This document shows, one piece after another, positions 1-64,000 of a DNA stretch of 64,000 nucleotides. Source of the stretch: Planctomycetota bacterium (GTDB lineage Bacteria > Planctomycetota > UBA8108 > SXIK01); the NCBI GenBank assembly GCA_965223265.1, contig OZ244999.1, positions 9,088,001 to 9,152,000 of the forward strand, written 5' to 3'. Every line of letters starts with the position of its first letter. Within the stretch, counting starts at the first letter, position 1. The notes below the pieces were generated by a model. The model made no database searches. It saw nothing but the letters and a program-made list of their open reading frames with translations, and was not told the DNA's origin. Made by a program: the position numbers and the translations under genes.

Positions 1-639
1 CGTGCCACTGCGGGCATCATAGAGGTTCTGCTGCACGGGGAGTCAGTCAAGCAGGCAGTCACGCTGACGCGTAGCTCCTATTTTACGTTGGAAGAAGTCT
101 CGCGCGGATCGGCATCGTTGCGTGTCGATTGCAGCGGTGGAGGTCGAGTTTTTATGCGCGGTTGTGTCGACCCTGACGCAGACGTCTGGAGAAAACGACG
201 CGTTTATCGTTTGGGTCCTTCCAGCCCACTTGGCTATCGGGTGGCGAAACGGACGGCGGGAACTGAACGTATTAGATTCTCCGCGTTGCAATCACTTGAC
301 GTCGGATCGCCGTTGGTCGTACGGGTATCCATCCAAGGCTTTCAGAGGACTTCACCTTCAGCCTGGGGTTCATGGACGGCGAAAGAACGAGTCGTGACCC
401 TTGGGTTCGGGGCGGAGGCGGGCGCTCTCGGCATCGAGACGGATGAGGGCGAGGAGTTTGCAGCTCAAAGTTTCACCGTGTCGCTTGGAGATGATGTCCC
501 TCCTGGAAGTTACGACGTCCAGGTTAGCGTCGTCGAAGGAGAACCATCTTGGTTCGGAGCTCGACATCTGGTCGAGAGGAATTCGCAGGGAAGCAGTGTG
601 CGAACTCGCCGTGACCGGTCGACGGGGGGGGCACGATGA
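1..639 (+). CDS. Hypothetical protein, 5'-truncated (first visible gene of the capB-like operon)
   Basis: Frame +1 is open from base 1 to TGA 637-639. The stop overlaps the next ATG (ATGA). VYRLGPSSPLGYRV resembles a module repeated in the downstream giant protein. Confidence 0.7.
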   Translation, partial: RATAGIIEVLLHGESVKQAVTLTRSSYFTLEEVSRGSASLRVDCSGGGRVFMRGCVDPDADVWRKRRVYRLGPSSPLGYRVAKRTAGTERIRFSALQSLDVGSPLVVRVSIQGFQRTSPSAWGSWTAKERVVTLGFGAEAGALGIETDEGEEFAAQSFTVSLGDDVPPGSYDVQVSVVEGEPSWFGARHLVERNSQGSSVRTRRDRSTGGAR

Positions 640-1568
640 GAGCCTCTCGTGTGCTCACCGAAGCGAGACGCAGCTCGCGACAGTGCTCTCTTGCACTCGT
701 GGCGGCGGTTCTGTTGATTGGCGTCGCTGTTGAATCGTCGAGTTCTGATGCCGAGATTGGTGACCTCGTCAAACGTCGCGCCGAGGCACCGATGCTACGT
801 CGTGTCGAGCGTCCAGAATTGGCGAAAGCGGAGCTGCTCTTTCATTCAATACTGAGCCAAGGTTGGAGCGCTCAAGTTAGTCGTCTTTGCGCGGAACTCG
901 ACCTGAACATCATGAGAGTTCAGCAACACGGCGAAGGTTTTCTAGTCGTCGAAGAAGACGAGAGTCGTCGAGAGGGTCGTGGCCTCTTTGTTTTTCGCAG
1001 CACGGCAACTGAGCCGGTTTTCTTGCAGGCGCCTCACGCGTTTTTTGATCTTCGCACCGACGAAGTCGCGACACGGATGTTTCTTCGTACTCGCTGTGCG
1101 GTCGCAGCTTGGAATACGTGTCGGAGAGATGCGCGCGTTGTCGGGTCACAGCGCGTGGCGGATCTGTGCCGTCTCGACGCAACGTACTGGCAGGCGTTGA
1201 CAAGAGCCTTTGCACGCGCCTACCGGAGAGGCACGGTGGTGCAATTGCATGGATTCAGTCCCAGCCAGCGTTCAACGGTCGAAGCGAAACAGTATGAGTT
1301 GATTTTGAGCCGAGGAACGCGCTCTGGACATGAGGATCTGCTTGGAGTGAAAGCCTGCTTCGGAGAGAAAGTGCGGCTGCGCACCGCTGTCTTTCCCGTC
1401 GACGTTGAGGAACTTGGAGGGACGCGCAACGTTCAAGGGCGACTGCTCCGGAGCGTCGGAACAGGTTTTGTCCACGTCGAGATGAGTCCGAACGCCCGGA
1501 AACGCTTGATCACAGACGACGCACTCCTCGAGTGTTTCGCGCGATGCCTCATGGAGGTCGCAAGGTGA
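636..1568 (+). CDS. Secreted Zn-dependent amidohydrolase related to poly-gamma-glutamate hydrolase (PghP-like) / N-formylglutamate amidohydrolase fold
   Basis: N-terminal hydrophobic signal (LALVAAVLLIGVAV). Motifs QAPH..D..T, VQLHGF, N.QGR and VHVEMS parallel the APHGG/SLHG/QLE motifs of PGA hydrolases. Coupled to the capB-like operon. Confidence 0.55.
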   Translation: MRASRVLTEARRSSRQCSLALVAAVLLIGVAVESSSSDAEIGDLVKRRAEAPMLRRVERPELAKAELLFHSILSQGWSAQVSRLCAELDLNIMRVQQHGEGFLVVEEDESRREGRGLFVFRSTATEPVFLQAPHAFFDLRTDEVATRMFLRTRCAVAAWNTCRRDARVVGSQRVADLCRLDATYWQALTRAFARAYRRGTVVQLHGFSPSQRSTVEAKQYELILSRGTRSGHEDLLGVKACFGEKVRLRTAVFPVDVEELGGTRNVQGRLLRSVGTGFVHVEMSPNARKRLITDDALLECFARCLMEVAR

Positions 1569-4500
1569 GGCGTGGCAGCGGGGGTATCGCACTCTTCTGC
1601 TTGATTGCGCTTGCGCGCCTCTATGGCGATGACTCCATCCGTATCGGAGACGGTTTGGATACGTCTCGATTTCCTACACGGTGGGACAACGTCGAGGGTG
1701 CGCCGTGGCTGGTTGGAGGGCCCTCTCCGAAGTGGGACGCTTCGCTGCGATTTCACGTGTTCCGCCTGCGCCCACATGAGGTCGTCGTCCTTCATGTCCC
1801 GATCGACCGGCTGTTACGTGTGGTTTTCCCAGGTATCACGCAACGATCGCACATCGAAGTCACGATCGATGGTGGCTCAGGGATGGAGATCCCGCAAGCA
1901 GGCGTGCAAGGTGACGATGGCTCGTGGTTCTTTCCGACTCGACGCTTTGGCAGTCATCTCTTCAGGTTGAGGAGTACGGACAACAAGAGTCGAAATGTCG
2001 CTGTGTTTGTAGGACGCGCGGATACCACTTTCACTCGACAGCTTGCTATGGGATCGTCGACGCTCGGTAGCGACCCGGTGCGCCTGCGTCGCGAAGGAGA
2101 GCTGATCGGTCGACGGTATTGGCGTCTTGGTCCAGGTAAGCCGATTCGTGTGAGGGTGCAAGGTGGTGGAGAGCTGAGTCTGCTCACGCGTTTCGAGTTT
2201 CCGCAATCTGAGTCGAGTCGCCAACAGTCCTACCGCATTTCCATCGAAGGTGCTGAAGATCCCAACGGGTTCGAAGTGCAGACTGTCCCTGACTCGGTTC
2301 CCACGTGGGTTGACGGTCGTCCTGTCTGCGTCGGCACGTCAAAGGTCACTCGATTTCTTGTGAACTCCTCGGTTCGAGAGATCACGCTGAGAGCGAGTCG
2401 AAACGTCTGGTGTCGATTGTTTCGGTCTGACGATTCGGTCTATTTCGCTGCGGCGAACCGGTCGCAGCACAGTCGACCTTCCGATCTCACGTCGTTGTCC
2501 CTTGGGGACGCCCCTTCTGTTGAGTCCGTTGGCAGCATCAGCGAGAGCTTTCGGTTTGCGAGTGTCCCGGCGACGGTTTTCGAGGCGATCCGTGGGGCTG
2601 AGCCGGCGGACCTACAGATTGCCGCAGCGTACTTCAGGGCGATGGCGACCTCCTTTGCCGTTGACGCGGACAGTCGTCGTCTGGCACGTTCCTGGTATGA
2701 ACGGCTGACAAGGCGGCGTCATCATTTGCCGCGTCACATGGCTGCGGGACGACAGATCGACTGGCGCTCGTACGTGATCCGAAACGCGCGCCCCGCGGGT
2801 GACGAATCGACGTCTACCAAAGTCGCCAAAGAGCAGTTCGCCGCGGCACTCACAAGTCTTGGGAGCGGAGCTTTTGCCGTTGTCCCCGAGACTCAAGCCA
2901 GGGCGGACGAGTATCATGTCGGTGCTCGTGATACAGGGGTTTGGCTGCGCTTAGTAGCCCGACAGGAGTCTCAAGGCGCGGAGTTCTGGCTACAGGCGGA
3001 TGACCAACCTCCCGTGCTCATTCGCTGCTCCACTCGCTTGCCGGCGAGGTGGCAGCGGACGTCGACGTCATTTGACGCAGCGGCGTCCCTCGTCGTGCAT
3101 GGCAATGGTCGGTGGAATCCGCTCGATATCCACGCTGCGCTCAGTCAGTACCAGCGTCCACACGCTTTCGTCGAGGTGTGGCACGGCGAGTATTTCTGCG
3201 TCGCAGGCGTGCGAACGATCAAGTTGTGGCGAGACGAAGGCGCTGCTCCAGTCGCCGTCTCCGTGCAGTCACGATCTGGGGCACCCATCGTGCCAACAGA
3301 GTCGGAGTTTCTTGACGAGCTGGAGAAGTGGAGAAGGAATGCCCCGCCAGGGGAGAGCTTGCTGCCGTATCTGCAGCGTTTGTGGGCGGCGCGCGAAAGG
3401 AACATCTCAGACGAGTCAACTGCTTCAGCCGGTGCCTTGAACGAAGTTCTTGCTTGGATTGACGCAAGCTGCGACGACGACGTCGGGGGCGTCCACGTCA
3501 ATCCACCGAGGAAGTACGTCTTTTCGGACATCGACCATTCGAGCTCCGAGGAGATCGAGTCTAACGCGATGGCTGCGGAGCAGACTGGGGACTGGCTGCG
3601 AGCACTCGAGCATTGGACCGATGCGTTCCGGCAGGCCGACCCCGTGCGTCGGCGACGAATCGACCTGGCACGGCTGAGATGTCTTTTGGAATTGGGAGAA
3701 CATTGGTTCGCGGAAGAGCAGATGCTAGGAATCGTACAATCGTCACGAGATTTCGTGCTGCGTGACGCGGTGAGGAACCGCTTGCTTGACCACGTCCGGG
3801 CATCCGGGAACGTGCGAAAAGAGCATCGACTGATCGCCTCCTTTCTGTGCCGAAGTAGTGACACCGATCTCGTCTCACGAATGGTCGAATTGAGCGCCGA
3901 GCGCGGAGCGACTCGACGAGCGCTGTCGCTCGGCCTAATTCTCCCCGCATGGAAGCAGCCCGTCGAAATCTTACTGAGGTCTGCCTACGAAGAACAGTGG
4001 TGGGACACCTTCGAGGCATTTCTACCCCTGCTTGAAAGCGAGAGCGCATCGTATTGGCGGGGAATCAGACTCGCCACGCAGGGGGCGTACGAGGGTGCGA
4101 TCGACCGCCTAAATCAGGGAGGTCCGCGTGGGCAAGAGTTGGCGAGCTTCGTGAGCTCTGCTCTCGCTGTCAGACGCAGCCTCAACGCCACCGATTTGGA
4201 GACACGTGTCCGTGGAGTGGGGCAATGGTTGAAACTCGAAGCCAGTCGTCCGGGTCCTCGACGTTGGCGCAGCGCCAGTGACTTGATTGCCGAGTTCGCC
4301 TCCAGTTGTGTTATCGAAACTCTGGACCAGCGCGTCCGAACGCTCTGGTTCGTCGCTGACTCGGACAGGAAGGTCAAGTTGCAAGTGTTCGGCCCGACAC
4401 GCCTGAGGGTCCGGTCGCGACGATTGTACGGAGTCGAACGAACCGATGCGGAGGATAGTTGGCTCACAGTGGACGACGGATCGAAGCGGCGAGTCTTCCC

Positions 4501-6940
4501 GTTGAACGTGACCAGGCCAAGTGATTCGACGCGACTTCCAGGCCAACCCGAAGTGCGCCCAGGACTCGAACAAGAGTTCGTATTCGTCGTCGATTCCGGC
4601 TTGCACACCTTTGAAATTGGAAGCACGAGTCCGCTAGCGATCAGGGTCTACGAGGAAGAAGCGAGCCTTCGCTTTGGTATTCTTCCGCGTGTGACTGACG
4701 AGGCGATGCAGTTGAGTCTCGCGGACCCAGCTGTTGTCGACAGTGGCGAATTGATCGTCACAGGACAAAGAGTTGAAGGAATTACACAGGACAAGGTGGT
4801 GCGCGGAGCGCTGTACCGAATCCCGCCGATTGGCGTCAGTCGCTCTCGCCGGACCGACTCGGACCCCATCCTTTCTGATCTCCGTCAGGAATTCGGTGCG
4901 TCTTCAGGCGTCACGGAGACCGAGGACGAGAGAGTGGTTCGTGAGCTGCTGGCGCGAAGTGTTGGAGATCATCGGGAAACAATCGTGAGTCTCCAGTCAC
5001 GGCTTGAGATCGACGCCGAAGAGCGCCTCCGTTCTTTGGCATACGTTGCCGAGCACGACGGCAGACTAAGGGACGGCGCTGTGGCGGTGGGTTTCGAGGT
5101 GATGAATCGAGAACGAGATGATCCGAGGCTTCGCTCCATTTGGTCTCGACTCCGTCGCGGTTATTCGTGGCAGCGAGTGGTGACGTTGAATGGCAGTGCC
5201 GGCATTAGGACGCTCCCGCTCGATGGGTGGCGACCCGAGTCGCCGGGGCTCCGGGTTCGGTCGCAGTTCTTGCGGTCGATGGAACGAGGCGAGACGTTGC
5301 TCCTCGGCACCGATGCTCTTCTCGTCACTGTGCGACAGCGGCAACCAACTTCGTTGAAGTTGCGCGTTGCCGCTGAGGCCGTAAGATTTCGACCGGTCGA
5401 AGTGACCTGGGTGCGGTACGAGCTCAACGATTGGGAGAGCCACGAGGTGTATCTGTCGAAAGAGACTCCGCGACGCGAGATCGTCCTGCCGATTCCAGCG
5501 GGCGAGCATCGCGTGCGCATCAGTGCCGTGTCGCCGGTGACAAATCAGTTTATCGCGGTGAAGGTGGTCGGGATCGAGACGTCGTCTGACCATGACCTGT
5601 CCGTTGTCGGCGGCTCAGAGTCCCAGCATCCAACGCGCAATTTTCATGTGGCTTCCACGGAGAGCCCAATCCGGCTGACGGTCGTAGGGCCTAAATGCGT
5701 ACGGATCGACGAGCAGCGTGGAGGCGGTACGGTGACGAGTTATCGCATCGTAACGAAAGAGATCGAAGAGATTGTGCTGCGGCCGCGAGGCGACGAGAAG
5801 GAGGCTTTGTTCAGGCTGTTTGAATTGAGCGCTAAGCCGTCAGCGCAACAGGAAGCACCGGAGATTGCTCGAGAAGAGGAACCAGAGGACTTGCCACCGC
5901 CTCAGCTCAATCCAAGACTTCGGCTAGGAGTTGATTCAGAGTCAGAAGTTAGCGTCACTGACGGCATTGAACTGGGAGGGCAAGAAGACGGAACTCTGAG
6001 CCTCGCTATCAAGGCCGAGCGGCGTCGGATGTTTGAGGAAGATGGTGACGTCATCATCGTCGCCGAGCAGTTCGTCGAGCTCGATGCGGTTCATCGCAAG
6101 CAGGCCGATTCACTGCCCGCTCACTTCGAAACGGGGCTCTTGGGTCGTCGCCGAGAGCGAGGAGGACCGACGATCGGCGCCTGGGAGAGGATCCGGTACG
6201 CGCCTGACTGGCTGCCCGTCACGTTGGGTGCGCAGGGGGAGGTCTTTGCCCAATGGCCGAGTGGCGATCCGATAGTTCCGTCAGGGCCACTCGAGTGGTC
6301 CTATAAGGTCGAAGCGGGCGCGTCTCGGCAGGTGCCGTTTAGTCTCAACGCGTTCATGTTACCGTCAGTGCGAGTCTTCGGTCGACACCTGAGTCTTTCT
6401 GATAAATCTCGCTTTGATCCGGGCGACCTAGATCAGGACGTCTTTTCCGAATTCAAGTACGACCACCGCTACGGACTCAAACTGTCCGATACATTCACAT
6501 ATCGTCCCTGGATCGACACACAGTGGCGGATGCGCGCCTCCGTCACTACGAATGAGGACTTCAATGTCTTTCGCCCCGATAGTGTTCGATACTCCGTCGA
6601 CTGGGGGCAGTACTTGGCTGGCTTTCAGATCGATGTGGGGTACCAGCTGACTTACTTCTTTGACGACTCAGATCGCAGCAACAGTCGGACCCGTCACAGC
6701 GTCAGCTTGCAGGCTACTCATGATGTTTGGAGTAACGTTGAACATCGTCTGGAAATCGGAGGGGTGTTTCGTCAAGACTTCCCAGAAGATCGCAGTACCG
6801 GAATGGTTTTTCTCGCGATCCACTTCGGAAAGGGTCGAGGGTATCGAGATTTTCGCCCGGGGGAGGTCGATTTCGTCGGCCTGAGGGAGCGGCGGATTCC
6901 AGACCGAGGTTTGAATCGCCTTGCCACGCAAAGAGACTGA
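1565..6940 (+). CDS. Giant secreted/outer-membrane protein: repeated beta modules, TPR-like helical centre, C-terminal beta-barrel-like region
   Basis: ORF 1532..6940. Likely GTG start at 1565 overlaps the upstream stop (GTGA) and is followed by a signal-like IALFCLIALARL. TPR-like segments (GDWLRALEHW, YWRGIRLATQGAYEGAIDRL). The C-terminal ~300 aa has amphipathic strands. Confidence 0.65.
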   Translation: MRRGSGGIALFCLIALARLYGDDSIRIGDGLDTSRFPTRWDNVEGAPWLVGGPSPKWDASLRFHVFRLRPHEVVVLHVPIDRLLRVVFPGITQRSHIEVTIDGGSGMEIPQAGVQGDDGSWFFPTRRFGSHLFRLRSTDNKSRNVAVFVGRADTTFTRQLAMGSSTLGSDPVRLRREGELIGRRYWRLGPGKPIRVRVQGGGELSLLTRFEFPQSESSRQQSYRISIEGAEDPNGFEVQTVPDSVPTWVDGRPVCVGTSKVTRFLVNSSVREITLRASRNVWCRLFRSDDSVYFAAANRSQHSRPSDLTSLSLGDAPSVESVGSISESFRFASVPATVFEAIRGAEPADLQIAAAYFRAMATSFAVDADSRRLARSWYERLTRRRHHLPRHMAAGRQIDWRSYVIRNARPAGDESTSTKVAKEQFAAALTSLGSGAFAVVPETQARADEYHVGARDTGVWLRLVARQESQGAEFWLQADDQPPVLIRCSTRLPARWQRTSTSFDAAASLVVHGNGRWNPLDIHAALSQYQRPHAFVEVWHGEYFCVAGVRTIKLWRDEGAAPVAVSVQSRSGAPIVPTESEFLDELEKWRRNAPPGESLLPYLQRLWAARERNISDESTASAGALNEVLAWIDASCDDDVGGVHVNPPRKYVFSDIDHSSSEEIESNAMAAEQTGDWLRALEHWTDAFRQADPVRRRRIDLARLRCLLELGEHWFAEEQMLGIVQSSRDFVLRDAVRNRLLDHVRASGNVRKEHRLIASFLCRSSDTDLVSRMVELSAERGATRRALSLGLILPAWKQPVEILLRSAYEEQWWDTFEAFLPLLESESASYWRGIRLATQGAYEGAIDRLNQGGPRGQELASFVSSALAVRRSLNATDLETRVRGVGQWLKLEASRPGPRRWRSASDLIAEFASSCVIETLDQRVRTLWFVADSDRKVKLQVFGPTRLRVRSRRLYGVERTDAEDSWLTVDDGSKRRVFPLNVTRPSDSTRLPGQPEVRPGLEQEFVFVVDSGLHTFEIGSTSPLAIRVYEEEASLRFGILPRVTDEAMQLSLADPAVVDSGELIVTGQRVEGITQDKVVRGALYRIPPIGVSRSRRTDSDPILSDLRQEFGASSGVTETEDERVVRELLARSVGDHRETIVSLQSRLEIDAEERLRSLAYVAEHDGRLRDGAVAVGFEVMNRERDDPRLRSIWSRLRRGYSWQRVVTLNGSAGIRTLPLDGWRPESPGLRVRSQFLRSMERGETLLLGTDALLVTVRQRQPTSLKLRVAAEAVRFRPVEVTWVRYELNDWESHEVYLSKETPRREIVLPIPAGEHRVRISAVSPVTNQFIAVKVVGIETSSDHDLSVVGGSESQHPTRNFHVASTESPIRLTVVGPKCVRIDEQRGGGTVTSYRIVTKEIEEIVLRPRGDEKEALFRLFELSAKPSAQQEAPEIAREEEPEDLPPPQLNPRLRLGVDSESEVSVTDGIELGGQEDGTLSLAIKAERRRMFEEDGDVIIVAEQFVELDAVHRKQADSLPAHFETGLLGRRRERGGPTIGAWERIRYAPDWLPVTLGAQGEVFAQWPSGDPIVPSGPLEWSYKVEAGASRQVPFSLNAFMLPSVRVFGRHLSLSDKSRFDPGDLDQDVFSEFKYDHRYGLKLSDTFTYRPWIDTQWRMRASVTTNEDFNVFRPDSVRYSVDWGQYLAGFQIDVGYQLTYFFDDSDRSNSRTRHSVSLQATHDVWSNVEHRLEIGGVFRQDFPEDRSTGMVFLAIHFGKGRGYRDFRPGEVDFVGLRERRIPDRGLNRLATQRD

Positions 6941-9900
6941 GAGCAAGCCTGTTTACCTTCTGCTGGTGCGTGGTCTCAATCGATACCAACGCCAGTTGAA
7001 CCGCGCGCTCTTGGAGCGACTCTGTCGTGAATTCGACAAGCGGCCACGCGTCGCAGATCTGCGGCGCGGGTCTAGGGACGCTTCACTTCTGGTCTACAGC
7101 CTCTTCGCATTTCTGCAGGCAAAGCTCAGCGAGACGTTGACGACACTTCAGGATCTCCGTCGGCGTTACAATGAGTTCGCGAAACGTATCGGGAGAGCCG
7201 CGACGCTCAATGAGCGTGAGCGGCAAGTCCTTGAGTTCTCCCGAGATCTTGGTGCCGATCGCAAGACACTTCGCGGTGACAAGAGGGCGTTGAGTCGGTA
7301 CTTCGATGGCGAGGCGGTTACGGATCGTTTCAAGCGCCGTTGTGGCGAAGCCGAGCGGATGCTCTGTTTCGCGCTCGACCGACTTGCCGTGATCGGTGAG
7401 ATCGCAATCAACAAGGAACTGAATCGTGCTAAGAAGAAGGATGCCTGGGAACGTCTTGGTATTGAAGAATTGCTGCAGCAGTTCTGGACATACGACGGCG
7501 ACGCACGTGTCCGCGTTGCGGCGTTTCGTTGTCTCTCGCGGCTGCTGTCGGCTTTACCTGAAGGGGAAAAACAGGGCTGCGTCGCACAGACGACGCTTCA
7601 GTTTATCTATCGATCAGCGATGCACCAGCGACAGAGTGTTTGGCTTCAGTGCGCCGCGCTATCGCTCCTTGAAAACGTCTCGGGGGATTCTCTCTTTCGC
7701 GTGCTGCGGCAGCGGCTTCACAACCCAGGCGACCAGGCGGACGATATCTTTGTCCGCAAGCATGCGGCGATCATGGCGGCTCGAAATGTCGGTCGACTTC
7801 CGTCGTTGATCACGACGATTGAGCAAGTGCTCCAAGACCCGAGCCCGTACGTCCGACAGGGTCTCGCGCGGTCTCTCGGGAAGTATCCGCATGTCGATTC
7901 GGTTGCAATTCTTTGCCCGCTCGTTCATGACGACAAGTGCCATCAAGTGCGTGCTGCCGCAGTCTTGGCCATTGGTGACATAGTGCTTGAAGCGCCGTTT
8001 CAGGAAGAGGCACTGCGCAGATTGATACAGTCCCTCCGGGAAGAGCAACATGAGTTTGTCCTGCGGACGGTTCTACAAGTTTGCCAAAATATGACACATG
8101 ATCTCGGTGGTGTCCTTCCTGTGGAATGGTGGTGGGAATTCTACGAAGATCTGGAGCGCTTGCATGTTTCGGCCGACAGTGTGTCGGTGCGGCGCTGGGC
8201 AGCGCAGGCGCGCGACGTGGTCTGGTCCCGGATCGAACCGGAGGCGATGGCGCTCAGTGCGATCTGCCACGACGCTCTGCGTGGACTTCGGACGGGAGCA
8301 ACTCATAGAGTTCCGGCGCGGCTCGTCGATACGTACGATGAAGAGTCTCTTGGCCGATCACTTGCGACGGCCGTGACGCTCGACCATGGACTGGATGTGC
8401 GCCGGATTTGGAACGGATACAGTGTTACTCGCGGACAGCTGTTTCAGTTTCGCTTGTGGCGATTTCTCTATGAGGTGCGACACGCGTCCCCCGACAAGAG
8501 ACAGGCGCACAGCCACATGGTCGGGAGATACTTTGACGGTGAGCTACGAATTCCGTCCACCGTCCTCGCAGAACTCGCCCAAACGAAGGTGCCTGGCGAA
8601 CCACTCTTTCTGCCGGAAGAGAGCGGTTGGCGACCCTACCTCCCCCTTGTCGATGACGTGATTGCGTCAGCCCAGCACAGGTTTCGAGGCCGTGCCACCA
8701 GAATTTATACGAGCGAGGGAATCACTACCGTTCAGCCTCCTTCTTCGCTCCTTCGACGCCTTGCCGCGCTCTACCGACTTTCTACTCGCTATCCAGAATA
8801 TGCTCGTTTGCGGAATTGGCGTGAAGGATCGCAGGTGAAAGCGGACGGGTATGTGAGGTCTCTCGAGGATCTTGGATTCTCGATTCAGATCAACCCCTAT
8901 CGAGGTCGCAAAGGACGTGGCGACACCCGTGTGGACCCGAAGGTAGAGAGGTTCTTTCCAGCGATATCGCTCGCTCCTCTGGTAGATCTCTGGTCCGAAC
9001 TGCGCGAGTATTTCTTTTCTGTTTTCGACAACTCGATTCAGGAGCTCATCCTTTTCTCGGGTGGGGTGTCAACTTACTTCGTTGGCAAACACATCCTCTC
9101 GAACGTAAGAATTCGTCGTAGTCGGAGCAGGATTCCACTGATCGTCGGTGGGTGGGGCACTCGCGGCAAGTCGGGTACAGAGAGACTCAAGGCGGCACTC
9201 TTCAGCGCACTTGGACATAGTATGGTGTCGAAAACGACCGGGTGCGAAGCGATGTTTCTGTACTCGCATGCGTTCGGGCAAACGAAGGAACTGTTTCTCT
9301 TTCGACCTTACGACAAAGCGACGATTTGGGAGCAGAGCAATCTTCTACGTCTGGCTTCCCAACTAGAAGGAGAGGTTTTTCTTTGGGAATGCATGGCTTT
9401 GACTCCCGCGTATGTGCGCATTCTTCAGCAGCGCTGGATGCAAGACGACATATCGACGATCACGAACACCTATCCCGATCATGAAGATCTTCAGGGACCC
9501 GCAGGCTTCAATATTCCCGAGGTGATGACGCTTTTCATCCCGCGCCGATCGACACTCATCACAACTGAAGAGGTTATGCTGCCGATTCTCTCGGAGGCTG
9601 CCAAGGACCAGGAAACCCGAGTGCAGCCTGTCACCTGGTTGGAGGCGGGTCTACTCACGGACGACGTTCTCGCTCGTTTTCCGTACGAGGAGCACCCGAA
9701 CAACATCGCCCTCGTCATGGCCCTCGCCGAGGAGCTCGGGGTCGATCCGGACTTCGCCCTCAAGGAGATGGCAGACCGGGTGGTTGCCGATCTCGGCGTA
9801 CTCAAGGTCTACCCCGTTTCCCGCGTAGAGGGTCGATATCTCGAGTTCACTAATGGCATGTCAGCCAACGAGCGTCACGGGTGTCTCGGCAACTGGACGC

Positions 9901-11165
9901 GACTCTCCTTTGACACTCAGGACGCCTACGAAAGTCCTGGCGTGTGGGTCACGACCGTCGTCAATAATCGCGCAGACCGTGTGCCGCGTTCACGCGTCTT
10001 TTCGCGCATTTTGGTTGAAGACGTCTCCGCTGACCTGCATTTTCTGATAGGCAACAACCTGAACGGGCTTGTTGGCTACATCGCGGAAGCCTGGGAGCAG
10101 TACCATTCCGAGTTTACGCTGTGGCCATCGGGTGCGTCTAATGAGATGGCTAAGAATAACTTCTTGGAGCAGGCACGTCGTTTACGAGTGCCTTGTGAAG
10201 AGAAGGATGTCCTCGACCGATTGCGCGCGATGATTCCCGCGGAACGTTTGACGGCTGAGGTGAAGAGCGATCTGGAGAGCATGTGGCGGCACCCGATCGA
10301 GCTTCGTGACCGGCTGGTGACCGGCGGCAAGGTGGATTACGTCGACGCAGTGATCAGTTGGCTCGAGAGACTCACAGAGCAGCTCGACGCACTGCGAGAC
10401 TGCGTCAAGAGAATTGAAACGGCGACCACTGATCGTGCACAAGTCGATCAGGACGCCGAGCGTTTGCTCTGGTCGTGGTTCAAATCTAAGCTTGTGGTCG
10501 TTGAAGACTACTACACACCAGGCGATCAATTAGTCTTTCGAATCGCTAGCGAGACGCCTCCGAACTACCGCAATCGCGTGCTCGGGATGCAAAACATCAA
10601 GGGCACGGGGCTGGATTTCGTCTATCGATGGCAGGCTTGGGACGCTTGCTACAAGGCGAGTCAGGACGCGGTAAGTAGTGATCCAGCAGTGGCGCAGCGA
10701 GGGGTGAATGCGTTGGCCGAATTCCACGATTGGGGGCTCCTCTGCGAGGATCGAATGCGACATGTTCTCAGCGAACTGGAGCGCGCGAAGGCTTCACAGA
10801 GTGAGGGCTTTCATGCTCAAGTGTCGCTGGTTGCCTCGGATTTCGAGCGGACGATTCGCAGTGTGCGGGATTCTCTAGGGAGCGGGACATCGGGGCAGAG
10901 TGGGATGTTCGCTTCCGTCGTCGCAACGCTCGAGGCGTTCTTCGATGCGGGAGACGCGGTGCGCAGACGAAAGATGGCAGATCGTATCTATCGGGATCTA
11001 GCCAACGAGCGCATCGGGTACGACCGAGCAGCTCAAGAGTTGCTCGCGATCATCAAACGGCAGAAGGGTGGTTGGCTCGCAAAGAGAATTCAGGGCTTCC
11101 ATGAATATAGTTCGAGAACGGTTAGGAAGCTTCTCGCCCAGATGAAGTCGTTAGGTTTTCGGTGA
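6921..11165 (+). CDS. HEAT-repeat domain fused to a CapB/PgsB-type (Mur-ligase family) poly-gamma-glutamate synthetase
   Basis: HEAT-like repeats (D.DARVRVAAFRCL, D.SPYVRQGLARSL, D.CHQVRAAAVLAI). P-loop GGWGTRGKSGTERL, KTTG, LWECMAL.P, ITNTYPDHEDLQGP, FTNGMSANE and VVNNRADRVPRS all match CapB/PgsB motifs. Confidence 0.8.
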   Translation: MPRKETESKPVYLLLVRGLNRYQRQLNRALLERLCREFDKRPRVADLRRGSRDASLLVYSLFAFLQAKLSETLTTLQDLRRRYNEFAKRIGRAATLNERERQVLEFSRDLGADRKTLRGDKRALSRYFDGEAVTDRFKRRCGEAERMLCFALDRLAVIGEIAINKELNRAKKKDAWERLGIEELLQQFWTYDGDARVRVAAFRCLSRLLSALPEGEKQGCVAQTTLQFIYRSAMHQRQSVWLQCAALSLLENVSGDSLFRVLRQRLHNPGDQADDIFVRKHAAIMAARNVGRLPSLITTIEQVLQDPSPYVRQGLARSLGKYPHVDSVAILCPLVHDDKCHQVRAAAVLAIGDIVLEAPFQEEALRRLIQSLREEQHEFVLRTVLQVCQNMTHDLGGVLPVEWWWEFYEDLERLHVSADSVSVRRWAAQARDVVWSRIEPEAMALSAICHDALRGLRTGATHRVPARLVDTYDEESLGRSLATAVTLDHGLDVRRIWNGYSVTRGQLFQFRLWRFLYEVRHASPDKRQAHSHMVGRYFDGELRIPSTVLAELAQTKVPGEPLFLPEESGWRPYLPLVDDVIASAQHRFRGRATRIYTSEGITTVQPPSSLLRRLAALYRLSTRYPEYARLRNWREGSQVKADGYVRSLEDLGFSIQINPYRGRKGRGDTRVDPKVERFFPAISLAPLVDLWSELREYFFSVFDNSIQELILFSGGVSTYFVGKHILSNVRIRRSRSRIPLIVGGWGTRGKSGTERLKAALFSALGHSMVSKTTGCEAMFLYSHAFGQTKELFLFRPYDKATIWEQSNLLRLASQLEGEVFLWECMALTPAYVRILQQRWMQDDISTITNTYPDHEDLQGPAGFNIPEVMTLFIPRRSTLITTEEVMLPILSEAAKDQETRVQPVTWLEAGLLTDDVLARFPYEEHPNNIALVMALAEELGVDPDFALKEMADRVVADLGVLKVYPVSRVEGRYLEFTNGMSANERHGCLGNWTRLSFDTQDAYESPGVWVTTVVNNRADRVPRSRVFSRILVEDVSADLHFLIGNNLNGLVGYIAEAWEQYHSEFTLWPSGASNEMAKNNFLEQARRLRVPCEEKDVLDRLRAMIPAERLTAEVKSDLESMWRHPIELRDRLVTGGKVDYVDAVISWLERLTEQLDALRDCVKRIETATTDRAQVDQDAERLLWSWFKSKLVVVEDYYTPGDQLVFRIASETPPNYRNRVLGMQNIKGTGLDFVYRWQAWDACYKASQDAVSSDPAVAQRGVNALAEFHDWGLLCEDRMRHVLSELERAKASQSEGFHAQVSLVASDFERTIRSVRDSLGSGTSGQSGMFASVVATLEAFFDAGDAVRRRKMADRIYRDLANERIGYDRAAQELLAIIKRQKGGWLAKRIQGFHEYSSRTVRKLLAQMKSLGFR

Positions 11166-11239
11166 GTTCAGCACCCAGCAGGCGCATGAGATCTCGGCTG
11201 CAGTTGTGAGGCGCCGGCTGTTTCGTCTGCCTGTAGTGT

Positions 11240-13390
11240 TTACGGACAGACGGCTTCGTCGATTTCCGGTGTCAGCGACTTGACCGAAAAGATAATGTCG
11301 GCGAAGTCATGGTTTGACCCTTTGACCAATGAGAGGTCCTCGAAGGCGAAGATTGCGAGTGGACCCGGTGTGACGACAACTTCACTCGCGCCGCTCGCCG
11401 TTCTACCGCGCGCGCTGACGAACGAGAGAGCTTGATCAAAGCCACCCGGATTCAGGGAGCGAAGAGTGAACAGCGGCTGGAGAGGGTGTGCTGGATTCGT
11501 TTGGTACTGTGCGAGGGAGCGATTCGGGACGATGAAAAACGCGACCGCGTGACCGCTCGGCGGCGTGACGTTGAATACGCTTTCGCCGGGGGCGATCTCG
11601 TCGCGGTCACACCCAGGACCACTGCCAAGGTCTTTCGTATTTGTGAAAACGTTTGTCGCAGACAGGGAAAGCAGAGCTTCTGCAGCGCTCGCCGGCGGTG
11701 ATTCCGCTGGAAACGTAAAATACCCTACGTCACTCGAGTAGCACGCTTCTTTGAACACGAACTCGACTTCGAACGAGTTGCCGGAAATGCCATCGAGTCC
11801 ATGCACTTCGACTCCATCTTCGTAGTCACCCGTGAGAAAATCATGTAGTTCGCTACTTCGGATGCGTTTCCCTTGCGGGTCTGTAAGATGGCTGCGCTGC
11901 GACACAGTGACAGAGTCCGATTGTAGTTCTGCGATCTCTTCGTTTGTAAGCGTCGGGAGAACGTCGCTCGAGATCACTCGAACTTCGAGCGTTTCCGAGA
12001 GGACCCGCTCAATGTCCCCCGAAAATGCTCGCAGGGTGACGTCGATTCTGTGGATGACGTTGCCATGTTCGTCCACGTCTCCGTTTGAACTCACCGGAAC
12101 AAGAGCCGAGAAGAATCCATCCGGCAAGAGCGAGACGTCGATGGGATCTGTGTCGAGTGTGAGGTTCTTGATGTCGACGCTAAGAAGGGAGGCGAGTGGC
12201 TTTCCGCAGATCGCGTCGCGTAGTTGGTCGATCTGTGAGATGTTTTCATAGTGGCCGCCGCCGCAGACCGCCACGCAGTGGGGAAGCGTAGTGCGTGGGC
12301 GGTTGGTGTCGGAGGCAGGAATGATCGAGAACGCGAAGAGCTGAGCTTCTACACTCCCGAGGGCTTCCGCTGCGGTCACCGCCGCTTCACGATCAGCGCT
12401 GCTCTGCGTTAGATTTGAATCGCTCGTATTACGTGGAATGCCGTGTGACGTTGGAATACCGTCGCTGAGAAAGAGGACTGTGCGGTAGGGATGCGGAATC
12501 TCAGGAGCCGGATCTTCCGAAGCGACCTCGCTGGCCGCATCACTCAAAGCGAGATCTTCGAACAGACCGCGTGCGACTCCCAAAGCGGCCTCGTAGTTTG
12601 TGCCACCGAATGGGGTGCCAAGGTTGCCGAGGGCAGCGAGCCAGTCGTCCTTGTCAGACGAGAACCCCTGAACGATGTCGGCGTTGTCGTTGAACTGGAC
12701 GATGGCGACTCGAGTTGCGCTTGGATCCAGATTGGAAAGGAGGCAGTGCGTTGCCTCGATTTCTGCTTCTAGCACTGAATCTATCTGACCGTCTTGATCG
12801 ACGTCGAAAGCATCTCGAGAGGTACTTCCGGAGCGGTCTAAGACGACAACCAAATCGAGCTGGTAACTCGCGGTGTTCGCGAGCCGCGCGTAGCCCTCCA
12901 CGAGAACACTTGGCGTCGCGCACGATGCGGAAACGGAGTGGAGCTTGCCGCTTTCGGGCGCGGTCACCGTGAGAGTGGGATCCAAGGATGACTCGAGAAG
13001 CTCGACGTTGAAACGTTCACCGCTTGCGACATCTAGCGGCAACTCAATCGGGTCGTATCCTGGCGCAACGACGCTGATGCTCCGCGTCGCCACCGCTCGC
13101 GCTGCGTGGAATGAGCTCGCCTCAGCGCCCGATTCTGTCGCCAGGCTGGGGTCGTTCACAAAGAACTTGCCAGATGCATCTGTGACCGTCGTCGACTCGA
13201 TTCCGTCGATCGATACGTGGGCGCCCGGAATCGGGTCGCCGTCGCCGTCGACGACAGTGCCGGCGTATTGCCCCAATTCTGGCGTTGAGGTAACGGGGCC
13301 GTTGTCTCCTCCGCCCCCGCCGCTACAGCCTGCCACTGCAAGAGTCAAAACGGTGGCGCAAAGAACATCGCGGCGACAACTGCGCATCAC
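11240..13390 (-). CDS. Lipoprotein with carboxypeptidase-regulatory-like domain, von Willebrand A domain and DUF4114-like C-terminus
   Basis: Lipobox LAVAGC. GTVVDGDGDPIPGAHV (CarboxypepD_reg-like). MIDAS VVVLDRSGST, GGTNY, FLSDG. C-terminal FAFEDL...HDFADIIFSV. Confidence 0.75.
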   Translation of the reverse strand: MMRSCRRDVLCATVLTLAVAGCSGGGGGDNGPVTSTPELGQYAGTVVDGDGDPIPGAHVSIDGIESTTVTDASGKFFVNDPSLATESGAEASSFHAARAVATRSISVVAPGYDPIELPLDVASGERFNVELLESSLDPTLTVTAPESGKLHSVSASCATPSVLVEGYARLANTASYQLDLVVVLDRSGSTSRDAFDVDQDGQIDSVLEAEIEATHCLLSNLDPSATRVAIVQFNDNADIVQGFSSDKDDWLAALGNLGTPFGGTNYEAALGVARGLFEDLALSDAASEVASEDPAPEIPHPYRTVLFLSDGIPTSHGIPRNTSDSNLTQSSADREAAVTAAEALGSVEAQLFAFSIIPASDTNRPRTTLPHCVAVCGGGHYENISQIDQLRDAICGKPLASLLSVDIKNLTLDTDPIDVSLLPDGFFSALVPVSSNGDVDEHGNVIHRIDVTLRAFSGDIERVLSETLEVRVISSDVLPTLTNEEIAELQSDSVTVSQRSHLTDPQGKRIRSSELHDFLTGDYEDGVEVHGLDGISGNSFEVEFVFKEACYSSDVGYFTFPAESPPASAAEALLSLSATNVFTNTKDLGSGPGCDRDEIAPGESVFNVTPPSGHAVAFFIVPNRSLAQYQTNPAHPLQPLFTLRSLNPGGFDQALSFVSARGRTASGASEVVVTPGPLAIFAFEDLSLVKGSNHDFADIIFSVKSLTPEIDEAVCP

Positions 13391-13466
13391 ACCTCCTCAC
13401 GCACGGCGCATTCGAGCCGACGTCAGAAGGATAGGATGGGTTTCCGGAACGCGCAAACGTGCACGC

Positions 13467-14720
13467 CTATCGTCCCGCACGGCAGATTTCGAGCCAGGCC
13501 GCTGCGGCGCACGTTTTTTTGGGAGCCAGGAGCGGAATAACCCGGCGAGAAACTGGCGCTCCCACCTCCTTTCCGAAGGCGAGCCGGACGCTGTCGACTC
13601 CGTCCGGAGCGTACTTCTGTGCAAATGCGCGTGCAACGCATCCGAACGTCAGGCGCGCATTGATCTCTCCGAGCGGCATCAGTCGAGTGCAGCCGTCGTC
13701 GGTGTGGTAGCGCCACGCGTCGATACCGAAGGGGCCGCGATAGCCAGCATCGTGCAGTCGATGACCGACGGTCGCGGCGGATTCGCGCAAAGTCGATCGC
13801 TCCTCCTCCGACGCCGCCTCAGTGTCTCTGGTGGCGACCAATTCGATCGCCTGCAGTTGGCCCCGAGGACTGACGATTTGCCGGTGAATGCTGAACAACT
13901 CGATGCGATTCTCGGTGACGACTCCGCAGATGCCGAAGTCGACGCTCCGGCGCATCCACGGTTCAAAGACGAGCTCGCCGCAGTTTTCGAGCAAGCGCTC
14001 AATACGTCGCGCCGACTCATTTTCGAGAGCGTGGCCGCGCCCGCGCAGTCGGTCTCTGCCGGCGGTGGAGAATGCTGCTTTCACGACCCACTCGCGGTGT
14101 CGAGAGATTCTGTCCGGGCCGGATTTCAGATGGTTGGAGAGTTCCGCGAGAGTACGAATCAGCCTCGTGCCCGGCAGTCCGATGCCCAACTCGTCGGCGA
14201 GGCGAACCGCGAATCCACGGTGCTGCACTCGCGCGACGACTTCCGGTGGTGCTGCGGGGCAGTTCCAAACGAGTTTGCTGATGTCCTCGCTTGAGTTGCC
14301 GACGCTCGGCGCCGCCGCGGGAGCCTCCAGAGAGGTCGCGTCCCCCTGGGCATTGCTCGCTGGAGCAGTGTTTGCCGTCTCCACATGCTTTGAGACGCCG
14401 CAAAGCGGCGCGGTTCTCGCCGTCATTCCCCACGCAGTGGTTTTCGCTGCCGGAACCAGATCGTCGAACGGCTCACACTCGAGGATTGGTCGTGCCAGAG
14501 AGGGCGCCGGCAGGACGCAGCTGGGGTGGACTTTCTCGGCGGTCCAAAGGCGATCGGCGTCGCTTGAGAGGAAGACCCGAAGAAGCGTCGCGTAGGCCGA
14601 GATGCGGTCGACAACGTGCCGCGGCAATTTCACCTGGTTCGTCAGGCTCGATGCCGTCGACGACGTCTGCGTGCGCAACTCGATTTCGAACTCCAAGTTG
14701 CCGAGGATGCGACGGCTCAC
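13467..14720 (-). CDS. ATP-grasp-fold protein of unknown substrate
   Basis: WVVKAAFSTAGR, LVFEPW, GYRGPFGIDA and GEINAR are ATP-grasp motifs. GTG start 3 nt after the DUF455 stop. Confidence 0.7.
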   Translation of the reverse strand: MSRRILGNLEFEIELRTQTSSTASSLTNQVKLPRHVVDRISAYATLLRVFLSSDADRLWTAEKVHPSCVLPAPSLARPILECEPFDDLVPAAKTTAWGMTARTAPLCGVSKHVETANTAPASNAQGDATSLEAPAAAPSVGNSSEDISKLVWNCPAAPPEVVARVQHRGFAVRLADELGIGLPGTRLIRTLAELSNHLKSGPDRISRHREWVVKAAFSTAGRDRLRGRGHALENESARRIERLLENCGELVFEPWMRRSVDFGICGVVTENRIELFSIHRQIVSPRGQLQAIELVATRDTEAASEEERSTLRESAATVGHRLHDAGYRGPFGIDAWRYHTDDGCTRLMPLGEINARLTFGCVARAFAQKYAPDGVDSVRLAFGKEVGAPVSRRVIPLLAPKKTCAAAAWLEICRAGR

Positions 14721-14723
14721 GAT

Positions 14724-15551
14724 CTACTCGCGCGACTCTTTCTTCGAGCTAGAGTGGAGGTCGTGTCTCCGGTCCGACGTCCGGAGCGCTTCGACGAACT
14801 CGTCGTCGAGCCCGGCGGCTCTGCGACCCTCCGAATGGAAAGTCGTACCTCGAGCCAGTGAGAGTCTAAGTGGCCAGGCTACGTTTTCCTTGTAGGTGTC
14901 CAATGGAGACCGGTCTCTGTCCTTGAGTCTCAGAAGCCACGTCCACCCGAAGCGTACGTGTTCGATTTCGTCTGCATGAATCTGCTGAAAGAGAGCAGAC
15001 GATCCAGCATCGTCGGCCTCCTCAGCCGCGGCGGCGTACTCAAGGCTGTGGTCCAAATTCGCGTTTTCGAACGTTAGAGACATCGCGCAGACAAATTCGA
15101 TCGGCGTGTGGACGTGTTCGATCTTGTTCCAAAAATATCCCGTGACAGGGTAGTCGCCAAGGTGTCGGCCGAAATGATTCAGCCTCGCGATGTACATGCG
15201 GCAGTGTCGCTGTTCGTCGAAGAGCACACGGACGAGCCCGCTACGAAATTCCACCGGCGCGCTGGGGAAGGCCAGCAAGGCCCAGGCGAAGAGCTCAGCG
15301 GCTTGAAGCTCATGATTGGCCAGAGCGTGCAGTATCTTCGCACGCTGTCCAACGTGCTGCATGCCGGCGAGCGATGGGACTCTAGTGCGCTGTCCGGCGC
15401 TCGCAATCATCAAGTTCGACGGGCGGCCCGGCGTCGCGATGCGCAGCGGGGTTCCAGGGTCGTTATCGGTCAATGGAGTTTTCGGACCCGAAAGCTTCTC
15501 TTCGAGATTGTCGCACTCGATGACGTGACGAGCAAACGAGCGAACTTCCAT
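14724..15551 (-). CDS. DUF455 ferritin-like di-iron protein
   Basis: LHALANHELQAAEL, DEQRH, FENANLD, DEIEHVRFG.W. Start placed at ATG 15551 (MEVRSF). Confidence 0.8.
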   Translation of the reverse strand: MEVRSFARHVIECDNLEEKLSGPKTPLTDNDPGTPLRIATPGRPSNLMIASAGQRTRVPSLAGMQHVGQRAKILHALANHELQAAELFAWALLAFPSAPVEFRSGLVRVLFDEQRHCRMYIARLNHFGRHLGDYPVTGYFWNKIEHVHTPIEFVCAMSLTFENANLDHSLEYAAAAEEADDAGSSALFQQIHADEIEHVRFGWTWLLRLKDRDRSPLDTYKENVAWPLRLSLARGTTFHSEGRRAAGLDDEFVEALRTSDRRHDLHSSSKKESRE

Positions 15552-15833
15552 TCTGTAGGCACTTTGCGAGTTGTGTGAATGATTCGTGAAGAGGCATCCG
15601 GCGCGATGCCTTTGCCTCAGCAATCCCCCGAGAAGCCCGATTCTCGGGGGAGATGTTACTCTTCGAAGCGTATGCAGTTCGCCTGAAAAAATGTGTTCGT
15701 TTTGAAACCCCTTGGTTCGCGGCACGGCATCGCCACCGGAGATCACGGTTGGCGTAATGGCGGATGACCGGGGCCGGCGTAGCGGTCGGCCATCGCTCCA
15801 CGACCACGTAGGGAATCATCGTCGAGGTGGAAT

Positions 15834-16244
15834 ATGTGCCCCAGCTGCGGCAAGCCACTGATAGCCCTCGAGTTTGAAGGAATCGAGATCGATCACTGCA
15901 CGTCTTGTCTGGGCACGTGGCTCGATGCCGGCGAGCTCGAGGACATGACGCGACTTGCGGGAGTGGAGCCAGGTGAGCTCTCACGAGCTATGGACACGGC
16001 AGTCAGCCATCGCCGCGGGGACAAAAAGTGTCCGCGTTGCGAGCGTCGGCTCGACTTGATCGCCGTGCATGAGGGCGCCGAGATCGAGCTCGATCGATGC
16101 CCGCATGGACACGGGCTCTGGTTTGACCAGGGAGAGTTGAAGGAAATCATCTCGACGGCCGCGGGAGACGAAGAAGCTTCGGTGGCTCGTTTCTTCGCTG
16201 AAATCTATAGATCTGAACTCACAGTCCACGACAGAGGAGAATGA
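15834..16244 (+). CDS. Tandem zf-TFIIB zinc-ribbon protein
   Basis: Two copies of CP.C...EID.C..C.G.W.D.GEL. Confidence 0.85.
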   Translation: MCPSCGKPLIALEFEGIEIDHCTSCLGTWLDAGELEDMTRLAGVEPGELSRAMDTAVSHRRGDKKCPRCERRLDLIAVHEGAEIELDRCPHGHGLWFDQGELKEIISTAAGDEEASVARFFAEIYRSELTVHDRGE

Positions 16245-16245
16245 A

Positions 16246-16812
16246 ATGGACGGAACTCTCATCGGTATTCTAGTCTTCGTTGCGTTCGTCGTCGCGCTCA
16301 TGGCTTGGTTCGTCCTTGACTACAACACGATCATCAAGCTGCGCAACCACCTCAAGAACGCATGGTCGCAAATTGACGTGCAACTCAAGCGTCGACATGA
16401 CCTCATTCCCAATCTCGTGGAAACAGTCAAAGGTTACGCCTCACACGAGAAAGAGACCCTGGAGAACGTCATAAAGGCTCGTGCCAGCGCCACGCAGGCA
16501 ACCGGAGTCGCGGATCAGTCCAAAGCTGAGAGCGCTCTCGGTAATGCGCTGGGTCGTCTTCTCATGGTCGCCGAGTCCTACCCGGACCTGCAGGCAAACG
16601 AGAACTTTCTCGCCCTTCAGGAAGAGTTGACTTCTACGGAGAACAAGATCGGTTTCTCCCGGCAACACTTCAACGACAGCGTCATGCGCTTCAACACCAA
16701 GATCCAAAGCATTCCATCGAACATCATCGCTGGCGTCTTTGGTTTCAAAGACGAAAAGTTCTTCGAACTCGAGGATCAGAAGGAGCGCGAGTCTCCGAAG
16801 GTTGCCTTCTAG
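16246..16812 (+). CDS. lemA: LemA family protein
   Basis: N-terminal TM, then NAWSQIDVQLKRRHDLIPNLVETVKGYA and ESYPDLQANENFLALQEEL..TENKI. Confidence 0.95.
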   Translation: MDGTLIGILVFVAFVVALMAWFVLDYNTIIKLRNHLKNAWSQIDVQLKRRHDLIPNLVETVKGYASHEKETLENVIKARASATQATGVADQSKAESALGNALGRLLMVAESYPDLQANENFLALQEELTSTENKIGFSRQHFNDSVMRFNTKIQSIPSNIIAGVFGFKDEKFFELEDQKERESPKVAF

Positions 16813-17045
16813 TCGATGCTTCATGAGCACATCGCGAACGAGAAGAGGAAAGAAACGTTCGGAGAGCAAGTGTCGCAGTAGAGAACCTGTTGAGTTGCGA
16901 AACGAGACTTTCTACCCGGTTCTCCGTCGCCTTCTTCGTTCTTGTTCAAAGTCTCCGAGACCATCAATGCGGATTCGAACAAAGAGGCGGGCGCTCGAGC
17001 CTGGGCTGCTAGCGTCCGTCCTATCTACTTAGTCGGTGGAGTCCC

Positions 17046-18536
17046 ATGTGGGATGCGATTGAAGCCAATCAACGACGCTCGGTAATTCTGATCAGCCTGA
17101 TGGGGGTGATCTTGGTCGGGCTCGGCGCGCTGTTCGGTCACGTGTTGAGCCCCGAGTACGGGCTCATCTTTGGACCACTCGTTGCGGTCTCGCTGTGGGG
17201 TGGTTTGTGCGTTTTAGCCTTTTACCAGGGGGATCAACTGCTCCTCCTCTCGGCCGGTGCGCACGCGATCGAAAAGGCGGATTGCCCTAGACTTTGGAAC
17301 ACGGTCGAAGAAATGACGATTGCTGCGGGTTTGCCGCGCATGCCCAAGGTGTATATCGTCGATCAAAACGCACCGAATGCCTTCGCAACCGGTCGATCCC
17401 CTGAGAATTCAGTGGTAGCTGTGACGACAGGCCTTCTGAAGATTCTTGACCGCGACGAGCTGCAAGGGGTCGTCGCTCACGAGATCGGCCACATCAAGAA
17501 TCAAGACGTACGGTTCATGACCCATGCGAGTGTTCTGCTGGGATCGATCGTCCTCCTGTCGGACGCGTTTCTCAAGTACACGCTATTCAGCGGATCGCGT
17601 CGCCGCCTTTCTCGTGGCAACGGCAAGTCTCAAATGGCGATGGTGGTCGTTGCTGTCATCGCAGCAATCCTTGCGCCTATCTTCGCGCGTCTTCTTTTCT
17701 TCGCGTGCTCGCGCAAACGCGAATTCCTGGCCGACGCTTCCGCTGCGCGTTTCACACGCTACCCGGATGGTCTCGCTTCTGCTCTTGAGAAAATCGCTGC
17801 AGGCGCCGGGCGAGCGAAGGATATCAGCAAGGCTGTCGCGCCTCTCTACATCGTCAACCCGCTCGAGTGTCGCGCCACGGGGTCGCGAGCCTTGTCGACG
17901 CACCCGCCGACCGACCAGAGAATCAAGATCCTACGGAGCATGGGAGGACGTGCGGGTTACGTTGACTACGAATCGGCGTTTCGCAGCGTTAGCGGGAGTG
18001 GCACGAGGTGCCTCGGGCTCCGCGCACTGAGCGGCGAGAAGAGCATGAAGGCTCGTGCGGCGTCGAAACCGCAGAAGGAGCAGCGCGAGGAGCTGATCGA
18101 ACGGATGAGCGAAGTCGTCAACATTGTCGACCGACTTGCTGACTTCCTTCTCATCGCATGTGCTTGTGGCATGAAGATGAAGCTGCCTCCAGAGTATGAC
18201 AAGGATGCGGTCACTTGTCCGCGGTGTGGCTGTGGCCATGCGGTTCCGACGGCAGAAGCGGCCAAGAGCGACGAGGCGTCCGACGATGGATCTCCAAAAG
18301 ATGCTGATGGTTGCGCCAACGAGAAGACTTCTTCCGCATCCGGACCTGGGGATGTTCCGTTTCAGTATCGCCGCCAAGGGCAAGCGTGGGAGTCGTTTCG
18401 TTGCCCGTGTAGTCGGACCATGCAAGTCAGTCCCAGCCTCTCGGCGCGGTTTCTCAAGTGTCGCAGCTGTGGTCAGCGCATAGAGATTCTAGAGCCTGAG
18501 AAAGAAGCCACAGAACTCGGCACTCCTGCAAGCTGA
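17046..18536 (+). CDS. htpX: M48 family (HtpX-like) membrane metalloprotease with C-terminal Cys-rich zinc ribbons
   Basis: PNAFATG, ELQGVVAHEIGH (HExxH), SRKREFLADA, STHPP...RI. C-terminal CACG..CPRC and CPCS..CRSC. Confidence 0.85.
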   Translation: MWDAIEANQRRSVILISLMGVILVGLGALFGHVLSPEYGLIFGPLVAVSLWGGLCVLAFYQGDQLLLLSAGAHAIEKADCPRLWNTVEEMTIAAGLPRMPKVYIVDQNAPNAFATGRSPENSVVAVTTGLLKILDRDELQGVVAHEIGHIKNQDVRFMTHASVLLGSIVLLSDAFLKYTLFSGSRRRLSRGNGKSQMAMVVVAVIAAILAPIFARLLFFACSRKREFLADASAARFTRYPDGLASALEKIAAGAGRAKDISKAVAPLYIVNPLECRATGSRALSTHPPTDQRIKILRSMGGRAGYVDYESAFRSVSGSGTRCLGLRALSGEKSMKARAASKPQKEQREELIERMSEVVNIVDRLADFLLIACACGMKMKLPPEYDKDAVTCPRCGCGHAVPTAEAAKSDEASDDGSPKDADGCANEKTSSASGPGDVPFQYRRQGQAWESFRCPCSRTMQVSPSLSARFLKCRSCGQRIEILEPEKEATELGTPAS

Positions 18537-18542
18537 CGGTTT

Positions 18543-20280
18543 TCAGCGCCGATTGGACGCCGGTACTCCTGCGTGACGACTGCGATTGAGGAGGCCGAAA
18601 ACGAATCCGATCGCGAGGCCGCTCAAGTGGGCTTCGCCGCTGACCGCCCGGTGCGTGACGTCGAAGAGACATTGGAATGCGACGACAACGACGATCAAGA
18701 TGAAATTGGTGCGTGCGAGTCGTGACTTTTCGGCGAGCCACGTTTTCAAGAGCAGGGCACCCGCGGCGCCGACCAGGCTGAAGATCGCACCGGATGCGCC
18801 TACTAGTATGCGATCGGACTGGAGGAGGAACCAGACCACCCCCGACCCGGTGCCCGCCAACATGTAGAGGGAGAAAAACGACAGTCTGCCGAGCCGTTTC
18901 TCGACGAACGGGCCGATCGCCCAGAGTGCGAGCATGTTGCTGGCGATGTGAAACAGACCATAGTGCAGAAAAACAAACGTGAAGAGGCGCCAAATTTCCC
19001 CGGCCCTAACGGCGGCTGTGTCGAGCGCACCGAGTCGCTCGAGCGTTTGAATGTCGGTGCTGCCGCGACCGAACACCGCCGCGATCAACTCGAGGGGCGC
19101 AAGCTGTTTTAGCGTCTCGATGTTGGTGAGAGCGCTGACGACAATCTCGGCCGAGAAAACCAGGAGATTCAGCGTCAAGATCGCGTTTGTCACCCACGCG
19201 TGGTGCCGAAGGTACGAGGCGAGAAGTGTCGAGCGGTCCTCTCGGAGCTGGTCGGCATCGGCGCCGTCGACGATCGCCGCTAACTCGGCCGATAGCTCCA
19301 CGCCGTGGGAGTCTTCCGCCTGAGCGATACGGTCTTCGATCGCGGTGCGGTTGAGGGGATCGGCCGTGGCGAGAAGACTGGATAGATCGACGACGCCATC
19401 TCGGTGACCGCCCGTAAGCTTTGCGGTAGCCAGCCAGAAATCTTTGGAGAGCGCTGGGTAGTCCATGAGGACGGTTTGCAGCAGCCGCTGTACCGCCTGC
19501 GGACGGCCACAAAACGCAAAGAGGAATAGATACGCGGCGCCGCGCGTCTCTCGATTCACACGAAAGTTCGTGATTGTCTGGCGATAGTGCGCAAACTCGC
19601 GGATGAGGCGCTCCGTGTTTCCAGTTTCCCCGAGGGATCGCAAGAACAGCGTTAGGGCTACTGGGTCTTCGCGACCCTGTCTCTCGTTGAGCTGCGTTTC
19701 GAGCAGCGCGAGGATCTCATCCCACTTCTGCTCGAGCCGAAGGCGCTGAAGGCGCGCCGAGAGAGCAGACGGGTGGTCGAGTGTCTCGAGGCGCTTCAAA
19801 TGTTCGATCGCCTGTTCCGGTTTCCCCGCTTTCGCGAGCTCGGCACCTCGAAAGATCTCTCGCTGTTGCTCCAGACCTCGCGCCAGCCTGATCCGAATGA
19901 GAAGATCGAGAAGCCTGCCGGCTTTGCCATACTCCTGGGCGTTGAGGTGCCGTGAAACTCGCCGCAGCACGAGCGCCGGAAAGAGAATGAGGACAACCCA
20001 CGCGGCGAAGACGATCGGCAGTGCACTGTTGCCAAAGAGGGTCAGGGCTGCGATCGCGACGGCCACCACGATCAAAGCGGGTACGTCGACGCGCCGCCCT
20101 CGCCGTCTCTGTAGGACACGTACGAGAAGTGCCGCTCCAATCATCAGGACGATGAGAGTGCTGACGTCTTCGAAGTTGATCAGAGCTTGACCTCTGGCGC
20201 GGGACGGTTGTTCTTCAGGGGAGATCGTCTGCTGAGGTCGCTCATAGGCGTCGAGTTCTGTAAGGCGTTGGCTTCGGTCT
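18543..20280 (-). CDS. Rhomboid intramembrane serine protease with N-terminal TM and TPR-like region (start uncertain)
   Basis: EIWRLFTFVFLHYGLFHIASNM, VGASGAIF (catalytic Ser), AHLSG (catalytic His). The ORF extends to 20456 but overlaps the upstream gene, so the start is approximate. Confidence 0.8.
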
Positions 20281-20283
20281 GCT

Positions 20284-21675
20284 TCATGGGCTCGTTTCGC
20301 GACGGAGATCGACGCAAACAAGGCGTGAACCGTCGCGCGCGTACAGGCGCCCATATGCGAGCGCCGTGTAGGCTCGAACCTCGCCGGGCAGAATCTTTGC
20401 GCTCTGTTTGAGGTTGTAGCCTGCCGGATCTGCGGCAACGCGGCGCAGCTCTCCACTCTCCATGACGAAGAGGAGATCGCTCCCAGCGAGCGTCACACTG
20501 CCGCTGCCAAAACGATCGGCTGTCCAGCGGACCTCGCCCGTCGCGAACTCGACGCACCGCAAACGGGGCGTCGACTCCTGTCGGCCGTCGAGACCATAGA
20601 GAAAGCCGTCTCTAGCTACGCTTGTAAGATAATGATTCGAGAGGATTTCGTCGCCGGACCAGACCTTCTCGAGCCCGGAGGCGGTGACACGCGAGACCAC
20701 TCCTCCAGTTCGGTAGCTGGCCGAGATGAATACGTGATCAGCGACGACGATGGGCGTTGCGGCGTTGACCGAGGCATGGAGGCGTGCTCGCCACTTGAAC
20801 TGATCGCGGATTCGGCCATCGGTCGGGTCGACGTCGACAAGTCCGTGCCGCGTAAAGAAGAAGACATGACGCTCCCCAGCGATGGTTGCGCCGACCGGTG
20901 ACGAGTAGCTGGCCTCGTGATCGCCGGCTTTCCATCGCAGTTCGCCCGTTGCGCTATCGAGTGCCACGATGCTGTTGCCGTCGTCTCCGCCAGCGTTGAG
21001 TAGAACCAGATCCTTCTCAACCAGCGGAGAACACGCCGCACCGAAAAATCCTTGCGGAACGTTAAATTTCCCGTGAACGTCGACTCTCCACAGCTTCCGG
21101 CCATCCTTGGTGTCAACCGCGTGAAGAATGCCTCCAGCGCCGAGAGCATAAACTCTCCCTGCATCCACGGTCGGTGTTGCGCGTGGGCCGTTGTTGAATC
21201 CGTAGCGATCCTTGTAGTTCGACGCATAGGCGAAGCTCCATCGCTCCTCCCCGGAGCCAGCGTCGAGCGCCAGAATCTCTTCTTGATCGTCGCGCCGGTG
21301 AAAGACAAGGAGCGTATCGCCGGCGACAACTGGAGCGCTGTAACCTTCGCCGATCGCGTGCTTCCAAACAGTCTTCGGACCGCCTTCAGTCCAAGTAGCG
21401 GCGACATCCTTCCCCGTGTAGGTGGAGTTTCGCAGTGGGCCGAGATGCTGCGGCCAATCGTGTGCCGCGAGTTTGCCGGGCGACTGTAGAAGGAACGCCG
21501 CGGCGAAGAGGAAAGCGCTGGAAAGGAAAGCTGGCAAACGGTGATTTCTTTTGGGGAAGACGCTGCCGCTATTGGTCCCTAATGGATGACGGCAGTGGCG
21601 CAGTCCATGCGACAGAGTCCTTTGGTCGCGGCGCGGACTCGAGACGTTAGAGAGACTGGCTGCTAAGAAGACCAT
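20284..21675 (-). CDS. PQQ-binding-like beta-propeller (BamB-like) protein
   Basis: Signal peptide then DWPQHLGP.R. Repeated xSPxV / ALD..xGE.RW blades. Start approximate. Confidence 0.85.
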   Translation of the reverse strand: MVFLAASLSNVSSPRRDQRTLSHGLRHCRHPLGTNSGSVFPKRNHRLPAFLSSAFLFAAAFLLQSPGKLAAHDWPQHLGPLRNSTYTGKDVAATWTEGGPKTVWKHAIGEGYSAPVVAGDTLLVFHRRDDQEEILALDAGSGEERWSFAYASNYKDRYGFNNGPRATPTVDAGRVYALGAGGILHAVDTKDGRKLWRVDVHGKFNVPQGFFGAACSPLVEKDLVLLNAGGDDGNSIVALDSATGELRWKAGDHEASYSSPVGATIAGERHVFFFTRHGLVDVDPTDGRIRDQFKWRARLHASVNAATPIVVADHVFISASYRTGGVVSRVTASGLEKVWSGDEILSNHYLTSVARDGFLYGLDGRQESTPRLRCVEFATGEVRWTADRFGSGSVTLAGSDLLFVMESGELRRVAADPAGYNLKQSAKILPGEVRAYTALAYGRLYARDGSRLVCVDLRRETSP

Positions 21676-21844
21676 GCCTCGACTGTAGCCGCGAAACTTC
21701 GACTTCTCAAGCGGTGCCTGGGGGTTCCGGCGACGGCGGTGTGCACACCTCAGCGGGCGTCGCCTTCGCGCGTCGACAGTCGAGGTGGCGGGGGCCGCAC
21801 TTACGACGGACCCCCTGACCCGTTCTTTCCGTCTCGGTAACGAA

Positions 21845-23749
21845 TCACTTGAAATCGATGTCGCTGCCGCCTTTCTCGAGCCAAGCGAACTCACCTTCAG
21901 TGATCCGCTGCGCCAGTTTGTAGCCGGCGCGATCCGAGTTCTTCCGCACACCCTTGAAGTTGGCCTCAATGCGCTGTTTGGCGTGCTCGCAAAACAAGGC
22001 CGCGAGGTCGATGACTCCTTCGTTTGCCTTGGCGTCGGCACGGTCGAGCGCGTCGGCACGCGAGCAAGAGGCTGCCATCGCGAACAGCTCGGTGCCGATC
22101 TCGACGTAGCGCGCCAGCAAAGATTGGCGCTTCTCGAGTCCTGCCTGGTGCACGTTCATAGCGTGAAAGAGGCTTCGCGCCAAGCGACGGGTCGTCTTGT
22201 CAATGTACTTGAGATGCGGCGCTAGCGCCCGATGCGCGTGGAAGCCACGACTCAACGGATTCCAGAGGCTCGGGTACCAGTGTGCATAGTGGAGTCCGGC
22301 CTTGAAAAAGCTTGCGATCCTTTTGAGTATTGGAGCGCGTGGATTGAGCAAGTCTCCAGCACGCCGCAAGTGGGGATCCAGTGCCTCGCGTGCGAGGAAA
22401 AGCCGCATGATTTCGCTGGTGCCTTCGAAGATCATATTGATGCGGCAGTCGCGCATGAAGCGCTCGATCGGAACGCCTTTTTCCCCACGAGCGCGCAGCG
22501 ACTGAGCTGTCTCATAGCCGCGGCCGCTACGAATCTGCACAGTTTCGTTGATGATGTCCCAAGAGACTTCGGAGCAGAACATCTTGCACATCGCCGCCTC
22601 GAGACGAATGTCAGCTTGTCCGCGATCGACCAGCGCGGCGGTGTAGAGCGAGATCGCCTCCTGAGCGAAGGTATGTGAGGCGATGAACGCCACCTTCTGG
22701 GCGATGGCATCATGTTTGCCGATGTTCGCGCCCCATTGCTCGCGTTCTTTGGCAAATTCGCGCGCGATGCGCAGGCACACCTTGCTCGCGCCAGTGCACG
22801 CCGCAGGTAGGGTGAGACGTCCGGTGTTCAGAGTCGTCAGCGCGACGCGAAGCCCTTTCCCTTCGGCGAAAATGATGTTCTCGCGTGGCACTTTGACGTT
22901 CGTAAAGCGGATGATGCCATTGTAAAGCGCCTTGAGCCCCATGAAACGGCAGCGCGTGACGATTTCGACGCCTGGCATGTCGCGCTCGACGATGAATGCC
23001 GTGATCTGCTTGCGTTCCTTGCCGCGAACAATCTTCGGTGGCGTCTTTGCCATGACGACGAACAGGCCCGCTTTCAGACCGTTCGTGCACCACAGTTTCT
23101 CCCCGTTGAGGACAAAGTGTTCGCCGTCCTCGGTCGGCTCGGCGTGAGTCGACATGTTCGCCGGATCCGACCCCACTTCGTCCTCGGTCAGTGCAAACGC
23201 GGAGATCTCGCCCTTGGCGAGGCGGGGAAAGAAGCGTTTCTTTTGGTCGTCCGTGCCGAAAAGCTTGAGCGGCTGGGGAACGCCGATACTCTGATGTGCG
23301 GACATCAAGGCACCCGTGTTGCCACAGTAGCTCGCCGCGAACATGGCTCCACGGCTATAGTTGGTCTGCGAAAGTCCGAGGCCGCCGTACTCTTTCGGGA
23401 TCTTGATGCCGAACGCGCCGAGCTTCGCGAGAGCGTCGATTGCCTCCTGCGGAATCTCGCCGGTCGCATCGACCTCGTCGGGGTCAATCTTCTGTTCGAG
23501 AATCTTTCGGAGCTCAGCGACGAATTCGTCACCGAGCTTCGCATCCTCTGCGTCCTGCAGCGGGTAGGGCAGGACGAGATCGTCACGGAATCGGCCCATG
23601 AAGAGCTCTAGGGCGAAACTCGGAAACGCCCACTCTGATTCACGAGCGGCTTCGGTGACCTCGAGCGCCTGACGCTTGCCCTCGGTCATGTTGGAGGTGT
23701 CGATTTTCAGCTCTTCTTCGGCGGGGGCTTGGGTCGTTTCAGGACTCAT
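21845..23749 (-). CDS. Acyl-CoA dehydrogenase (VLCAD-like)
   Basis: FGIKIPKEYGGLG, AFALTEDEVGSD, LNGEKLWCTNG, IERFMRDCRINMIFEGTSEI. ATG 23749 is preceded by GAGGTG. Confidence 0.93.
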   Translation of the reverse strand: MSPETTQAPAEEELKIDTSNMTEGKRQALEVTEAARESEWAFPSFALELFMGRFRDDLVLPYPLQDAEDAKLGDEFVAELRKILEQKIDPDEVDATGEIPQEAIDALAKLGAFGIKIPKEYGGLGLSQTNYSRGAMFAASYCGNTGALMSAHQSIGVPQPLKLFGTDDQKKRFFPRLAKGEISAFALTEDEVGSDPANMSTHAEPTEDGEHFVLNGEKLWCTNGLKAGLFVVMAKTPPKIVRGKERKQITAFIVERDMPGVEIVTRCRFMGLKALYNGIIRFTNVKVPRENIIFAEGKGLRVALTTLNTGRLTLPAACTGASKVCLRIAREFAKEREQWGANIGKHDAIAQKVAFIASHTFAQEAISLYTAALVDRGQADIRLEAAMCKMFCSEVSWDIINETVQIRSGRGYETAQSLRARGEKGVPIERFMRDCRINMIFEGTSEIMRLFLAREALDPHLRRAGDLLNPRAPILKRIASFFKAGLHYAHWYPSLWNPLSRGFHAHRALAPHLKYIDKTTRRLARSLFHAMNVHQAGLEKRQSLLARYVEIGTELFAMAASCSRADALDRADAKANEGVIDLAALFCEHAKQRIEANFKGVRKNSDRAGYKLAQRITEGEFAWLEKGGSDIDFK

Positions 23750-24207
23750 TCTCACCTCTTCCGGTTGGGTGGAGGACCGACGTGTCGATCGGATTGAGGT
23801 CTTGTCTTGGTTGTAGAATAACGCCGCAGACCGCAGATCTCGACGGTCCCAGAGGGCTTTTTGGGAACTCCACCCGTCGTTGACTGTCGAGTACGCGCTT
23901 CCTTCATTTCGAGCGCTGGGGATCTCCGACTTGAGCCCGCTTTTGTGCTGTCCGGTTTCTGGCCCCCGCGCCGGCGAGAAATGACGGCAAGAAACGCTCT
24001 TGACTCCGTGAATCGCACGCCGTTGGCGACGTTCGAGCCGCGTCGGCATCCTCGCACATGGTGAACTACGCGAGCCACCGCGTCTCGAAAGGTCGCTACT
24101 GAAGGGCTCTTCGCCGCTCTTGCGCGTTCCTTCTTGCTGGCGTTGGGGTCAGAAACTGAGGTAGGGGCTTTTCTCTCGTGCCGTACCTCGGTTTAATCTA
24201 AGGTTCC

Positions 24208-24540
24208 ATGATGCGCCAACAGGAAGACGAAGCCGAACGCCCTGATGATCCCGTCTACCTCAACGGTCGACGTGAAGCGATCACCACACTCGTTATCTGG
24301 GCCGTTTTCGGGATCTATACTCTGACCTACTGTTACTTGAACGGGTATGTTTGCGACCCGGCCACGATCGGCACGGTTTTCGGCGTCCCCGACTGGGTCT
24401 TTTGGGGTGTGTTCGTGCCGTGGGTCGCCGCCATTCCCGTCTCGTGTTGGTTCGCTTTCGTCGTCATGAAAGATGATCCGCTCGGCGACGAAGGGGACGA
24501 AAACGCTCACCCAGCTGCAAGCGAGGGTGATGATGTTTGA
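24208..24540 (+). CDS. YhdT/DUF997 family small membrane protein
   Basis: RREA + two TM helices + GVPDWVFWG + MKDDPL. Typical partner upstream of panF. Confidence 0.8.
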   Translation: MMRQQEDEAERPDDPVYLNGRREAITTLVIWAVFGIYTLTYCYLNGYVCDPATIGTVFGVPDWVFWGVFVPWVAAIPVSCWFAFVVMKDDPLGDEGDENAHPAASEGDDV

Positions 24541-26503
24541 GCACGGCGAAGCTGCGATCAGTTTCTTGTGTTACACCCTAGCCGTTTTTGTGCTGGCGAT
24601 TCTGTCGCACCAACTCCTGCAGAAGAAGTCCTTCCTGAAGGAGTATTTTATCGGCAGCCGTGGACTCGGCGTTTGGGCACTGGCGATGAGCTACGCCGCC
24701 ACCAGTGCCAGCGGCGGCAGCTTCACCGGCTTCCCGGCGCTGATCCACACACATGGTTGGGTTTTGGCGCTTTGGATCTCGAGCTACATGGTCGTACCTA
24801 TCTGCGCCATGGGAATGCTCGGCAAACGGATCAATCACATGGCGCGCAAGACGGGGGCGATCACGGTTCCCGATCTGCTGCGCGACCGGTTCCAAAGCCC
24901 CGCGCTCGGAATCCTGTCGAGCCTCTTTCTGGTCGCGTTTCTCGCCTTCAACTTGGTAGCGCAGTTCAAGGCTGGCGCGGTCATCATCGAAAAGCTCGTT
25001 GGCGACGTAGAACTCTACAAAAGAGCCGCGTCAGGTCTCGAGTGGATGCCGGCCGTTTTTTCCTTCGTCGGCGAAAGACCGGAAGGTAGCTACTGCCTGG
25101 CACTCCTTATCTTCGCCGTAGCCGTTGTTGGCTACACAGTGTACGGCGGCTTTCGTGCGGTCGTGTGGACGGACGTGCTCCAAGGCATTGTCATGTTCTT
25201 CGGTGTTCTGATCCTTCTCGGCTGCACGCTGGGGAGGCTCGATAACGGTCTCGAAGGAGTCACCCGTGATCTCGCACGGCATCGTTTCGCGATCGCAAGC
25301 CTCGCGTATGATCGTAGTCAGGGTTCGGGCGAAGAGAACTTCCTGAGAGTGCCCGCGGCGTCGCGTCTCGACGTCCGAGTCCCGAGTGCTGGAGGCAGTG
25401 AACAGCGCTGGGCCCTGCGCCTCGAGAAACCCGCGATGTTCGAGTGGGGCGAAGATCCGGAGTCGGCGAACGTCGTTGAGGTTGACGTCGACGTTCGCAT
25501 CCTGCCGACGTTTACCGATCCGGCAGCGTTTCCCCAATCGCTGCCAGCCGCCGCCAAGATTGTCCTGTTGCCGCCGCGGGAAGGCGCTGCTGAACAGTCA
25601 ACGTTGAGCGCCGTGCGCGTGACGGCGATCGTTTCCAAGCCAGAACACTCGTTCGTTTCGGCTCCTGGCTTCGGCGGCGAGCTAGGTTTCCTGCCGTTTT
25701 CAATCGCCATCTCGTTTTTCGTCATGTGGGCGATCTCGGGCACGGGTCAGCCGACGACGATGGTGCGATTGATGGCGTTTTCGAACACCCAAGTCCTGCG
25801 GCGTGCGGTCTTCAGCGTCTCGATCTACTACACGCTCATCTATATTCCTCTAGTGATCATCTTTGTCTGCTCGCGATACATCCTCGAACCGCTCGAGCGC
25901 CCCGACGAGGCCATGGCCGCGATGGTGCTCGAGGTTGTTCCCGGCTGGCTTGGCGGCGTGATCATGGCTGCTCCGTTCGCGGCCATCATGTCAACGGTCG
26001 ACAGCTTCCTGCTCGCGATCGCTTCTGGTCTGGTGCGCGACATCTATCAGCGGAGCATCAATCCGCACGCTTCGCCGCAGACGCTGCGCCGCCTGAGCTA
26101 TTTGACGACGCTGTTCATCGGCGTGGTTGTCTTCTTCGGGGCGCTGAATCCGCCGCGTTTTCTTCAGTACATCATCATCACGACGAGTTCCGTGCTCAGT
26201 TCGACATTTCTTTTCCCGATCTTTTTCGGGCTCTATTGGAAGCGGATGAATCGGGTTGGGGCGCTGTGCGGCATGATCATTGGTGGTGGCGTCTGCTTCG
26301 CGTTTTTCGCTCTGAGCTGGGCGGGATACAGCCCTCAGAATCTCGGCGGCTTCGCCCCCGTCGTCTGGGGTTTCGTTGCCTCAGTCGTTAGCTGCGTCGT
26401 CGGCAGTTTGATTTCAGCGCCGCCGCCGCGTTCACTCGTTAACTTCTACTTCGCTGCTCCAGCAAGTCGCTCGTCGTCGCAACCGACGAACGGCGACGCG
26501 TGA
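24530..26503 (+). CDS. panF: Sodium:solute symporter, PanF (pantothenate)-like
   Basis: FLKEYFIGSRGLG, SYAATSASGGSFTGFP, YGGFRAVVWTDVLQG, AAIMSTVDS. Adjacent to DUF997. Confidence 0.8.
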   Translation: MMFEHGEAAISFLCYTLAVFVLAILSHQLLQKKSFLKEYFIGSRGLGVWALAMSYAATSASGGSFTGFPALIHTHGWVLALWISSYMVVPICAMGMLGKRINHMARKTGAITVPDLLRDRFQSPALGILSSLFLVAFLAFNLVAQFKAGAVIIEKLVGDVELYKRAASGLEWMPAVFSFVGERPEGSYCLALLIFAVAVVGYTVYGGFRAVVWTDVLQGIVMFFGVLILLGCTLGRLDNGLEGVTRDLARHRFAIASLAYDRSQGSGEENFLRVPAASRLDVRVPSAGGSEQRWALRLEKPAMFEWGEDPESANVVEVDVDVRILPTFTDPAAFPQSLPAAAKIVLLPPREGAAEQSTLSAVRVTAIVSKPEHSFVSAPGFGGELGFLPFSIAISFFVMWAISGTGQPTTMVRLMAFSNTQVLRRAVFSVSIYYTLIYIPLVIIFVCSRYILEPLERPDEAMAAMVLEVVPGWLGGVIMAAPFAAIMSTVDSFLLAIASGLVRDIYQRSINPHASPQTLRRLSYLTTLFIGVVVFFGALNPPRFLQYIIITTSSVLSSTFLFPIFFGLYWKRMNRVGALCGMIIGGGVCFAFFALSWAGYSPQNLGGFAPVVWGFVASVVSCVVGSLISAPPPRSLVNFYFAAPASRSSSQPTNGDA

Positions 26504-26650
26504 CGCGCCGGGTGTTGTGAGGGTGTCGGCGTAGCGACGAGGCGCACCGACCGACGCGATCCATGGCCTGAGTGCTGCGCTTGAAGCGTGACGGGCAGGT
26601 GACACTCTGGGTAATACCGCGCGATGATCGCCGCCAGCGATCGATGATGG

Positions 26651-27244
26651 TCACTCGAGATCGAGGAACTCACGCTTGAGTGCGTTCCAGCGCTTCTGGG
26701 ATTTCTTGCCCCACTTCTCGAACTTACGGTCGATCTTTGCGACCTTACGTTCCTGCCACAACCGACCAGAGCTTTTGCCATAGAACTTGTCGGCGACGCA
26801 AATGATCTTCTCCTCGAGCGAGACCGGACACAGGTCGCGAGCAGGTAATGGTAGACCCTTGTTCTCGATCTCCTCGGCGGTCAAGCCGCTGCCGGTATGG
26901 CGTTCGCAGACGAGCGCGTGCTTTGGCAGCCCTTCCTTCTCGAGGGTCTTTCGTCCAAGAACTCCGTGCATGAGATATGGCTCGGAGCCATGACAGCCGA
27001 TTTCGGGCGCATCGCACTCACGGATGCCAATGTCGTGCAGCAGCGCAGCCTCACGGATGAATTCAAGGTCGAGCTCGGCGTCGGGTTCGACCTTACTGTA
27101 CCAGTGCGCGATGGAGAGTGCTTTCTGAGCCACCAACACGGAGTGGACAACGATGATTTCGTGCGCTTCGGAATCGACCGGATAGTACTTTGCAAGAATC
27201 GCCAATGCATCGATCGACAACGTGACTTTGCCTCTCTTTCCCAT
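26651..27244 (-). CDS. HD/HDIG-domain phosphohydrolase
   Basis: HS..V, ALLHDIG, HG..G, CERHTG, EEKIICVADKF. Confidence 0.88.
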   Translation of the reverse strand: MGKRGKVTLSIDALAILAKYYPVDSEAHEIIVVHSVLVAQKALSIAHWYSKVEPDAELDLEFIREAALLHDIGIRECDAPEIGCHGSEPYLMHGVLGRKTLEKEGLPKHALVCERHTGSGLTAEEIENKGLPLPARDLCPVSLEEKIICVADKFYGKSSGRLWQERKVAKIDRKFEKWGKKSQKRWNALKREFLDLE

Positions 27245-27296
27245 GTTTCGTTCCCTTCACTTTCCGGTGGTCTATCTCGTCACGCCCGGCGCCTCC

Positions 27297-29201
27297 TCAA
27301 GCGCTCTCGGTCGGGAGCTCCGAATCGAACGGGTCGGATAGCGAGATCCGCCGCAGCGGCGTCAGCTCGACCTCATTCCAGTTGACGCGAAGTGATTGCG
27401 AATCGCTTCGCGTCTTAATGTAGTGAGCCCGCACTCTCGCCCGAGTGTCTGGCGGTGGTGCACTCGTCGCGAGTGCAACCGCGGCCGGTGAAATGAGAGA
27501 GCGGATGTAGTCCTCCCGTTCGAGCTGTCTTTGGTATCCGGACCCACCCAGTTCGTGGAAGCGTAGGTCGATCTTCCAAGTGTTGAAGTAGAGTCTGCGG
27601 AATTTTGCAAAGTCTCCGGCCTGCAGATTCCTCGACCGGATGAGGCGCCTCAGTTTTCGGCGCCGGGTGAATGGTGATCGATGGACAAGATCACCGAGAT
27701 CCCTCGCTCTCGCAGCCGCTTCGACGCCTGCCGACTGCAATAGTTTGCCCCAACTGAAGAAGTCCTTCCAGTTCGTTTCCGACAGCACTGCTTGGTCGAG
27801 AACCGACTTCTTCGCCACCCAATCGAGTGAGTCAGCAAGGCTTTGCTGTTGATTCTCGAGTCTCTCGAGCGTCTCCTCCCACAGATCTATGATCTCGCGG
27901 TGTCGGATGCGGCCCTGCGGTCGACCATCGAAAAAAGTCTTGACGCGTCTTAGGTAGGAACGCTGGAGATTCATTGCTGTTGACGTCTGACCGCTCCGCA
28001 GACGAACCTCTTTCCACGGTCCACCGCGCGCGATTTCACGGAACGCCATGACGGGATTCTTCAAGCGAAGCTCAGCAAACGTCTCTCCTGCTTCGATCAT
28101 CTCCAGGAGGAGAGCAGTAACGCCGACTTTCAGTAGATTCGGGATGTCGGAGAGGTTGGAATCGCCGATCGTGATGGAGAGTTTCTTTTGCTCATCGAAG
28201 AGCGCCGCCGGCGAGTAGAGGAACCCTTTCAGGTCGAACATGGTCTTCGACCGCCCGAACATGATGATCTTCGCTACGCTTGACGTCAGCCGGCTGCGTT
28301 GCGACAGCTCAAAGGTTTCACTCTGAAAATCGAGACGTCCGGCTCCCGTATAGATCTGTCGACTGACGAGAAATGACGTCAAGTCCTTGACGAAAGGCCC
28401 AAAAGCGAGGCGGCTCAAGAGTAACGAATAGAGCTGCACTGGCGGATAGACGATGACCAGGAAGAAGAGCACAGGAATGGCACGAATCGACTCAGCAGTT
28501 CGCGTGCGACCGTCGCGAACCCAAAGATAAATGTGTTCTGCGGCGCGCCGCAGCGGCGGTAGTAGGCGCCCGATCACCAGCGTGGCGGCGCCGAATAGGA
28601 GAACGCAAAGCAGCGTGAAAAACGTCGGAAAGAGAAGCAAAAGGAAGATCGGGGCCGCGAGAATGAGGTACCGCAAGGCCGACCGCGGTGCTCGATGAGA
28701 GACGAGGTAGTTTTCGTGGCAGCCGAATCCGGTCCCAAAGCGATCGACGTTGTTCTTACCGAAGAACAGACGCCCCGGCCAACCGGCTTTCGTCAGCGCT
28801 TCGGCGGACTTGCGGCTGACGTCATCGAGGATTGTGTCGAACGCTTTGGAGTAGCAAACGACGTCCCACGGTGTTCGACACTCGGGTGTTGCTACTTCGA
28901 AGATCGGTGTGTCTTCCTGGCGACGCAGAAAGATTTCCAGGTGCACCTGGCCGCCGTTCTCGAGGAAATACCCGCCCTTCAGACCACTTGCAGGTGCCGA
29001 TTTGCGTCCCTCCAAAAGGCTGCTGTAGAGAACCTTCTCGAGCAGCTCGAAGGGCGCTTGCCTCTGCGGCGTCGCATTCGCGTCTAAATCGTCCGGGACC
29101 TCCGAGCCGACCGCGGGTTCGTAGATGACCGCGACCTCCGTCTCCAACCCGAAAATCCCCCTGCGTTCGTCGCTGGCGGGAAGGGGTTCGCGAGGGGCCA
29201 T
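27297..29201 (-). CDS. PafA/Dop (proteasome accessory factor PafA2) family Pup-ligase-like protein with membrane-spanning insertion
   Basis: IFGLETE, FLENGG, EVATPECRTP, KNNVD..G.GFGCHENYLV, FLVSRQIYTGAG, ELSQR, IGDSNLS..LLKVGVTALLLEMIE, LDWVAKK, KIDLRFHEL, PPPDTRAR.R. Confidence 0.88.
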   Translation of the reverse strand: MAPREPLPASDERRGIFGLETEVAVIYEPAVGSEVPDDLDANATPQRQAPFELLEKVLYSSLLEGRKSAPASGLKGGYFLENGGQVHLEIFLRRQEDTPIFEVATPECRTPWDVVCYSKAFDTILDDVSRKSAEALTKAGWPGRLFFGKNNVDRFGTGFGCHENYLVSHRAPRSALRYLILAAPIFLLLLFPTFFTLLCVLLFGAATLVIGRLLPPLRRAAEHIYLWVRDGRTRTAESIRAIPVLFFLVIVYPPVQLYSLLLSRLAFGPFVKDLTSFLVSRQIYTGAGRLDFQSETFELSQRSRLTSSVAKIIMFGRSKTMFDLKGFLYSPAALFDEQKKLSITIGDSNLSDIPNLLKVGVTALLLEMIEAGETFAELRLKNPVMAFREIARGGPWKEVRLRSGQTSTAMNLQRSYLRRVKTFFDGRPQGRIRHREIIDLWEETLERLENQQQSLADSLDWVAKKSVLDQAVLSETNWKDFFSWGKLLQSAGVEAAARARDLGDLVHRSPFTRRRKLRRLIRSRNLQAGDFAKFRRLYFNTWKIDLRFHELGGSGYQRQLEREDYIRSLISPAAVALATSAPPPDTRARVRAHYIKTRSDSQSLRVNWNEVELTPLRRISLSDPFDSELPTESA

Positions 29202-29424
29202 TGGGTGCGCGCGTTCGAAGATCGTCCTGTTAGGTTCAGGAGCTCAGTCAGGAAGGCAGTCGCCGGGCGTCGTGCCTTCGAGAGGAAGTCGGAGGCCGCG
29301 ACAGGTCCCGGTGCTCACGCGCCATGGGCACACGGGTAACCGCGAGCGATTCGCCGCGCCAGTCACGGCGTTCTCTCTTCACATGGCGACCCGGCTCCTC
29401 TGAGGAGCGCGAACTTGGCCTCAA

Positions 29425-29613
29425 TCACTCAGCGCCGCGTCCGACGTCATAAGCGTAGACGTATGCAGCGGAGTGTTGGTCTGCGTCGGCGAGCATGGCG
29501 CGAATCAGATCACGTCGGGTGCGAACGCCACGGTCGATGACCGAAGCGGGAATTCCGACACTTTCCGCGGACTCTGTGTCCGCAGAACGAACATCCTCGA
29601 CTCTGCCTGCCAT
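29425..29613 (-). CDS. Small Pup/UBact-like protein (62 aa, C-terminus GRGAE)
   Basis: Internal ATG 29613 of ORF 29425..29748 gives MAGRVEDVRSADTESAESVGIPASVIDRGVRTRRDLIRAMLADADQHSAAYVYAYDVGRGAE. Size and C-terminus are Pup-like. Co-oriented upstream of the PafA-family gene. Confidence 0.6.
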   Translation of the reverse strand: MAGRVEDVRSADTESAESVGIPASVIDRGVRTRRDLIRAMLADADQHSAAYVYAYDVGRGAE

Positions 29614-29981
29614 AGAATCGCTCGGCGAAACGTTCAATTTCACAAAAAACTCCGAAACGGTTAAGATCCTGCCACAGGTGATTATCTCCAGCAGACCACT
29701 CACGCACAAGGTTTTTCGCGGCCGCACAGAAGGCTGCACGCGCCACATCGACTGAAAAACGCGTCGTCACACCCGAATCGTTCCGCTGCGAACACGCGAG
29801 AATCCGCGAGATTCTCCGGTGTGGCCACTGAGCACGAGCCGTGGTCGGGAGATGGAGACCCCAAGTTGTCGAGTTCGAGAACGCCTAGTAAATCACGAAC
29901 ATTCAGGTGGTCAAGAGCCCAGTAGGTCGATTCTTGGCTTTTGAGGGTTGAGGGCTTTCCTGCGGGAGACGGAGGATCCGG

Positions 29982-30851
29982 ATGCGAGAACGTTGTAGTG
30001 CCGTTGCCCGCGAGCTCCAGGACACCATCACCGAGGAGCTCGAGCGCCTCGATGGGAGCCGTTTTGAGGAGGACCTGTGGGATCGAAGCGGCGGCGGCGG
30101 CGGACGTACCCGCGTGCTGACGGGCGGCGGACTCTTCGAGCGCGCAGGCGTCAATTACTCGTCGGTGCACGGCGAGCTTTCGGACGAGTTCGCCCCCCAA
30201 CTGGCCGGCTCCGGGAAGGAGTTCTTCGCCACCGGGATCTCTCTCGTCCTCCATCCGTCGAACCCTCAAGTCCCCACGGTGCATGCGAACTTTCGATACA
30301 TCGAGAGAGGCGACGCATGGTGGTTTGGGGGCGGCGCTGATCTCACGCCGTACGTCTTTTACGAGGAGGACCCTTGCCATTTCCACTCGACGTGGAAACA
30401 GGTCTGCGACCGCCACGACCCCGAACATTACCCGAGATTCAAGAAGTGGTGCGACGAGTACTTCTTTTTGCCACATCGCGGTGAGTCGCGCGGCGTCGGT
30501 GGAATTTTTTTCGACAACCTGACTGGAGACCGCGATCGGCTGTTCGAATTCTGGAGCGATGCCGGGAGCGCGTTCTTGGACTCTTACGTGCCCATCGTCG
30601 AGCGCCGGCGGCATCTGGAACACAATGAGTCGCAGCGGCGATATCAACTGCTCCGACGTGGCCGCTACGTCGAGTTTAATCTCATGTACGACCGTGGGAC
30701 GATTTTCGGCCTCAAAACGCGAGGTCGGATCGAATCGATCCTAATGTCTCTGCCGCCTCTCGTCGCGTGGGAGTACGACGTGAAGTGGCCACCGGCTAGC
30801 GCTGAGGCGGAGCTTGAAGCCGTGCTGCGTGAGCCCCGCGACTGGGTGTAG
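29982..30851 (+). CDS. hemF: Oxygen-dependent coproporphyrinogen III oxidase
   Basis: FERAGVNYS.V.G, GISLVLHPSNP.VPTVHANFRY, WWFGGGADLTP, RRGRYVEFNL.YDRGT.FGL. Confidence 0.96.
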   Translation: MRERCSAVARELQDTITEELERLDGSRFEEDLWDRSGGGGGRTRVLTGGGLFERAGVNYSSVHGELSDEFAPQLAGSGKEFFATGISLVLHPSNPQVPTVHANFRYIERGDAWWFGGGADLTPYVFYEEDPCHFHSTWKQVCDRHDPEHYPRFKKWCDEYFFLPHRGESRGVGGIFFDNLTGDRDRLFEFWSDAGSAFLDSYVPIVERRRHLEHNESQRRYQLLRRGRYVEFNLMYDRGTIFGLKTRGRIESILMSLPPLVAWEYDVKWPPASAEAELEAVLREPRDWV

Positions 30852-31216
30852 GCCGCCTGCACCCGCACCGTCCGGCAGCAGCCTCGAGTCTGGTCATTGC
30901 GCGTCAAGCCCAAGCTCGGGTGCGATCTGCGGCGATCGGTGGGCGCGCGCAGCGGCGGACCTGGCACTTCCAGCGGGCCGGTCGGAAGTTTCGAACAAGC
31001 ACAGCAAAACAGTCCAAAAAGCCTTGGAATCCCGGTAAATTCGTCCGGCCAGGCTGGCACTCAGTCCGAACTCCTTCCGCGAGCGCCGGGGCGGCACGCA
31101 GGATCAAGAGAGGCGAGATGTCTTGCCGACACTTGTTACGTTGGATCCTCCGGAGAACGGGCTGCCGCGCTGAAACCAGATCGAGCGCGGAATCACCTCA
31201 GACCGAGACAAGACGA

Positions 31217-32179
31217 ATGCGTTACCTATCGGGAATTCAACCCTCCGGCACCTTACACCTGGGCAACTATTTTGGCGCCATGCGCCAGCACGTAGCCCGC
31301 CAAGATGAGAACGAGTGCTTCTACTTCATCGCCGACTATCATTCCTTGACGACGGTGCGCGAGCCGGACGTCTTGCGGCAAAACGTCACTGATGCCGTAC
31401 TCGACTACCTTGCGGTTGGACTCGATCCCGACAAGTCGGTGCTGTTTCGCCAGTCCGACGTACCGCAAGTGGTTGAGCTCATGTGGGTCCTCTCGACGCT
31501 GACGTCCATGGGGCTCTTGGAGCGATGCCACAGCTACAAGGATAAGATCGCCAAAGGCATCGAGCCGAGCCACGGGCTCTTCTCGTACCCTGTGTTGATG
31601 GCGGCCGATATTCTCCTCTACGACGCCGAGCGTGTTCCCGTCGGCAAAGACCAAGTGCAGCATCTTGAAGTGACACGCGACATCGCCCAGCGATTCAATC
31701 ACCTCTACGGTGAGACATTGGTGGTCCCCGAGGCGGAGGTCGAGAAGGAGACGGCGGCCGTGCCGGGGGTCGACGGCCAGAAGATGTCGAAGAGTTACGG
31801 CAACACGATCGAGATGTTCACCAGCGAAAAGAAGCTGAAGAAATCGATCATGGCGATCAAAACCGACTCGAAAGGCGTTGACGAACCCAAAGATCCTGAT
31901 GAGAGCACGATTTGCCAACTCTATCGGCTTGTGGCAAAGGACGAGGAGATGGCGGCGATGGAGGCTCGTTTTCGCGAGGGTGGCTATGGCTACGGAGATG
32001 CAAAGAAGGCCTTGCTGGCAAAGACACTCGACTACTTCGCGGACTATCGCGCCTCCCGGGAGAAGCTCGCTGCCGACCCAAACGTTGTCGCGGAGGTTCT
32101 GCGCGGCGGCGCTGCGAAGGCATGCAAGATGGCGACGCAGACTCTTGACCGCGTCTACCGGGCCGTCGGGCTGCGGTGA
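31217..32179 (+). CDS. trpS: Tryptophan--tRNA ligase
   Basis: SGIQPSGTLHLGNY (HIGH-like), YPVLMAADILLY, VPVGKDQ.QHLE, KMSKS. Start at ATG 31217. Confidence 0.96.
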   Translation: MRYLSGIQPSGTLHLGNYFGAMRQHVARQDENECFYFIADYHSLTTVREPDVLRQNVTDAVLDYLAVGLDPDKSVLFRQSDVPQVVELMWVLSTLTSMGLLERCHSYKDKIAKGIEPSHGLFSYPVLMAADILLYDAERVPVGKDQVQHLEVTRDIAQRFNHLYGETLVVPEAEVEKETAAVPGVDGQKMSKSYGNTIEMFTSEKKLKKSIMAIKTDSKGVDEPKDPDESTICQLYRLVAKDEEMAAMEARFREGGYGYGDAKKALLAKTLDYFADYRASREKLAADPNVVAEVLRGGAAKACKMATQTLDRVYRAVGLR

Positions 32180-32203
32180 GCAAGTAGCGGGTTTCATCAT
32201 CTG

Positions 32204-33223
32204 ATGCCGATTCGTACGCAGACGATTGACCTCGAGCTCCTCCACCCGTTCACGATCGCACGTGGGACGAAAAACGTCTCAAGTATCGTCGTCGCCGAGC
32301 TCGAGCATGGCGGCATTCTCGGCTACGGAGAGTCGTGCCCGAACGCTTACTATTCGGAGTCTACGGCGACGGTGGCGCAAGCCATCGACGACGTCAGCGA
32401 GTGGATGTCAGGGCAGTCGCCGCTTGCCTACGAGCATCTCCTGGAGGATCTGTCGCAGCGGATGGGGGGAGAGTCGCGAGCTGCGCTCTCATGTCTCGAT
32501 CTCGCCGTGTTCGATTGGGTCGGGAAGAAACTGGGAGTCTCAGTCCATCGCCTTCTTGGCGTCGATCCAGCGCTATCGCCGCAGACGTCACTGACAATCG
32601 GGATCGATACGCCGCAGCGCATGGTCGAGAAGCTGCGTGAGGCAGGGGATGTACCTATCATCAAGGTCAAAGTCGGCATGCCGGGGGATGTCGAGGTTGT
32701 GCGTGCGCTGCGCCGAGAGTCGCGCGCGGTGTTTCGTGTCGACGCCAACTGCGGTTGGGAGCTGCGCGAAGCGATCGAAAAGTCTCACGAGCTGGCCAGC
32801 CTCGGCGTTGAGTTCATCGAGCAGCCGCTCCCACCAGAGCAGTTAGACGCCATGGAAGAGGTCTATGCCAAGTCGGCGCTGCCACTCGTCGCGGACGAGA
32901 ATTCTGTCGTCGCTGCTGACTTGCCAGCGCTCGTGGGCCGATTCCATGGCATCAACATCAAGCTGGTCAAATGCGGCGGACTCAGGCCCGCACTGCGAAT
33001 GATTCATGTGGCTCGGGCGCTTGGTTTTCGCGTCATGCTTGGTTGTATGGTCGACAGCTCCCTCAGCGCGGCAGCGGCGGCACAGATTGCTCCGCTCGTC
33101 GATGACGTTGATCTTGACGGACCGCTTCTGATCAAAAACGATCCGTTTCGCGGCCTGAGCTACATCGGCGCACGCCCGGTGGTGTCGAACCTCCCAGGTC
33201 TAGGGGTCGAGCCTGCGGATTGA
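32204..33223 (+). CDS. L-Ala-D/L-Glu epimerase / DgcA-like enolase-superfamily racemase
   Basis: PFTIARG, GYGE..P, IKVKVG, VDANCGW, IEQP, ADE, INIKLVKCGG, MLGCM, DLDG. Confidence 0.88.
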   Translation: MPIRTQTIDLELLHPFTIARGTKNVSSIVVAELEHGGILGYGESCPNAYYSESTATVAQAIDDVSEWMSGQSPLAYEHLLEDLSQRMGGESRAALSCLDLAVFDWVGKKLGVSVHRLLGVDPALSPQTSLTIGIDTPQRMVEKLREAGDVPIIKVKVGMPGDVEVVRALRRESRAVFRVDANCGWELREAIEKSHELASLGVEFIEQPLPPEQLDAMEEVYAKSALPLVADENSVVAADLPALVGRFHGINIKLVKCGGLRPALRMIHVARALGFRVMLGCMVDSSLSAAAAAQIAPLVDDVDLDGPLLIKNDPFRGLSYIGARPVVSNLPGLGVEPAD

Positions 33224-33287
33224 GTGCTGCGTACAACTTTTTTGTCGTCCGCGAGCCCGACGAACCATCGAAGCCCAGGCAGCTCAC

Positions 33288-34334
33288 TCACCTTTTGACC
33301 TGCAGCTCCGCGTCGCGCGCCAGCACGATGTCGGCGAGAGGATCGGCGCCTTGGCGAATCACATCGAACGCCGGTAGTCCAGTCGCGTCCTCGGCGGCGC
33401 GGAGCGCGTGATCTGCCTCTCCAGTTGTCAGTTCTGACGTGTTGGCCGCGAGTGCGACGACCTTCGACGGGCAAAGGAGGCTCGCCAAACCTTCATAGAG
33501 CGGGATGAGACGCTCGAGTGACGGCATGGGTAGCGTAGCGCTGCGCACGATGGGCCGAGTCGGATCAAACGCGAGGATCATCGTCTGCGGCGCGCAGCCG
33601 TGCAGCAGTCCCAACGTGACTCCGGAGTAGAGCGGATGGCAGATACTCCCTTGCCCTTCGATCAGCAAGAGGTCCTGGTCTTCGTGCTCAAGGATGACTT
33701 TCTCGACGGCGCCGGCAACGAAGTCGCTCACGATGCAGTCGGCGGGAACGCCCCAACCCGAGATGAGAATCCCGGTTTGTCCGGTAGCAACAAAGTCCGC
33801 TTTCTTGCCACGCCTGACGAGCGCGGCGTTCAGTTCCAGCATGACCAACATCTTGCCCACCGAGCAGTCCTGGCCAACGGCATGAACGCGATGAACTCGA
33901 CTGCTACGCACGAGGTCCTTGCCGACTGTGACGTCTGGAGGTGGTCGTCGAGCATCGAGGATACTCACACCATGGCGAGCCGCGAGGTCGTGGAACTCCG
34001 GATCGTCCCCGAGAAAGACGTGGAGGCCGCTCGCGATGTGCATGCCGCGGGCGATGGCGGCGGCGATCAACTGCCTCCAACTCTGCGGCAGTCTTCCACC
34101 CGACGGTGAGATGCCGATGACGAGCTCGGTGGCGTCGACGTCCTCAAGTCGGCTGACGACCGGGATGTCGCCGCCGAACCCGAACACGTCCTCGCAGGTG
34201 CGGCCGGCACATGTGGAGTCGAGAATGCCCGCCACCTCTTGGGTGCGATAGCGGATCAGGCCGGCAGCCGTTTTGGCATCGAGAGGGTTGCTCTTCCCCT
34301 CCGTGAGGATCAGGAGACGTCGGTTTGCCTTCAT
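33288..34334 (-). CDS. DUF1611 domain protein (DgcN-like D-glutamate N-acetyltransferase family)
   Basis: AKTA.GLIRY, IGISPSGGRLP, IASGLH, VGQDCSVGKM, ATGQTGI, DFVAGAVE, IEGQGSI.HP.YSGVTLGLLHG..P. Confidence 0.88.
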   Translation of the reverse strand: MKANRRLLILTEGKSNPLDAKTAAGLIRYRTQEVAGILDSTCAGRTCEDVFGFGGDIPVVSRLEDVDATELVIGISPSGGRLPQSWRQLIAAAIARGMHIASGLHVFLGDDPEFHDLAARHGVSILDARRPPPDVTVGKDLVRSSRVHRVHAVGQDCSVGKMLVMLELNAALVRRGKKADFVATGQTGILISGWGVPADCIVSDFVAGAVEKVILEHEDQDLLLIEGQGSICHPLYSGVTLGLLHGCAPQTMILAFDPTRPIVRSATLPMPSLERLIPLYEGLASLLCPSKVVALAANTSELTTGEADHALRAAEDATGLPAFDVIRQGADPLADIVLARDAELQVKR

Positions 34335-34748
34335 TTTCGGTGGGCGACGGGTTTTGTAGAACCCGCTATTTGAACGGCTGCGGTGCACCTCCGCACACGA
34401 ATTATTTGGCTTTTTTTGCGTTGGTCCCTTGGCGGAAGCCACGAATCGCCTCGTGCCAACGGCGCTACGCGAGTCGACCGGAGGTTCCAGGAAGGGCAAA
34501 GCCGCGTGCGCCTGAGCGCGGACCCAGTTGTCGTGTGGACCTCGACTGCGACGCGAACGTAGCAGGTACATTTCCTGCTGCTCGGTCCGTGCACTTCTCT
34601 TAGCGTTAGCAACAGCCCGCGTATCGCGAGTTCATGCGGACGCTGACTCGCGTTCGGCGATTTGACGCCGGTCTAGGTGGTTGACCGAGTATTAGAAGCT
34701 CTTCCGAATGATTGCTATCTGAGAAACGCTTTCCTGCAAGCGTCGAGG

Positions 34749-37163
34749 CTATGAGTGCTTCTTGCCCCACTTCTCTAGCAGATCTTCGATAGTCGTCTGA
34801 CGCTCCGGCTCTTTGCCTTGCGATTTTGGCTGCTGCGCCGAAGTGAGCGGGCGCCGCTGCTGCTTGGAGCGTTTGCGCGCCCCACGTCCGGAGTCCTTGT
34901 CCGCGGTTTTTGAGCCCGGGCGCCCGCGGCGTTGTCCGCCGCCAGTTGGTGCCGGCTCCAGCGCCTTGAGCGATAGACTGATTCGGCCGCGCTCGAGATC
35001 CACTTCCAGGATCTTTGTCTTGACGACGTCGCCGACCTTCACGACTTTGCGCGGGTCGTCGACCCACTGGTGCGTCAGCTCGCTCACGTGAACCAGACCA
35101 TCCCTTTTCACTCCAATGTCGATGAAGGCACCGAAGTTCGTGACGTTGGAGACCCGACCTTCGATCACCATACCAGATTTCAGATCGTCAACGCTGACGA
35201 CGTCGTCGCGCCACTCCGGAATCCGAAACTCAGGGCGCGGATCACGGCCTGGTTTTTCCAGCTCGCTGCGAATGTCCTCGAGCGTGTACTCCCCGACCCC
35301 CGCGTCCACGTCTGTGAACTTGGAGAGGTCGAGTTGGCTGACAAGCTGAGGATTGCCGACAAGTTCGTCCGCGGACACGTCGAGTTGCCGCGTCATCGCA
35401 GCGACGACGTCATAGCGTTCCGGGTGCACCGCTGTCGCATCGAGTCGGTTCGAGCCGCCGCGGATGCGGAGGAATCCACCTGCGAGCTCGAAGGTCTTGG
35501 GGCCGAACCCGGAGACCTCAAGCACCTGCGCGCGGTTGTCGAACGGGCCGCGGGAATCTCGGTGGGCGACGATCTTCTCGGCAAGCCCATCGGAGAGGCC
35601 GGAAACATGCTTGAGGAGGGCACGCGACGCGGTGTTGAGCTCGACACCTACTTGGTTCACGACTTTCGCCACCGCGGTGTCGAGTTCGCGGCTGAGCGCC
35701 TTCTGATTAACGTCGTGCTGGTATTGCCCGACGCCAAGCGCCTTCGGCTCGATCTTTACCAGCTCCGCCAGTGGATCTTGAAGCCGCCTTGCGATCGATA
35801 CTGCGCCGCGAAGCGAAACGTCCAGATCGGGCAATTCACTCCGAGCCAGCGGTGACGCCGAATAGATCGAGGCGCCGGTTTCCGGGACGATGGCGACGAT
35901 CACCCCGTCGAGGTTTGCTTCCTTAACAGCCTCGCGCGCGAAGCGCTCTGTCTCTCGGCTACCGGTGCCGTTGCCGATCGCCACGGCGCGCACGTCATGC
36001 TTACGAACCAGCTCGAGCACCTTAGATTTCGCCTGTTCGGCCTTGGCGTTGGGCTCGATTGGGTAGATGACGTCCGTGGCGATGGCGCGTCCGGTCGCAT
36101 CGACTACAGCGAGCTTGCAGCCCGTTCGGTAGCCCGGATCTAGCCCCATGACCGCAAACTCGCCCAGCGGCGCTTGCAGCAGAAGTGCCTCGAGGTTGGC
36201 GCGAAACACGGAGATCGCTTCTGACTCCGCCCTGTCGCGAAGTTCAGTGCGTACTTCGCTGGTGATGGATGGGCGCAGCAGGCGGCGATAGCCATCGCTT
36301 GTCGCTTCCGCGAGCTGTTCGCCGCGGGGTGTCTTGAGCGGTTGCTGCCATGACTGCGACAACCGGGCGATTTCGCGTTCATCATCGAATTCCACATTGA
36401 CGCTTAGGATTCCAGCTTTCTCGCCGCGGATGGTGGCCAGCAGGCGGTGCGAAGCGATCTTCCGTAGAGGTTCGCGGTAGTCGAAATAATCGCGATAGAT
36501 GGCTGCTTCCTTCGCGCCTTTGTCCACTGCGGCTGCCAGCTGCGACACGAGGACGCCTTCATCTGCGAGTGCCTCGCGCAGCTGAGCGCGGTGCGTCGCC
36601 GTCTCGGCGAGGCGTTCGGCGAGGATGTCGCGCGCGCCGGCGAGTGCCGCCTGGGAGTCGGCCACTCCTTTCTCGTCGCTGACGAACGCGCCTGCCAACT
36701 CCGCTACGTCGCGCCCATCGTCAGGCTGCAGCAGCTCTTCCGCCAAGGGTTCAAGTCCACGCTCTCGCGCGATCTGTGCCCGCGTTCGTTTCTTCTTCTT
36801 GTAGGGCAGGTAGAGATCTTCGAGCCCTTGTTTCGTCAATGCAGAGCGGATCGAGCGCTCGAGTTCGTCGGTCAGTTTGTCCTGGCTGCGAATGGATTCG
36901 AGGATGCTGTCGCGGCGCTCCATGAGTTCGAGAAAGTACTCGCGACGAGCAAAGAGCTTCTCGAGCTGCTCGTCGATCAACCCGCCGGTCGCCTCCTTAC
37001 GATACCGGGCCACAAAGGGAACTGTTGCGCCGGCACCGAAAAGGGCGTCCGCGGCGCGCACCTGACGATCTTGGCACGAGATCTCGGTGGCGATCAGTTG
37101 GGTGAAGTGGTCTTCGAGTGGTGTGGAACGATCTTCGCGTGAGGGGACAGTCGACGTTGTCAT
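34749..37163 (-). CDS. tex: Tex family RNA-binding transcriptional accessory protein
   Basis: GATVPFVARYRKEATG, EDLYLPYKKK, GLDPGYRTGCK, IARRLQDPLAELVKI, C-terminal S1 domain (NVTNFGAFIDIG). Confidence 0.95.
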   Translation of the reverse strand: MTTSTVPSREDRSTPLEDHFTQLIATEISCQDRQVRAADALFGAGATVPFVARYRKEATGGLIDEQLEKLFARREYFLELMERRDSILESIRSQDKLTDELERSIRSALTKQGLEDLYLPYKKKKRTRAQIARERGLEPLAEELLQPDDGRDVAELAGAFVSDEKGVADSQAALAGARDILAERLAETATHRAQLREALADEGVLVSQLAAAVDKGAKEAAIYRDYFDYREPLRKIASHRLLATIRGEKAGILSVNVEFDDEREIARLSQSWQQPLKTPRGEQLAEATSDGYRRLLRPSITSEVRTELRDRAESEAISVFRANLEALLLQAPLGEFAVMGLDPGYRTGCKLAVVDATGRAIATDVIYPIEPNAKAEQAKSKVLELVRKHDVRAVAIGNGTGSRETERFAREAVKEANLDGVIVAIVPETGASIYSASPLARSELPDLDVSLRGAVSIARRLQDPLAELVKIEPKALGVGQYQHDVNQKALSRELDTAVAKVVNQVGVELNTASRALLKHVSGLSDGLAEKIVAHRDSRGPFDNRAQVLEVSGFGPKTFELAGGFLRIRGGSNRLDATAVHPERYDVVAAMTRQLDVSADELVGNPQLVSQLDLSKFTDVDAGVGEYTLEDIRSELEKPGRDPRPEFRIPEWRDDVVSVDDLKSGMVIEGRVSNVTNFGAFIDIGVKRDGLVHVSELTHQWVDDPRKVVKVGDVVKTKILEVDLERGRISLSLKALEPAPTGGGQRRGRPGSKTADKDSGRGARKRSKQQRRPLTSAQQPKSQGKEPERQTTIEDLLEKWGKKHS

Positions 37164-37643
37164 GCAGTCGGTGCACTCCGGCTCGGGTCTTCGTGGGGTC
37201 AGTAGGAAAACGAGTAGAGCTGTGTGGCGATAGGGTGTCCCACATCACAAGCTCGTGCCACCGCTCCTCGAGCAGTCAACCCGCGGCATGACGCGCCGCC
37301 ACTGAGCGCCGGTTGGGGCCACGGGTTGGGTCGACCGCTCGGGTTCAGAGTGCAGGCGAGAAAGCGATGAGTCTTCGTGTTCGGGTCAATAGTGCCGCAT
37401 CACGGTGTCAGGTCAAGGCCGTAATGCCGACGGCCTCGGGCATTGCCCTGCGCCGTTCGGGCGACGAGAATGGTCGAGCCGCTCGTGTTTCTACATATCA
37501 GCCCGTTGAAAAAGAGATCGGGCGCGAATGCCGTCTTTCGCGCCCGTCGTTCTGTAGTCTTGTAGGACGTGTGATCGGGCGGCCCGAGGGACCAGTTGGT
37601 TGGTTCACAGAGTTGTCCGTGGGGCGTATGAGTCGCAGCCATA

Positions 37644-39749
37644 ATGGTCACGCATAGAACGGTCTGTTCCCATGATTGCCCGGACGCGTGTGCGGTGCTT
37701 GTCGACGTAGAAGGTGGCCGAGCGGTTCGCTTTCGCGGCGACCCGGACCACCCCGTGACGGGTGGTTTTCTGTGTGGCAAGGTGTCGGCGTACGACACGG
37801 TCGTTCACGCGGAGAACCGACTGCTCCACCCGCTGCGCCGCGACGGTCCAAAGGGCGCCGGCAAGTTTCGCCGTGTGACCTGGGACGAAGCACTCGCGGA
37901 GCTCGTCGATCGCTTGTCCTCGGTTTACCGCAGCGTTGGACCCGAGGCGCTCCTTCTTTACTACTATGCGGGCACCATGGGGTACGTCCATCGCTTCGCC
38001 GCCGAGGCACTGTTCAATCGACTCGGCTCCACGCGTCTGCGGCAGAACATTTGTTACTACGGCGCTGATGCAGGTTACGCCTCCGTCGTCGGTGGCGGTT
38101 ATGGACTCGACATGGAGGATGCGGTTGAGTCTGACCTACTCACGGTTTGGGGGGCGAACATCGCAACGACCCAGGTGCACCTGCTGCCGTTCTTGAACGC
38201 TGCGCGCGCCAAAGGGGCACCTCTTTGGGTGATCGATCCATACCGCAATCGCACAGTGAGGCAGGCCGATCGTTGGCTCCAGGTGCGTCCGGGCACGGAC
38301 GCCGCGTTAGCGCTCGGTCTGATGCATCTGCTCGATCGTGAGAGTCTTGTCGACGAGCGGTTCATCTCCGAGCGTACCACGGGCTACGAACGGCTGCAGC
38401 GAGACGTGCTCCCAAAGTATTCTCCAGAGCGCGTCGCATCGATCACCGGGATTACGCCGCAAGACCTTGTCGATCTCGCCATGGCTCTCGGTAAGGCTCA
38501 CGCTCCGCTCTTCAAGGTCGGGATTGGACTTGGCCGCAGCACGACGGGCGCCGCGGCAGTGCGCGCGATTTGCTGTCTCGCGGGTGTGTTGGGCGCGTTC
38601 GACCGCATCGGCGGCGGCGTGCTGTACGACTCCGGTTGCGAGTTCCGGCTCGATCTCTCCCCTCTCACGCGCCCAGATTGGCGCCTCGATGCGGCTCGCG
38701 AGATGAACATGACCGAACTCGCCGCGGCGCTTGATTCCTGGGATGATCCGCCGATCCGATTTCTTTATGTACACGGCTCGAACCCGGTCGCTACGGCACC
38801 CTTGCAGGCTCAGCTGCGCCGGGGCATGGCGCGAGATGATCTCTTCACCGTCGTGCACGAGCGCTTCATGACCGACACCGCCACCTATGCGGACCTCGTC
38901 TTGCCGGCCGTGACCTTTGCTGAGTCGAGCGATTTGTACAAAAGTTACGGCCATCTCTACTTGCAGTTCGCAAAGCGAGCGATTGCGCCCGTCGGAGAAT
39001 CTCGAACGAACCTCGAGGTTGTCCAGGAGATTGGTCGACGGCTTGGTTTTGAAGATCGTTGGTTCGATGCGACAGTCGACGAACTCGTGCGGGAGATCCT
39101 CCAGGCGTCGACGCATAGGAACCTCGCCAGCGTCGACATCGATCGACTCCTCCAGGGTGAGTGGCAGCGGCTCGACTTGCCGCGTGGGGAGCCAGGCTTC
39201 GCCGCGGGATTCCCCACGCCGTCCGGGCGTCTGGAGTTCTTCTCGGAGAGCTTGGCGGCGTCGAGCTTGCCAGGGATCGTCGAGCACGATCAACGCGCGG
39301 CGGACCGATCGACAGAGAGTCACCCGCTACGCCTTCTGACGCCGCCGGCGCACGCCTTTTTGAACAGTTCGTTCGGCCACTCGTCGCGATCGCGTCGGCG
39401 CGAGTCAGGTGAGCCGGTGTGTTTGGTCCATCCCGACGACGCAGGCGCCGTTGGCAGCGTTGGCATCAAGAGCGGAGATCTTGTGGAACTGTTCAACGGG
39501 CACGGCTGCGTGTGCTTGCGCGCGAATGTGACACGAGATACGCTCCGCGGTGTCGTTGTGGCCGAAGGAACGTGGTGGCCGCAGGCGTGCCCTGGTGGTC
39601 GTGGGATCAACGAGCTGACGAGCGATCGGTTGACAGATCTCGGCGGTGGCAGCACTTTTCATGACAACTACGTTGGACTCAGGCTCGCTTCTCGGGACGT
39701 CTCGAGTACAACCGAATCAGGCGGTTTCCAGGCGCGCGTTGAATTGTAG
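37644..39749 (+). CDS. Molybdopterin-dependent oxidoreductase
   Basis: CSHDCPD.C...GFLCGK (4Fe-4S), RLLHPL, FMTDTA.YADLVLPA, LRLLTP..LNSSF, GINELTS..TDLGGG. Confidence 0.92.
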   Translation: MVTHRTVCSHDCPDACAVLVDVEGGRAVRFRGDPDHPVTGGFLCGKVSAYDTVVHAENRLLHPLRRDGPKGAGKFRRVTWDEALAELVDRLSSVYRSVGPEALLLYYYAGTMGYVHRFAAEALFNRLGSTRLRQNICYYGADAGYASVVGGGYGLDMEDAVESDLLTVWGANIATTQVHLLPFLNAARAKGAPLWVIDPYRNRTVRQADRWLQVRPGTDAALALGLMHLLDRESLVDERFISERTTGYERLQRDVLPKYSPERVASITGITPQDLVDLAMALGKAHAPLFKVGIGLGRSTTGAAAVRAICCLAGVLGAFDRIGGGVLYDSGCEFRLDLSPLTRPDWRLDAAREMNMTELAAALDSWDDPPIRFLYVHGSNPVATAPLQAQLRRGMARDDLFTVVHERFMTDTATYADLVLPAVTFAESSDLYKSYGHLYLQFAKRAIAPVGESRTNLEVVQEIGRRLGFEDRWFDATVDELVREILQASTHRNLASVDIDRLLQGEWQRLDLPRGEPGFAAGFPTPSGRLEFFSESLAASSLPGIVEHDQRAADRSTESHPLRLLTPPAHAFLNSSFGHSSRSRRRESGEPVCLVHPDDAGAVGSVGIKSGDLVELFNGHGCVCLRANVTRDTLRGVVVAEGTWWPQACPGGRGINELTSDRLTDLGGGSTFHDNYVGLRLASRDVSSTTESGGFQARVEL

Positions 39750-39769
39750 TGAGGTGAGGACTGAGACGA

Positions 39770-41746
39770 GTGATGGCGAAAGAGGATCGGCGAAGGCGCA
39801 TCGAGTACCTCGAAGAAGAAATCCGCTCACATCGGCAACTCTACTACGCCGGTACACCGAGAGTCTCCGACGCAGAATTCGACGCTCTCGAGGACGAGCT
39901 GCGTGAGCTCGCCCCTGAGAGTCGCGTTCTCGCGGAAGTCGGTGCTCCGCCCGACGAGCTGACCCGAGTTTCCGGCGCCGGACTGCCGACGAAGGCGCAC
40001 AAAATCCCGATGGGGTCGCTTGAGAAGGTGACTGACGACAAGCTTGAGAACTGGGCGGCGCAGCGGGGGGACGAATTCCTCGTCCAAGAGAAGCTCGACG
40101 GAATCAGCATGGAGCTCGAGTACGAAGACGGGAAACTGGTCGATGCGATCACTCGCGGAGACGGATACGTCGGCGAGGTCGTGACCCACAACGCGGTTTC
40201 TTTCAGGAACGTGGAGCGGGAACTGAACATCCCGTTCAGCGGCAGCGTGCGCGGCGAAGTAGTCTTGCGCCTCAGCGACTTCGAACGTTACTTCGTCGGC
40301 CGCAACTTTGCGAACCCTCGAAACACGGTGAGCGGCACGGTACGAAAGAAACATGGCGACCGATCACTCAACCAGTACTTCGAGATGATGTTTTACGATG
40401 TGATCGTCGACGGCGTCGACTTCTCATCCGAGGACGAGAAGATGGCGTACCTGACGGAGCAACTCGAATTGCCGCTCGCGCCGTCGCACTTCGACTGTAG
40501 CGTCGAACGAATTCGCGAGATCTACGACGAGTATCAAGGTCAAGATGGCAAACCCGGACGTCGCTTCGAGCTTGATTACGAGATCGATGGACTTGTCGTT
40601 AGAGCCAATCAACTCGCGCTGCAGGCGAAGCTCGGTTGGCGTGGCAACCGGCCTCGTTTTGCGGTGGCCTTCAAATTCCCGTCTGAGGGGAAGACGACCG
40701 CGCTGCAGGCGATCGACTGGTCCGTGGGACTTAGCGGACGTGTTACTCCAGTGGCTCGGCTCGAGCCTGTCGAGATCGCTGGTGTGCAGGTGTCGAACGC
40801 GTCGCTTCACAACGCTGACTACGTCGAGGCCCTCGACGTGAGATTGGGTGACTTGGTGCTCGTAGAGCGCAAAGGCGACGTGATTCCAAAAGTGATGCGG
40901 CTCGTCGAGCGGCGTGGCACGGAGAAGCCGGTCATTCCTACTTCTTGCCCGAGCTGCTACGCGGAGCTCGAGTTTTCCGGCAAGCATTTGAGCTGTCCGA
41001 ATCCAAGCTGCCCGGAGAAGTCGTTCGGCGACATCTACCGCTGGATCCAGGAGATGGAAATCGATGCGCTCGGCGAGAAGTGGGTGCGTCTCCTCATCGA
41101 ACACGGCCTGGTCGATGACCCCGCTGACCTCTACACGCTGACGGTGGACCGCCTTCTCCCGTTGCCACGTATGGGCCAGACCCTTGCCAAGAAAATCGTC
41201 AATAACATAGACCGGACGCGTCGGCCGACGCTGGACCGATTCGTAGCAGCGCTCAATGTTCGAGAGTTTTCCAGACAGCGCGCCCAAATGCTGATCGACG
41301 CAGAGTTCGACACGCTCGAGAAGATGCAGGCCGCCACGGTTTCCGAGCTGGCAGCGGTCAAGGGGTTTGGAGACGTCCTTGCAGAGCGTGCCGTGCATGG
41401 CTTGGAAGCGCGTCGCGGGCGCATCGATCGCTTGCTCGGAGCTGGTATTCAGATCGCCCCTCCAGAGCCGCGTTCGCACGATGGAACCTTGACCGGTGCG
41501 ACGTTTTGTTTCACGGGCGCGATCGCGCGAACGAATCCTGCAACTGGAAAGACGTACAAGCGCAAGGAAATGGAGGCCATCGTCAAAGCAAAAGGAGGAA
41601 AGGCCGTCGGCAGCGTCACGCAGGGGCTCGACTATCTCGTCATGGTCGATCCGGGTTCTACCTCAACAAAGGCGCAGAAGGCTCGAAAACTCGGAACGAA
41701 GATCTTATCCGAGGAGGAGTTCTTCGAGCTCGTCGGCGAAGCATGA
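39770..41746 (+). CDS. ligA: NAD-dependent DNA ligase
   Basis: YY..VSDAEFD, EKLDG (KxDG), TRGDG, VRGE, NPRN, IDGLV, AFKF, GDVIP, C4 zinc finger, BRCT domain. Confidence 0.96.
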   Translation: MMAKEDRRRRIEYLEEEIRSHRQLYYAGTPRVSDAEFDALEDELRELAPESRVLAEVGAPPDELTRVSGAGLPTKAHKIPMGSLEKVTDDKLENWAAQRGDEFLVQEKLDGISMELEYEDGKLVDAITRGDGYVGEVVTHNAVSFRNVERELNIPFSGSVRGEVVLRLSDFERYFVGRNFANPRNTVSGTVRKKHGDRSLNQYFEMMFYDVIVDGVDFSSEDEKMAYLTEQLELPLAPSHFDCSVERIREIYDEYQGQDGKPGRRFELDYEIDGLVVRANQLALQAKLGWRGNRPRFAVAFKFPSEGKTTALQAIDWSVGLSGRVTPVARLEPVEIAGVQVSNASLHNADYVEALDVRLGDLVLVERKGDVIPKVMRLVERRGTEKPVIPTSCPSCYAELEFSGKHLSCPNPSCPEKSFGDIYRWIQEMEIDALGEKWVRLLIEHGLVDDPADLYTLTVDRLLPLPRMGQTLAKKIVNNIDRTRRPTLDRFVAALNVREFSRQRAQMLIDAEFDTLEKMQAATVSELAAVKGFGDVLAERAVHGLEARRGRIDRLLGAGIQIAPPEPRSHDGTLTGATFCFTGAIARTNPATGKTYKRKEMEAIVKAKGGKAVGSVTQGLDYLVMVDPGSTSTKAQKARKLGTKILSEEEFFELVGEA

Positions 41747-41771
41747 AATCCCGGCGCGCGGAGGAGGCGTT

Positions 41772-42101
41772 GTGAGTTTGCGGTCATGGCTTGCTCGGAT
41801 GCGGACTGCACGCCGTGCCCGGCGGTTGCTGGAGGCGGCGGTGGCCGGTGACGCGACGGCGCGCCATGGAACGTCACTGAAGCCTCGTCACGCGGGTCGA
41901 TGCGTGATCCAAGAGATTCGTCAGGAGGACGGCGAAATTGTCGAAGTCTACTTCGGCATCGTGCGTCATCCACGCCCCTATGCGTTTTCTCGCCAATCCC
42001 ACAAGGTCTTGGAGTTCTACGTCTTGCGCGTCGACGAAAACCGTATCCAGCGGCTCCGGGGCGAGAACTTGACGCGGCAGGCAGGCCGCGACGCCGATTG
42101 A
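41772..42101 (+). CDS. Small hypothetical protein
   Basis: GTG at 41772 preceded by GGAGG. Fills the gap after ligA. Globular-looking sequence (EVYFGIVRHPRPY). Confidence 0.5.
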   Translation: MSLRSWLARMRTARRARRLLEAAVAGDATARHGTSLKPRHAGRCVIQEIRQEDGEIVEVYFGIVRHPRPYAFSRQSHKVLEFYVLRVDENRIQRLRGENLTRQAGRDAD

Positions 42102-42300
42102 GTGCAACGCGCTCAGCGTGCCCTAGGATTTCTCTCGCGGCTCTCTTTACAGTAGCTAAACTAGTACTCTGTCCGAACCATCCTTCGCCGTGTTGGCGAC
42201 AGCGTGGAGCCCGTTCCGCGCTGCGTCGAACGACACTCGCTGACCTGGAGTTCGTCCACCACATGTCTACGACACCGAGTTCAGGCTCTTCGTCAAAGCG

Positions 42301-43932
42301 ATGAATCTTGCGGAGCTCACCGATCGTTTCTTGGGCATCTACTTCGACGCTCATCCGACGGCGGCCGTGCGACTCGGTCTTCATGAATACGACGGGCGCC
42401 TGCCGCAGCGTTCTGTTGCCGCGATCGACGCTCTCGCGCGGTCAATGCACGAGATCGCCACTCAACTCAACTCGGTTCCGGTTCCCGCCGCATCGACACC
42501 CGAGTGGCTGGACTATCAGCTATTGAAGTATGCCTCGCGGTCGATATGCCACCGCTTCGAGGGAATGCGACATTGGCAGACGAATTTGATGAGCTATGTC
42601 GGGGCCAGCGATGTGAGCATCTACGTGCGGCGTCGCTATGCAGAAGTAGACGTTCGGGCTCGCGCGGCGTCGAGCCATCTCCGAGCGTTGCCGTCGTATC
42701 TCGAGCAAGCGCAGCAGAATCTTGCTGAAGGTGCAGCCGCCGTGCCCCTTGAGGTCGGAATCGGCGTGCTGAAGAGTCAGCGTCGGTTCGTGGCGGAGAC
42801 CTTGGCGCAGGCGTTCGCAGAAGCGTCGACAGGCGTTCAGCAGGAACTGCAGCGCTCGATCGACTCGTCGCTGCCCGCGTTCGACGCCTGTGTCGCCGCG
42901 CTGAGCGAGTCGGGATCGAAGACTTGCGGCGATTTCGCGATCGGCGACAGCAACTTCCAACTCATGCTGAAGTTTTCAGAGGCGATCGACACCGATGTCG
43001 ATGCAGTCCTCGCCGCCGGCGAAGCTGACCTCCATGCGAACGCCCAGGCGTTTCGTGCTACCGGGGCCCGACTTTGTCCGCACGGGACACCAGCTGAAGC
43101 GCTGCGCCTGGCCGAGACTGAAGTGCAGGCCTGCGAAGTGGTCGCGTCAGCGAGGCAGCTGATGCTTGAGCTCAAGACTTTCACTATCGAAAACGACCTC
43201 GTCACCGTTCCCGAGGCGACTGATTGCAACGTTGAAGCGACGCCGAGCTACTTTCGCCCCGCTTTTGCTATGCTCGAAGCTCCGGGTCCGTACGAGTCGG
43301 GGGCTTCGGAAGCGTTTTACTACGTCACTCTGCCCGACGAGACGTGGCCAGAAGATCGTCAGCGTCAATGGCTGACGCAGTTCGAGCCGGCGAGTCTGGC
43401 ACTGGTGTCGATTCACGAGGGCTGGCCGGGCCATTTCTTGCACTGGCTCCACTATCTGCAGTCTCCAACGCCTCTGGCGTGCGTCTGCGATGCCTACTCC
43501 TCCTGGGAAGCATGGGCGCATTATTGCGAAGAGATGGTGCTCGAAGTTGGCTATGGCGCCGACGATGAACGTTTGCGCTTGGCCCAGCTGCAAGAGGCGC
43601 TCATTCGCAACGTGCGTTTGATCGCGGCGATCAAGATGCACCGCGGGGAGATGAGTGTAGATCAGGCATACGATCTGTTTCGGAGCGCCGCGTATCTGAC
43701 CGATACCGCGGCACGCGAAGAGGCGCGGCGCGGCACCTATGACCCAGGCTACCTGAACTACACCCTCGGCAAGATGCTGTTGAAGAGCTTACGGCAGGAG
43801 TATCGACAACGGCGTCCTTCCAACGAGTCGCTGCGGAGTTTCCACGATGCGTTTCTGAGTTTCGGCGCCGTACCGGTACCGCTAGCGCGGGCTATGATGC
43901 TCGGCGAGGATGCAGTGCTCGCCAAGTACTGA
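42301..43932 (+). CDS. DUF885 family metallopeptidase-like protein
   Basis: HPTAA..LGLHEYD, IHEGWPGH, EAWAHYCE, YLNYTLGK, FHDAFL..G.VP. Confidence 0.88.
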   Translation: MNLAELTDRFLGIYFDAHPTAAVRLGLHEYDGRLPQRSVAAIDALARSMHEIATQLNSVPVPAASTPEWLDYQLLKYASRSICHRFEGMRHWQTNLMSYVGASDVSIYVRRRYAEVDVRARAASSHLRALPSYLEQAQQNLAEGAAAVPLEVGIGVLKSQRRFVAETLAQAFAEASTGVQQELQRSIDSSLPAFDACVAALSESGSKTCGDFAIGDSNFQLMLKFSEAIDTDVDAVLAAGEADLHANAQAFRATGARLCPHGTPAEALRLAETEVQACEVVASARQLMLELKTFTIENDLVTVPEATDCNVEATPSYFRPAFAMLEAPGPYESGASEAFYYVTLPDETWPEDRQRQWLTQFEPASLALVSIHEGWPGHFLHWLHYLQSPTPLACVCDAYSSWEAWAHYCEEMVLEVGYGADDERLRLAQLQEALIRNVRLIAAIKMHRGEMSVDQAYDLFRSAAYLTDTAAREEARRGTYDPGYLNYTLGKMLLKSLRQEYRQRRPSNESLRSFHDAFLSFGAVPVPLARAMMLGEDAVLAKY

Positions 43933-44008
43933 CGCTAGCAATCAGTCATCGATGATTTGCTTGAGACTCTCGCGGGCGACCACTTCGGACGGAACAGGTC
44001 ACGACTGA

Positions 44009-45487
44009 TCAAGCAATGACGTCATTCACAACGCGACCGTGGACGTCGGTGAGGCGGTACTCTCGTCCCTGAAAACGGTGTGTCAGCCGGGTGTGATCGA
44101 TCCCGAGGAGATGGAGGATCGTTGCCTGCACGTCGTGGATGTGCACGGGATTCTCGGCGACGTTGTAACTGAAGTCGTCGGTAGCACCGTACGTCAGACC
44201 GCCCCGTATGCCACCGCCTGCCATCCACATCGTGAAGCAGTGCGGATGATGGTCTCGTCCATAGATTTCGCGCGTTAGTTTGCCTTGGCAGAACGAGGTG
44301 CGCCCGAATTCGCCACCCCAAATGATCAGAGTTTCGTCCAAGAGGCCTCGTCGCTTGAGATCGGCGATGAGCGCCGCGGTGGGCTGGTCGACGTCCCGAC
44401 ACATCAGCGGCAAATCGCGCGGGATGTTCTGGTGGTGATCCCAGCCAACGTGATAGAGCTGCACGAAGCGGACCCCGCGTTCGATCATCCGTCGAGCCAG
44501 AAGACAGTTCGCAGCGTAGGATCCACGCCGCTGGGTGTCGTCGCCATAGAGTCGAAGGGTGTCCTCGCTTTCGCCCGAAATGTCGAGTAGCTCCGGCACG
44601 GACGCCTGCATGCGAAACGCCATCTCATACTGTTGAATGCGGGCAGTGATTTCGGGGTCGCCGAGAAGCTGAGCGCGCGCGGTATTGAGGCGTGCGAGGG
44701 CATCGAGGGAGCTTGCTTGCACATTTCGGTCGACACCCTCTGGGTTGGAGACGTAAAGGATCGGGTCGCCGACAGACTGTAGCTTCACGCCTTGGTACTG
44801 AGACGGTAGGAAGCCACTGCCCCACAGGCGACTGGAGACCGGCTGCGGCGTGCGCTTGCAGCTGCCGATCGACGTCAGGACCATGAACGAGGGGAGATCG
44901 TCGCACTCGCTGCCAAGCCCGTACGTCACCCAAGTTCCGAGGCTCGGACGACCAGCGAGCTGCGCTCCCGTTTGAATGAGGGTTCGCGCTGGGTCATGGT
45001 TGATCGCCTCCGAATGAATCGAATAGATGAAACAGATTTCGTTTGCGACAGACGCCGTGTGCGGCAGCAACTCTGTCACCCACGCGCCGCCGGCGCCGTG
45101 ACGCGTGAAGCGGAACTTCGACGGGGCGATCGGCAATCTCTTTTGATCTTTAGTGAAACCAGTGAGGCGCTGCCCCCGCCGAACACTTGGCGGCAAGTCG
45201 ACGCCAAAGCGTGCAGTGAGGTGTGGCTTGTGGTCGTAGAGATCCATCTGCGACGGGCCACCCGACTGAAACAGATAGATGACGCGCTTGGCCTTCGGCG
45301 CGAAACTACGCACATCTTTGATACCACCAAACTCATCTCGCGTTAACTGGGGGTCCGCTGCTAGAAGCTTCGACCCAAGCATCGATGTCAAGGCAGTAGC
45401 GCCGAGATTGAACGCGCTGGAAGCTAAGAAGTGACGTCTTGTCTCCGCTTCGCGGCGAGCTTCGGTGGAAAGTGAATCGCGCATCAT
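44009..45487 (-). CDS. DUF1501 domain protein (Tat-like signal)
   Basis: TRRHFL, AKRVIYLFQSGGPSQMDL.D.KP, CLLARR..ERGVRF, WGGEFGRT, GRDHHP, RLTDVHG. Confidence 0.93.
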   Translation of the reverse strand: MMRDSLSTEARREAETRRHFLASSAFNLGATALTSMLGSKLLAADPQLTRDEFGGIKDVRSFAPKAKRVIYLFQSGGPSQMDLYDHKPHLTARFGVDLPPSVRRGQRLTGFTKDQKRLPIAPSKFRFTRHGAGGAWVTELLPHTASVANEICFIYSIHSEAINHDPARTLIQTGAQLAGRPSLGTWVTYGLGSECDDLPSFMVLTSIGSCKRTPQPVSSRLWGSGFLPSQYQGVKLQSVGDPILYVSNPEGVDRNVQASSLDALARLNTARAQLLGDPEITARIQQYEMAFRMQASVPELLDISGESEDTLRLYGDDTQRRGSYAANCLLARRMIERGVRFVQLYHVGWDHHQNIPRDLPLMCRDVDQPTAALIADLKRRGLLDETLIIWGGEFGRTSFCQGKLTREIYGRDHHPHCFTMWMAGGGIRGGLTYGATDDFSYNVAENPVHIHDVQATILHLLGIDHTRLTHRFQGREYRLTDVHGRVVNDVIA

Positions 45488-47931
45488 TCTCTGGTGAGCG
45501 TCTCATCAAGGTTAAGGAGAATCCGTGCGACGGCGGTGTAAGCGGCGAGCTCCGGGGCGTTGAGGTCAGAGGGCGTGCGGGATTCCCCGGTGCCGATCAA
45601 CTTTCGCGCCGCGTCGGTGTCGGCGCGGTAGTGCGCGAGGTACTCGTCTAGCTTTGAGAGAAGAATCTTCTGCTCGTGCTCCGTCGGCGGACGAGCGACG
45701 ACGAACTCCATCGCCAGTCGGACGCGCTCGGCTGGGCTATCGCCACCGTCGCGGATCAGACGGGCGGCGAAGGCGCGCGCGGCTTCGACGAAGGTGACGT
45801 CGTTGAGTAGAAGAAGCGCCTGAAGCGGCGTGTTCGTTCGCTTTTGCGTGACGCGGCAGGTGTCGCGTTCGTTGGCGTCCAAGAGCATCATGAGTGGCGG
45901 CTTGACCGCGCGGCGCCAAAGGGTGTAGAGGCTTCGTCGGTACAGCTTGTCGCCACTGTCGCGATAGTAGACCTTGCCTCCCTTGATGATCTCTCGCCAC
46001 AAACCCTCGGGTTGATAGGGTTTGACGGGCGCTCCACCCATCTGTTCATTGAGCAGGCCACTGACGACCAGGGCCTGATCGCGAATTATAGCAGCGGACA
46101 GCCGCAAACGGGCGCCGCGTCCGAGCAGGCGGTTTTCCGGGTCATGCCGCAGCAACGCCGGTGTCGCCTGGGAGGATTGGCGGTACGTCTGGCTGCAAAC
46201 GATGAGCTTCTGCAGCTTCTTGACGTTCCAGCCTGAGGTGACGAATTCGCGCGCCAGGAAATCGAGCAGTTCAGGATGCGACGGTGCGTCGCCCTGCGAG
46301 CCGAAGTCTTCCTGCGTTTTCACTAAGCCGCGGCCGAAGTAGTGCTCCCAAAAGCGGTTGACCGCGACGCGCGCGGTGAGTGGATGCTCGGGATTCGTGA
46401 GCCAGCGAGCCAAACCGAGCCGGTTGCGTGGCAATCCCTCCGTCATGCCTGGTAGCCAAGAGGGAGTGCCGGCATCGACACGGACCCCGGGTCGATCGTA
46501 GGCGCCACGCGTGAGGATGTGCGTTGCCCGCGGCTTGTCCATCTCTGCCATGACCATCACTTTCGCGCCGGTTTTCAGCAGCTCGCTCTGACGCAGCTCC
46601 AGCGCGCAAATCTCGTTCTCCCGTGACTGGCGCTCGTCTTCGGATTGAGACACACCGGATGCCTTGAGCAGAGATTCGAGGCGCACAGAATTGGCCTCGT
46701 ATTCGCCCATGAGGTCTAAGCGCGGCACGTGCAACATCGGTGCTGCGTCGCGGTCGCCTCTCGCTTTGCCCTTTTCAGGTACGTTGTGGAAGAACGCGAA
46801 GAAGCGGTAGTAATCCGCCTGCGTGATCGGGTCGAACTTGTGATCGTGGCAGCGGGCACAGCCCCACGTTAGCCCCATGAACACCGTGACAGCGGTTTCA
46901 GTACGATCGGCGACGTACTCGATGAGCCACTCCTCGGGCAGGATCCCGCCTTCGTTGTTGAGCCGATGGTTGCGATTGAAGCCTGTCGCCAGGCGCTGCG
47001 GGAGAGTCGGACTGTCGAGAAGGTCCCCTGCGAGCTGCTCGGTGAGGAAGTCATCGTACGCCATGTTGGAGTTGAACGCTGCGACGACCCAATCGCGCCA
47101 CGGCCACATGGTGCGCAGAGGATCGCTCTCGTATCCGTCGCTGTCGGCGTAGCGTGCGGCGTCGAGCCAGCGATAGGCGAAGTGTTCTCCGAAGCGCGGC
47201 GAATTCAGAAGACGGTCGACGACATTTTCGTAGGCGGTGTCTGCATCGGACAGGTCTGCCAAATAATCTTGGATTTCTGTGGGCGTCGGAGGAAGTCCTG
47301 TGAGGTCCAGCGTCACCCGTCGGATCAGCGTCCGTCGATCGGCTGGCGGAGAGAGTCCGAGGTCCTCGCTCGCAAGTCGCCGGCGCACGAATGCGTCGAT
47401 AGAATTCTCTGCCAGCCCGGGCAGGTCGCGCGGCGATGCGGTTCGCTTCAGCGGCACGAACGCCCAATGTTGCTCATAGGGCGCGCCTGCAGAGATCCAT
47501 CGGTCGAGGATCTCGACCTCGGCTGCCGACAATTGCTTCTGCGACTCAGCCGGCGGCATGCGGCGCGTATCGTCGGCTGTCTTGATTCGTGCGAGTAGGA
47601 TGCTATCCTCTGGCCGCTCCGAGCTGAGGACGCCGCTTGCGGCGGCGCGATCGTCGAGCCGCAGGTCTCCTTGGCGGGCCGCCTCGTCTGGTCCGTGGCA
47701 CGCGAAACACTTTCCGGAGAGGATCGGCCTCACGTCGCGGTTAAACCGAACGGGCGTCGTTCCCGTCGCGATGCGCTCGGCACTGATGGGGGCGCAGAGG
47801 CAGACGATCGCTGCCGCGGCGAGCGTGAGTTTGCCGCAACCTCCCGAGGCGGTGGGGAACCGGATTGCGGCTCGAAGCGCGGCGTTCGATCGGCTGCTAA
47901 GGGAGATGTGAGTGAGCGGTGACTGGGGCAT
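45484..47931 (-). CDS. PSD1/PSCyt planctomycete cytochrome c protein (DUF1549 + DUF1553)
   Basis: [72 protein letters not shown]. Start approximate. Confidence 0.92.
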
Positions 47932-48187
47932 GACGAGTTGGGGGCATGCCGGCGCCAGTTGGAAACCGGCGCAGACGGAGGTCGCTTCAAAAACCAAACC
48001 TGAGGATACCATCCTGAGCCGTCGAGCTTGCGAAATCAAGCGACGCCCGCGCATCGAACGACGGCAATTGCGGCAGTGGTGACGCCCGAATCGGAGGTGA
48101 AGCGTGAGGTTTTCCCGTGGGGCCTTGCCGCTACGGTGCTATACTCGCGCCGTGAATTTCTGACCACCAGCGGCGTGAGGACACGAG

Positions 48188-48889
48188 GTGAGCGACAGGG
48201 GAGTCTGGCGAAGTGATGGAGACTTGGAGTTCGTCGGGGACTCGTCCTGCGATTCCAGCTCGACGGCCAGCTTGGTCGAGCTCGACCTTGATCCCGTCAT
48301 TGATCTGCCCGGCGACGTGCACGACTATCTCGTCGACGCCGACGCCAGGATTGATGCGTTTTTCAAACGCCATTCTCGGGCCCAGCGAATGGGATTCTTT
48401 CCCAGCGACTATCCGCTGATCTACGGCGCGCTCGTCGCTCTACGTGAGCATGATCCGGAGCCGGGTCGATTCTGTGAATGGGGTAGCGGTTTTGGCGTTG
48501 TCGCCGGACTTGGATCACTCCTCGGCTATGAGTCGTATGGCATCGAGATCGATCCGCGCCTCATCGGCGTCTCGCGCGAGTTTCTTCGCTCGCATCGTCT
48601 CGACGTGGAGATCTTGGAGGGCAGCTTCATCCCTGACGAGTATCTCCGCACCGAGACCTTTTCAGATCGCGACACCGCGACCATCATCACCGGCCCTGGT
48701 GCCATCGACGAAGTGGACATGCCTATCGACGACTTCGATCTCATCTTCGCCTTTCCCTGGCCAACAGAAGATGTGATGTACCGCGACCTTTTCGCCCGCT
48801 TCGGAGCCGACGGCGCAATCTTCATGACATACCACGCCGTCGAGGAGGTACGAGCCTATCGCAAGGTGAGCGCCAATACTTCGACTTAG
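48188..48889 (+). CDS. Class I SAM-dependent methyltransferase-like protein
   Basis: FCEWGSGFG (motif I), YGIEID (motif II), FDLIFAFPWP. Confidence 0.75.
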   Translation: MSDRGVWRSDGDLEFVGDSSCDSSSTASLVELDLDPVIDLPGDVHDYLVDADARIDAFFKRHSRAQRMGFFPSDYPLIYGALVALREHDPEPGRFCEWGSGFGVVAGLGSLLGYESYGIEIDPRLIGVSREFLRSHRLDVEILEGSFIPDEYLRTETFSDRDTATIITGPGAIDEVDMPIDDFDLIFAFPWPTEDVMYRDLFARFGADGAIFMTYHAVEEVRAYRKVSANTST

Positions 48890-48946
48890 CCTTGGCGCCT
48901 TTCGACTGCGCGCGCACTCAGCAATCACTGAGCGGCGTGAGGGAAG

Positions 48947-50617
48947 TTACTTCCCGAAGATTTTCCGTTCTCCTTCGAGCTTGCGTTCGTTCTCGCTGTG
49001 CGCCGGTTGCCCGGGAAAGTACTTTTCGACGATCCAAGAGGGTTGGTACCGATCATAGTGGCGAACACGACCGGTCAGGTCGATCGTCTCGTTCTGCGGC
49101 GACTCTGCTGTCAATGGCACGGTGTCGCTGACCAGACTTTGCCACCGCTCGATCCACCCCATCATCTCTGCGATTCGGTCGCTATGTTCTTCAGCCGCCG
49201 AAAGGTCATGAAGCTCGTGCGGATCTTTCTCGAGATCGAACAGCTGCGTTTTGTTGATGTGAGTGTATCGAATCAACTTGTAGCGGTCGTCGCGCACGGC
49301 TCTCTGTTCTTTTTTAAAAAGCGTAAAGAGGGTGTCGCGAACCTTTTGCTGCGTGCCCTTCATCAGCGGCAGGAGGTCGACGCCTTCGACGCCTTCGGCC
49401 ACGGGTGCAGCTGCGATACCAGCCAACGTCGGGAAAAGATCGAAGAGGTACGTCAGAGCCTTGGAGCTGCCCCCGGCAGGAATTCCGTTGCCGACGAAAA
49501 TCAGGGGGCAAGCCGTGGAGTGCTCGTAGACGTTTTGTTTTCCCAGCAGTCCGTGGCTTCCCACCGCGAGTCCATGATCGGCGCTGTAGACGATCACAGT
49601 ATTGTCGCTCAAACCGGTCTGCTCGAGCGCCGTGATGATGCGGCCGACCTGCTCGTCGAGATGGGTCACAAGGCCGTAATACTCGGCGAGTTGGTCGCGA
49701 ATGACTTGCGGAGTCCGCGGCCATGCTGCGAGCGCTTCGTCCCGTCCCGTCATCCAACCATTGTTGAAGGGATGCTGTGCCTTGTAATTCTTAGGCAGCG
49801 GCAGATTCTTCTTGTAGTATTTCTCGCGATACGCCGGCGGTGGTTGACGCGGGTCGTGCGGGGCGGTGAAGGCCACGTAGGCAAAGAACGGTATTTCCGA
49901 TCGAGCTTTGGCATGCTCGCGGAGGAAGTCGATCGTCGCGTCGGCGAAGAGCTCGCTGGAGAACTTCTTGGCGTAACGCGGGTTGATCAACCTCGCGCCG
50001 TCGCTGGAGAGATCCCAGACCGGGCACTGCGTGTGGTCGCACATGCCGGTCTGCAGTGACGCCGTGCCGTAGCGAAAGCCGCGGATAAACGACTCCTTAC
50101 CGTTGTGCCACTTTCCGGTGCCGAACGTTGCGTAGCCGACACCGGCGAGAACTTCAGGTAGCGTCTGCACACCGCTAAGATCTTCCGGAGCACGATAGAG
50201 GCTACGACCACTGAGGAGCATTGCGCGCGACGGCTGACAAACCGCGCCTTGGTTCGAGCCCATGCAGTAGTTGCGCTCGAAGCGAAAGCCGCGCTCCACG
50301 AGTCGGTCAATGTGGGGCGTTTCGATGTGCGGGTTGCCGAGAGCCGCGATGGTGTCGGCGCGCTGGTCGTCGGCGAAGAGAAAAAGAATGTTCGGCCGGC
50401 TGTCCGCCTTGAGTATCAGCGCCGGAATCAGGATCCACGCACAAACGCTGAGCGCGAACGCACGAAGCCAAGTTGTACCCGCGCCACGCCGCCACTCACT
50501 TGAGACTTGCCCGGAACGCGAAGAGTCAAAAGAACGCAAGTGGGATAGGTTTGTCGTTGTTGGCTCTGCGATTTTCATCCTAGGACCTTGCCAGCGGAAG
50601 TTGAGGAATTGGAGCAT
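48947..50617 (-). CDS. Sulfatase (choline-sulfatase-like, formylglycine type)
   Basis: RPNILFLFADDQ, CQPSRAMLLSG (CxPxR), GKWH, APHDP, ADHG...GKQNVYE. Start uncertain. Confidence 0.92.
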   Translation of the reverse strand: MLQFLNFRWQGPRMKIAEPTTTNLSHLRSFDSSRSGQVSSEWRRGAGTTWLRAFALSVCAWILIPALILKADSRPNILFLFADDQRADTIAALGNPHIETPHIDRLVERGFRFERNYCMGSNQGAVCQPSRAMLLSGRSLYRAPEDLSGVQTLPEVLAGVGYATFGTGKWHNGKESFIRGFRYGTASLQTGMCDHTQCPVWDLSSDGARLINPRYAKKFSSELFADATIDFLREHAKARSEIPFFAYVAFTAPHDPRQPPPAYREKYYKKNLPLPKNYKAQHPFNNGWMTGRDEALAAWPRTPQVIRDQLAEYYGLVTHLDEQVGRIITALEQTGLSDNTVIVYSADHGLAVGSHGLLGKQNVYEHSTACPLIFVGNGIPAGGSSKALTYLFDLFPTLAGIAAAPVAEGVEGVDLLPLMKGTQQKVRDTLFTLFKKEQRAVRDDRYKLIRYTHINKTQLFDLEKDPHELHDLSAAEEHSDRIAEMMGWIERWQSLVSDTVPLTAESPQNETIDLTGRVRHYDRYQPSWIVEKYFPGQPAHSENERKLEGERKIFGK

Positions 50618-50803
50618 TCTAAGTTAATCGCCCACAAGATCTCTTCCAAGGGCGAATGCGAGGTGCGGCACTCCAGCTCGCGGCCGATGGTAGACCGGAT
50701 TTGTCAGCTCATGGCACAATGTTGTCGTATCCCGTTATCCTCATGTCGTTGTCCACGGCGGTCTGTTTTGTTGCTTCCACCGGCGCTGCGCGAGTGTACA
50801 TCC

Positions 50804-53155
50804 ATGAGACTCATGTCGATTCGGTCGATGCGTCCGCTGCTTCTATGTTTCCTTCCTTCGATCTTAAGTGGGGTCGCGTTCGCCGAAGAGCGTCGCATCA
50901 CAAATGCCGCGCACGTTGTCTTTCTGATCGGCGAGCGTGAGTATGATACTCGTCGCACTCTCCCGGCGTTCGCCGCCGATGAACTCATTTCGCGCGGTCT
51001 GCGCTGTACTTTTGTGCACGCGGATCCGGATGACCCAAACCAGTTTCCTGGGATCGCCGCGGTCGCTGATGCCGACTTGGTGTTTGTCAGCGTCAGACGG
51101 AGAACGCCGCCGATCCCTCAGTTGGCGTTTCTGCGTCAACATTTGGCCGCTGGGAAGCCGCTCGTGGGAATCCGTACAGCGAGTCATGCGTGGGATGCTC
51201 CACCGCCGCCCGGGCACGACCGTTGGGAACGCTTTGATCGCGAGGTTTTCGGTATGCACTACCAGCGACACTACGGCAACAAGCCGCCGGAGGATCCGCC
51301 GTCGTTGATTCGTGTTGCCTCAGCGGCGACCGATCATCCGATTCTCAAGGGCGTGCGCCGGGATGAGTTTCCTGTAACGTCCCATCTTTACCGCAATCGA
51401 GATCCGGGTGCGCAAACGACGACGTTGATGACCGGATGGGTTCCAGATCGTGGCGAACGCGAGCCGGTCGCGTGGACGAACGCGTTCAACGGTGCGCGCG
51501 TGTTTTACACGTCGCTTGGCGATCCCGAGGACCTGCGGCGTCAAGCGGTACGCCTCCTGCTTGTCAACGCCGTATATTGGGCACTCGGTGAGCCTTCGCC
51601 TGGCACGCTCTTGAGTGCCGCCGTGCCCGACGCCATCGAACTTTCGCTACGGCGGCGTGACGTCCTCACCGGAGAGGTGCAGATGACGAAGGAGCGCGTT
51701 GATCCCGTGCGGGTGGGTATCGTTGCCATCGATATGTGGAATTGGCACTGGTGCAAAACCTCGGCGGCGCGCGTCGGTGCGTTGGTGCCGCGCATGAATC
51801 GCGTCTTTGAGGCGGCGCGTCACCTCGGGATGCAGGTTTTCTTGTGTCCAACGGACGCTGTAGAAGCGTACGTGGGTACGCCGCAGCGCGAGATCGTTTT
51901 TGCCATGCCGCGCCATGCCATGCCCGATCCTGTCGACGTCAACTGTCCGCGCCCTCGCGACGGTGGTGGTTGCACTTGCGGCGTCGAGCGCTGCAAGGGA
52001 AACTACGGCTGGGACGCGATGCATCCTGACCTGATCATAGGTAGTCGCGATCTCATGCCGAACGACCCTGAGGTCCTCTACTCGATCTGTCAACAGCGGG
52101 GCATCACACATCTTATCTACACCGGTGTTCATACTCAGGTCTGCGTGCTCAACAAGTCAGTAGGTGTACGTCGTATGAAGGCAATAGGCCTCGAGTGCAT
52201 TCTGGCACGCGATCTAACCGATGCGCACGGAGTCTATCAGCCCGATGAAGGTTTCACTCCAGACGACCTGACTGCCGAGGTGATCGAGCACTTCGAGAAA
52301 CATCTGGTGGCGACCGTCGACCTTGGCGACGAGATGAGGAACGCCGGGTTCTGGGACGATTCCGTGCGAATCGATCCTGTTCGATTCGCGCCGTGGGGAA
52401 AGCGAGAGCGGCCCCACCTCTTCGAGAAGGAAGTAGTCGTGACGCTCACAGATCCTCTCCACGAGGGTGCGGAGATTCGTTATACACTCGACGACAGCGA
52501 TCCGCATGACGACTCACAACTCTACGAGCAGCCGCTCCAATTGAGCGCCAGCCAGACGGTGCGAGCGGCTTCCTTTATCGGCGACCGACAGCTCAACGAC
52601 GTCTCTGAAGGCCATTTCGTCCGGTTGGGCTCCTCGCCTCCTGCGCCCGATATTCACCTCTCAGAGATCGAGCCGCTGCGAGTCGCGGGCCCTGGCCACT
52701 CACCGTCCGCAACGCGGCATCGTTTCTCTGGGCTCTCGAATCCGCCGCAGAAAGATCGCAGCAACCGCAAGGCAGCACTGCGGATGCGCGGGCAGACGTA
52801 CGCGCGGGGAATGGGAGTTCATGCGCCGAACCAGCTGCTCTACCGCGTCGAGCCGCACTACGAGAGGTTCGTTGCGCTCGCGGGAATCGATGAAGAGATT
52901 CTTGAGTACAACAACGCGTCGAATCTCGGGCGGTTTCCTAGCGTCATTTTTCGCGTTTACATCGACGGCAAGCTGCGCGCCGAGAGCCCGGTGATGAAAA
53001 TCTCGGAAGAACCATGGCGTTTCGACGTGTCGATTCGAAAGGGCAGTCGGCAGATCAGCTTGGTCGCCACAGACGCGGGCGACGGGAACAAACTCGATCT
53101 GGCGAACTGGGCGAACGCCGGATTCGTGATCAGGAAGGCCGCGGCCGGTCGGTGA
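50804..53155 (+). CDS. Secreted ThuA-like + isochorismatase-like + Fn3-like + NPCBM multidomain protein
   Basis: Signal peptide. ThuA-like region ([21 protein letters not shown]). Cysteine-hydrolase motifs AIDMW and [15 protein letters not shown] (chitobiase/Fn3-associated). RGMGVHA ...ANWANA (NPCBM). Confidence 0.8.
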
Positions 53156-53160
53156 TGGTG

Positions 53161-53466
53161 GCAGAGGCGGAAGCAGAGGCGGAAGCAGAGGCGGAAGCAG
53201 AGGCGGAAGCAGAGGCGGAATCAGAGACAGAATCAGAGACAGAATCAGAGACAGAATCAGAGACAGAATCAGAGACAGAATCAGAGACAGAATCAGAGAC
53301 AGAATCAGAGACAGAATCAGAGACAGAAGCAGAGACAGAAGCAGAGACAGAAGCAGAGACAGAAGCAGAGACAGAAGCAGAGACAGAAGCAGAGACAGAA
53401 GCAGAGACAGAAGCAGAGACAGAAGCAGAGACAGAAGCAGAGACAGAAGCAGAGACAGAAGCAGAG
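53161..53466. repeat. 12-bp tandem array (hexamer period), 25.5 units in three homogeneous blocks
   Basis: 5x GCAGAGGCGGAA, 9x TCAGAGACAGAA, 11x GCAGAGACAGAA, then GCAGAG, read directly. Confidence 0.97.
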
Positions 53467-53492
53467 AAGAGGTGTGCCGCCAAGGGGCGTTT

Positions 53493-53666
53493 GCGGCGGC
53501 GGTATTGTCGAGCGTAACGGAAGCAGAGCCGGCCTCAAGGGTGCCCTCGCTGCGCTCGGCGCTTCGCGCCCTTGACCCCGGCTCTGCTTCCGTTGGCGGG
53601 GGTGAAACGCCGCCGCGTCGGGCGTGCGGCGAGAGTTTCACTCAACCGGTTGACCGGAGTCTTCTC
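53493..53666 (+). ncRNA. Putative structured leader (copy 1) upstream of a four-helix-bundle gene
   Basis: Perfect 17-bp stem 53516-53532/53578-53594 encloses a 41-nt core (53535-53575) identical to 54844-54884 on the minus strand. Outer pairing GCGGCGGCGGT/ACGCCGCCGC. Confidence 0.6.
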
Positions 53667-53990
53667 ATGGGCTTTCTCGCTTTGGATCACTCTGTTGGTA
53701 TCGTTCGTCAGTTGCGTCCGCTTGTCTCGCGTGTGCGTCGTCACGACTCGAAGCTTGCCGCTCAGCTGCGCGACGCGGGGTCCTCCGTGGCGCTGAATTT
53801 GGGCGAGGGCAATCGGCGCTCTGGTCGTGACCGCGGGCATCTCTGGCGTGTTGCTTCAGGCAGTGCCGAAGAGGTGCGTACGGCGCTCCGTGTTGCTGAG
53901 GCTTGGGGCTACGTCGATGCGCAGGAGACAGCTCCGGTGCTTGCGGACATCGACGAGCTGCAGGCGATGCTTTGGAAGCTGACGCGCTGA
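53667..53990 (+). CDS. Four-helix-bundle protein (23S rRNA IVP / Avd family), 107 aa
   Basis: QLRDAGSSVALNLGEG.RR...R.HLWRVASGSAEEV.TAL.VA..WGY. ATG 53667 preceded by GGAG. Confidence 0.88.
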   Translation: MGFLALDHSVGIVRQLRPLVSRVRRHDSKLAAQLRDAGSSVALNLGEGNRRSGRDRGHLWRVASGSAEEVRTALRVAEAWGYVDAQETAPVLADIDELQAMLWKLTR

Positions 53991-54002
53991 GCTTGGGGTT
54001 TT

Positions 54003-54035
54003 GGGCCCGTCGTGCTTTTTTGGCGCGGCGGGTTT
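54003..54035 (+). terminator. Hairpin just 3' of four-helix-bundle gene 1
   Basis: GGGCCCGTCGTGC pairs with GCGCGGCGGGTTT (G-U pairs allowed), ~12 nt after the stop. Confidence 0.45.
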
Positions 54036-54271
54036 GAGGCGGAACCGGAGGCAGAGACAGACCCGACAGTTGCATAAGTTTTCGCAGGAAGGGCTCAGAA
54101 ACCCTTTCCCTGAGGTTCGATCGGCAGTTGAAGGACGTCGCGGCGGACCTCACGTTTGGTGAGGTTGACGGTCTGCCGTGTTCCCCCCACGCCCACGCAC
54201 ACCCACACGCAAACTCTCACTCAATCGCAATCGCGCACGGTCTTAAGGCGTGTCTTTTTTGCAACGTTGGG

Positions 54272-54387
54272 GTCAGAGTCAGAATCAGAGACGGATGACG
54301 GATAGAGATACAGAACCAGATGACAGAGTCAGCGACGGAGACAGAATCAGAGACGAGATGACAGAGTCGGAATCAGATCCAGAAGTC
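54272..54387. repeat. Degenerate hexamer-period repeat (TCAGAG/ACAGAA-like)
   Basis: GTCAGAGTCAGAATCAGAGACGGATGACGGATAGAGATACAGAACC..., the same repeat family as 53161-53466. Confidence 0.75.
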
Positions 54388-54397
54388 GCCGTGAGCA

Positions 54398-54423
54398 GCG
54401 CCCGCTACGAAAGTAGCGGGCGC
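54398..54423 (-). terminator. Hairpin just 3' of four-helix-bundle gene 2
   Basis: Perfect 11-bp stem GCGCCCGCTAC-GAAA-GTAGCGGGCGC, 13 nt after the stop. Confidence 0.55.
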
Positions 54424-54436
54424 ATGGGCGTCTCGC

Positions 54437-54760
54437 TCAGCGCGTGAGGCCGCTGAGAAGAGCCAGGAGTCGATCGAGGGTCTGGAGAGGCACTGAGACT
54501 TCTTCGGCCTTGAGATCGCCCCAGGCCACAGAGAGCTGCAGGGCAGTCTCGACCTCCCGGGCACTGCCGCGCGCAACGCGGTAGAGGTGCAGCCGGTCTT
54601 TCCCAGCGCGCTCGGCACCCTCGGAGAGATTGAGCGCGACCGAAGAAGCAGCCCGCCGAATCTGCCGATGGAGATCGGGATCAAGCCTCCGAAGCCGCAG
54701 CAGTGGAGCCCGCAAATCGCGAATCAAACCGAGACTGACATCGAGAGCGATGAAGCGCAT
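54437..54760 (-). CDS. Four-helix-bundle protein (23S rRNA IVP / Avd family), 107 aa
   Basis: QIRRAASSVALNLSEG.ER.GKDR.HLYRVARGSAREV.TAL.L..AWG. ATG 54760 preceded by GGAGG. Confidence 0.88.
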   Translation of the reverse strand: MRFIALDVSLGLIRDLRAPLLRLRRLDPDLHRQIRRAASSVALNLSEGAERAGKDRLHLYRVARGSAREVETALQLSVAWGDLKAEEVSVPLQTLDRLLALLSGLTR

Positions 54761-54925
54761 GAGAGACCTCCGAAACGGTGAGTCAAGAGCCCGCCGCATC
54801 CGGGCGGCGGTACTCCACCCCCCAACGCGGAGCGGAGGAACTGTCAAGGGCGCGAAGCGCCGAGCGCAGCGAGGGCACCCTTGACAGTTCTGAGCACCGC
54901 GTAAGCTCGACAAGACCGCCGCCGT
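54761..54925 (-). ncRNA. Putative structured leader (copy 2) upstream of a four-helix-bundle gene
   Basis: Same 41-nt core (54844-54884), extended by a different stem (GAACTG/CAGTTC, ACGCGG/CCGCGT). Shares CGGCGGCGGT[A/C]TTGTCGAGC with copy 1. Confidence 0.6.
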
Positions 54926-54938
54926 ACGGTGACCCCAA

Positions 54939-55082
54939 CCCACACGGACTCCCACACGGACTCCCACACCCACGGGAACGGCCGACGCGCACGCCGACAA
55001 GGCCGGACGGCACACGGCGTGTGCCTGCCACGTTGAAGAGGCGCGCACCCACTCCCACACGGACTCCCCCTCCCCCTCCCAC
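54939..55082. repeat. Short 12-bp repeats CCCACACGGACT and C/A-rich hexamers
   Basis: CCCACACGGACT at 54939, 54951 and 55054. Confidence 0.7.
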
Positions 55083-55125
55083 GCAACCGCGAACCGAGTC
55101 CCAGGCATCAAAACGAGCGTCCCTC

Positions 55126-55695
55126 TCACCCTTCGATCTCGGCGCGCAGCCACGCCCGTGCCATGTACCAGTCGGCTTCGGCGGTGCGCTGTGAGACGTT
55201 GAGAGCTGTGGCGACTTCCGGCATGCTCAGGCCGCCGAAGAAGCGGAGCTCGACCACCCGGCTTTTGCGCTCGTCCATTTCGGCGAGCTTCTTGAGCGCG
55301 TCATCGAGCGCGATGAGATCGACCTCCTCCTCGCGATCCTGGGACGACTCAGCCTTGCCGATCGTGATGCGTTGCCACTCCCCACCGCGCTTCTGCGCCC
55401 CTCGGCGGCGGGCATGGTCGATCAGCACTTGGCGCATCACTTTGGCGGCGATGGCCAGAAAGTGAGCGCGACTCTCCCAATCGACCTGATCCTGATCGAT
55501 CACGCGCAGGTAAGCTTCGTGGACGAGTGCCGTCGGCTGCAGCGTGTGGGCGACGCGCTCCCGCCGCAATTGCCCTTGCGCCAGTCGTCGCAGCTCGTCG
55601 TAGACGAGCGGCATGAGCTGCCGCATGGCATCGCCCTCACCCGAACGCGCGCGTTGGAGAAGTCGGGTCACTTCTGCGGGGTCGAGTTCCGTCAC
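55126..55695 (-). CDS. ECF sigma-70 factor, TIGR02999 (planctomycete) type
   Basis: LMPLVYDELRRLA, HTLQPTALVHEAYLR, R.HFLAIAA..MRQVLIDHAR, VVELRFFGGL, W..ARAWL. Confidence 0.93.
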   Translation of the reverse strand: MTELDPAEVTRLLQRARSGEGDAMRQLMPLVYDELRRLAQGQLRRERVAHTLQPTALVHEAYLRVIDQDQVDWESRAHFLAIAAKVMRQVLIDHARRRGAQKRGGEWQRITIGKAESSQDREEEVDLIALDDALKKLAEMDERKSRVVELRFFGGLSMPEVATALNVSQRTAEADWYMARAWLRAEIEG

Positions 55696-55781
55696 GAGCA
55701 GTCGTTACCTCGAGTAACTGCTACTGTGCAACTCTCCGTACCCAGTTGCTCGCGACGACATATCAAGCGGCTCGGACGGAA

Positions 55782-57137
55782 CTATCCCATCAGCTCCGTG
55801 ATCGGCGTCGGATCGCTCGCGATGTGCACAGGGCGGCCGAGAGGAGTGTAGAGGATCTTGTCCGGGTTGATCCCGAGTTTGCGGTAGATCGTCGACACGA
55901 AATTCTCGGGCGACAACACCCGGTCCGCGGCCGAGTAGCCGTGCTTGTCGGTCGAGCCAACGATCTGTCCGCCCGGAGTTCCGCCGCCTGCGAAGAGGAC
56001 GCTCATGGCGTTGGACCAGTGATCACGTCCTGCTTTTTTGCGCCCCGGGATGAGGGAAATCTTCGGCGTCCGGCCGAATTCGCCGAGCATGACGATGAGC
56101 GTCCGTTCGAGAAGCCCTCGGACTTCAAGGTCTTCGATGAGCGCTGACAACGCCGTGTCGAGGCGTGGCACTTGGACGCGATTGCGGTCGAAGATCTCAC
56201 TGTGGTGATCCCAGCCATCGTTCTCGATGGTGATGAAGGGGACACCGGCTTCGACAAGACGTCGAGCGAGCAGGGTCTGTTGACCGACTTCGGTGCGGCC
56301 GTATCGATCACGTACACTGTCCGGCTCGCTGTGAACGTCGAACGCCTTCTGAGCTTCGGGCGATGTGATGAGCTGATGGCCTTGGGCGTAGAACTCATCC
56401 ATGGCGACGACCGGATCGGCTGCTGACTCATCGTTGATTCGCAGCAGCTCGTCGACCTCCTGCCGAATCTCCTGACGGCGCAGAAAACGCTCGCCGCCGA
56501 GACCGCGTGGCAAGACGACGTCACGGACGCGAAAATCGGACTTGTTCGGATCGCCGCCGACAACGAATGGAGCGTACTTTGCGCCGAGAAAGTTGGGTCC
56601 GCCGGAGCGCGTCATCGTTGGCAGCGAGAAGTATCCAGGCATGCCCTCGGGCGCCGTCCGTTCGTGAGCCGTGATCGATCCGAGGCTGGGATGGAAACTG
56701 ACGAACGCGCCACACGATACCGGTATGCGCGTCGGCATGCCCGTCATCATGTAGTGGTTGCCGGCGCCATGGTTGCCGTGGTTGTGGCGAATCGAGCGAA
56801 CCACCGCGAGCTTGTCAGCCATCGCGGCGAGCCGCGGCAGCGTCTCGGAGAAGCGAACCCCAGGGATTTTCGTCGGGATGGAGCCGATCTCGCCGCGGAT
56901 CTCGCTCGGAGCGTCGGGCTTGGGGTCGAAGGTCTCAAAGTGAGACGGTCCGCCGTCCAGGAAGTAGAGAATGCAACTGTCGGCCTGCCGCTCGCTTGGG
57001 TCGCCAGCCGCCCCTTGCGCTCTGAGGGCGTTGACCAAGCCCCCGCCACCGAAAAACGATACGCCACCGAAGTAGCCGCCGACTCCGAGCTTGAGACAGG
57101 ATCGACGGGTCATTCCATCGCAATTGCGACTTGCCAT
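55782..57137 (-). CDS. DUF1501 domain protein
   Basis: TRR..LK.G, FLDGGPSHFETFDPKP, LLARRLVEAGVPF, GWDHH, GEFGRTP, GRDHW. Confidence 0.92.
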   Translation of the reverse strand: MASRNCDGMTRRSCLKLGVGGYFGGVSFFGGGGLVNALRAQGAAGDPSERQADSCILYFLDGGPSHFETFDPKPDAPSEIRGEIGSIPTKIPGVRFSETLPRLAAMADKLAVVRSIRHNHGNHGAGNHYMMTGMPTRIPVSCGAFVSFHPSLGSITAHERTAPEGMPGYFSLPTMTRSGGPNFLGAKYAPFVVGGDPNKSDFRVRDVVLPRGLGGERFLRRQEIRQEVDELLRINDESAADPVVAMDEFYAQGHQLITSPEAQKAFDVHSEPDSVRDRYGRTEVGQQTLLARRLVEAGVPFITIENDGWDHHSEIFDRNRVQVPRLDTALSALIEDLEVRGLLERTLIVMLGEFGRTPKISLIPGRKKAGRDHWSNAMSVLFAGGGTPGGQIVGSTDKHGYSAADRVLSPENFVSTIYRKLGINPDKILYTPLGRPVHIASDPTPITELMG

Positions 57138-57527
57138 TTCGCCTACACTCTCAAATCCGTAAAAGGTCGCGAAACCCAGACTGCTTGGTCAGTTGTGACG
57201 CCAACAGAAAGACAGCCTAACGGAGCCTCGGAGGGGTTGAAAGCCCTTTTCCACCGGGCGCGATCAGATCGCGAACGCCAGGCAGACTTCTGATTCCGAA
57301 AATCTGCCGCCTGGCGCGCCGAGGGTCTTTGCGCCGGGGCTCGCGTCGCTTCGGTCTTGTGTTGTAACGCTTTATCTACGAATACGATGCAGCGATTACC
57401 CGAGACGAGACGTAAATTCCCGTCGCCGATCGTGGTCGCCAATTCGGCTTGCGTCGTGCCCGCGGGCCAGCTAATCTGCGGCGCTCGTCCGCGGACACCG
57501 ATCCTCCGAGCTAGCCGAGTGAGCTGC

Positions 57528-58529
57528 ATGCCTGTGGCCCGACGCCGTCTGGCGTTCTTCAGCAAGAGCAAGCGCCGTACGCTCTACACCCACTTCATCA
57601 TACGTGCGCTCGAACGCTGCGGCTGCGACGTCCTCCACGTCAACATGATCGCGTATCGCCGCTTTGTCGGTCGTCGTTTGGCCGATTGCGTCGTGAGCCG
57701 GCACGTCGAGGGTTTTCAGCCCGACGCGCTGATCGTGTTCTCGAGCGATATTCAGCCGCGGACGTTTGACGCGCTTCGGCGCCGTTTTCCGACGGCCCTG
57801 CTCCTCGACGATTGCTTCGAGCTGGATGCACCCGTGACCGAGAGGATTCTCAAGGTGGACGTTTTCTTCCACACCATGACGGGGATGCTGGAGGAGTATC
57901 GCTCGCTGGGAGTTCGCCGTCCGGTTTATCTTCACAGCGGTGTTGATCCGGAAGCGCACCGCCGCGTCGCCTCTGACCGTCGTTACGCCAGTGACGTCGC
58001 CTTCATCGGCAAGGCGATCTATCCCGCGCGCATCGAGCTTATGAAGCGGCTCGATGCCGAGTTCGACTTTCGCGCGTACGGCCGCGGTTGGGATGCCCAC
58101 GGACTCAGGGGTGCGCGCCCCGGCATCGGCGTCAGGGAGTTTCGGCGCGTCTGTGCCAGTGCCAAGGTCGTCGTCGGTATCGACAAGACCGATCAGCGAG
58201 AGCTCTACTTTTCGAATCGAACCTGGTTCGTTCTGGGAAGTGGGGGCTTCCTGTTGACTCGCTACGTACCGGGTCTGGAGCGATTGTTTGCGAACCATCG
58301 CCATCTCGCGTGGTTTCGTTCTCCGGACGAGGCCGTTTCGCAGATCACGCACTATCTGCAGCACGACGAAAGGCGTCAGTTGATCGCTGATGCTGGCCAG
58401 GCGTTTGTGCATGAACACTATCCGTTTGACCGCATGGCGCGCAACATGCTCAAAGTGTTGTTTGAGAGTGGCGAACCTGATCCGCTCACTGATCCCGGTG
58501 CGTCGCTCAAGTGTGGAGAACGTCCGTAG
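57528..58529 (+). CDS. Glycosyltransferase (CgeB / Glyco_trans_1_2-like)
   Basis: YLHSGVDP, DVAFIG, YGRGW, SNRTW..LGSGGFLLT, YLQHDERR..IA.AG. Start placed at ATG 57528. Confidence 0.8.
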   Translation: MPVARRRLAFFSKSKRRTLYTHFIIRALERCGCDVLHVNMIAYRRFVGRRLADCVVSRHVEGFQPDALIVFSSDIQPRTFDALRRRFPTALLLDDCFELDAPVTERILKVDVFFHTMTGMLEEYRSLGVRRPVYLHSGVDPEAHRRVASDRRYASDVAFIGKAIYPARIELMKRLDAEFDFRAYGRGWDAHGLRGARPGIGVREFRRVCASAKVVVGIDKTDQRELYFSNRTWFVLGSGGFLLTRYVPGLERLFANHRHLAWFRSPDEAVSQITHYLQHDERRQLIADAGQAFVHEHYPFDRMARNMLKVLFESGEPDPLTDPGASLKCGERP

Positions 58530-58548
58530 CGTTCCCGCCGCCGTGCGC

Positions 58549-59475
58549 TCATGCGTGCCGGTCGTCGTCAACTGTGCCGTAGTGTTCTTCGTCGGCGAAT
58601 TGGTATCCTGTCTTCGCGTAGCGGCGAGCACGGCGAGACGCCACCGCGCGATCGCATGCATCTCGGAGCTCAGTAAGAGAAGGAGTTGACTGCGCACCGC
58701 CGGCGCTATCGACTCGGGTGTAGGCCTCAAGAAAGGCATCCCGTACTGATTCTTCGAGGTCGCGTGGAAGGTCCAGGATTTGGCCGAAGTTGCGTTGCCG
58801 CTGCGCTTGGCTCAGCGGCGCGGCGAAGAAACGTACCGCGGTGATGTCGAGGAGCACAAAGTGCCACCCTTCCGACGTGCGGCAGCAGATCACGTTTTCA
58901 CCCTTGAGGTCGCGCTGCCAGACGCCGCGATCGTGGACTTCCCGGATCCAGGCGCCGAACGCTCCGATGAGAGAGTCGCGATCGGTCGCCGTTCGCAGAA
59001 CATGTTCGCCGAGCCAGAGATACTCACGCAGAGGGCGTCCCCCGTCGACAAACTCCGTGACCAGAAACTCCCTGCGCCGCCGCGGGCGCCGCGATGCGGC
59101 GAGAACTCTGGGAGAGTCGATTCCGAGCTGTGCCAATCGTGCGTGCCGGCGTCCATCTTGCGCGCATCGCGACACACCACCGGCCCGGTAGGCCAGCCAC
59201 CAGCGTAGCGGCACCGGCGACTGTTTGACCACGACGTCCCGTGACGAAAGCTCAAGCGCTGCCGCGATGGCCGCCGGAACCGTCACTCGGGTGACGAGGG
59301 TGTCGAACTTGCGCTTCAAAATTCGCGCCGGATCACGGTTTTCGTCGTGCGCGCGCAGCAGCTTTGAGAGCGACTCGGCGTCGAACCCAGGGTGAGCCAC
59401 AAAGGGTCCTTCGCCGCTCAGAGATAGCCGTCGCATATGTGTTCGCTGCGTGCTTTGCGATTCCATTCGACCCAA
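58549..59475 (-). CDS. Lipopolysaccharide kinase (InaA/Kdo/WaaP-like)
   Basis: VVVKQ, LGIDSPRVLA, FLVTEFV, HDRGVWQRDLKGENV, LLD. Flanked by glycosyltransferases. Confidence 0.75.
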   Translation of the reverse strand: MGRMESQSTQRTHMRRLSLSGEGPFVAHPGFDAESLSKLLRAHDENRDPARILKRKFDTLVTRVTVPAAIAAALELSSRDVVVKQSPVPLRWWLAYRAGGVSRCAQDGRRHARLAQLGIDSPRVLAASRRPRRRREFLVTEFVDGGRPLREYLWLGEHVLRTATDRDSLIGAFGAWIREVHDRGVWQRDLKGENVICCRTSEGWHFVLLDITAVRFFAAPLSQAQRQRNFGQILDLPRDLEESVRDAFLEAYTRVDSAGGAQSTPSLTELRDACDRAVASRRARRYAKTGYQFADEEHYGTVDDDRHA

Positions 59476-59683
59476 TCGCGTCGCGCCTTCATCGCTTCAA
59501 GGCGACATGATAGTACTCTGCGAACGAAAAGCAACGCGCGCCGGTCTCTTGCGAACACACGCTGGGGCATCTGTTCCTTGCTCGTGAGTCCGAACCGGTG
59601 CTATAAGTTGCCGCTACGTCACGCACGGTTTGCGTGCGAACATCCTGCTTGCGCGACTATCGTCTGCTATTCGGCGACAGTGA

Positions 59684-60853
59684 ATGAAGATTGCCATCTG
59701 CCACACGCAACTCAGCAGCGTCGGAGGGTCCGAACGCTATATCTGGTTCTTGCTCAATCGCCTCCTCGGCGATGGCCATGAGATCCACTACTACTGTGCA
59801 CGCCAGCGCGATCCCCTCGAGCATCCGCGGCTGCATCTGCACCACGTCGCCCGGGCCCGGGGCGTGCGCTCGCTCAAGGTGATGTCGTTTGCCCACAACT
59901 CGGCTCGTCAGCTGAGCGGTGATGGTCCGTTCGATGTGATCCACGGCTTTAGCAAGACGTGGTTTCAGGATGTCTACACCGATGGTAGTGGGCTGCAGTC
60001 AGTGTACCGGGACTATCTGGCGCGCGATGTTGGTCCCTGTCGGCGTCTTATGCGTCGCCACGCACCGTATCAGCATGCTGTTGACTTGTGCGAGCGACGT
60101 CGATTCAAACGTGGGAACTTCGTCAAGATCCTCACCATGAGCCGATTCGTCAAGGAACAGATTCAGGAGGCTTACGGACTAGACGACAGCGAAGTGGAAG
60201 TCCTCTACAACGGAATCGACTGTGGTCAGTTCACCCCCCAAGGGCGCGCCGAGGAGCGCGGGTGCGTGCGGCGCGAGATCTCGATTCCTCCAGAGGCGTT
60301 TGTTGTGCTTTTCATCGGGAGCGACTACGCGCGGAAGAACCTGGCGCTCATGCTACGGGCGTTGGCGCTACTGGGCGGAACTCCCGACACGCACCTGATG
60401 ATCTGTGGGCGCGACAATCACGAGGCTGCGTTTCGGCGTCGCGCCGAAGAGAGGAACTTGGGGTCGCGATGCCACTTTCTCGGCATGCAGAAAGACGTCA
60501 AACGTTTTCTTAGCGCCGCAGATCTTCTGGTCCTCCCGAGCTACTACGACGTCTTCGGCATGGTCGCTCTCGAGGCGATGGCGTGCGGTGTACCGCCTAT
60601 CGTGAGTTCCGCCGCCGGGGCCAGCGAGATCATCTCTACCGGAGAGGATGGGGCTGTACTCACGGAGCTCGAGGACCCCGCGCAGCTCGCTGGGCACATC
60701 AGATCTTTTCAGGACCGAGAGCATCTTGCGAATGCTTCCGCACGAGCTCGTCAGACCGCGCTTGAGTACGATTGGGCGAACCACATGCGGCGGCTCTACG
60801 CGGTGTACGAGCACGTCGCAGCGACGAAGCACGCCGGCGCTCCTGGACGTTGA
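59684..60853 (+). CDS. GT4 family glycosyltransferase (WaaG/RfaG-like)
   Basis: GGSERY, VLYNGID, FIG..Y.RKN, ADLLVLPSYYDVFGMVALEAMACGVP. Confidence 0.9.
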   Translation: MKIAICHTQLSSVGGSERYIWFLLNRLLGDGHEIHYYCARQRDPLEHPRLHLHHVARARGVRSLKVMSFAHNSARQLSGDGPFDVIHGFSKTWFQDVYTDGSGLQSVYRDYLARDVGPCRRLMRRHAPYQHAVDLCERRRFKRGNFVKILTMSRFVKEQIQEAYGLDDSEVEVLYNGIDCGQFTPQGRAEERGCVRREISIPPEAFVVLFIGSDYARKNLALMLRALALLGGTPDTHLMICGRDNHEAAFRRRAEERNLGSRCHFLGMQKDVKRFLSAADLLVLPSYYDVFGMVALEAMACGVPPIVSSAAGASEIISTGEDGAVLTELEDPAQLAGHIRSFQDREHLANASARARQTALEYDWANHMRRLYAVYEHVAATKHAGAPGR

Positions 60854-60915
60854 CCGGGGCTGCGGCGACCGCGGTCCTGCGCGAAACGGGTATCAAACTC
60901 GAGGTCAACAGGCTG

Positions 60916-62361
60916 TTAAGCGAGGATTCCCTCGACCACGTGGCCGTGGACGTCCGTGAGGCGGAAGTCGCGTCCTTGGAAGCGGAACGTGAGCCTGCGG
61001 TGATCGATGCCGAGTAGGTGGAGCACGGTTGCGTGAACGTCGTGCACGGGGACGACGTCTTCGACGGCGTTGTAACCGAGGTCGTCGGTGGCGCCGTAGG
61101 AGATTCCGCCCTTGATGCCGCCTCCGGCCATCCACATCGAGAATCCCTTCATGTGGTGGTCTCTGCCTGACCCCTGCGCCATCGGCGTGCGGCCGAACTC
61201 TCCGCCCCAGATCACGAGCGTTTCGTCGAGCAGTCCACGCTGGCGCAAATCGCGCAGCAGGGCTGCCGACGCTTGATCGACCTCACCGGCGGAGACGCGG
61301 CTGTTTCGCTTGATGCCGCCGTGGTGGTCCCAGGCGCGATGGTAGACCTGGACGAAGCGAACGCCGCGCTCCACAAGCCGCCGCGCCAGCAGGCAGTTTG
61401 CGGCGAAAGAGCCATCGGCGCCTTTGGTGCCGTACAGGTCGAGCGTTTTCGTTGATTCGCCGCTGAGATCCATGAGGTCCGGTACCGAGGACTGCATGCG
61501 GAATGCCATCTCGTACTGGGAGATGCGAGTTGCAATCTCCGGATCTTGCACAAGGTTTTGCTGTAGAGCGTTGAGCGACTGGACCGCGCTGACGACGTCT
61601 CGTTGTCGCTTTCTGGTCACTCCCTTGGGATTGCCGACATAGAGCACGGGGTCGCCGGTCGATCGAAACTCGACGCCTTGAAATCGACTCGGTAGGAAAC
61701 CGCTGTGCCACTGACGGGCAGCGATCGGCTGAGCTTGTCCAGCCTTGCCGACCGACGTCAGCACCACGAAGCCGGGGAGCTGGTCCGTCTCGGCGCCTAG
61801 ACCGTAGAGAAGCCACGAGCCCATTGAGGGGCGACCAGAAATCGTCGTCCCGGTGTTCATGAAGGTGTGAGCCGGGTCGTGGTTGATTGCTTCTGTCTTC
61901 AGTGACCGGATCACACAGATCTCGTCGGCGACCGATCCGATGTGAGGAAAGATTTCACTGAGCTGCTGGCCGCTCGTACCGACACGCCGAAATTCATGCT
62001 GCGGCGCGAAACAAGTCAACTTGCGATTCTGAAGCTGCGCGATCGGCTGTCCTTTGGTGAAGGACTCGGGCATCGGTTGACCGTGCATCTCGGCGAGCTT
62101 CGGTTTGTAGTCGAGTGTTTCGAGATGCGACGGGCCGCCCGCCATGTAGAGGTGAATGATTCGTTTGCATCGAGCCCGCGGCACGGGTTTGAGAACACCT
62201 TCCCATTTTGGGACGGAGACGCCGGCGATGGCGCTCTCAGCACCTTGCCCTAAGCGTCCTGCGAGCATCGAGACGAGTGTGGCGAACCCTATGCTCGAGC
62301 GGCCAAGGAACGCGCGCCGCGACAGTTCGGAGATCGAGTGAGTCGAATGAGCGGGGGACAT
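60916..62361 (-). CDS. DUF1501 domain protein (Tat-like signal)
   Basis: SRRAFL, IIHLYMAGGPSHLETLDYKP, WGGEFGRTP, GRDHH, RLTDVHG. ATG 62361 lies 1 nt after the upstream stop. Confidence 0.93.
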   Translation of the reverse strand: MSPAHSTHSISELSRRAFLGRSSIGFATLVSMLAGRLGQGAESAIAGVSVPKWEGVLKPVPRARCKRIIHLYMAGGPSHLETLDYKPKLAEMHGQPMPESFTKGQPIAQLQNRKLTCFAPQHEFRRVGTSGQQLSEIFPHIGSVADEICVIRSLKTEAINHDPAHTFMNTGTTISGRPSMGSWLLYGLGAETDQLPGFVVLTSVGKAGQAQPIAARQWHSGFLPSRFQGVEFRSTGDPVLYVGNPKGVTRKRQRDVVSAVQSLNALQQNLVQDPEIATRISQYEMAFRMQSSVPDLMDLSGESTKTLDLYGTKGADGSFAANCLLARRLVERGVRFVQVYHRAWDHHGGIKRNSRVSAGEVDQASAALLRDLRQRGLLDETLVIWGGEFGRTPMAQGSGRDHHMKGFSMWMAGGGIKGGISYGATDDLGYNAVEDVVPVHDVHATVLHLLGIDHRRLTFRFQGRDFRLTDVHGHVVEGILA

Positions 62362-62362
62362 T

Positions 62363-64000
62363 TCAGTTCCTCGTGATCGATTCATGCAGGTTGAGGAGCA
62401 CACGCGTTGCCGAGGTCCACGCTGCAAGCTGCACTGCGTCGAGACGTGCATCAGCGGCTCGGTCGCCGACGCTCAACAGCTCGGCGGCTGCGTTTGGATC
62501 AGATTCGTAGGCCGAGAGGTGCTCGCTAAAGATAGGGAACAGCACGTCGATTTCGCGGTTCAGCGGCGCGCGCTGCAGGACGAGTCGATAGGCGATTTCG
62601 ATGCCGCGTTTGAACGTATCACGATCCGCGCCGTCGCCGACCTCGCGGAGTACGCGTTCGGCGAGAAACCTTGCTGACTCGACGTAGGTCGGATCGTTGA
62701 GCAGTACGAGCGCTTGCTGCGGCGTGTTGGAGCGAGGTCGATCGACGGTGCACTCCTCTCGCGACGGTGCATCGAAGGCGAGGAGGCTCGGGTGCAGGAA
62801 GGTGCGGGCCCAATAGGTGTAGAGGCCGCGTCGGTAGAGATTCTCGCCGGTATCCTTTTCGTAGACACGTTTCGGAAAGTTGAGGTGCGCCCAGTAGCCG
62901 GCCGGTTGGTAGGGCCTGGCGCTGGGACCACCGATGCGGCGCGACAAGAGGCCGCTGACCGCGAGTGCGTTGTCGCGCACCATCTCGGCGTCGAGGCGGA
63001 ATCTTCCTTGACGTGCCAGAAGATAGTTGAACGGATCGCGCTCTTGGAGCGCTGGTGACGCCAACGACGACTGGCGATAGGTGGCCGACATGACGATGAG
63101 TTTCACTGTATGTTTGATGTCCCAGCCACTCGAAATGAAATCGGTCGCTAACCAGTCGAGGAGGTCGGGATGGCTCGGCCAGCTCCCCTGCGATCCGAAG
63201 TCATCGGACGTCGCGACGAGCCCTTGTCCGAAGAGAAGTTTCCATAGTCGATTGACGAATACGCGCGCCACGAGTGGGTTCTCCGGCGCGACAAGCCAGT
63301 TGGCGAGATCCATGCGCGTGGCGCGATCGGCGCCCGTTTGCAGCGACGGAAGCGCGGACGGCACGTCCGGTTTCACTGGCGTTCCAGATTCATCCAGCCA
63401 GTTGCCGCGCGGAAGAACGCGCGTCACTCGAGGCTCTCCAGACATCGAGACGAGAGATCGAGGCATCGCCGCTTCGATGGTGGTACGATCGGCTTCAAGG
63501 CGAGCGATCTTGTCACGGACGGAGCGCAGAAGTGGGGTGAGTGTACGGAAGAGCGCCGCGAGCTTGCGTTGATCTTCTTCGCTACGCTGCGCCTTCGGCG
63601 CCTCTAAGATTTTGTCCAAGCCGTCGGGAAGGCCGTCGGCGCTGGCACCCGGAGCGAGAACCGGCCGCGCGGCAGCCGTGCCTGAGATGCGGAACCTCCT
63701 CAGCAGCCGTCCGGCTTGGTCCTGTACGACCGTGACGACCAGTTCGTCGGTGTCGTCGTTGCTCGCGCCGCCTGCAGCTTCGTCTGCTGCCGCACCCAGA
63801 AGCTCGGAGATCTCAAAGACGGCGATGGCGCGGTTCGCGGCGTCGGCCTCTACCGTCCAGCCGGTGTCGCGTTTGGAATCGATCGCGGCCGCCGCCGCGT
63901 TCTCGTCGACGCCCGCCGTCGCGGTGGCGCGCGACCACTGCAGCTGCTGTCCGTTGAGCGTGGCGCGGATCTCAGTGACGACGAACGCCGCGGCGGTGTC
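62363..64000 (-). CDS. PSD1/DUF1553 planctomycete protein, 5'-truncated
   Basis: Frame is open to the window end. RGNW, NPLVARVFVNRLW, HPDLLDWLA, RRGLYT, SNTPQQAL.LLND. Confidence 0.9.
   Translation of the reverse strand, partial: DTAAAFVVTEIRATLNGQQLQWSRATATAGVDENAAAAAIDSKRDTGWTVEADAANRAIAVFEISELLGAAADEAAGGASNDDTDELVVTVVQDQAGRLLRRFRISGTAAARPVLAPGASADGLPDGLDKILEAPKAQRSEEDQRKLAALFRTLTPLLRSVRDKIARLEADRTTIEAAMPRSLVSMSGEPRVTRVLPRGNWLDESGTPVKPDVPSALPSLQTGADRATRMDLANWLVAPENPLVARVFVNRLWKLLFGQGLVATSDDFGSQGSWPSHPDLLDWLATDFISSGWDIKHTVKLIVMSATYRQSSLASPALQERDPFNYLLARQGRFRLDAEMVRDNALAVSGLLSRRIGGPSARPYQPAGYWAHLNFPKRVYEKDTGENLYRRGLYTYWARTFLHPSLLAFDAPSREECTVDRPRSNTPQQALVLLNDPTYVESARFLAERVLREVGDGADRDTFKRGIEIAYRLVLQRAPLNREIDVLFPIFSEHLSAYESDPNAAAELLSVGDRAADARLDAVQLAAWTSATRVLLNLHESITRN

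Follow-up and report, generated by a model that had tools for sequence, protein, structure and literature searches.

A small tag gene conserved beside a membrane-type Pup-ligase homologue in Planctomycetota

The window analysed in this study is a stretch of 64,000 nucleotides from a planctomycete genome (GenBank assembly GCA_965223265.1, contig OZ244999.1), and all positions given below refer to this window. On its minus strand a 62-aa open reading frame is followed by the gene of a PafA/Dop homologue and by an HD-domain gene. The features considered here were:

29425..29613, minus strand: Pup-like tag gene, 62 aa plus stop (ORF call, sequence, homologues in 26/30 ligase loci)
29428..29436, minus strand: codons of the terminal G-A-E of the tag (G60-A61-E62), with Glu62 as the presumed conjugated residue
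29202..29424, minus strand: tag-ligase spacer of 223 nt, no recognised element
27297..29201, minus strand: membrane-type Pup-ligase homologue, 634 aa (Pfam Pup_ligase, PF03136)
29136..29150, minus strand: GhExE ATP-binding motif, G18 L19 E20 T21 E22 (G18, E20 and E22 invariant in 30/30 membrane-type enzymes)
28935..28937, minus strand: Glu89, at the position of the PafA/Dop catalytic Asp according to alignments with canonical PafA/Dop
28710..28718, minus strand: H162-E163-N164, the [HQ]x[NH] motif of core strand 4, directly followed by the membrane insert
28386..28706, minus strand: hydrophobic insert, residues about 166-272, predicted membrane anchor (phmmer gap, hydropathy, model)
26651..27244, minus strand: HD/HDIG-domain gene (Pfam HD, 1.9e-08; TIGR00277 HDIG, 1.8e-08), 52 nt after the ligase stop

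The tag frame starts with an ATG at 29613 and ends with a stop codon at 29427-29425, and the C-terminus of its product reads ...YDVGRGAE. In the original prediction a co-oriented 62-aa ORF with a GAE end had been placed at 29613-29425, 223 nt upstream of a PafA/Dop homologue, and both coordinates and sequence agree with that description. Within the same stop-to-stop frame an alternative ATG at 29748 would yield a 107-aa form. The 62-aa start agrees with the homologues, whose ATG starts give proteins of 45-64 aa (61 and 64 aa for two loci of the same family). The 62-aa tag contains no lysine, its N-terminal half is poorly conserved, and an identical 62-aa protein (P0010) is already present in a public protein collection. 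The copy studied here lacks a clear Shine-Dalgarno sequence, a caveat that had been raised at the outset and was correct, while GGAGG or AGGAG was found just upstream of 11 of 23 homologous tag starts. A promoter and terminator scan of positions 26500-30100 gave nothing above shuffled sequences in the spacer on the strand of tag and ligase, and nothing informative around the tag either. The spacers of the homologues were mostly shorter, with 19-381 nt before the ligase match begins. When the whole genome was searched with the tag profile, the same 62-aa ORF was recovered at E 7.4e-11 and no second copy was found; the next-best match (E 0.04) lacked the motif at its end and was not tag-like.

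Among 401 sampled Planctomycetota genomes a full membrane-type locus was obtained from 30, and the module is in this respect widespread in the phylum. A co-oriented ORF ending in G-[GA]-E or, once each, in HGE or DGE was located upstream of the ligase in 26 of the 30 homologous loci; a test for small upstream ORFs ending in G-x-[E/Q] beside TM-containing PafA homologues had been suggested at the outset. These 26 adjacent tags comprised 18 with GGE, 6 with GAE, 1 with HGE and 1 with DGE. One additional tag was found away from its ligase (G374), and three loci had no tag, one of them with only 110 nt of upstream sequence and two from genomes 66% complete. Frame, stop position and C-terminal motif were kept in the 26 loci, which represent more than 15 planctomycete families. 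As background we counted all stop-to-stop ORFs with a minimum length of 30 aa on both strands of the 30 homologous loci. A G[GA]E end was present in 24 of these 1851 ORFs, each of them the ORF that directly precedes the ligase in the same orientation, against 0 of the 1827 others. We concluded that the 62-aa ORF is a real gene and that the conserved pattern exceeds chance.

The terminal Glu was invariant (27/27 tags) and a Gln end was seen in none, so that no deamidation step is needed, which is in line with the earlier proposal that the terminal Glu would require no deamidation by Dop. Residue G60 of the tag was conserved at at least 90%. The penultimate Gly is not fixed, with GAE occurring in three subclades and a penultimate Ala present also in the unlinked G374 tag and in L048. 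On sequence grounds, GAE is a recurrent variant within the same tag family.

The ligase matched Pfam PF03136 with 266.3 bits (cut-off 25) and an E-value of 6.8e-79, and scored below the NCBIfam equivalog cut-offs both for PafA (TIGR03686, 216.3 vs 551.3 bits) and for Dop (TIGR03688, 186.9 vs 492.3 bits). Its AlphaFold2 model reached a pLDDT of 89 and a pTM of 0.90. Compared by Foldseek with 4b0r (Dop) and 4bjr (PafA), the model gave target-normalised TM scores of 0.73-0.83 and E-values down to 7.5e-25; a range of 0.73-0.80 applied to 4b0r, 4bjr and 7oxy. Dop was ranked slightly above PafA by phmmer as well as by Foldseek, and a search with an eight-row ligase alignment returned, among the 80 matches listed, mostly canonical actinobacterial PafA/Dop. 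The GhExE motif of core strand 1, named in PMC2588565 (Iyer, Burroughs and Aravind 2008, Biol Direct 3:45) and PMC7947786, is intact. H162 of the strand-4 motif was kept in 28 of 30 membrane-type enzymes; motif and insert position are as described in PMC2588565. Further core residues besides GhExE and HxN were invariant among the 30 enzymes.

The catalytic Asp follows the second core strand and is the Asp flanked by positions 9-12 in Table 1 of PMC7947786. Its position was occupied by Glu in 30/30 membrane-type enzymes and by Asp in 12/12 canonical sequences aligned (6 planctomycete paralogues and 6 actinobacterial or myxococcal PafA/Dop). The loop following Glu89 was found to be 7-8 residues longer than the PafA/Dop loop. 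Because of the exchange of Asp for Glu together with the longer loop, a PafA-like activity and reaction type are not guaranteed. An assignment of the ligase to either PafA or Dop was tried and rejected, as the positions of Table 1 in PMC7947786 gave a mixed picture (Ala104 is PafA-like, Pro106 is Dop-like) and the alpha-loop region did not align reliably. Planctomycete single-copy proteins fall outside the PafA and Dop clades in the tree (SH-aLRT 98). The same was reported in PMC7947786, where planctomycete proteins were also found to align in part with the Dop-loop.

The insert of the ligase is about 100 aa long and begins after H162-E-N-Y165. When the ligase was aligned to Dop (4b0r) by phmmer, residues 176-265 of the ligase were skipped without loss on the Dop side. 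The stretch from Y165 to R281 measured 106-134 aa in all 30 membrane-type enzymes, with Kyte-Doolittle peaks of 1.7-3.3, whereas the equivalent stretch of 6 canonical paralogues measured 21-29 aa and had no such peak. In the model the insert is predicted to form two long helices (173-213 and 234-265), separated by an Arg-rich helix (215-230).

Tag and ligase were co-folded from the ligase alignment, the tag alignment and ATP. The median ipSAE was 0.88, against 0.00 for the best of three controls, at a mark that 58 of 80 solved complexes attained, compared with 2 of 110 mismatched pairs. Runs shared at least 65% of contacts, and the pLDDT of the partner was at least 59. The predicted interface joins residues 33-59 of the tag, its C-terminal half and predicted ligase-binding part, to ligase residues 24-31, 97-100, 153-159, 466-471, 493-497 and 536-565. 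The last three tag residues lie outside the confident contacts. The co-folding of peptide and ligase, suggested earlier as a check, thus gave a specific result, which may reflect likeness to the solved Pup-PafA and Pup-Dop complexes (4bjr, 7oxy). Together with the adjacency in 26/30 loci and the single unlinked tag, it supports the earlier view that the two proteins are a cognate pair.

Pfam Pup (PF05639) detected 0 of 26 tags at E-values up to 10 and nothing in the genome, while it matched 16 of 16 genuine Pups. The model also missed three Pup-like ORFs of canonical planctomycete loci, and is therefore narrow. Likewise no NCBIfam model matched any tag (0/27). An alignment of the tags with the 16 genuine Pups by hhalign reached a probability of 20.7% and an E-value of 0.0011. 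It spanned the C-terminal 29 columns in full and kept the aromatic-Val motif in register. Since the tags match neither Pfam Pup nor NCBIfam models, we regard homology of the tag to Pup as just suggestive. Against the three Pup-like ORFs from canonical planctomycete loci the hhalign probability was 3.5%. A search of the tag sequence against solved structures returned no Pup chain, the best match being an unrelated designed protein (E 0.02). In PMC2588565 Pup is defined by a length of 50-90 aa, a G-[EQ] end and a position adjoining a Pup ligase. The length of 62 aa, the adjacency and the terminal Glu are present here; the penultimate Gly is replaced by Ala61 in this copy and is found in 20 of the 26 adjacent tags. 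It had been stated that the tag fits neither the Pup nor the UBact consensus. This stands for the GAE of the present copy, but does not extend to the family, in which 18 of 26 adjacent tags end in GGE like genuine Pups.

The genome (9.18 Mb, single contig, 91.65% complete) contains one PF03136 gene and one tag gene. No proteasome (PF00227) was found in the window or in the whole genome, and no Mpa-type proteasomal-ATPase OB domain (PF16450) in the whole genome, so that the lack of a proteasome, an ARC/Mpa ATPase and a second Dop, at first observed for the window, extends to the whole 9.18-Mb sequence at the given completeness. The HD-domain gene was correctly reported to follow the ligase. As a third component it was rejected, being adjacent to the ligase in just one of 29 other loci (L004, a genome of the same family; tblastn), and by comparison of the loci it is local synteny and not a conserved component. 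An all-against-all comparison of the ORFs in flanks of about 1.5 kb revealed no other neighbour conserved clade-wide in the 30 loci, only within-family synteny, and tag and ligase therefore form the minimal module. The nearest membrane-protein gene at the locus encodes a convergent SSF transporter (24473-26503).

From these data we consider it probable that the two genes form a pupylation-like tagging module that works independently of a proteasome. The 62-aa protein would be a largely disordered tag whose C-terminal half docks as helices on the C-terminal helical domain of the ligase, with the tail fed towards the beta-sheet active site. The enzyme would act as a carboxylate-amine ligase of the PafA/Dop family, with the insert behind core strand 4 anchoring it to the membrane on the cytoplasmic side. 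On the model of PafA, the gamma-carboxylate of the terminal Glu would be phosphorylated with ATP and the tag then transferred to the lysine epsilon-amine of nearby, presumably membrane-associated, proteins. A deamidase would be dispensable, because the tag is born with Glu. The genome searches found neither a proteasome nor an Mpa-type ATPase, which makes a regulatory mark more likely than a proteasomal degron.

Other explanations were weighed against this one. It is scarcely credible that the small ORF is an unexpressed chance frame in GC-rich DNA and that the ligase has another substrate. The missing Shine-Dalgarno sequence, the 223 nt to the ligase and the silence of the curated family models would suit such a reading, but the frame, its stop and its C-terminal motif are kept in 26/30 loci from more than 15 families with a background of 0/1827, SD-like sequences precede 11/23 homologues, the profile finds the same ORF far ahead of a next match that is not tag-like, and the co-fold is specific against controls. 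We also hold it unlikely that the enzyme, instead of being a ligase, works as a Dop-like hydrolase or transferase, or is catalytically dead, with the tag attached by something else or merely bound. The slight preference for Dop in phmmer and Foldseek, the Dop-like Pro106, the partial alignment of planctomycete proteins with the Dop-loop (PMC7947786) and the replaced catalytic Asp all point in that direction. They are opposed by the presence of a single family member in the genome, where a remover without a writer would have no substrate, and by the Glu end of 27/27 tags, which makes deamidation superfluous. All 30 enzymes share Glu89 and the ATP-binding residues without exception, arguing for a selected, active site, and the single-copy proteins branch outside both the PafA and the Dop clade (PMC7947786; tree, SH-aLRT 98).

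A further reading, which we judge decidedly unlikely, accepts the enzyme as a ligase and changes the acceptor: the terminal Glu of the tag would be joined to a non-protein amine, either the head group of an amino-lipid or a small-molecule amine built on a carrier tag. Analogies are offered by Atg8-PE for a lipid-anchored tag and by LysW for a carrier of small-molecule amines. The insert, beside the active-site sheet, would tie the catalytic domain to the bilayer. Ligation of small amines occurs in the wider superfamily, among its older members, for example in gamma-glutamyl-cysteine synthetases and glutamine synthetase (PMC2588565; fold matches 1r8g and 1tt4). The catalytic acid and the adjacent loop are unlike those of PafA and Dop in all 30 members, and no protein-recognition partner is conserved nearby. 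On the other hand, nothing in the results speaks positively for a lipid or small-molecule acceptor, the pair has no conserved biosynthetic neighbours, and protein lysines are the substrates of the nearest characterised relatives. It is very unlikely that the membrane-type enzymes, rather than being PafA with an added anchor, are a distinct Glu-based branch that conjugates the tag to a membrane-resident non-lysine amine such as an amino-lipid head group; if they were, bacteria would possess an Atg8-like lipidated protein tag.

Returning to the preferred reading, a tag ligated to protein lysines at the membrane, the original prediction of a candidate new pupylation-like system cannot be upheld as to novelty, as the arrangement was already predicted from genomes in 2008 (PMC2588565). 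That paper described ligases in Rhodopirellula baltica and Plesiocystis pacifica in which core strand 4 is directly followed by an insert of four TM segments. An unannotated Pup adjoined the membrane-type ligase, linkage to a proteasome was lacking, and pupylation of membrane proteins was proposed. The present locus shares with that system the TM insert after core strand 4, the small adjacent tag, the planctomycete host, the lack of a proteasome and, as a proposed role, the modification of proteins associated with the membrane. It differs in the tag ending A-E, where the earlier signature is G[EQ], and in having no neighbour conserved in 30 loci within about 1.5 kb, where a membrane-protein gene was linked before. 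Instead of four TM segments, the shorter insert is modelled here as two long helices with an Arg-rich connector. The change from Asp to Glu is not mentioned in the available part of the text of PMC2588565. Relative to that part, the variable penultimate Gly, the invariant Glu with its longer loop, the tags without a Pfam or NCBIfam model and the reading of the HD gene as synteny go beyond the earlier description.

With the actinobacterial Pup-PafA-Dop-Mpa-proteasome system (4b0t, 4bjr, 4b0r, 7oxy) the locus has in common the enzyme family, the fold and the GhExE and HxN motifs. The tag resembles actinobacterial Pup in its size of about 60 aa, in a C-terminal half that binds the enzyme (here predicted), in the terminal Glu and in the Gly two positions earlier (G60), and most tags of the membrane-type family end in GGE as that Pup does. 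In place of the pair of PafA and Dop there is one enzyme, which carries a predicted membrane-anchor insert of about 100 aa, Glu for the catalytic Asp and the lengthened loop. Compared with Pup, the tail of the membrane-type tag has one extra residue behind the aromatic motif, and Pfam Pup misses the tag. The genome lacks the proteasome and the Mpa-type OB domain, and as no tag among 27 ends in Gln, no deamidation cycle is expected.

Canonical loci with two PafA/Dop-like paralogues were present in 7 other sampled Planctomycetota genomes (L033-L039), in the same phylum and with the same enzyme family. Their paralogues have no insert (21-29 aa between the motifs), keep the catalytic Asp and form a separate clade. 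Small ORFs ending in GGQ or GGE adjoin the enzymes in 3 of the 7, and were not confidently alignable to the membrane-type tags by hhalign.

To our knowledge, the understanding of pupylation comes almost entirely from Actinobacteria, in which tagged proteins are passed to the proteasome. As a natural experiment, the membrane-type branch combines a single enzyme with a tag that already ends in Glu when made, has no proteasome and is predicted to sit at the membrane. In the literature searched we found no bench test of the system that has been predicted since 2008 (PMC2588565) and no biochemical, proteomic or RNA work on membrane-type members. Its targets would reveal the role of a Pup-like mark that does not serve as a degron. 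For enzymologists, the Glu that invariably replaces the catalytic Asp poses a direct question on the mechanism of PafA and Dop. Because the tag family has no curated model, its members are missed or left nameless in annotation.

UBact has the consensus C-terminus R-[ST]-G-[EQ]. The locus resembles UBact systems in that a small tag is encoded beside PafA/Dop homologues in Gram-negative phyla, and differs from them in that a [ST]-G-[EQ] end occurred in 0 of 27 membrane-type tags. A UBact-like end, RQRTGE, was seen only at one Latescibacterota locus (L072), where the enzyme has no insert.

The tag and ligase genes of the original prediction, and the spacer between them, were confirmed in sequence as described:

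29425-29613, minus strand: tag ORF, from the ATG at 29613 to the stop codon at 29427-29425, 62 aa, C-terminus ...AAYVYAYDVGRGAE
Between tag and ligase, minus strand: spacer of 223 nt
29201-27297, minus strand: ligase ORF, 634 aa, Pfam Pup_ligase match at 6.8e-79
26651-27244, minus strand as the ligase: HD/HDIG gene, beginning 52 nt past the ligase

A nameless 62-aa public protein (P0010) is identical to the tag, which contains no lysine in the window copy. The tag frame is also open upstream to an ATG at 29748, giving an alternative 107-aa product; the tags of two same-family loci are 61 and 64 aa long, which supports the 62-aa form. Against the NCBI equivalog models the ligase scored 216 bits for PafA (cut-off 551) and 187 bits for Dop (cut-off 492), far under both. 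The public record of the ligase, P0013, has 616 aa, i.e. the ATG-initiated ORF minus 18 residues. With translation beginning at codon 19 (TTG; window 29147-29201, minus strand), G18 of the invariant GhExE motif would be lost; ATG 29201 is the more likely start.

The ligase was used as query against 401 genomes of the same phylum, the window's own included, and a homologue was detected at E <= 1e-10 in 39 of them. Thirty full or near-full ligase loci (L003-L032) were analysed for the conserved upstream small ORF that had been proposed as a check. A co-oriented ORF ended just upstream of the ligase in 26 loci, terminating in GGE in 18 cases, in GAE in six (L003, L004, L005, L006, L009, L011), in HGE at L020 and in DGE at L014. 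Counted from ATG, the homologous tags comprise 45-64 aa. As background control all stop-to-stop ORFs with a minimum length of 30 aa were collected from both strands of all thirty loci (n=1851); 24 ended in G[GA]E, and each was the ORF upstream of a ligase, leaving a background of nil. At the tag-less locus L019 the upstream sequence is only 110 nt long. The tag belonging to the L007 ligase was found on a separate contig (G374 contig 24, L040:1498-1635, minus strand; 45 aa, ending PKGAE, E 9.8e-7), and adjacency is therefore usual, not obligatory. A tag search in the L012 and L016 genomes, each 66% complete, gave no match. The caveat of a missing Shine-Dalgarno sequence was right for the window copy, in which GGAGG and AGGAG are absent ahead of the tag start, but was judged not damaging, since one or the other stands ahead of 11 of 23 tag starts in the homologues. 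We concluded that tag and ligase are a real, conserved gene pair.

In the tags the N-terminal half is variable and is followed by a segment prone to form helix, which frequently ends in ...D-[AS]..., then by an aromatic-Val/Leu motif and finally by the tail [VI]-P-G-G-[GA]-E, in which E62 is invariant and G60 is conserved at 90% or more. GAE tags fall into three separate subclades of the ligase tree (the window's family; f92; f61 with f65), interspersed with GGE, and the tag of an additional close relative (L048, ligase 44% identical) also ends GAE; the penultimate Gly has thus been replaceable by Ala repeatedly. None of 26 membrane-type tags matched Pfam and none of 27 matched NCBIfam, while Pfam Pup matched 16/16 genuine Pups from actinobacterial and myxococcal loci (positive control). 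In a profile-profile comparison with the 16 Pups the last 29 columns were aligned end to end, at a probability of only 20.7% (E 0.0011), with the aromatic motif in register and the tail of the membrane-type tags one residue longer. Judged from this alignment, homology of the tag family to Pup is plausible. The UBact-type ending occurred in none of the 27 tags, in agreement with the earlier statement that the tag does not fit the UBact consensus. The 45-aa tag of L030 (G176, 9.5-Mb single contig) matches P0006, an NCBI hypothetical protein of Candidatus Uabimicrobium amorphum, so the module extends to deep-branching, unusual planctomycetes.

Seven other Planctomycetota genomes (L033-L039) have a canonical pair of PafA/Dop-like paralogues that lack the insert, and in three of these seven loci a small ORF ending GGQ or GGE adjoins the enzymes; none of the three loci's small ORFs matched Pfam Pup at E <= 1. 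Examples, with two small ORFs beside other insert-less ligase homologues, are:

L036:7803-8006, minus strand: small ORF of a canonical locus
L035:7112-7456: small ORF of a canonical locus
L038:550-792: small ORF of a canonical locus
L072:641-829 (Latescibacterota record): small ORF ending RQRTGE, UBact-like
L113:3562-3963 (Chloroflexi record): small ORF ending RQIGGE

In a phmmer search against PDB sequences, ligase residues 102-175 and 266-469 aligned to consecutive parts of Dop 4b0r, hence residues 176-265 form a clean insertion. The stretch Y165-R281 spans 106-134 aa with strong hydropathy peaks in 30/30 membrane-type homologues (L030 has the shortest insert, 106 aa); its equivalent is peakless and 21-29 aa long in six insert-less paralogues of other Planctomycetota, and the gap from HEN to R..G[AST]G measured 21-32 aa in 77 insert-less loci returned by the related-locus search. 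The insert starts directly after H162-E-N164, which corresponds to the core strand-4 motif [HQ]x[NH] described by Iyer et al. (PMC2588565). An AlphaFold2 model (27-sequence alignment; pLDDT 89, pTM 0.90) placed long helices at 173-213 and 234-265 with an Arg-rich helix at 215-230 between them, and its non-insert part resembled Dop and PafA at a target-normalised TM of 0.73-0.83. Since the insert sits inside one domain, its membrane crossings should be even in number (two or four).

GhExE (G18, E20, E22) is invariant among the membrane-type enzymes, as are further residues of the core. All 30 have Glu (H-[YFL]-E) where 12/12 aligned canonical PafA/Dop (six planctomycete, five actinobacterial, one myxococcal) have Asp (Y-[VLIM]-D), and the loop after this Glu is 7-8 residues longer than in the canonical enzymes. 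The column is well anchored, as the actinobacterial flanking residues fit the signatures in PMC7947786 Table 1 (Dop V-D-H-A, PafA L-D-V-G-S). In a quick maximum-likelihood tree the membrane-type enzymes formed one clade separate from the canonical paralogues (SH-aLRT 98), which agrees with Hecht et al. (PMC7947786), in whose analysis planctomycete proteins present as a single copy served as the outgroup for PafA and Dop. Close ligase relatives are named 'proteasome accessory factor PafA2 family protein' in public databases.

The proposed co-folding was performed with ligase alignment, tag alignment and ATP, in three runs and three controls. The median score was 0.88 against 0.00 for the best control, a mark attained, when the tool was calibrated, by 58/80 solved complexes and 2/110 mismatched pairs; this pass may partly reflect likeness to the solved Pup-PafA and Pup-Dop complexes (4bjr, 7oxy). 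At least 65% of contacts agreed between runs, with a partner pLDDT of at least 59. On the ligase, tag residues 33-59 touched residues 466-471, 493-497 and 536-565 of the C-terminal helical domain as well as 24-31, 97-100 and 153-159 in the region of the active-site sheet; the last three tag residues were not among the confident contacts.

The source genome (9.18 Mb, single contig, 91.65% complete) contains one Pup_ligase gene and one tag gene, and no match to Pfam Pup, the proteasome family or the proteasomal-ATPase OB domain was found across it, so the lack of a proteasome, Mpa or second Dop noted for the window holds genome-wide. We consider it probable that the pair carries out proteasome-independent, membrane-localised, pupylation-like conjugation via the terminal Glu of the tag; its conjugation chemistry and targets we infer. 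The proposal of a candidate new system did not stand: Iyer, Burroughs and Aravind 2008 (PMC2588565) already put forward the same hypothesis, with Pup and Pup ligase in planctomycetes (Rhodopirellula) and Plesiocystis lacking proteasome linkage, and an unannotated Rhodopirellula Pup gene adjacent to the ligase. The system belongs to a kind already known, though by prediction only, and the literature searched held no experimental follow-up of the membrane-type system. Details added here, some of which may be in the 2008 supplement, are the variant ending GAE, the Glu that invariably replaces the catalytic Asp together with the longer loop, the absence of a curated tag model and of other conserved neighbours, and the phylum-wide count. 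The pair is a well-defined system of moderate interest, not a discovery.

When every flanking ORF from the 30 loci was clustered, nothing beyond within-family synteny emerged, thus the conserved module is tag plus ligase. The HD gene noted after the ligase is present, but is not conserved outside the family: it recurs only at L004, whose genome belongs to the same family (the L005 sequence is truncated on the downstream side), and was rejected as a component. Conservation of the divergent coproporphyrinogen oxidase gene is also confined to the window's family. In several loci of the high-GC family f26 (L018, L031, L022, L023) the tag frame is open for ~99-105 aa (e.g. L031:2898-3194, minus strand), with a hydrophobic stretch rich in Ala and Leu (Kyte-Doolittle peak 1.6-2.3) before the ...TPGGGE tail; possible explanations are a membrane-anchored form of the tag or a mere open frame in GC-rich DNA. 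Additionally, the acyl-CoA dehydrogenase ORF at 21845-24049 (minus strand, 734 aa) is probably overextended at its listed first start codon, as its first Pfam ACAD domain begins only at residue 175.

Follow-up and report, generated by a model that had tools for sequence, protein, structure and literature searches.

We found that the two small gene units at positions 53161 to 55082 of the window, the 64,000-nucleotide stretch of DNA analysed in this study, belong to a dispersed, multi-copy family. Our preferred reading, held with a confidence slightly short of even, is that both are copies (subtypes A1 and B1) of a selfish cassette of the 23S rRNA intervening sequence (IVS) type, in which the leader serves as an RNA operator or processing site and which spreads by recombination through tandem arrays. 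An earlier note, made from the sequence alone, had described two convergent cassettes, each with flanking repeats, a structured leader, a gene for a four-helix-bundle protein and a 3' hairpin, and all of these elements are present where it had placed them. Its interpretation as a whole, a small and possibly mobile RNA-protein unit, is partly supported, and the protein together with its leader is a plausible candidate for such a unit.

Cassette A lies on the forward strand. It is preceded by a tandem array of period 12, that is, two hexamers (53161..53467; 25.6 copies, 98% matches), which is built from the units GCAGAGGCGGAA, TCAGAGACAGAA and GCAGAGACAGAA, starts 6 nt past the stop codon of the upstream gene and is of a type also found 5' of other A1-type copies. 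The leader (53493..53666, +) is defined by its fold, by covariation and by a covariance-model match at 53514-53593. It comprises a closing helix P1, in which 53493-53501 pair with 53608-53616, and an interrupted hairpin P2/P3 at 53514-53595; the 3' strand of P1 could possibly form an alternative hairpin. A Shine-Dalgarno sequence, GGAG, stands ~10 nt 5' of the ATG of ORF A (53667..53990, +), which encodes a four-helix-bundle protein of 107 amino acids (subtype A1), assigned to PF05635/TIGR02436 by HMM matches. Downstream follow a GC-rich hairpin at about 54004..54033 (+), then TTTG, and a short GA-rich stretch with hexamer period (54037..54070). The space between the cassettes is occupied by a separate repeated module of ~215 bp (54062..54280) with about 35-54 genomic copies, which is inverted relative to the window in two of the six other convergent pairs, and by an array of period 6 (54188-54211).

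Cassette B has the same layout on the reverse strand. Imperfect GA-rich arrays with hexamer period (54272..54368) lie 3' of it, followed by its GC-rich hairpin at about 54398..54423 (-), which reads GCGCCCGCTAC-TTTC-GTAGCGGGCGC on the minus strand, and by ORF B (54437..54760, -), which encodes the 107-aa PF05635/TIGR02436 four-helix-bundle protein of subtype B1, identified by HMM matches. The leader of cassette B (54761..54935, -; fold, covariation and a covariance-model match at 54825-54905) has the P1/P2/P3 architecture of leader A, with outer stems that differ in a compensating manner. The upstream flank (54939..55082) consists of arrays and a REP-like unit: an array of CCCACACGGACT with period 12 and 2.6 copies (54939-54969), a palindromic unit present in >100 genomic copies (about 54975-55050) and a CTCCCC array of period 6 (55064-55080). 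The hexamer-period repeats that had been noticed around the cassettes were verified by Tandem Repeats Finder, which called the arrays at 53161-53467, 54188-54211, 54272-54368, 54939-54969 and 55064-55080.

The two proteins are clearly diverged, as had been claimed, with 57/107 identical residues (53%). Their coding sequences share ~55% of nucleotides, yet a core of the leaders is fully identical. This core had been given as 41 nt; the identity is real and extends over 42 nt (TCAAGGG...CCCTTGAC; 53535-53576 on the forward strand and 54843-54884 on the reverse strand). Within it lie the TCAAGGG/CCCTTGA pairing of the inner P2 stem, the bulge TGCCCTCGCTGCGCTCGG, which is one-sided and invariant, and a small hairpin at the apex. 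Both ORFs also end in the same sequence across the stop codon, ACGCGCTGAGC, and the 3' hairpins follow at a measured distance of 13-15 nt, close to the 12-13 nt reported before. Simple scans detected no sigma-70-type promoter before either leader and called neither 3' hairpin an intrinsic terminator. No ORF for a transposase, integrase or reverse transcriptase is present within 53161-55082, in line with the earlier note, and Rfam gave no rRNA match between 52500 and 56000, where the neighbours are protein-coding genes. The entire interval 53150-55090 is repeated elsewhere in the genome. The two flanking genes are single copy there; in five relatives, their matches are distant and at paralogue level only (30-54% identity).

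The assignment of both proteins to the 23S rRNA IVS protein/Avd family was borne out by profile and structure searches. PF05635 matched with 53.8 (A) and 51 (B) bits at a curated cut-off of 33.8, and TIGR02436 with 56.6 and 52.1 bits at a cut-off of 24. The AlphaFold2 model of ORF A has four helices and a pLDDT of 96.8. Its best PDB matches in Foldseek are the stand-alone S23-family proteins 2RLD and 2GSC (TM 0.80-0.90, 17-28% identity), the latter also matched by phmmer (E 3.6e-5); next come Avd proteins in ribonucleoprotein structures of diversity-generating retroelements (DGRs), with TM 0.83-0.87 and 10-11% identity. No defence-system model of PADLOC matches either protein. To our knowledge, PF05635 proteins have no known function outside DGRs. 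One member, Xcc0516, forms a homopentameric ring according to PMC4990558.

Closer inspection showed that the stretch described as a 41-mer, which has 14 exact genomic copies when offset by one base, is the tip of an interrupted hairpin of ~80 nt. The conserved 5' element as a whole measures ~150 nt and combines the closing helix P1, the long interrupted helix P2 and the small apical hairpin P3, with an invariant one-sided bulge of 18-21 nt, GUGCCCUCGCUNCGCUCGG(CG). The leaders had been called structured, and the sense strands indeed reach minimum free energies of -92.9 kcal/mol (A; z -5.1) and -83.5 kcal/mol (B; z -3.8), with 0/200 shuffles folding as well; the folds of the antisense strands are less stable by 8-15 kcal/mol. 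In an alignment of 22 sequences from several phyla, standard pairs fill 86.7% of the cells, whereas shuffles give 73.6 +/- 1.0 and slid partners 36-47%. Changes on both sides occur in 15 of the 25 pairs, a value reached by none of 500 shuffles. At one position, a U-G pair is kept in 12/22 rows. This pair and the greater stability of the sense strand compared to the antisense strand favour a sense-strand fold; the G-U pairing, taken as evidence for RNA, is equally compatible with DNA in single-stranded form. Rfam 15 contains no match at E <= 1 for the region 52500-56000, and none for the element in 12 loci from other phyla, where the only strong hit is an unrelated ALIL pseudoknot. Pairing of the bulge with the G-rich 3' junction in a pseudoknot, considered by eye, was dropped because the junction varies without compensation.

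The unit is multi-copy and dispersed, as the earlier note had supposed. By tblastn, the 9.18-Mb genome, apparently that of a planctomycete, contains 41 loci of the family, 36 of them full length, which form two clades with subclades and include seven convergent A/B pairs. The covariance model of the hairpin has 43 matches, 37 of them closely preceding a family gene in the same orientation and four of the other six marking decayed cassettes; among the full-length genes, the hairpin is located 61-82 nt upstream in 35/36. Within this genome the motif is thus linked to the genes, and the alternative of a generic REP-like repeat unlinked to them was not found. The A1-B1 pair recurs six times as a unit of ~1.9 kb with ~92% identity, and the two leaders of a pair are mutual inverted repeats (73-81% identical over about 85-230 nt). 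Copies with 98-99% nucleotide identity are found at distant loci with unrelated flanking genes, alongside truncated remnants and remnants with internal deletions. At the locus studied, the repeated DNA fills the intergenic gap and the genes that flank it are unique. The proteins are under purifying selection with a dN/dS of about 0.13 (0.138 within clade A and 0.132 within clade B, at a dS of ~0.5), and dS between the two clades is ~1.9.

The link with simple repeats was confirmed for the family. An array lies within 100 bp upstream of 27/36 full-length copies and within that distance on at least one side of 33/36, compared to a crude background estimate of ~5% of non-coding bases genome-wide. 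At least 20 7-mers are common to both flanks in direct orientation in 15/36 copies; in inverted orientation this holds for 0/36, as it does for 0/36 displaced controls. One copy has a duplicated flank of about 110 nt. Since 1361 of the 1494 arrays in the genome lie >3.5 kb from any cassette, the arrays exist independently of the cassettes. A junction motif between GA-type and CA-type arrays, GTACCGG(A/C)CAC, was considered as an insertion landmark and rejected, as only 3/31 occurrences lie within 1.2 kb of a cassette. In a phylum-wide sample, ordinary PF05635 genes are bracketed by inverted arrays of 7-9 nt in 24/29 cases, compared to 4/26 displaced controls, and these arrays are able to form an IVS-like stem. 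They differ from the arrays described here, which have a hexamer period and direct orientation.

The distribution of the family among other genomes is sporadic. Matches were obtained in 7 of 31 relatives, with none in the three genomes of the same family and up to 16 in another family, and copy numbers range from 0 to 41; in draft genomes, copies are located at contig ends. PF05635 itself occurs in 132/251 sampled genomes of the phylum. The hairpin precedes PF05635 genes in at least five other genomes: it is followed by such an ORF at 2/2 loci in G021, 2/2 in G121, 1/1 in G287, 4/4 in G270 and 4/4 examined in G007, and its distance and orientation to the ribosome-binding site are fixed across lineages. 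The earlier note had suggested testing whether the 41-mer always precedes four-helix-bundle genes. The hairpin does so in most cases in this genome (37/43), and it stands alone in Acidobacteriota, a beta-proteobacterium and Hydrogenedentota, where no PF05635 ORF was found near any of 10 pattern-matched and 9 covariance-model loci; the 41-mer is thus not confined to these genes. Because the hairpin occurs without the gene in cis, its function cannot be autoregulation of the PF05635 gene alone. The invariant 21-mer also recurs in a second family of dispersed repeats, found in Desulfolunaceae and other groups; an attC-like reading of these Desulfoluna-type repeats was discarded by eye, since the core sites do not fit. 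Weak covariance-model matches in G135 (at least 29, ~37 bits) and G034 have no PF05635 ORF nearby and were treated as unrelated.

In our preferred reading of an IVS-type selfish cassette, the mobile unit would comprise the structured 5' element, the Shine-Dalgarno sequence, the 107-codon PF05635 gene and the GC-rich 3' hairpin, embedded whole in short-period tandem arrays and probably transcribed as a single unit. The 5' element would exert its function as RNA, serving as an operator or as a site of processing, and the oligomer of the cassette's own four-helix-bundle protein would be the likeliest ligand. In the solved DGR ribonucleoprotein structures, the same fold contacts RNA as Avd. For new copies, no dedicated transposase would be needed: host recombination or gene conversion would produce them by way of the microsatellite-like arrays on the flanks; this movement is inferred from the distribution of the copies. 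A further-reaching version, which we regard as possible and are inclined to doubt, regards the P1-P2-P3 element, including the GUGCCCUCGCUNCGCUCGG bulge, as a structured RNA of a new and ancient class that occurs in four phyla or more. The element would be the nucleic-acid partner of PF05635 oligomers and form with them a minimal self-propagating or self-insulating unit, and the bracketing arrays would be a signature of the mechanism and not bystanders. If true, the IVS-protein/Avd family, long unexplained, would gain a general role beyond DGRs.

The hairpin may instead work as DNA, in duplex or single-stranded form, as the recombination site or transposon end of a mobile element that is moved in trans by a serine recombinase, an HUH/Y1 enzyme or an integron-like integrase; the leaders of a convergent A/B pair would then be imperfect terminal inverted repeats of ~190 bp. 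We consider this explanation unlikely. The inverted orientation of the paired leaders and the six-fold recurrence of the A1-B1 pair would be expected from it, and the presence of the 21-mer in dispersed repeats of Desulfolunaceae and other groups points in the same direction. Further support comes from a 2,669-bp element encoding a large serine recombinase of 702 amino acids; all six copies of the element have entered the hairpin at one and the same GT within GTCAAGGG. Their left flanks are of at least four kinds, which indicates separate integrations, and the constant insertion point indicates that the hairpin is recognised as DNA by at least one recombinase. However, no other recombinase was found in contact with the cassettes, and this one treats the hairpin as a target into which its own element integrates, in B-type leaders only, where the GT is present; A-type leaders have CCTCAAGGG. 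No recombinase gene was found in or beside the other 35 loci. The search for co-occurring HUH enzymes that the earlier note had suggested returned a single weak Y1_Tnp match in the genome (27.3 bits), far from any cassette, and no cognate transposase was identified among the window ORFs or in that search. In addition, no defined cassette ends or short target-site duplications were recognised, the flanking direct repeats being array units or long duplications. The fixed distance and orientation of the hairpin relative to the ribosome-binding site and the sense-strand bias of the fold likewise argue against this reading.

A domesticated host family would explain other parts of the data. Here, the genes would be beneficial paralogues of a small RNA- or DNA-binding protein, for example in defence or RNA metabolism, with a riboswitch-like or protein-binding leader, multiplied by ordinary duplication and found in repeat-rich intergenic 'junkyards' by accident. 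Long purifying selection within and between the clades, conservation of the leader across phyla and the occurrence of PF05635 in about half of the sampled genomes of the phylum agree with this, as do the reports of PF05635 genes inside cas loci in the relevant passage of PMC3936711. It is nevertheless improbable in our view: such a history does not sit well with the range of copy numbers between related genomes, near-identical copies among unrelated flanking genes, truncated and internally deleted copies, positions at contig ends in draft genomes and an array enrichment far above the crude background. Retro-mobility, in which a reverse transcriptase is recruited by the Avd-like protein bound to the RNA of its own leader, the cDNA integrates into simple repeats and the arrays are products of polymerase slippage, appears highly improbable. 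The transcript-like shape of the unit, with leader, ORF and 3' hairpin, would suit it, and so would the fold of Avd, a partner of reverse transcriptase in DGRs. The genome does encode four reverse transcriptases (PF00078; 127.7 bits each, at 1.90, 3.42, 3.52 and 5.91 Mb), but they adjoin no cassette, the nearest one being ~147 kb away. Moreover, no template/variable repeat pair was seen on general inspection of the cassettes, the proteins are closer to the stand-alone S23-family than to Avd, and the arrays are also common away from cassettes.

In the literature searched, outside of which lie most subscription journals, we came across neither the leader motif nor any account of tandem arrays as a feature of PF05635 flanks throughout the family. 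PF05635 proteins are widespread and have been reported in rRNA intervening sequences, cas loci and DGRs, and a conserved, covarying nucleic-acid element tied to the gene provides a concrete candidate ligand for binding and processing experiments. The short-period array flanks across the family point to a common way of inserting, insulating or spreading these genes. With ~40 copies that range from near-identical pairs to decayed remnants, the genome offers a natural system for studying gene multiplication without a recombinase, and in the hairpin a minimal serine-recombinase element of 2.67 kb has a defined target, present in many copies, for its integration.

Several known systems resemble the cassettes in part. 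REP/BIME palindromes and MITEs are likewise multi-copy, palindromic, intergenic and without a transposase of their own. In contrast to them, the hairpin keeps a fixed distance to the protein-coding gene with which it is linked, its asymmetric bulge is invariant and its conservation extends across phyla; the true REP-like repeat beside cassette B differs from it in sequence. Integrons have an IntI integrase and attC sites, which contain paired R''/R' core sites with a GTTRRRY core. The cassette stems read by eye as GTCAAGG/CCTTGAC and not as GTTRRRY, and whereas integron cassettes come in arrays, the cassettes described here occur singly or as convergent pairs. Avd, the accessory protein of DGRs, shares the Pfam family and the four-helix-bundle fold (4DWL, chains of 8UB7 and related entries) and is part of an RNA-protein complex in the solved DGR structures, the entry titles of which name a ribonucleoprotein reverse transcriptase; unlike Avd, the cassette proteins have no adjacent reverse transcriptase and are encoded by a multi-copy gene.

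The elements that come closest are the 23S rRNA IVS with an S23p/PF05635 ORF in Leptospira, Coxiella, Xanthomonas and others. An IVS is located in the 23S rRNA gene, where complementary flanks enclose the ORF and the resulting stem is excised by RNase III. These elements share the protein family and the unit size with the cassettes and are similarly small, sporadic, apparently selfish and devoid of their own recombinase. The cassettes differ in that they lie between protein-coding genes, possess a conserved, separate hairpin element on the 5' side as well as a good Shine-Dalgarno sequence, and show IVS-type inverted flanks enclosing the ORF in 0/36 copies, compared to direct flanks in 15/36. 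Stand-alone PF05635-family genes wedged between unrelated genes have also been reported from cas loci (18 genes; Zhang, Doak and Ye 2013, PMC3936711); the passage concerned places them inside operons, in contrast to the repeat-rich intergenic islands of the cassettes, and does not itself mention flanking repeats or a leader motif. Short tandem repeats adjoin the ORF in an IVS as well: according to the section of PMC4990558 on Coxiella, GACAGAT heptamers precede the ORF in numbers that vary between strains. The same section argues that the Coxiella ORF is decaying and is not translated (PMC4990558), whereas the proteins of the cassettes are maintained by purifying selection.

Both cassettes of the window, the convergent units A and B, were found to have the layout that the earlier note had described, namely repeats, a structured leader, a 107-aa ORF, a common end, a 3' hairpin and further repeats. 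ORF A (53667..53990, plus strand, 107 aa) and ORF B (54437..54760, minus strand, 107 aa) are 53% identical at the protein level, share the end ACGCGCTGAGC and are each followed 3' by a GC-rich hairpin. Their proposed membership in the four-helix-bundle family of IVS (23S rRNA intervening sequence) proteins and Avd was corroborated, as both score above the curated thresholds of PF05635 and TIGR02436 and the AlphaFold2 model of ORF A is a four-helix bundle (pLDDT 96.8). The top PDB matches of this model are the stand-alone S23-family structures 2RLD and 2GSC (TM 0.80-0.90; identity 17-28%), followed by Avd, the accessory protein of DGRs, from DGR structures (TM 0.83-0.87; identity 10-11%).

The predicted folds of the two leaders are far more stable than those of shuffled sequences, and more stable on the sense than on the antisense strand. 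The stretch identical between them was confirmed, with a measured length of 42 nt instead of the 41 nt claimed. When 30 leaders were aligned, four of them from genome G007 and the other 26 from this one, a closing helix P1 (GCGGCGG/CCGCCGC) emerged together with a long helix P2 that has 11 compensatory pairs and whose tip is the previously noted 41-mer. A covariance model of the hairpin gave 43 matches in this genome, 37 of which precede a family gene encoded on the same strand, and the hairpin lies 61-82 nt upstream in 35 of the 36 full-length genes. A generic REP, the outcome that the earlier note had named as refuting, is therefore not what the 41-mer represents in this genome. Four of the six orphan matches are decayed cassettes. 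The sole full-length gene without the hairpin, copy c13 (contig position G000:C1:5176239-5176559), has lost the hairpin by a clean deletion, which begins immediately behind GTCGATCGT and reaches the Shine-Dalgarno region; what is left of the leader borders on a (GCACTC)n array. Rfam contained no family for the hairpin element, and a simple scan called neither a promoter nor a terminator at the cassettes.

Tandem Repeats Finder assigned periods of 6 or 12 to the arrays flanking A and B, in agreement with the hexamer-period repeats reported there. Genome-wide, we found about 1494 merged short-period, microsatellite-like arrays, 729 of which have periods divisible by six, with ACACGC, ACGCCC and AAACGC as the commonest hexamer units. 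An array lies no more than 100 bp ahead of the leader in 27 of the 36 full-length cassettes and on at least one side in 33, compared to a background of ~5% of non-coding bases that close to an array, a crude estimate based on a crude ORF filter. Since only 133 of the 1494 arrays are located within 3.5 kb of a cassette and more than 90% are far from any, arrays exist independently of cassettes. At least 20 7-mers are common to both cassette flanks in direct orientation in 15/36 cases, in inverted orientation in 0/36 and in displaced controls in 0/36. In one cassette copy, about 110 nt of flanking sequence is duplicated.

The genome, a single contig of 9.18 Mb with 60.8% G+C, contains 41 family loci detectable by tblastn. 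Of these, 36 are full length, and there are also truncated copies and copies with internal deletions. The family splits into the two clades A and B, which have subclades at 80-99% nucleotide identity. Seven convergent A/B pairs were identified, of which six are of the A1-B1 type (subtypes of the two clades), a pair of ~1.9 kb that recurs as a whole unit at ~92% identity. In the window, repeated DNA fills the entire interval 53150-55090, while the genes on both sides are unique in the genome. Between the two cassettes lies a repeated module of ~215 bp (54062-54280; about 35-54 genomic copies), which is flipped in two of the six other convergent pairs and could be a small repeat element in its own right. 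Additionally, positions 54975-55050 hold a REP-like unit whose palindrome is GGCACACGNCGTGTGCC; the unit has more than 100 genomic copies and often occurs in tandem along with 12-mer arrays. The single weak Y1_Tnp match of the genome (G000:C1:4206881-4207093) might represent its transposase.

The statement that no transposase, integrase or reverse transcriptase accompanies these cassettes held; across the family in this genome, one recombinase-bearing element is the sole exception in or beside the cassettes. This element of 2,669 bp encodes a 702-aa large serine recombinase with Resolvase, Recombinase and Zn-ribbon domains, as well as a 149-aa ORF without a Pfam match. Its six copies (G000:C1:7186470-7189138, which is 971-3639 of locus L013, and copies at 2581251, 6779131, 8597854, 8835401 and 8979589) are at least 99.9% identical. 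Each copy interrupts the left arm of a B-type hairpin at the GT of GTCAAGGG, and the different left flanks show that site-specific integration happened repeatedly. The leader hairpin is the integration target of this element. The proposed check for co-occurrence with a reverse transcriptase or HUH nuclease yielded, besides the Y1_Tnp match, four PF00078 ORFs of ~450 aa (G000:C1 at 1895554, 3424405, 3516453 and 5913461), all scoring 127.7 bits and all far from every cassette. Their equal scores would fit a retroelement present in several copies, for instance a group II intron.

The invariant one-sided bulge of the interrupted hairpin P2/P3, searched as a 21-base pattern in one genome per species, was found at 63 loci, 25 of them in full hairpin context. 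Eleven of these belong to one Planctomycetota MAG and were not counted as independent due to possible overlap with G007. Four lie in the unclassified MAG G270, where hexamer arrays precede the hairpin and a PF05635-like ORF follows 89-141 nt on; the ten loci in Acidobacteriota, a beta-proteobacterium and a Hydrogenedentota MAG have no PF05635-like gene. Read by eye, P1 differs wholly in sequence among lineages with its complementarity kept. In the P2/P3 structure of 22 sequences, 86.7% of cells are paired versus 73.6 +/- 1.0% in shuffles and 36-47% with slid partners, and both sides have changed in 15 of 25 pairs. The covariance model placed the element in at least 6 of 151 sampled genomes of the window's phylum and in at least 6 of 151 of the phylum of genome G268, counts that are lower bounds with 30-150 candidates scored per genome. 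Two of the former six, G135 and G034, were treated as unrelated on account of weak matches and no adjoining PF05635 ORF. At the loci checked in the window's phylum, a PF05635 ORF follows the hairpin in genomes G021 (2/2), G121 (2/2), G287 (1/1) and G270 (4/4), and none was found within about 1.5 kb of nine stand-alone hairpins, seven of them from the G268 phylum. All five tested genomes that have the element encode PF05635 somewhere, a weak indication given how common the family is. The hairpin element is much older than the window's genome, and its stand-alone occurrence in other phyla together with its use as an integration site shows that it is more than a private regulator of this gene.

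At L105, L118 and L145 (a beta-proteobacterium, Acidobacteriota and Vicinamibacterales), the stand-alone hairpin comes straight after the stop of a conserved ~150-aa ORF that ends in ...RRQFDALMKW/G... and has no Pfam match. This context, common to different phyla, suggests carriage on a mobile element. The same 21-mer is also part of a different dispersed repeat in Desulfoluna/Desulfolunaceae (L108, L115, L126, L137, L148, L154, L164 and L165), with similar cases at L131, L157 and L153. In that repeat the order is permuted, with the small GGCGC-NNN-GCGCC hairpin on the 5' side of the 21-mer and not on its 3' side, and an ORF begins 36-57 nt downstream. The repeat is not clearly recognisable as an attC site.

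We tentatively regard the cassettes as selfish IVS-type passengers, a quite possible account whose functional steps we infer throughout. Each cassette would be transcribed as a single unit, and its 5' element would work as RNA, either as operator or as processing site, with the cassette's own four-helix-bundle oligomer as the most likely ligand; copies would be gained and lost through host recombination via the flanking arrays. Alternatively, the hairpin might be a DNA-level recombination site at which cassettes are moved in trans, as the 6/6 integrations of the serine-recombinase element in it could imply. However, this element takes the hairpin as its target and is not viewed as the mover of the cassettes, and we consider such movement unlikely. 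A domesticated host gene family seems equally doubtful to us; it would fit the dN/dS of 0.13-0.14 inside clade A and inside clade B, which at a dS of ~0.5 indicates that the cassette proteins were kept functional over a long time. Retro-mobility is very improbable, given the distance of all four reverse-transcriptase matches from any cassette.

As for the wider family, 132 of the 251 genomes sampled in the phylum carry PF05635, often in multiple copies. Among the 30 best-scoring loci (L073-L102, one per genome), short arrays of period 7-9 enclose the gene, immediately ahead of the start codon and directly behind the stop, with downstream units that read as reverse complements of the upstream ones. 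In 24 of 29 analysable loci the two flanks have five or more inverted 7-mers in common, compared to 4 of 26 controls shifted by 500 bp. These ordinary PF05635 genes form compact inserts of ~0.5 kb wedged between host genes, with array units that differ per locus; by eye, the neighbours at L073 and L095 resemble cas1/cas2-type genes. A link to arrays appears common to the whole PF05635 family, in a form that differs outside the window's subfamily: ordinary loci have inverted arrays, whereas the subfamily has direct hexamer arrays and a separate 5' hairpin. The inverted-array flanks of ordinary PF05635 genes match the stem-enclosed architecture of 23S rRNA IVSs, and their arrays also match the Coxiella IVS, whose S23p ORF is reported to be preceded by GACAGAT heptamers (PMC4990558).
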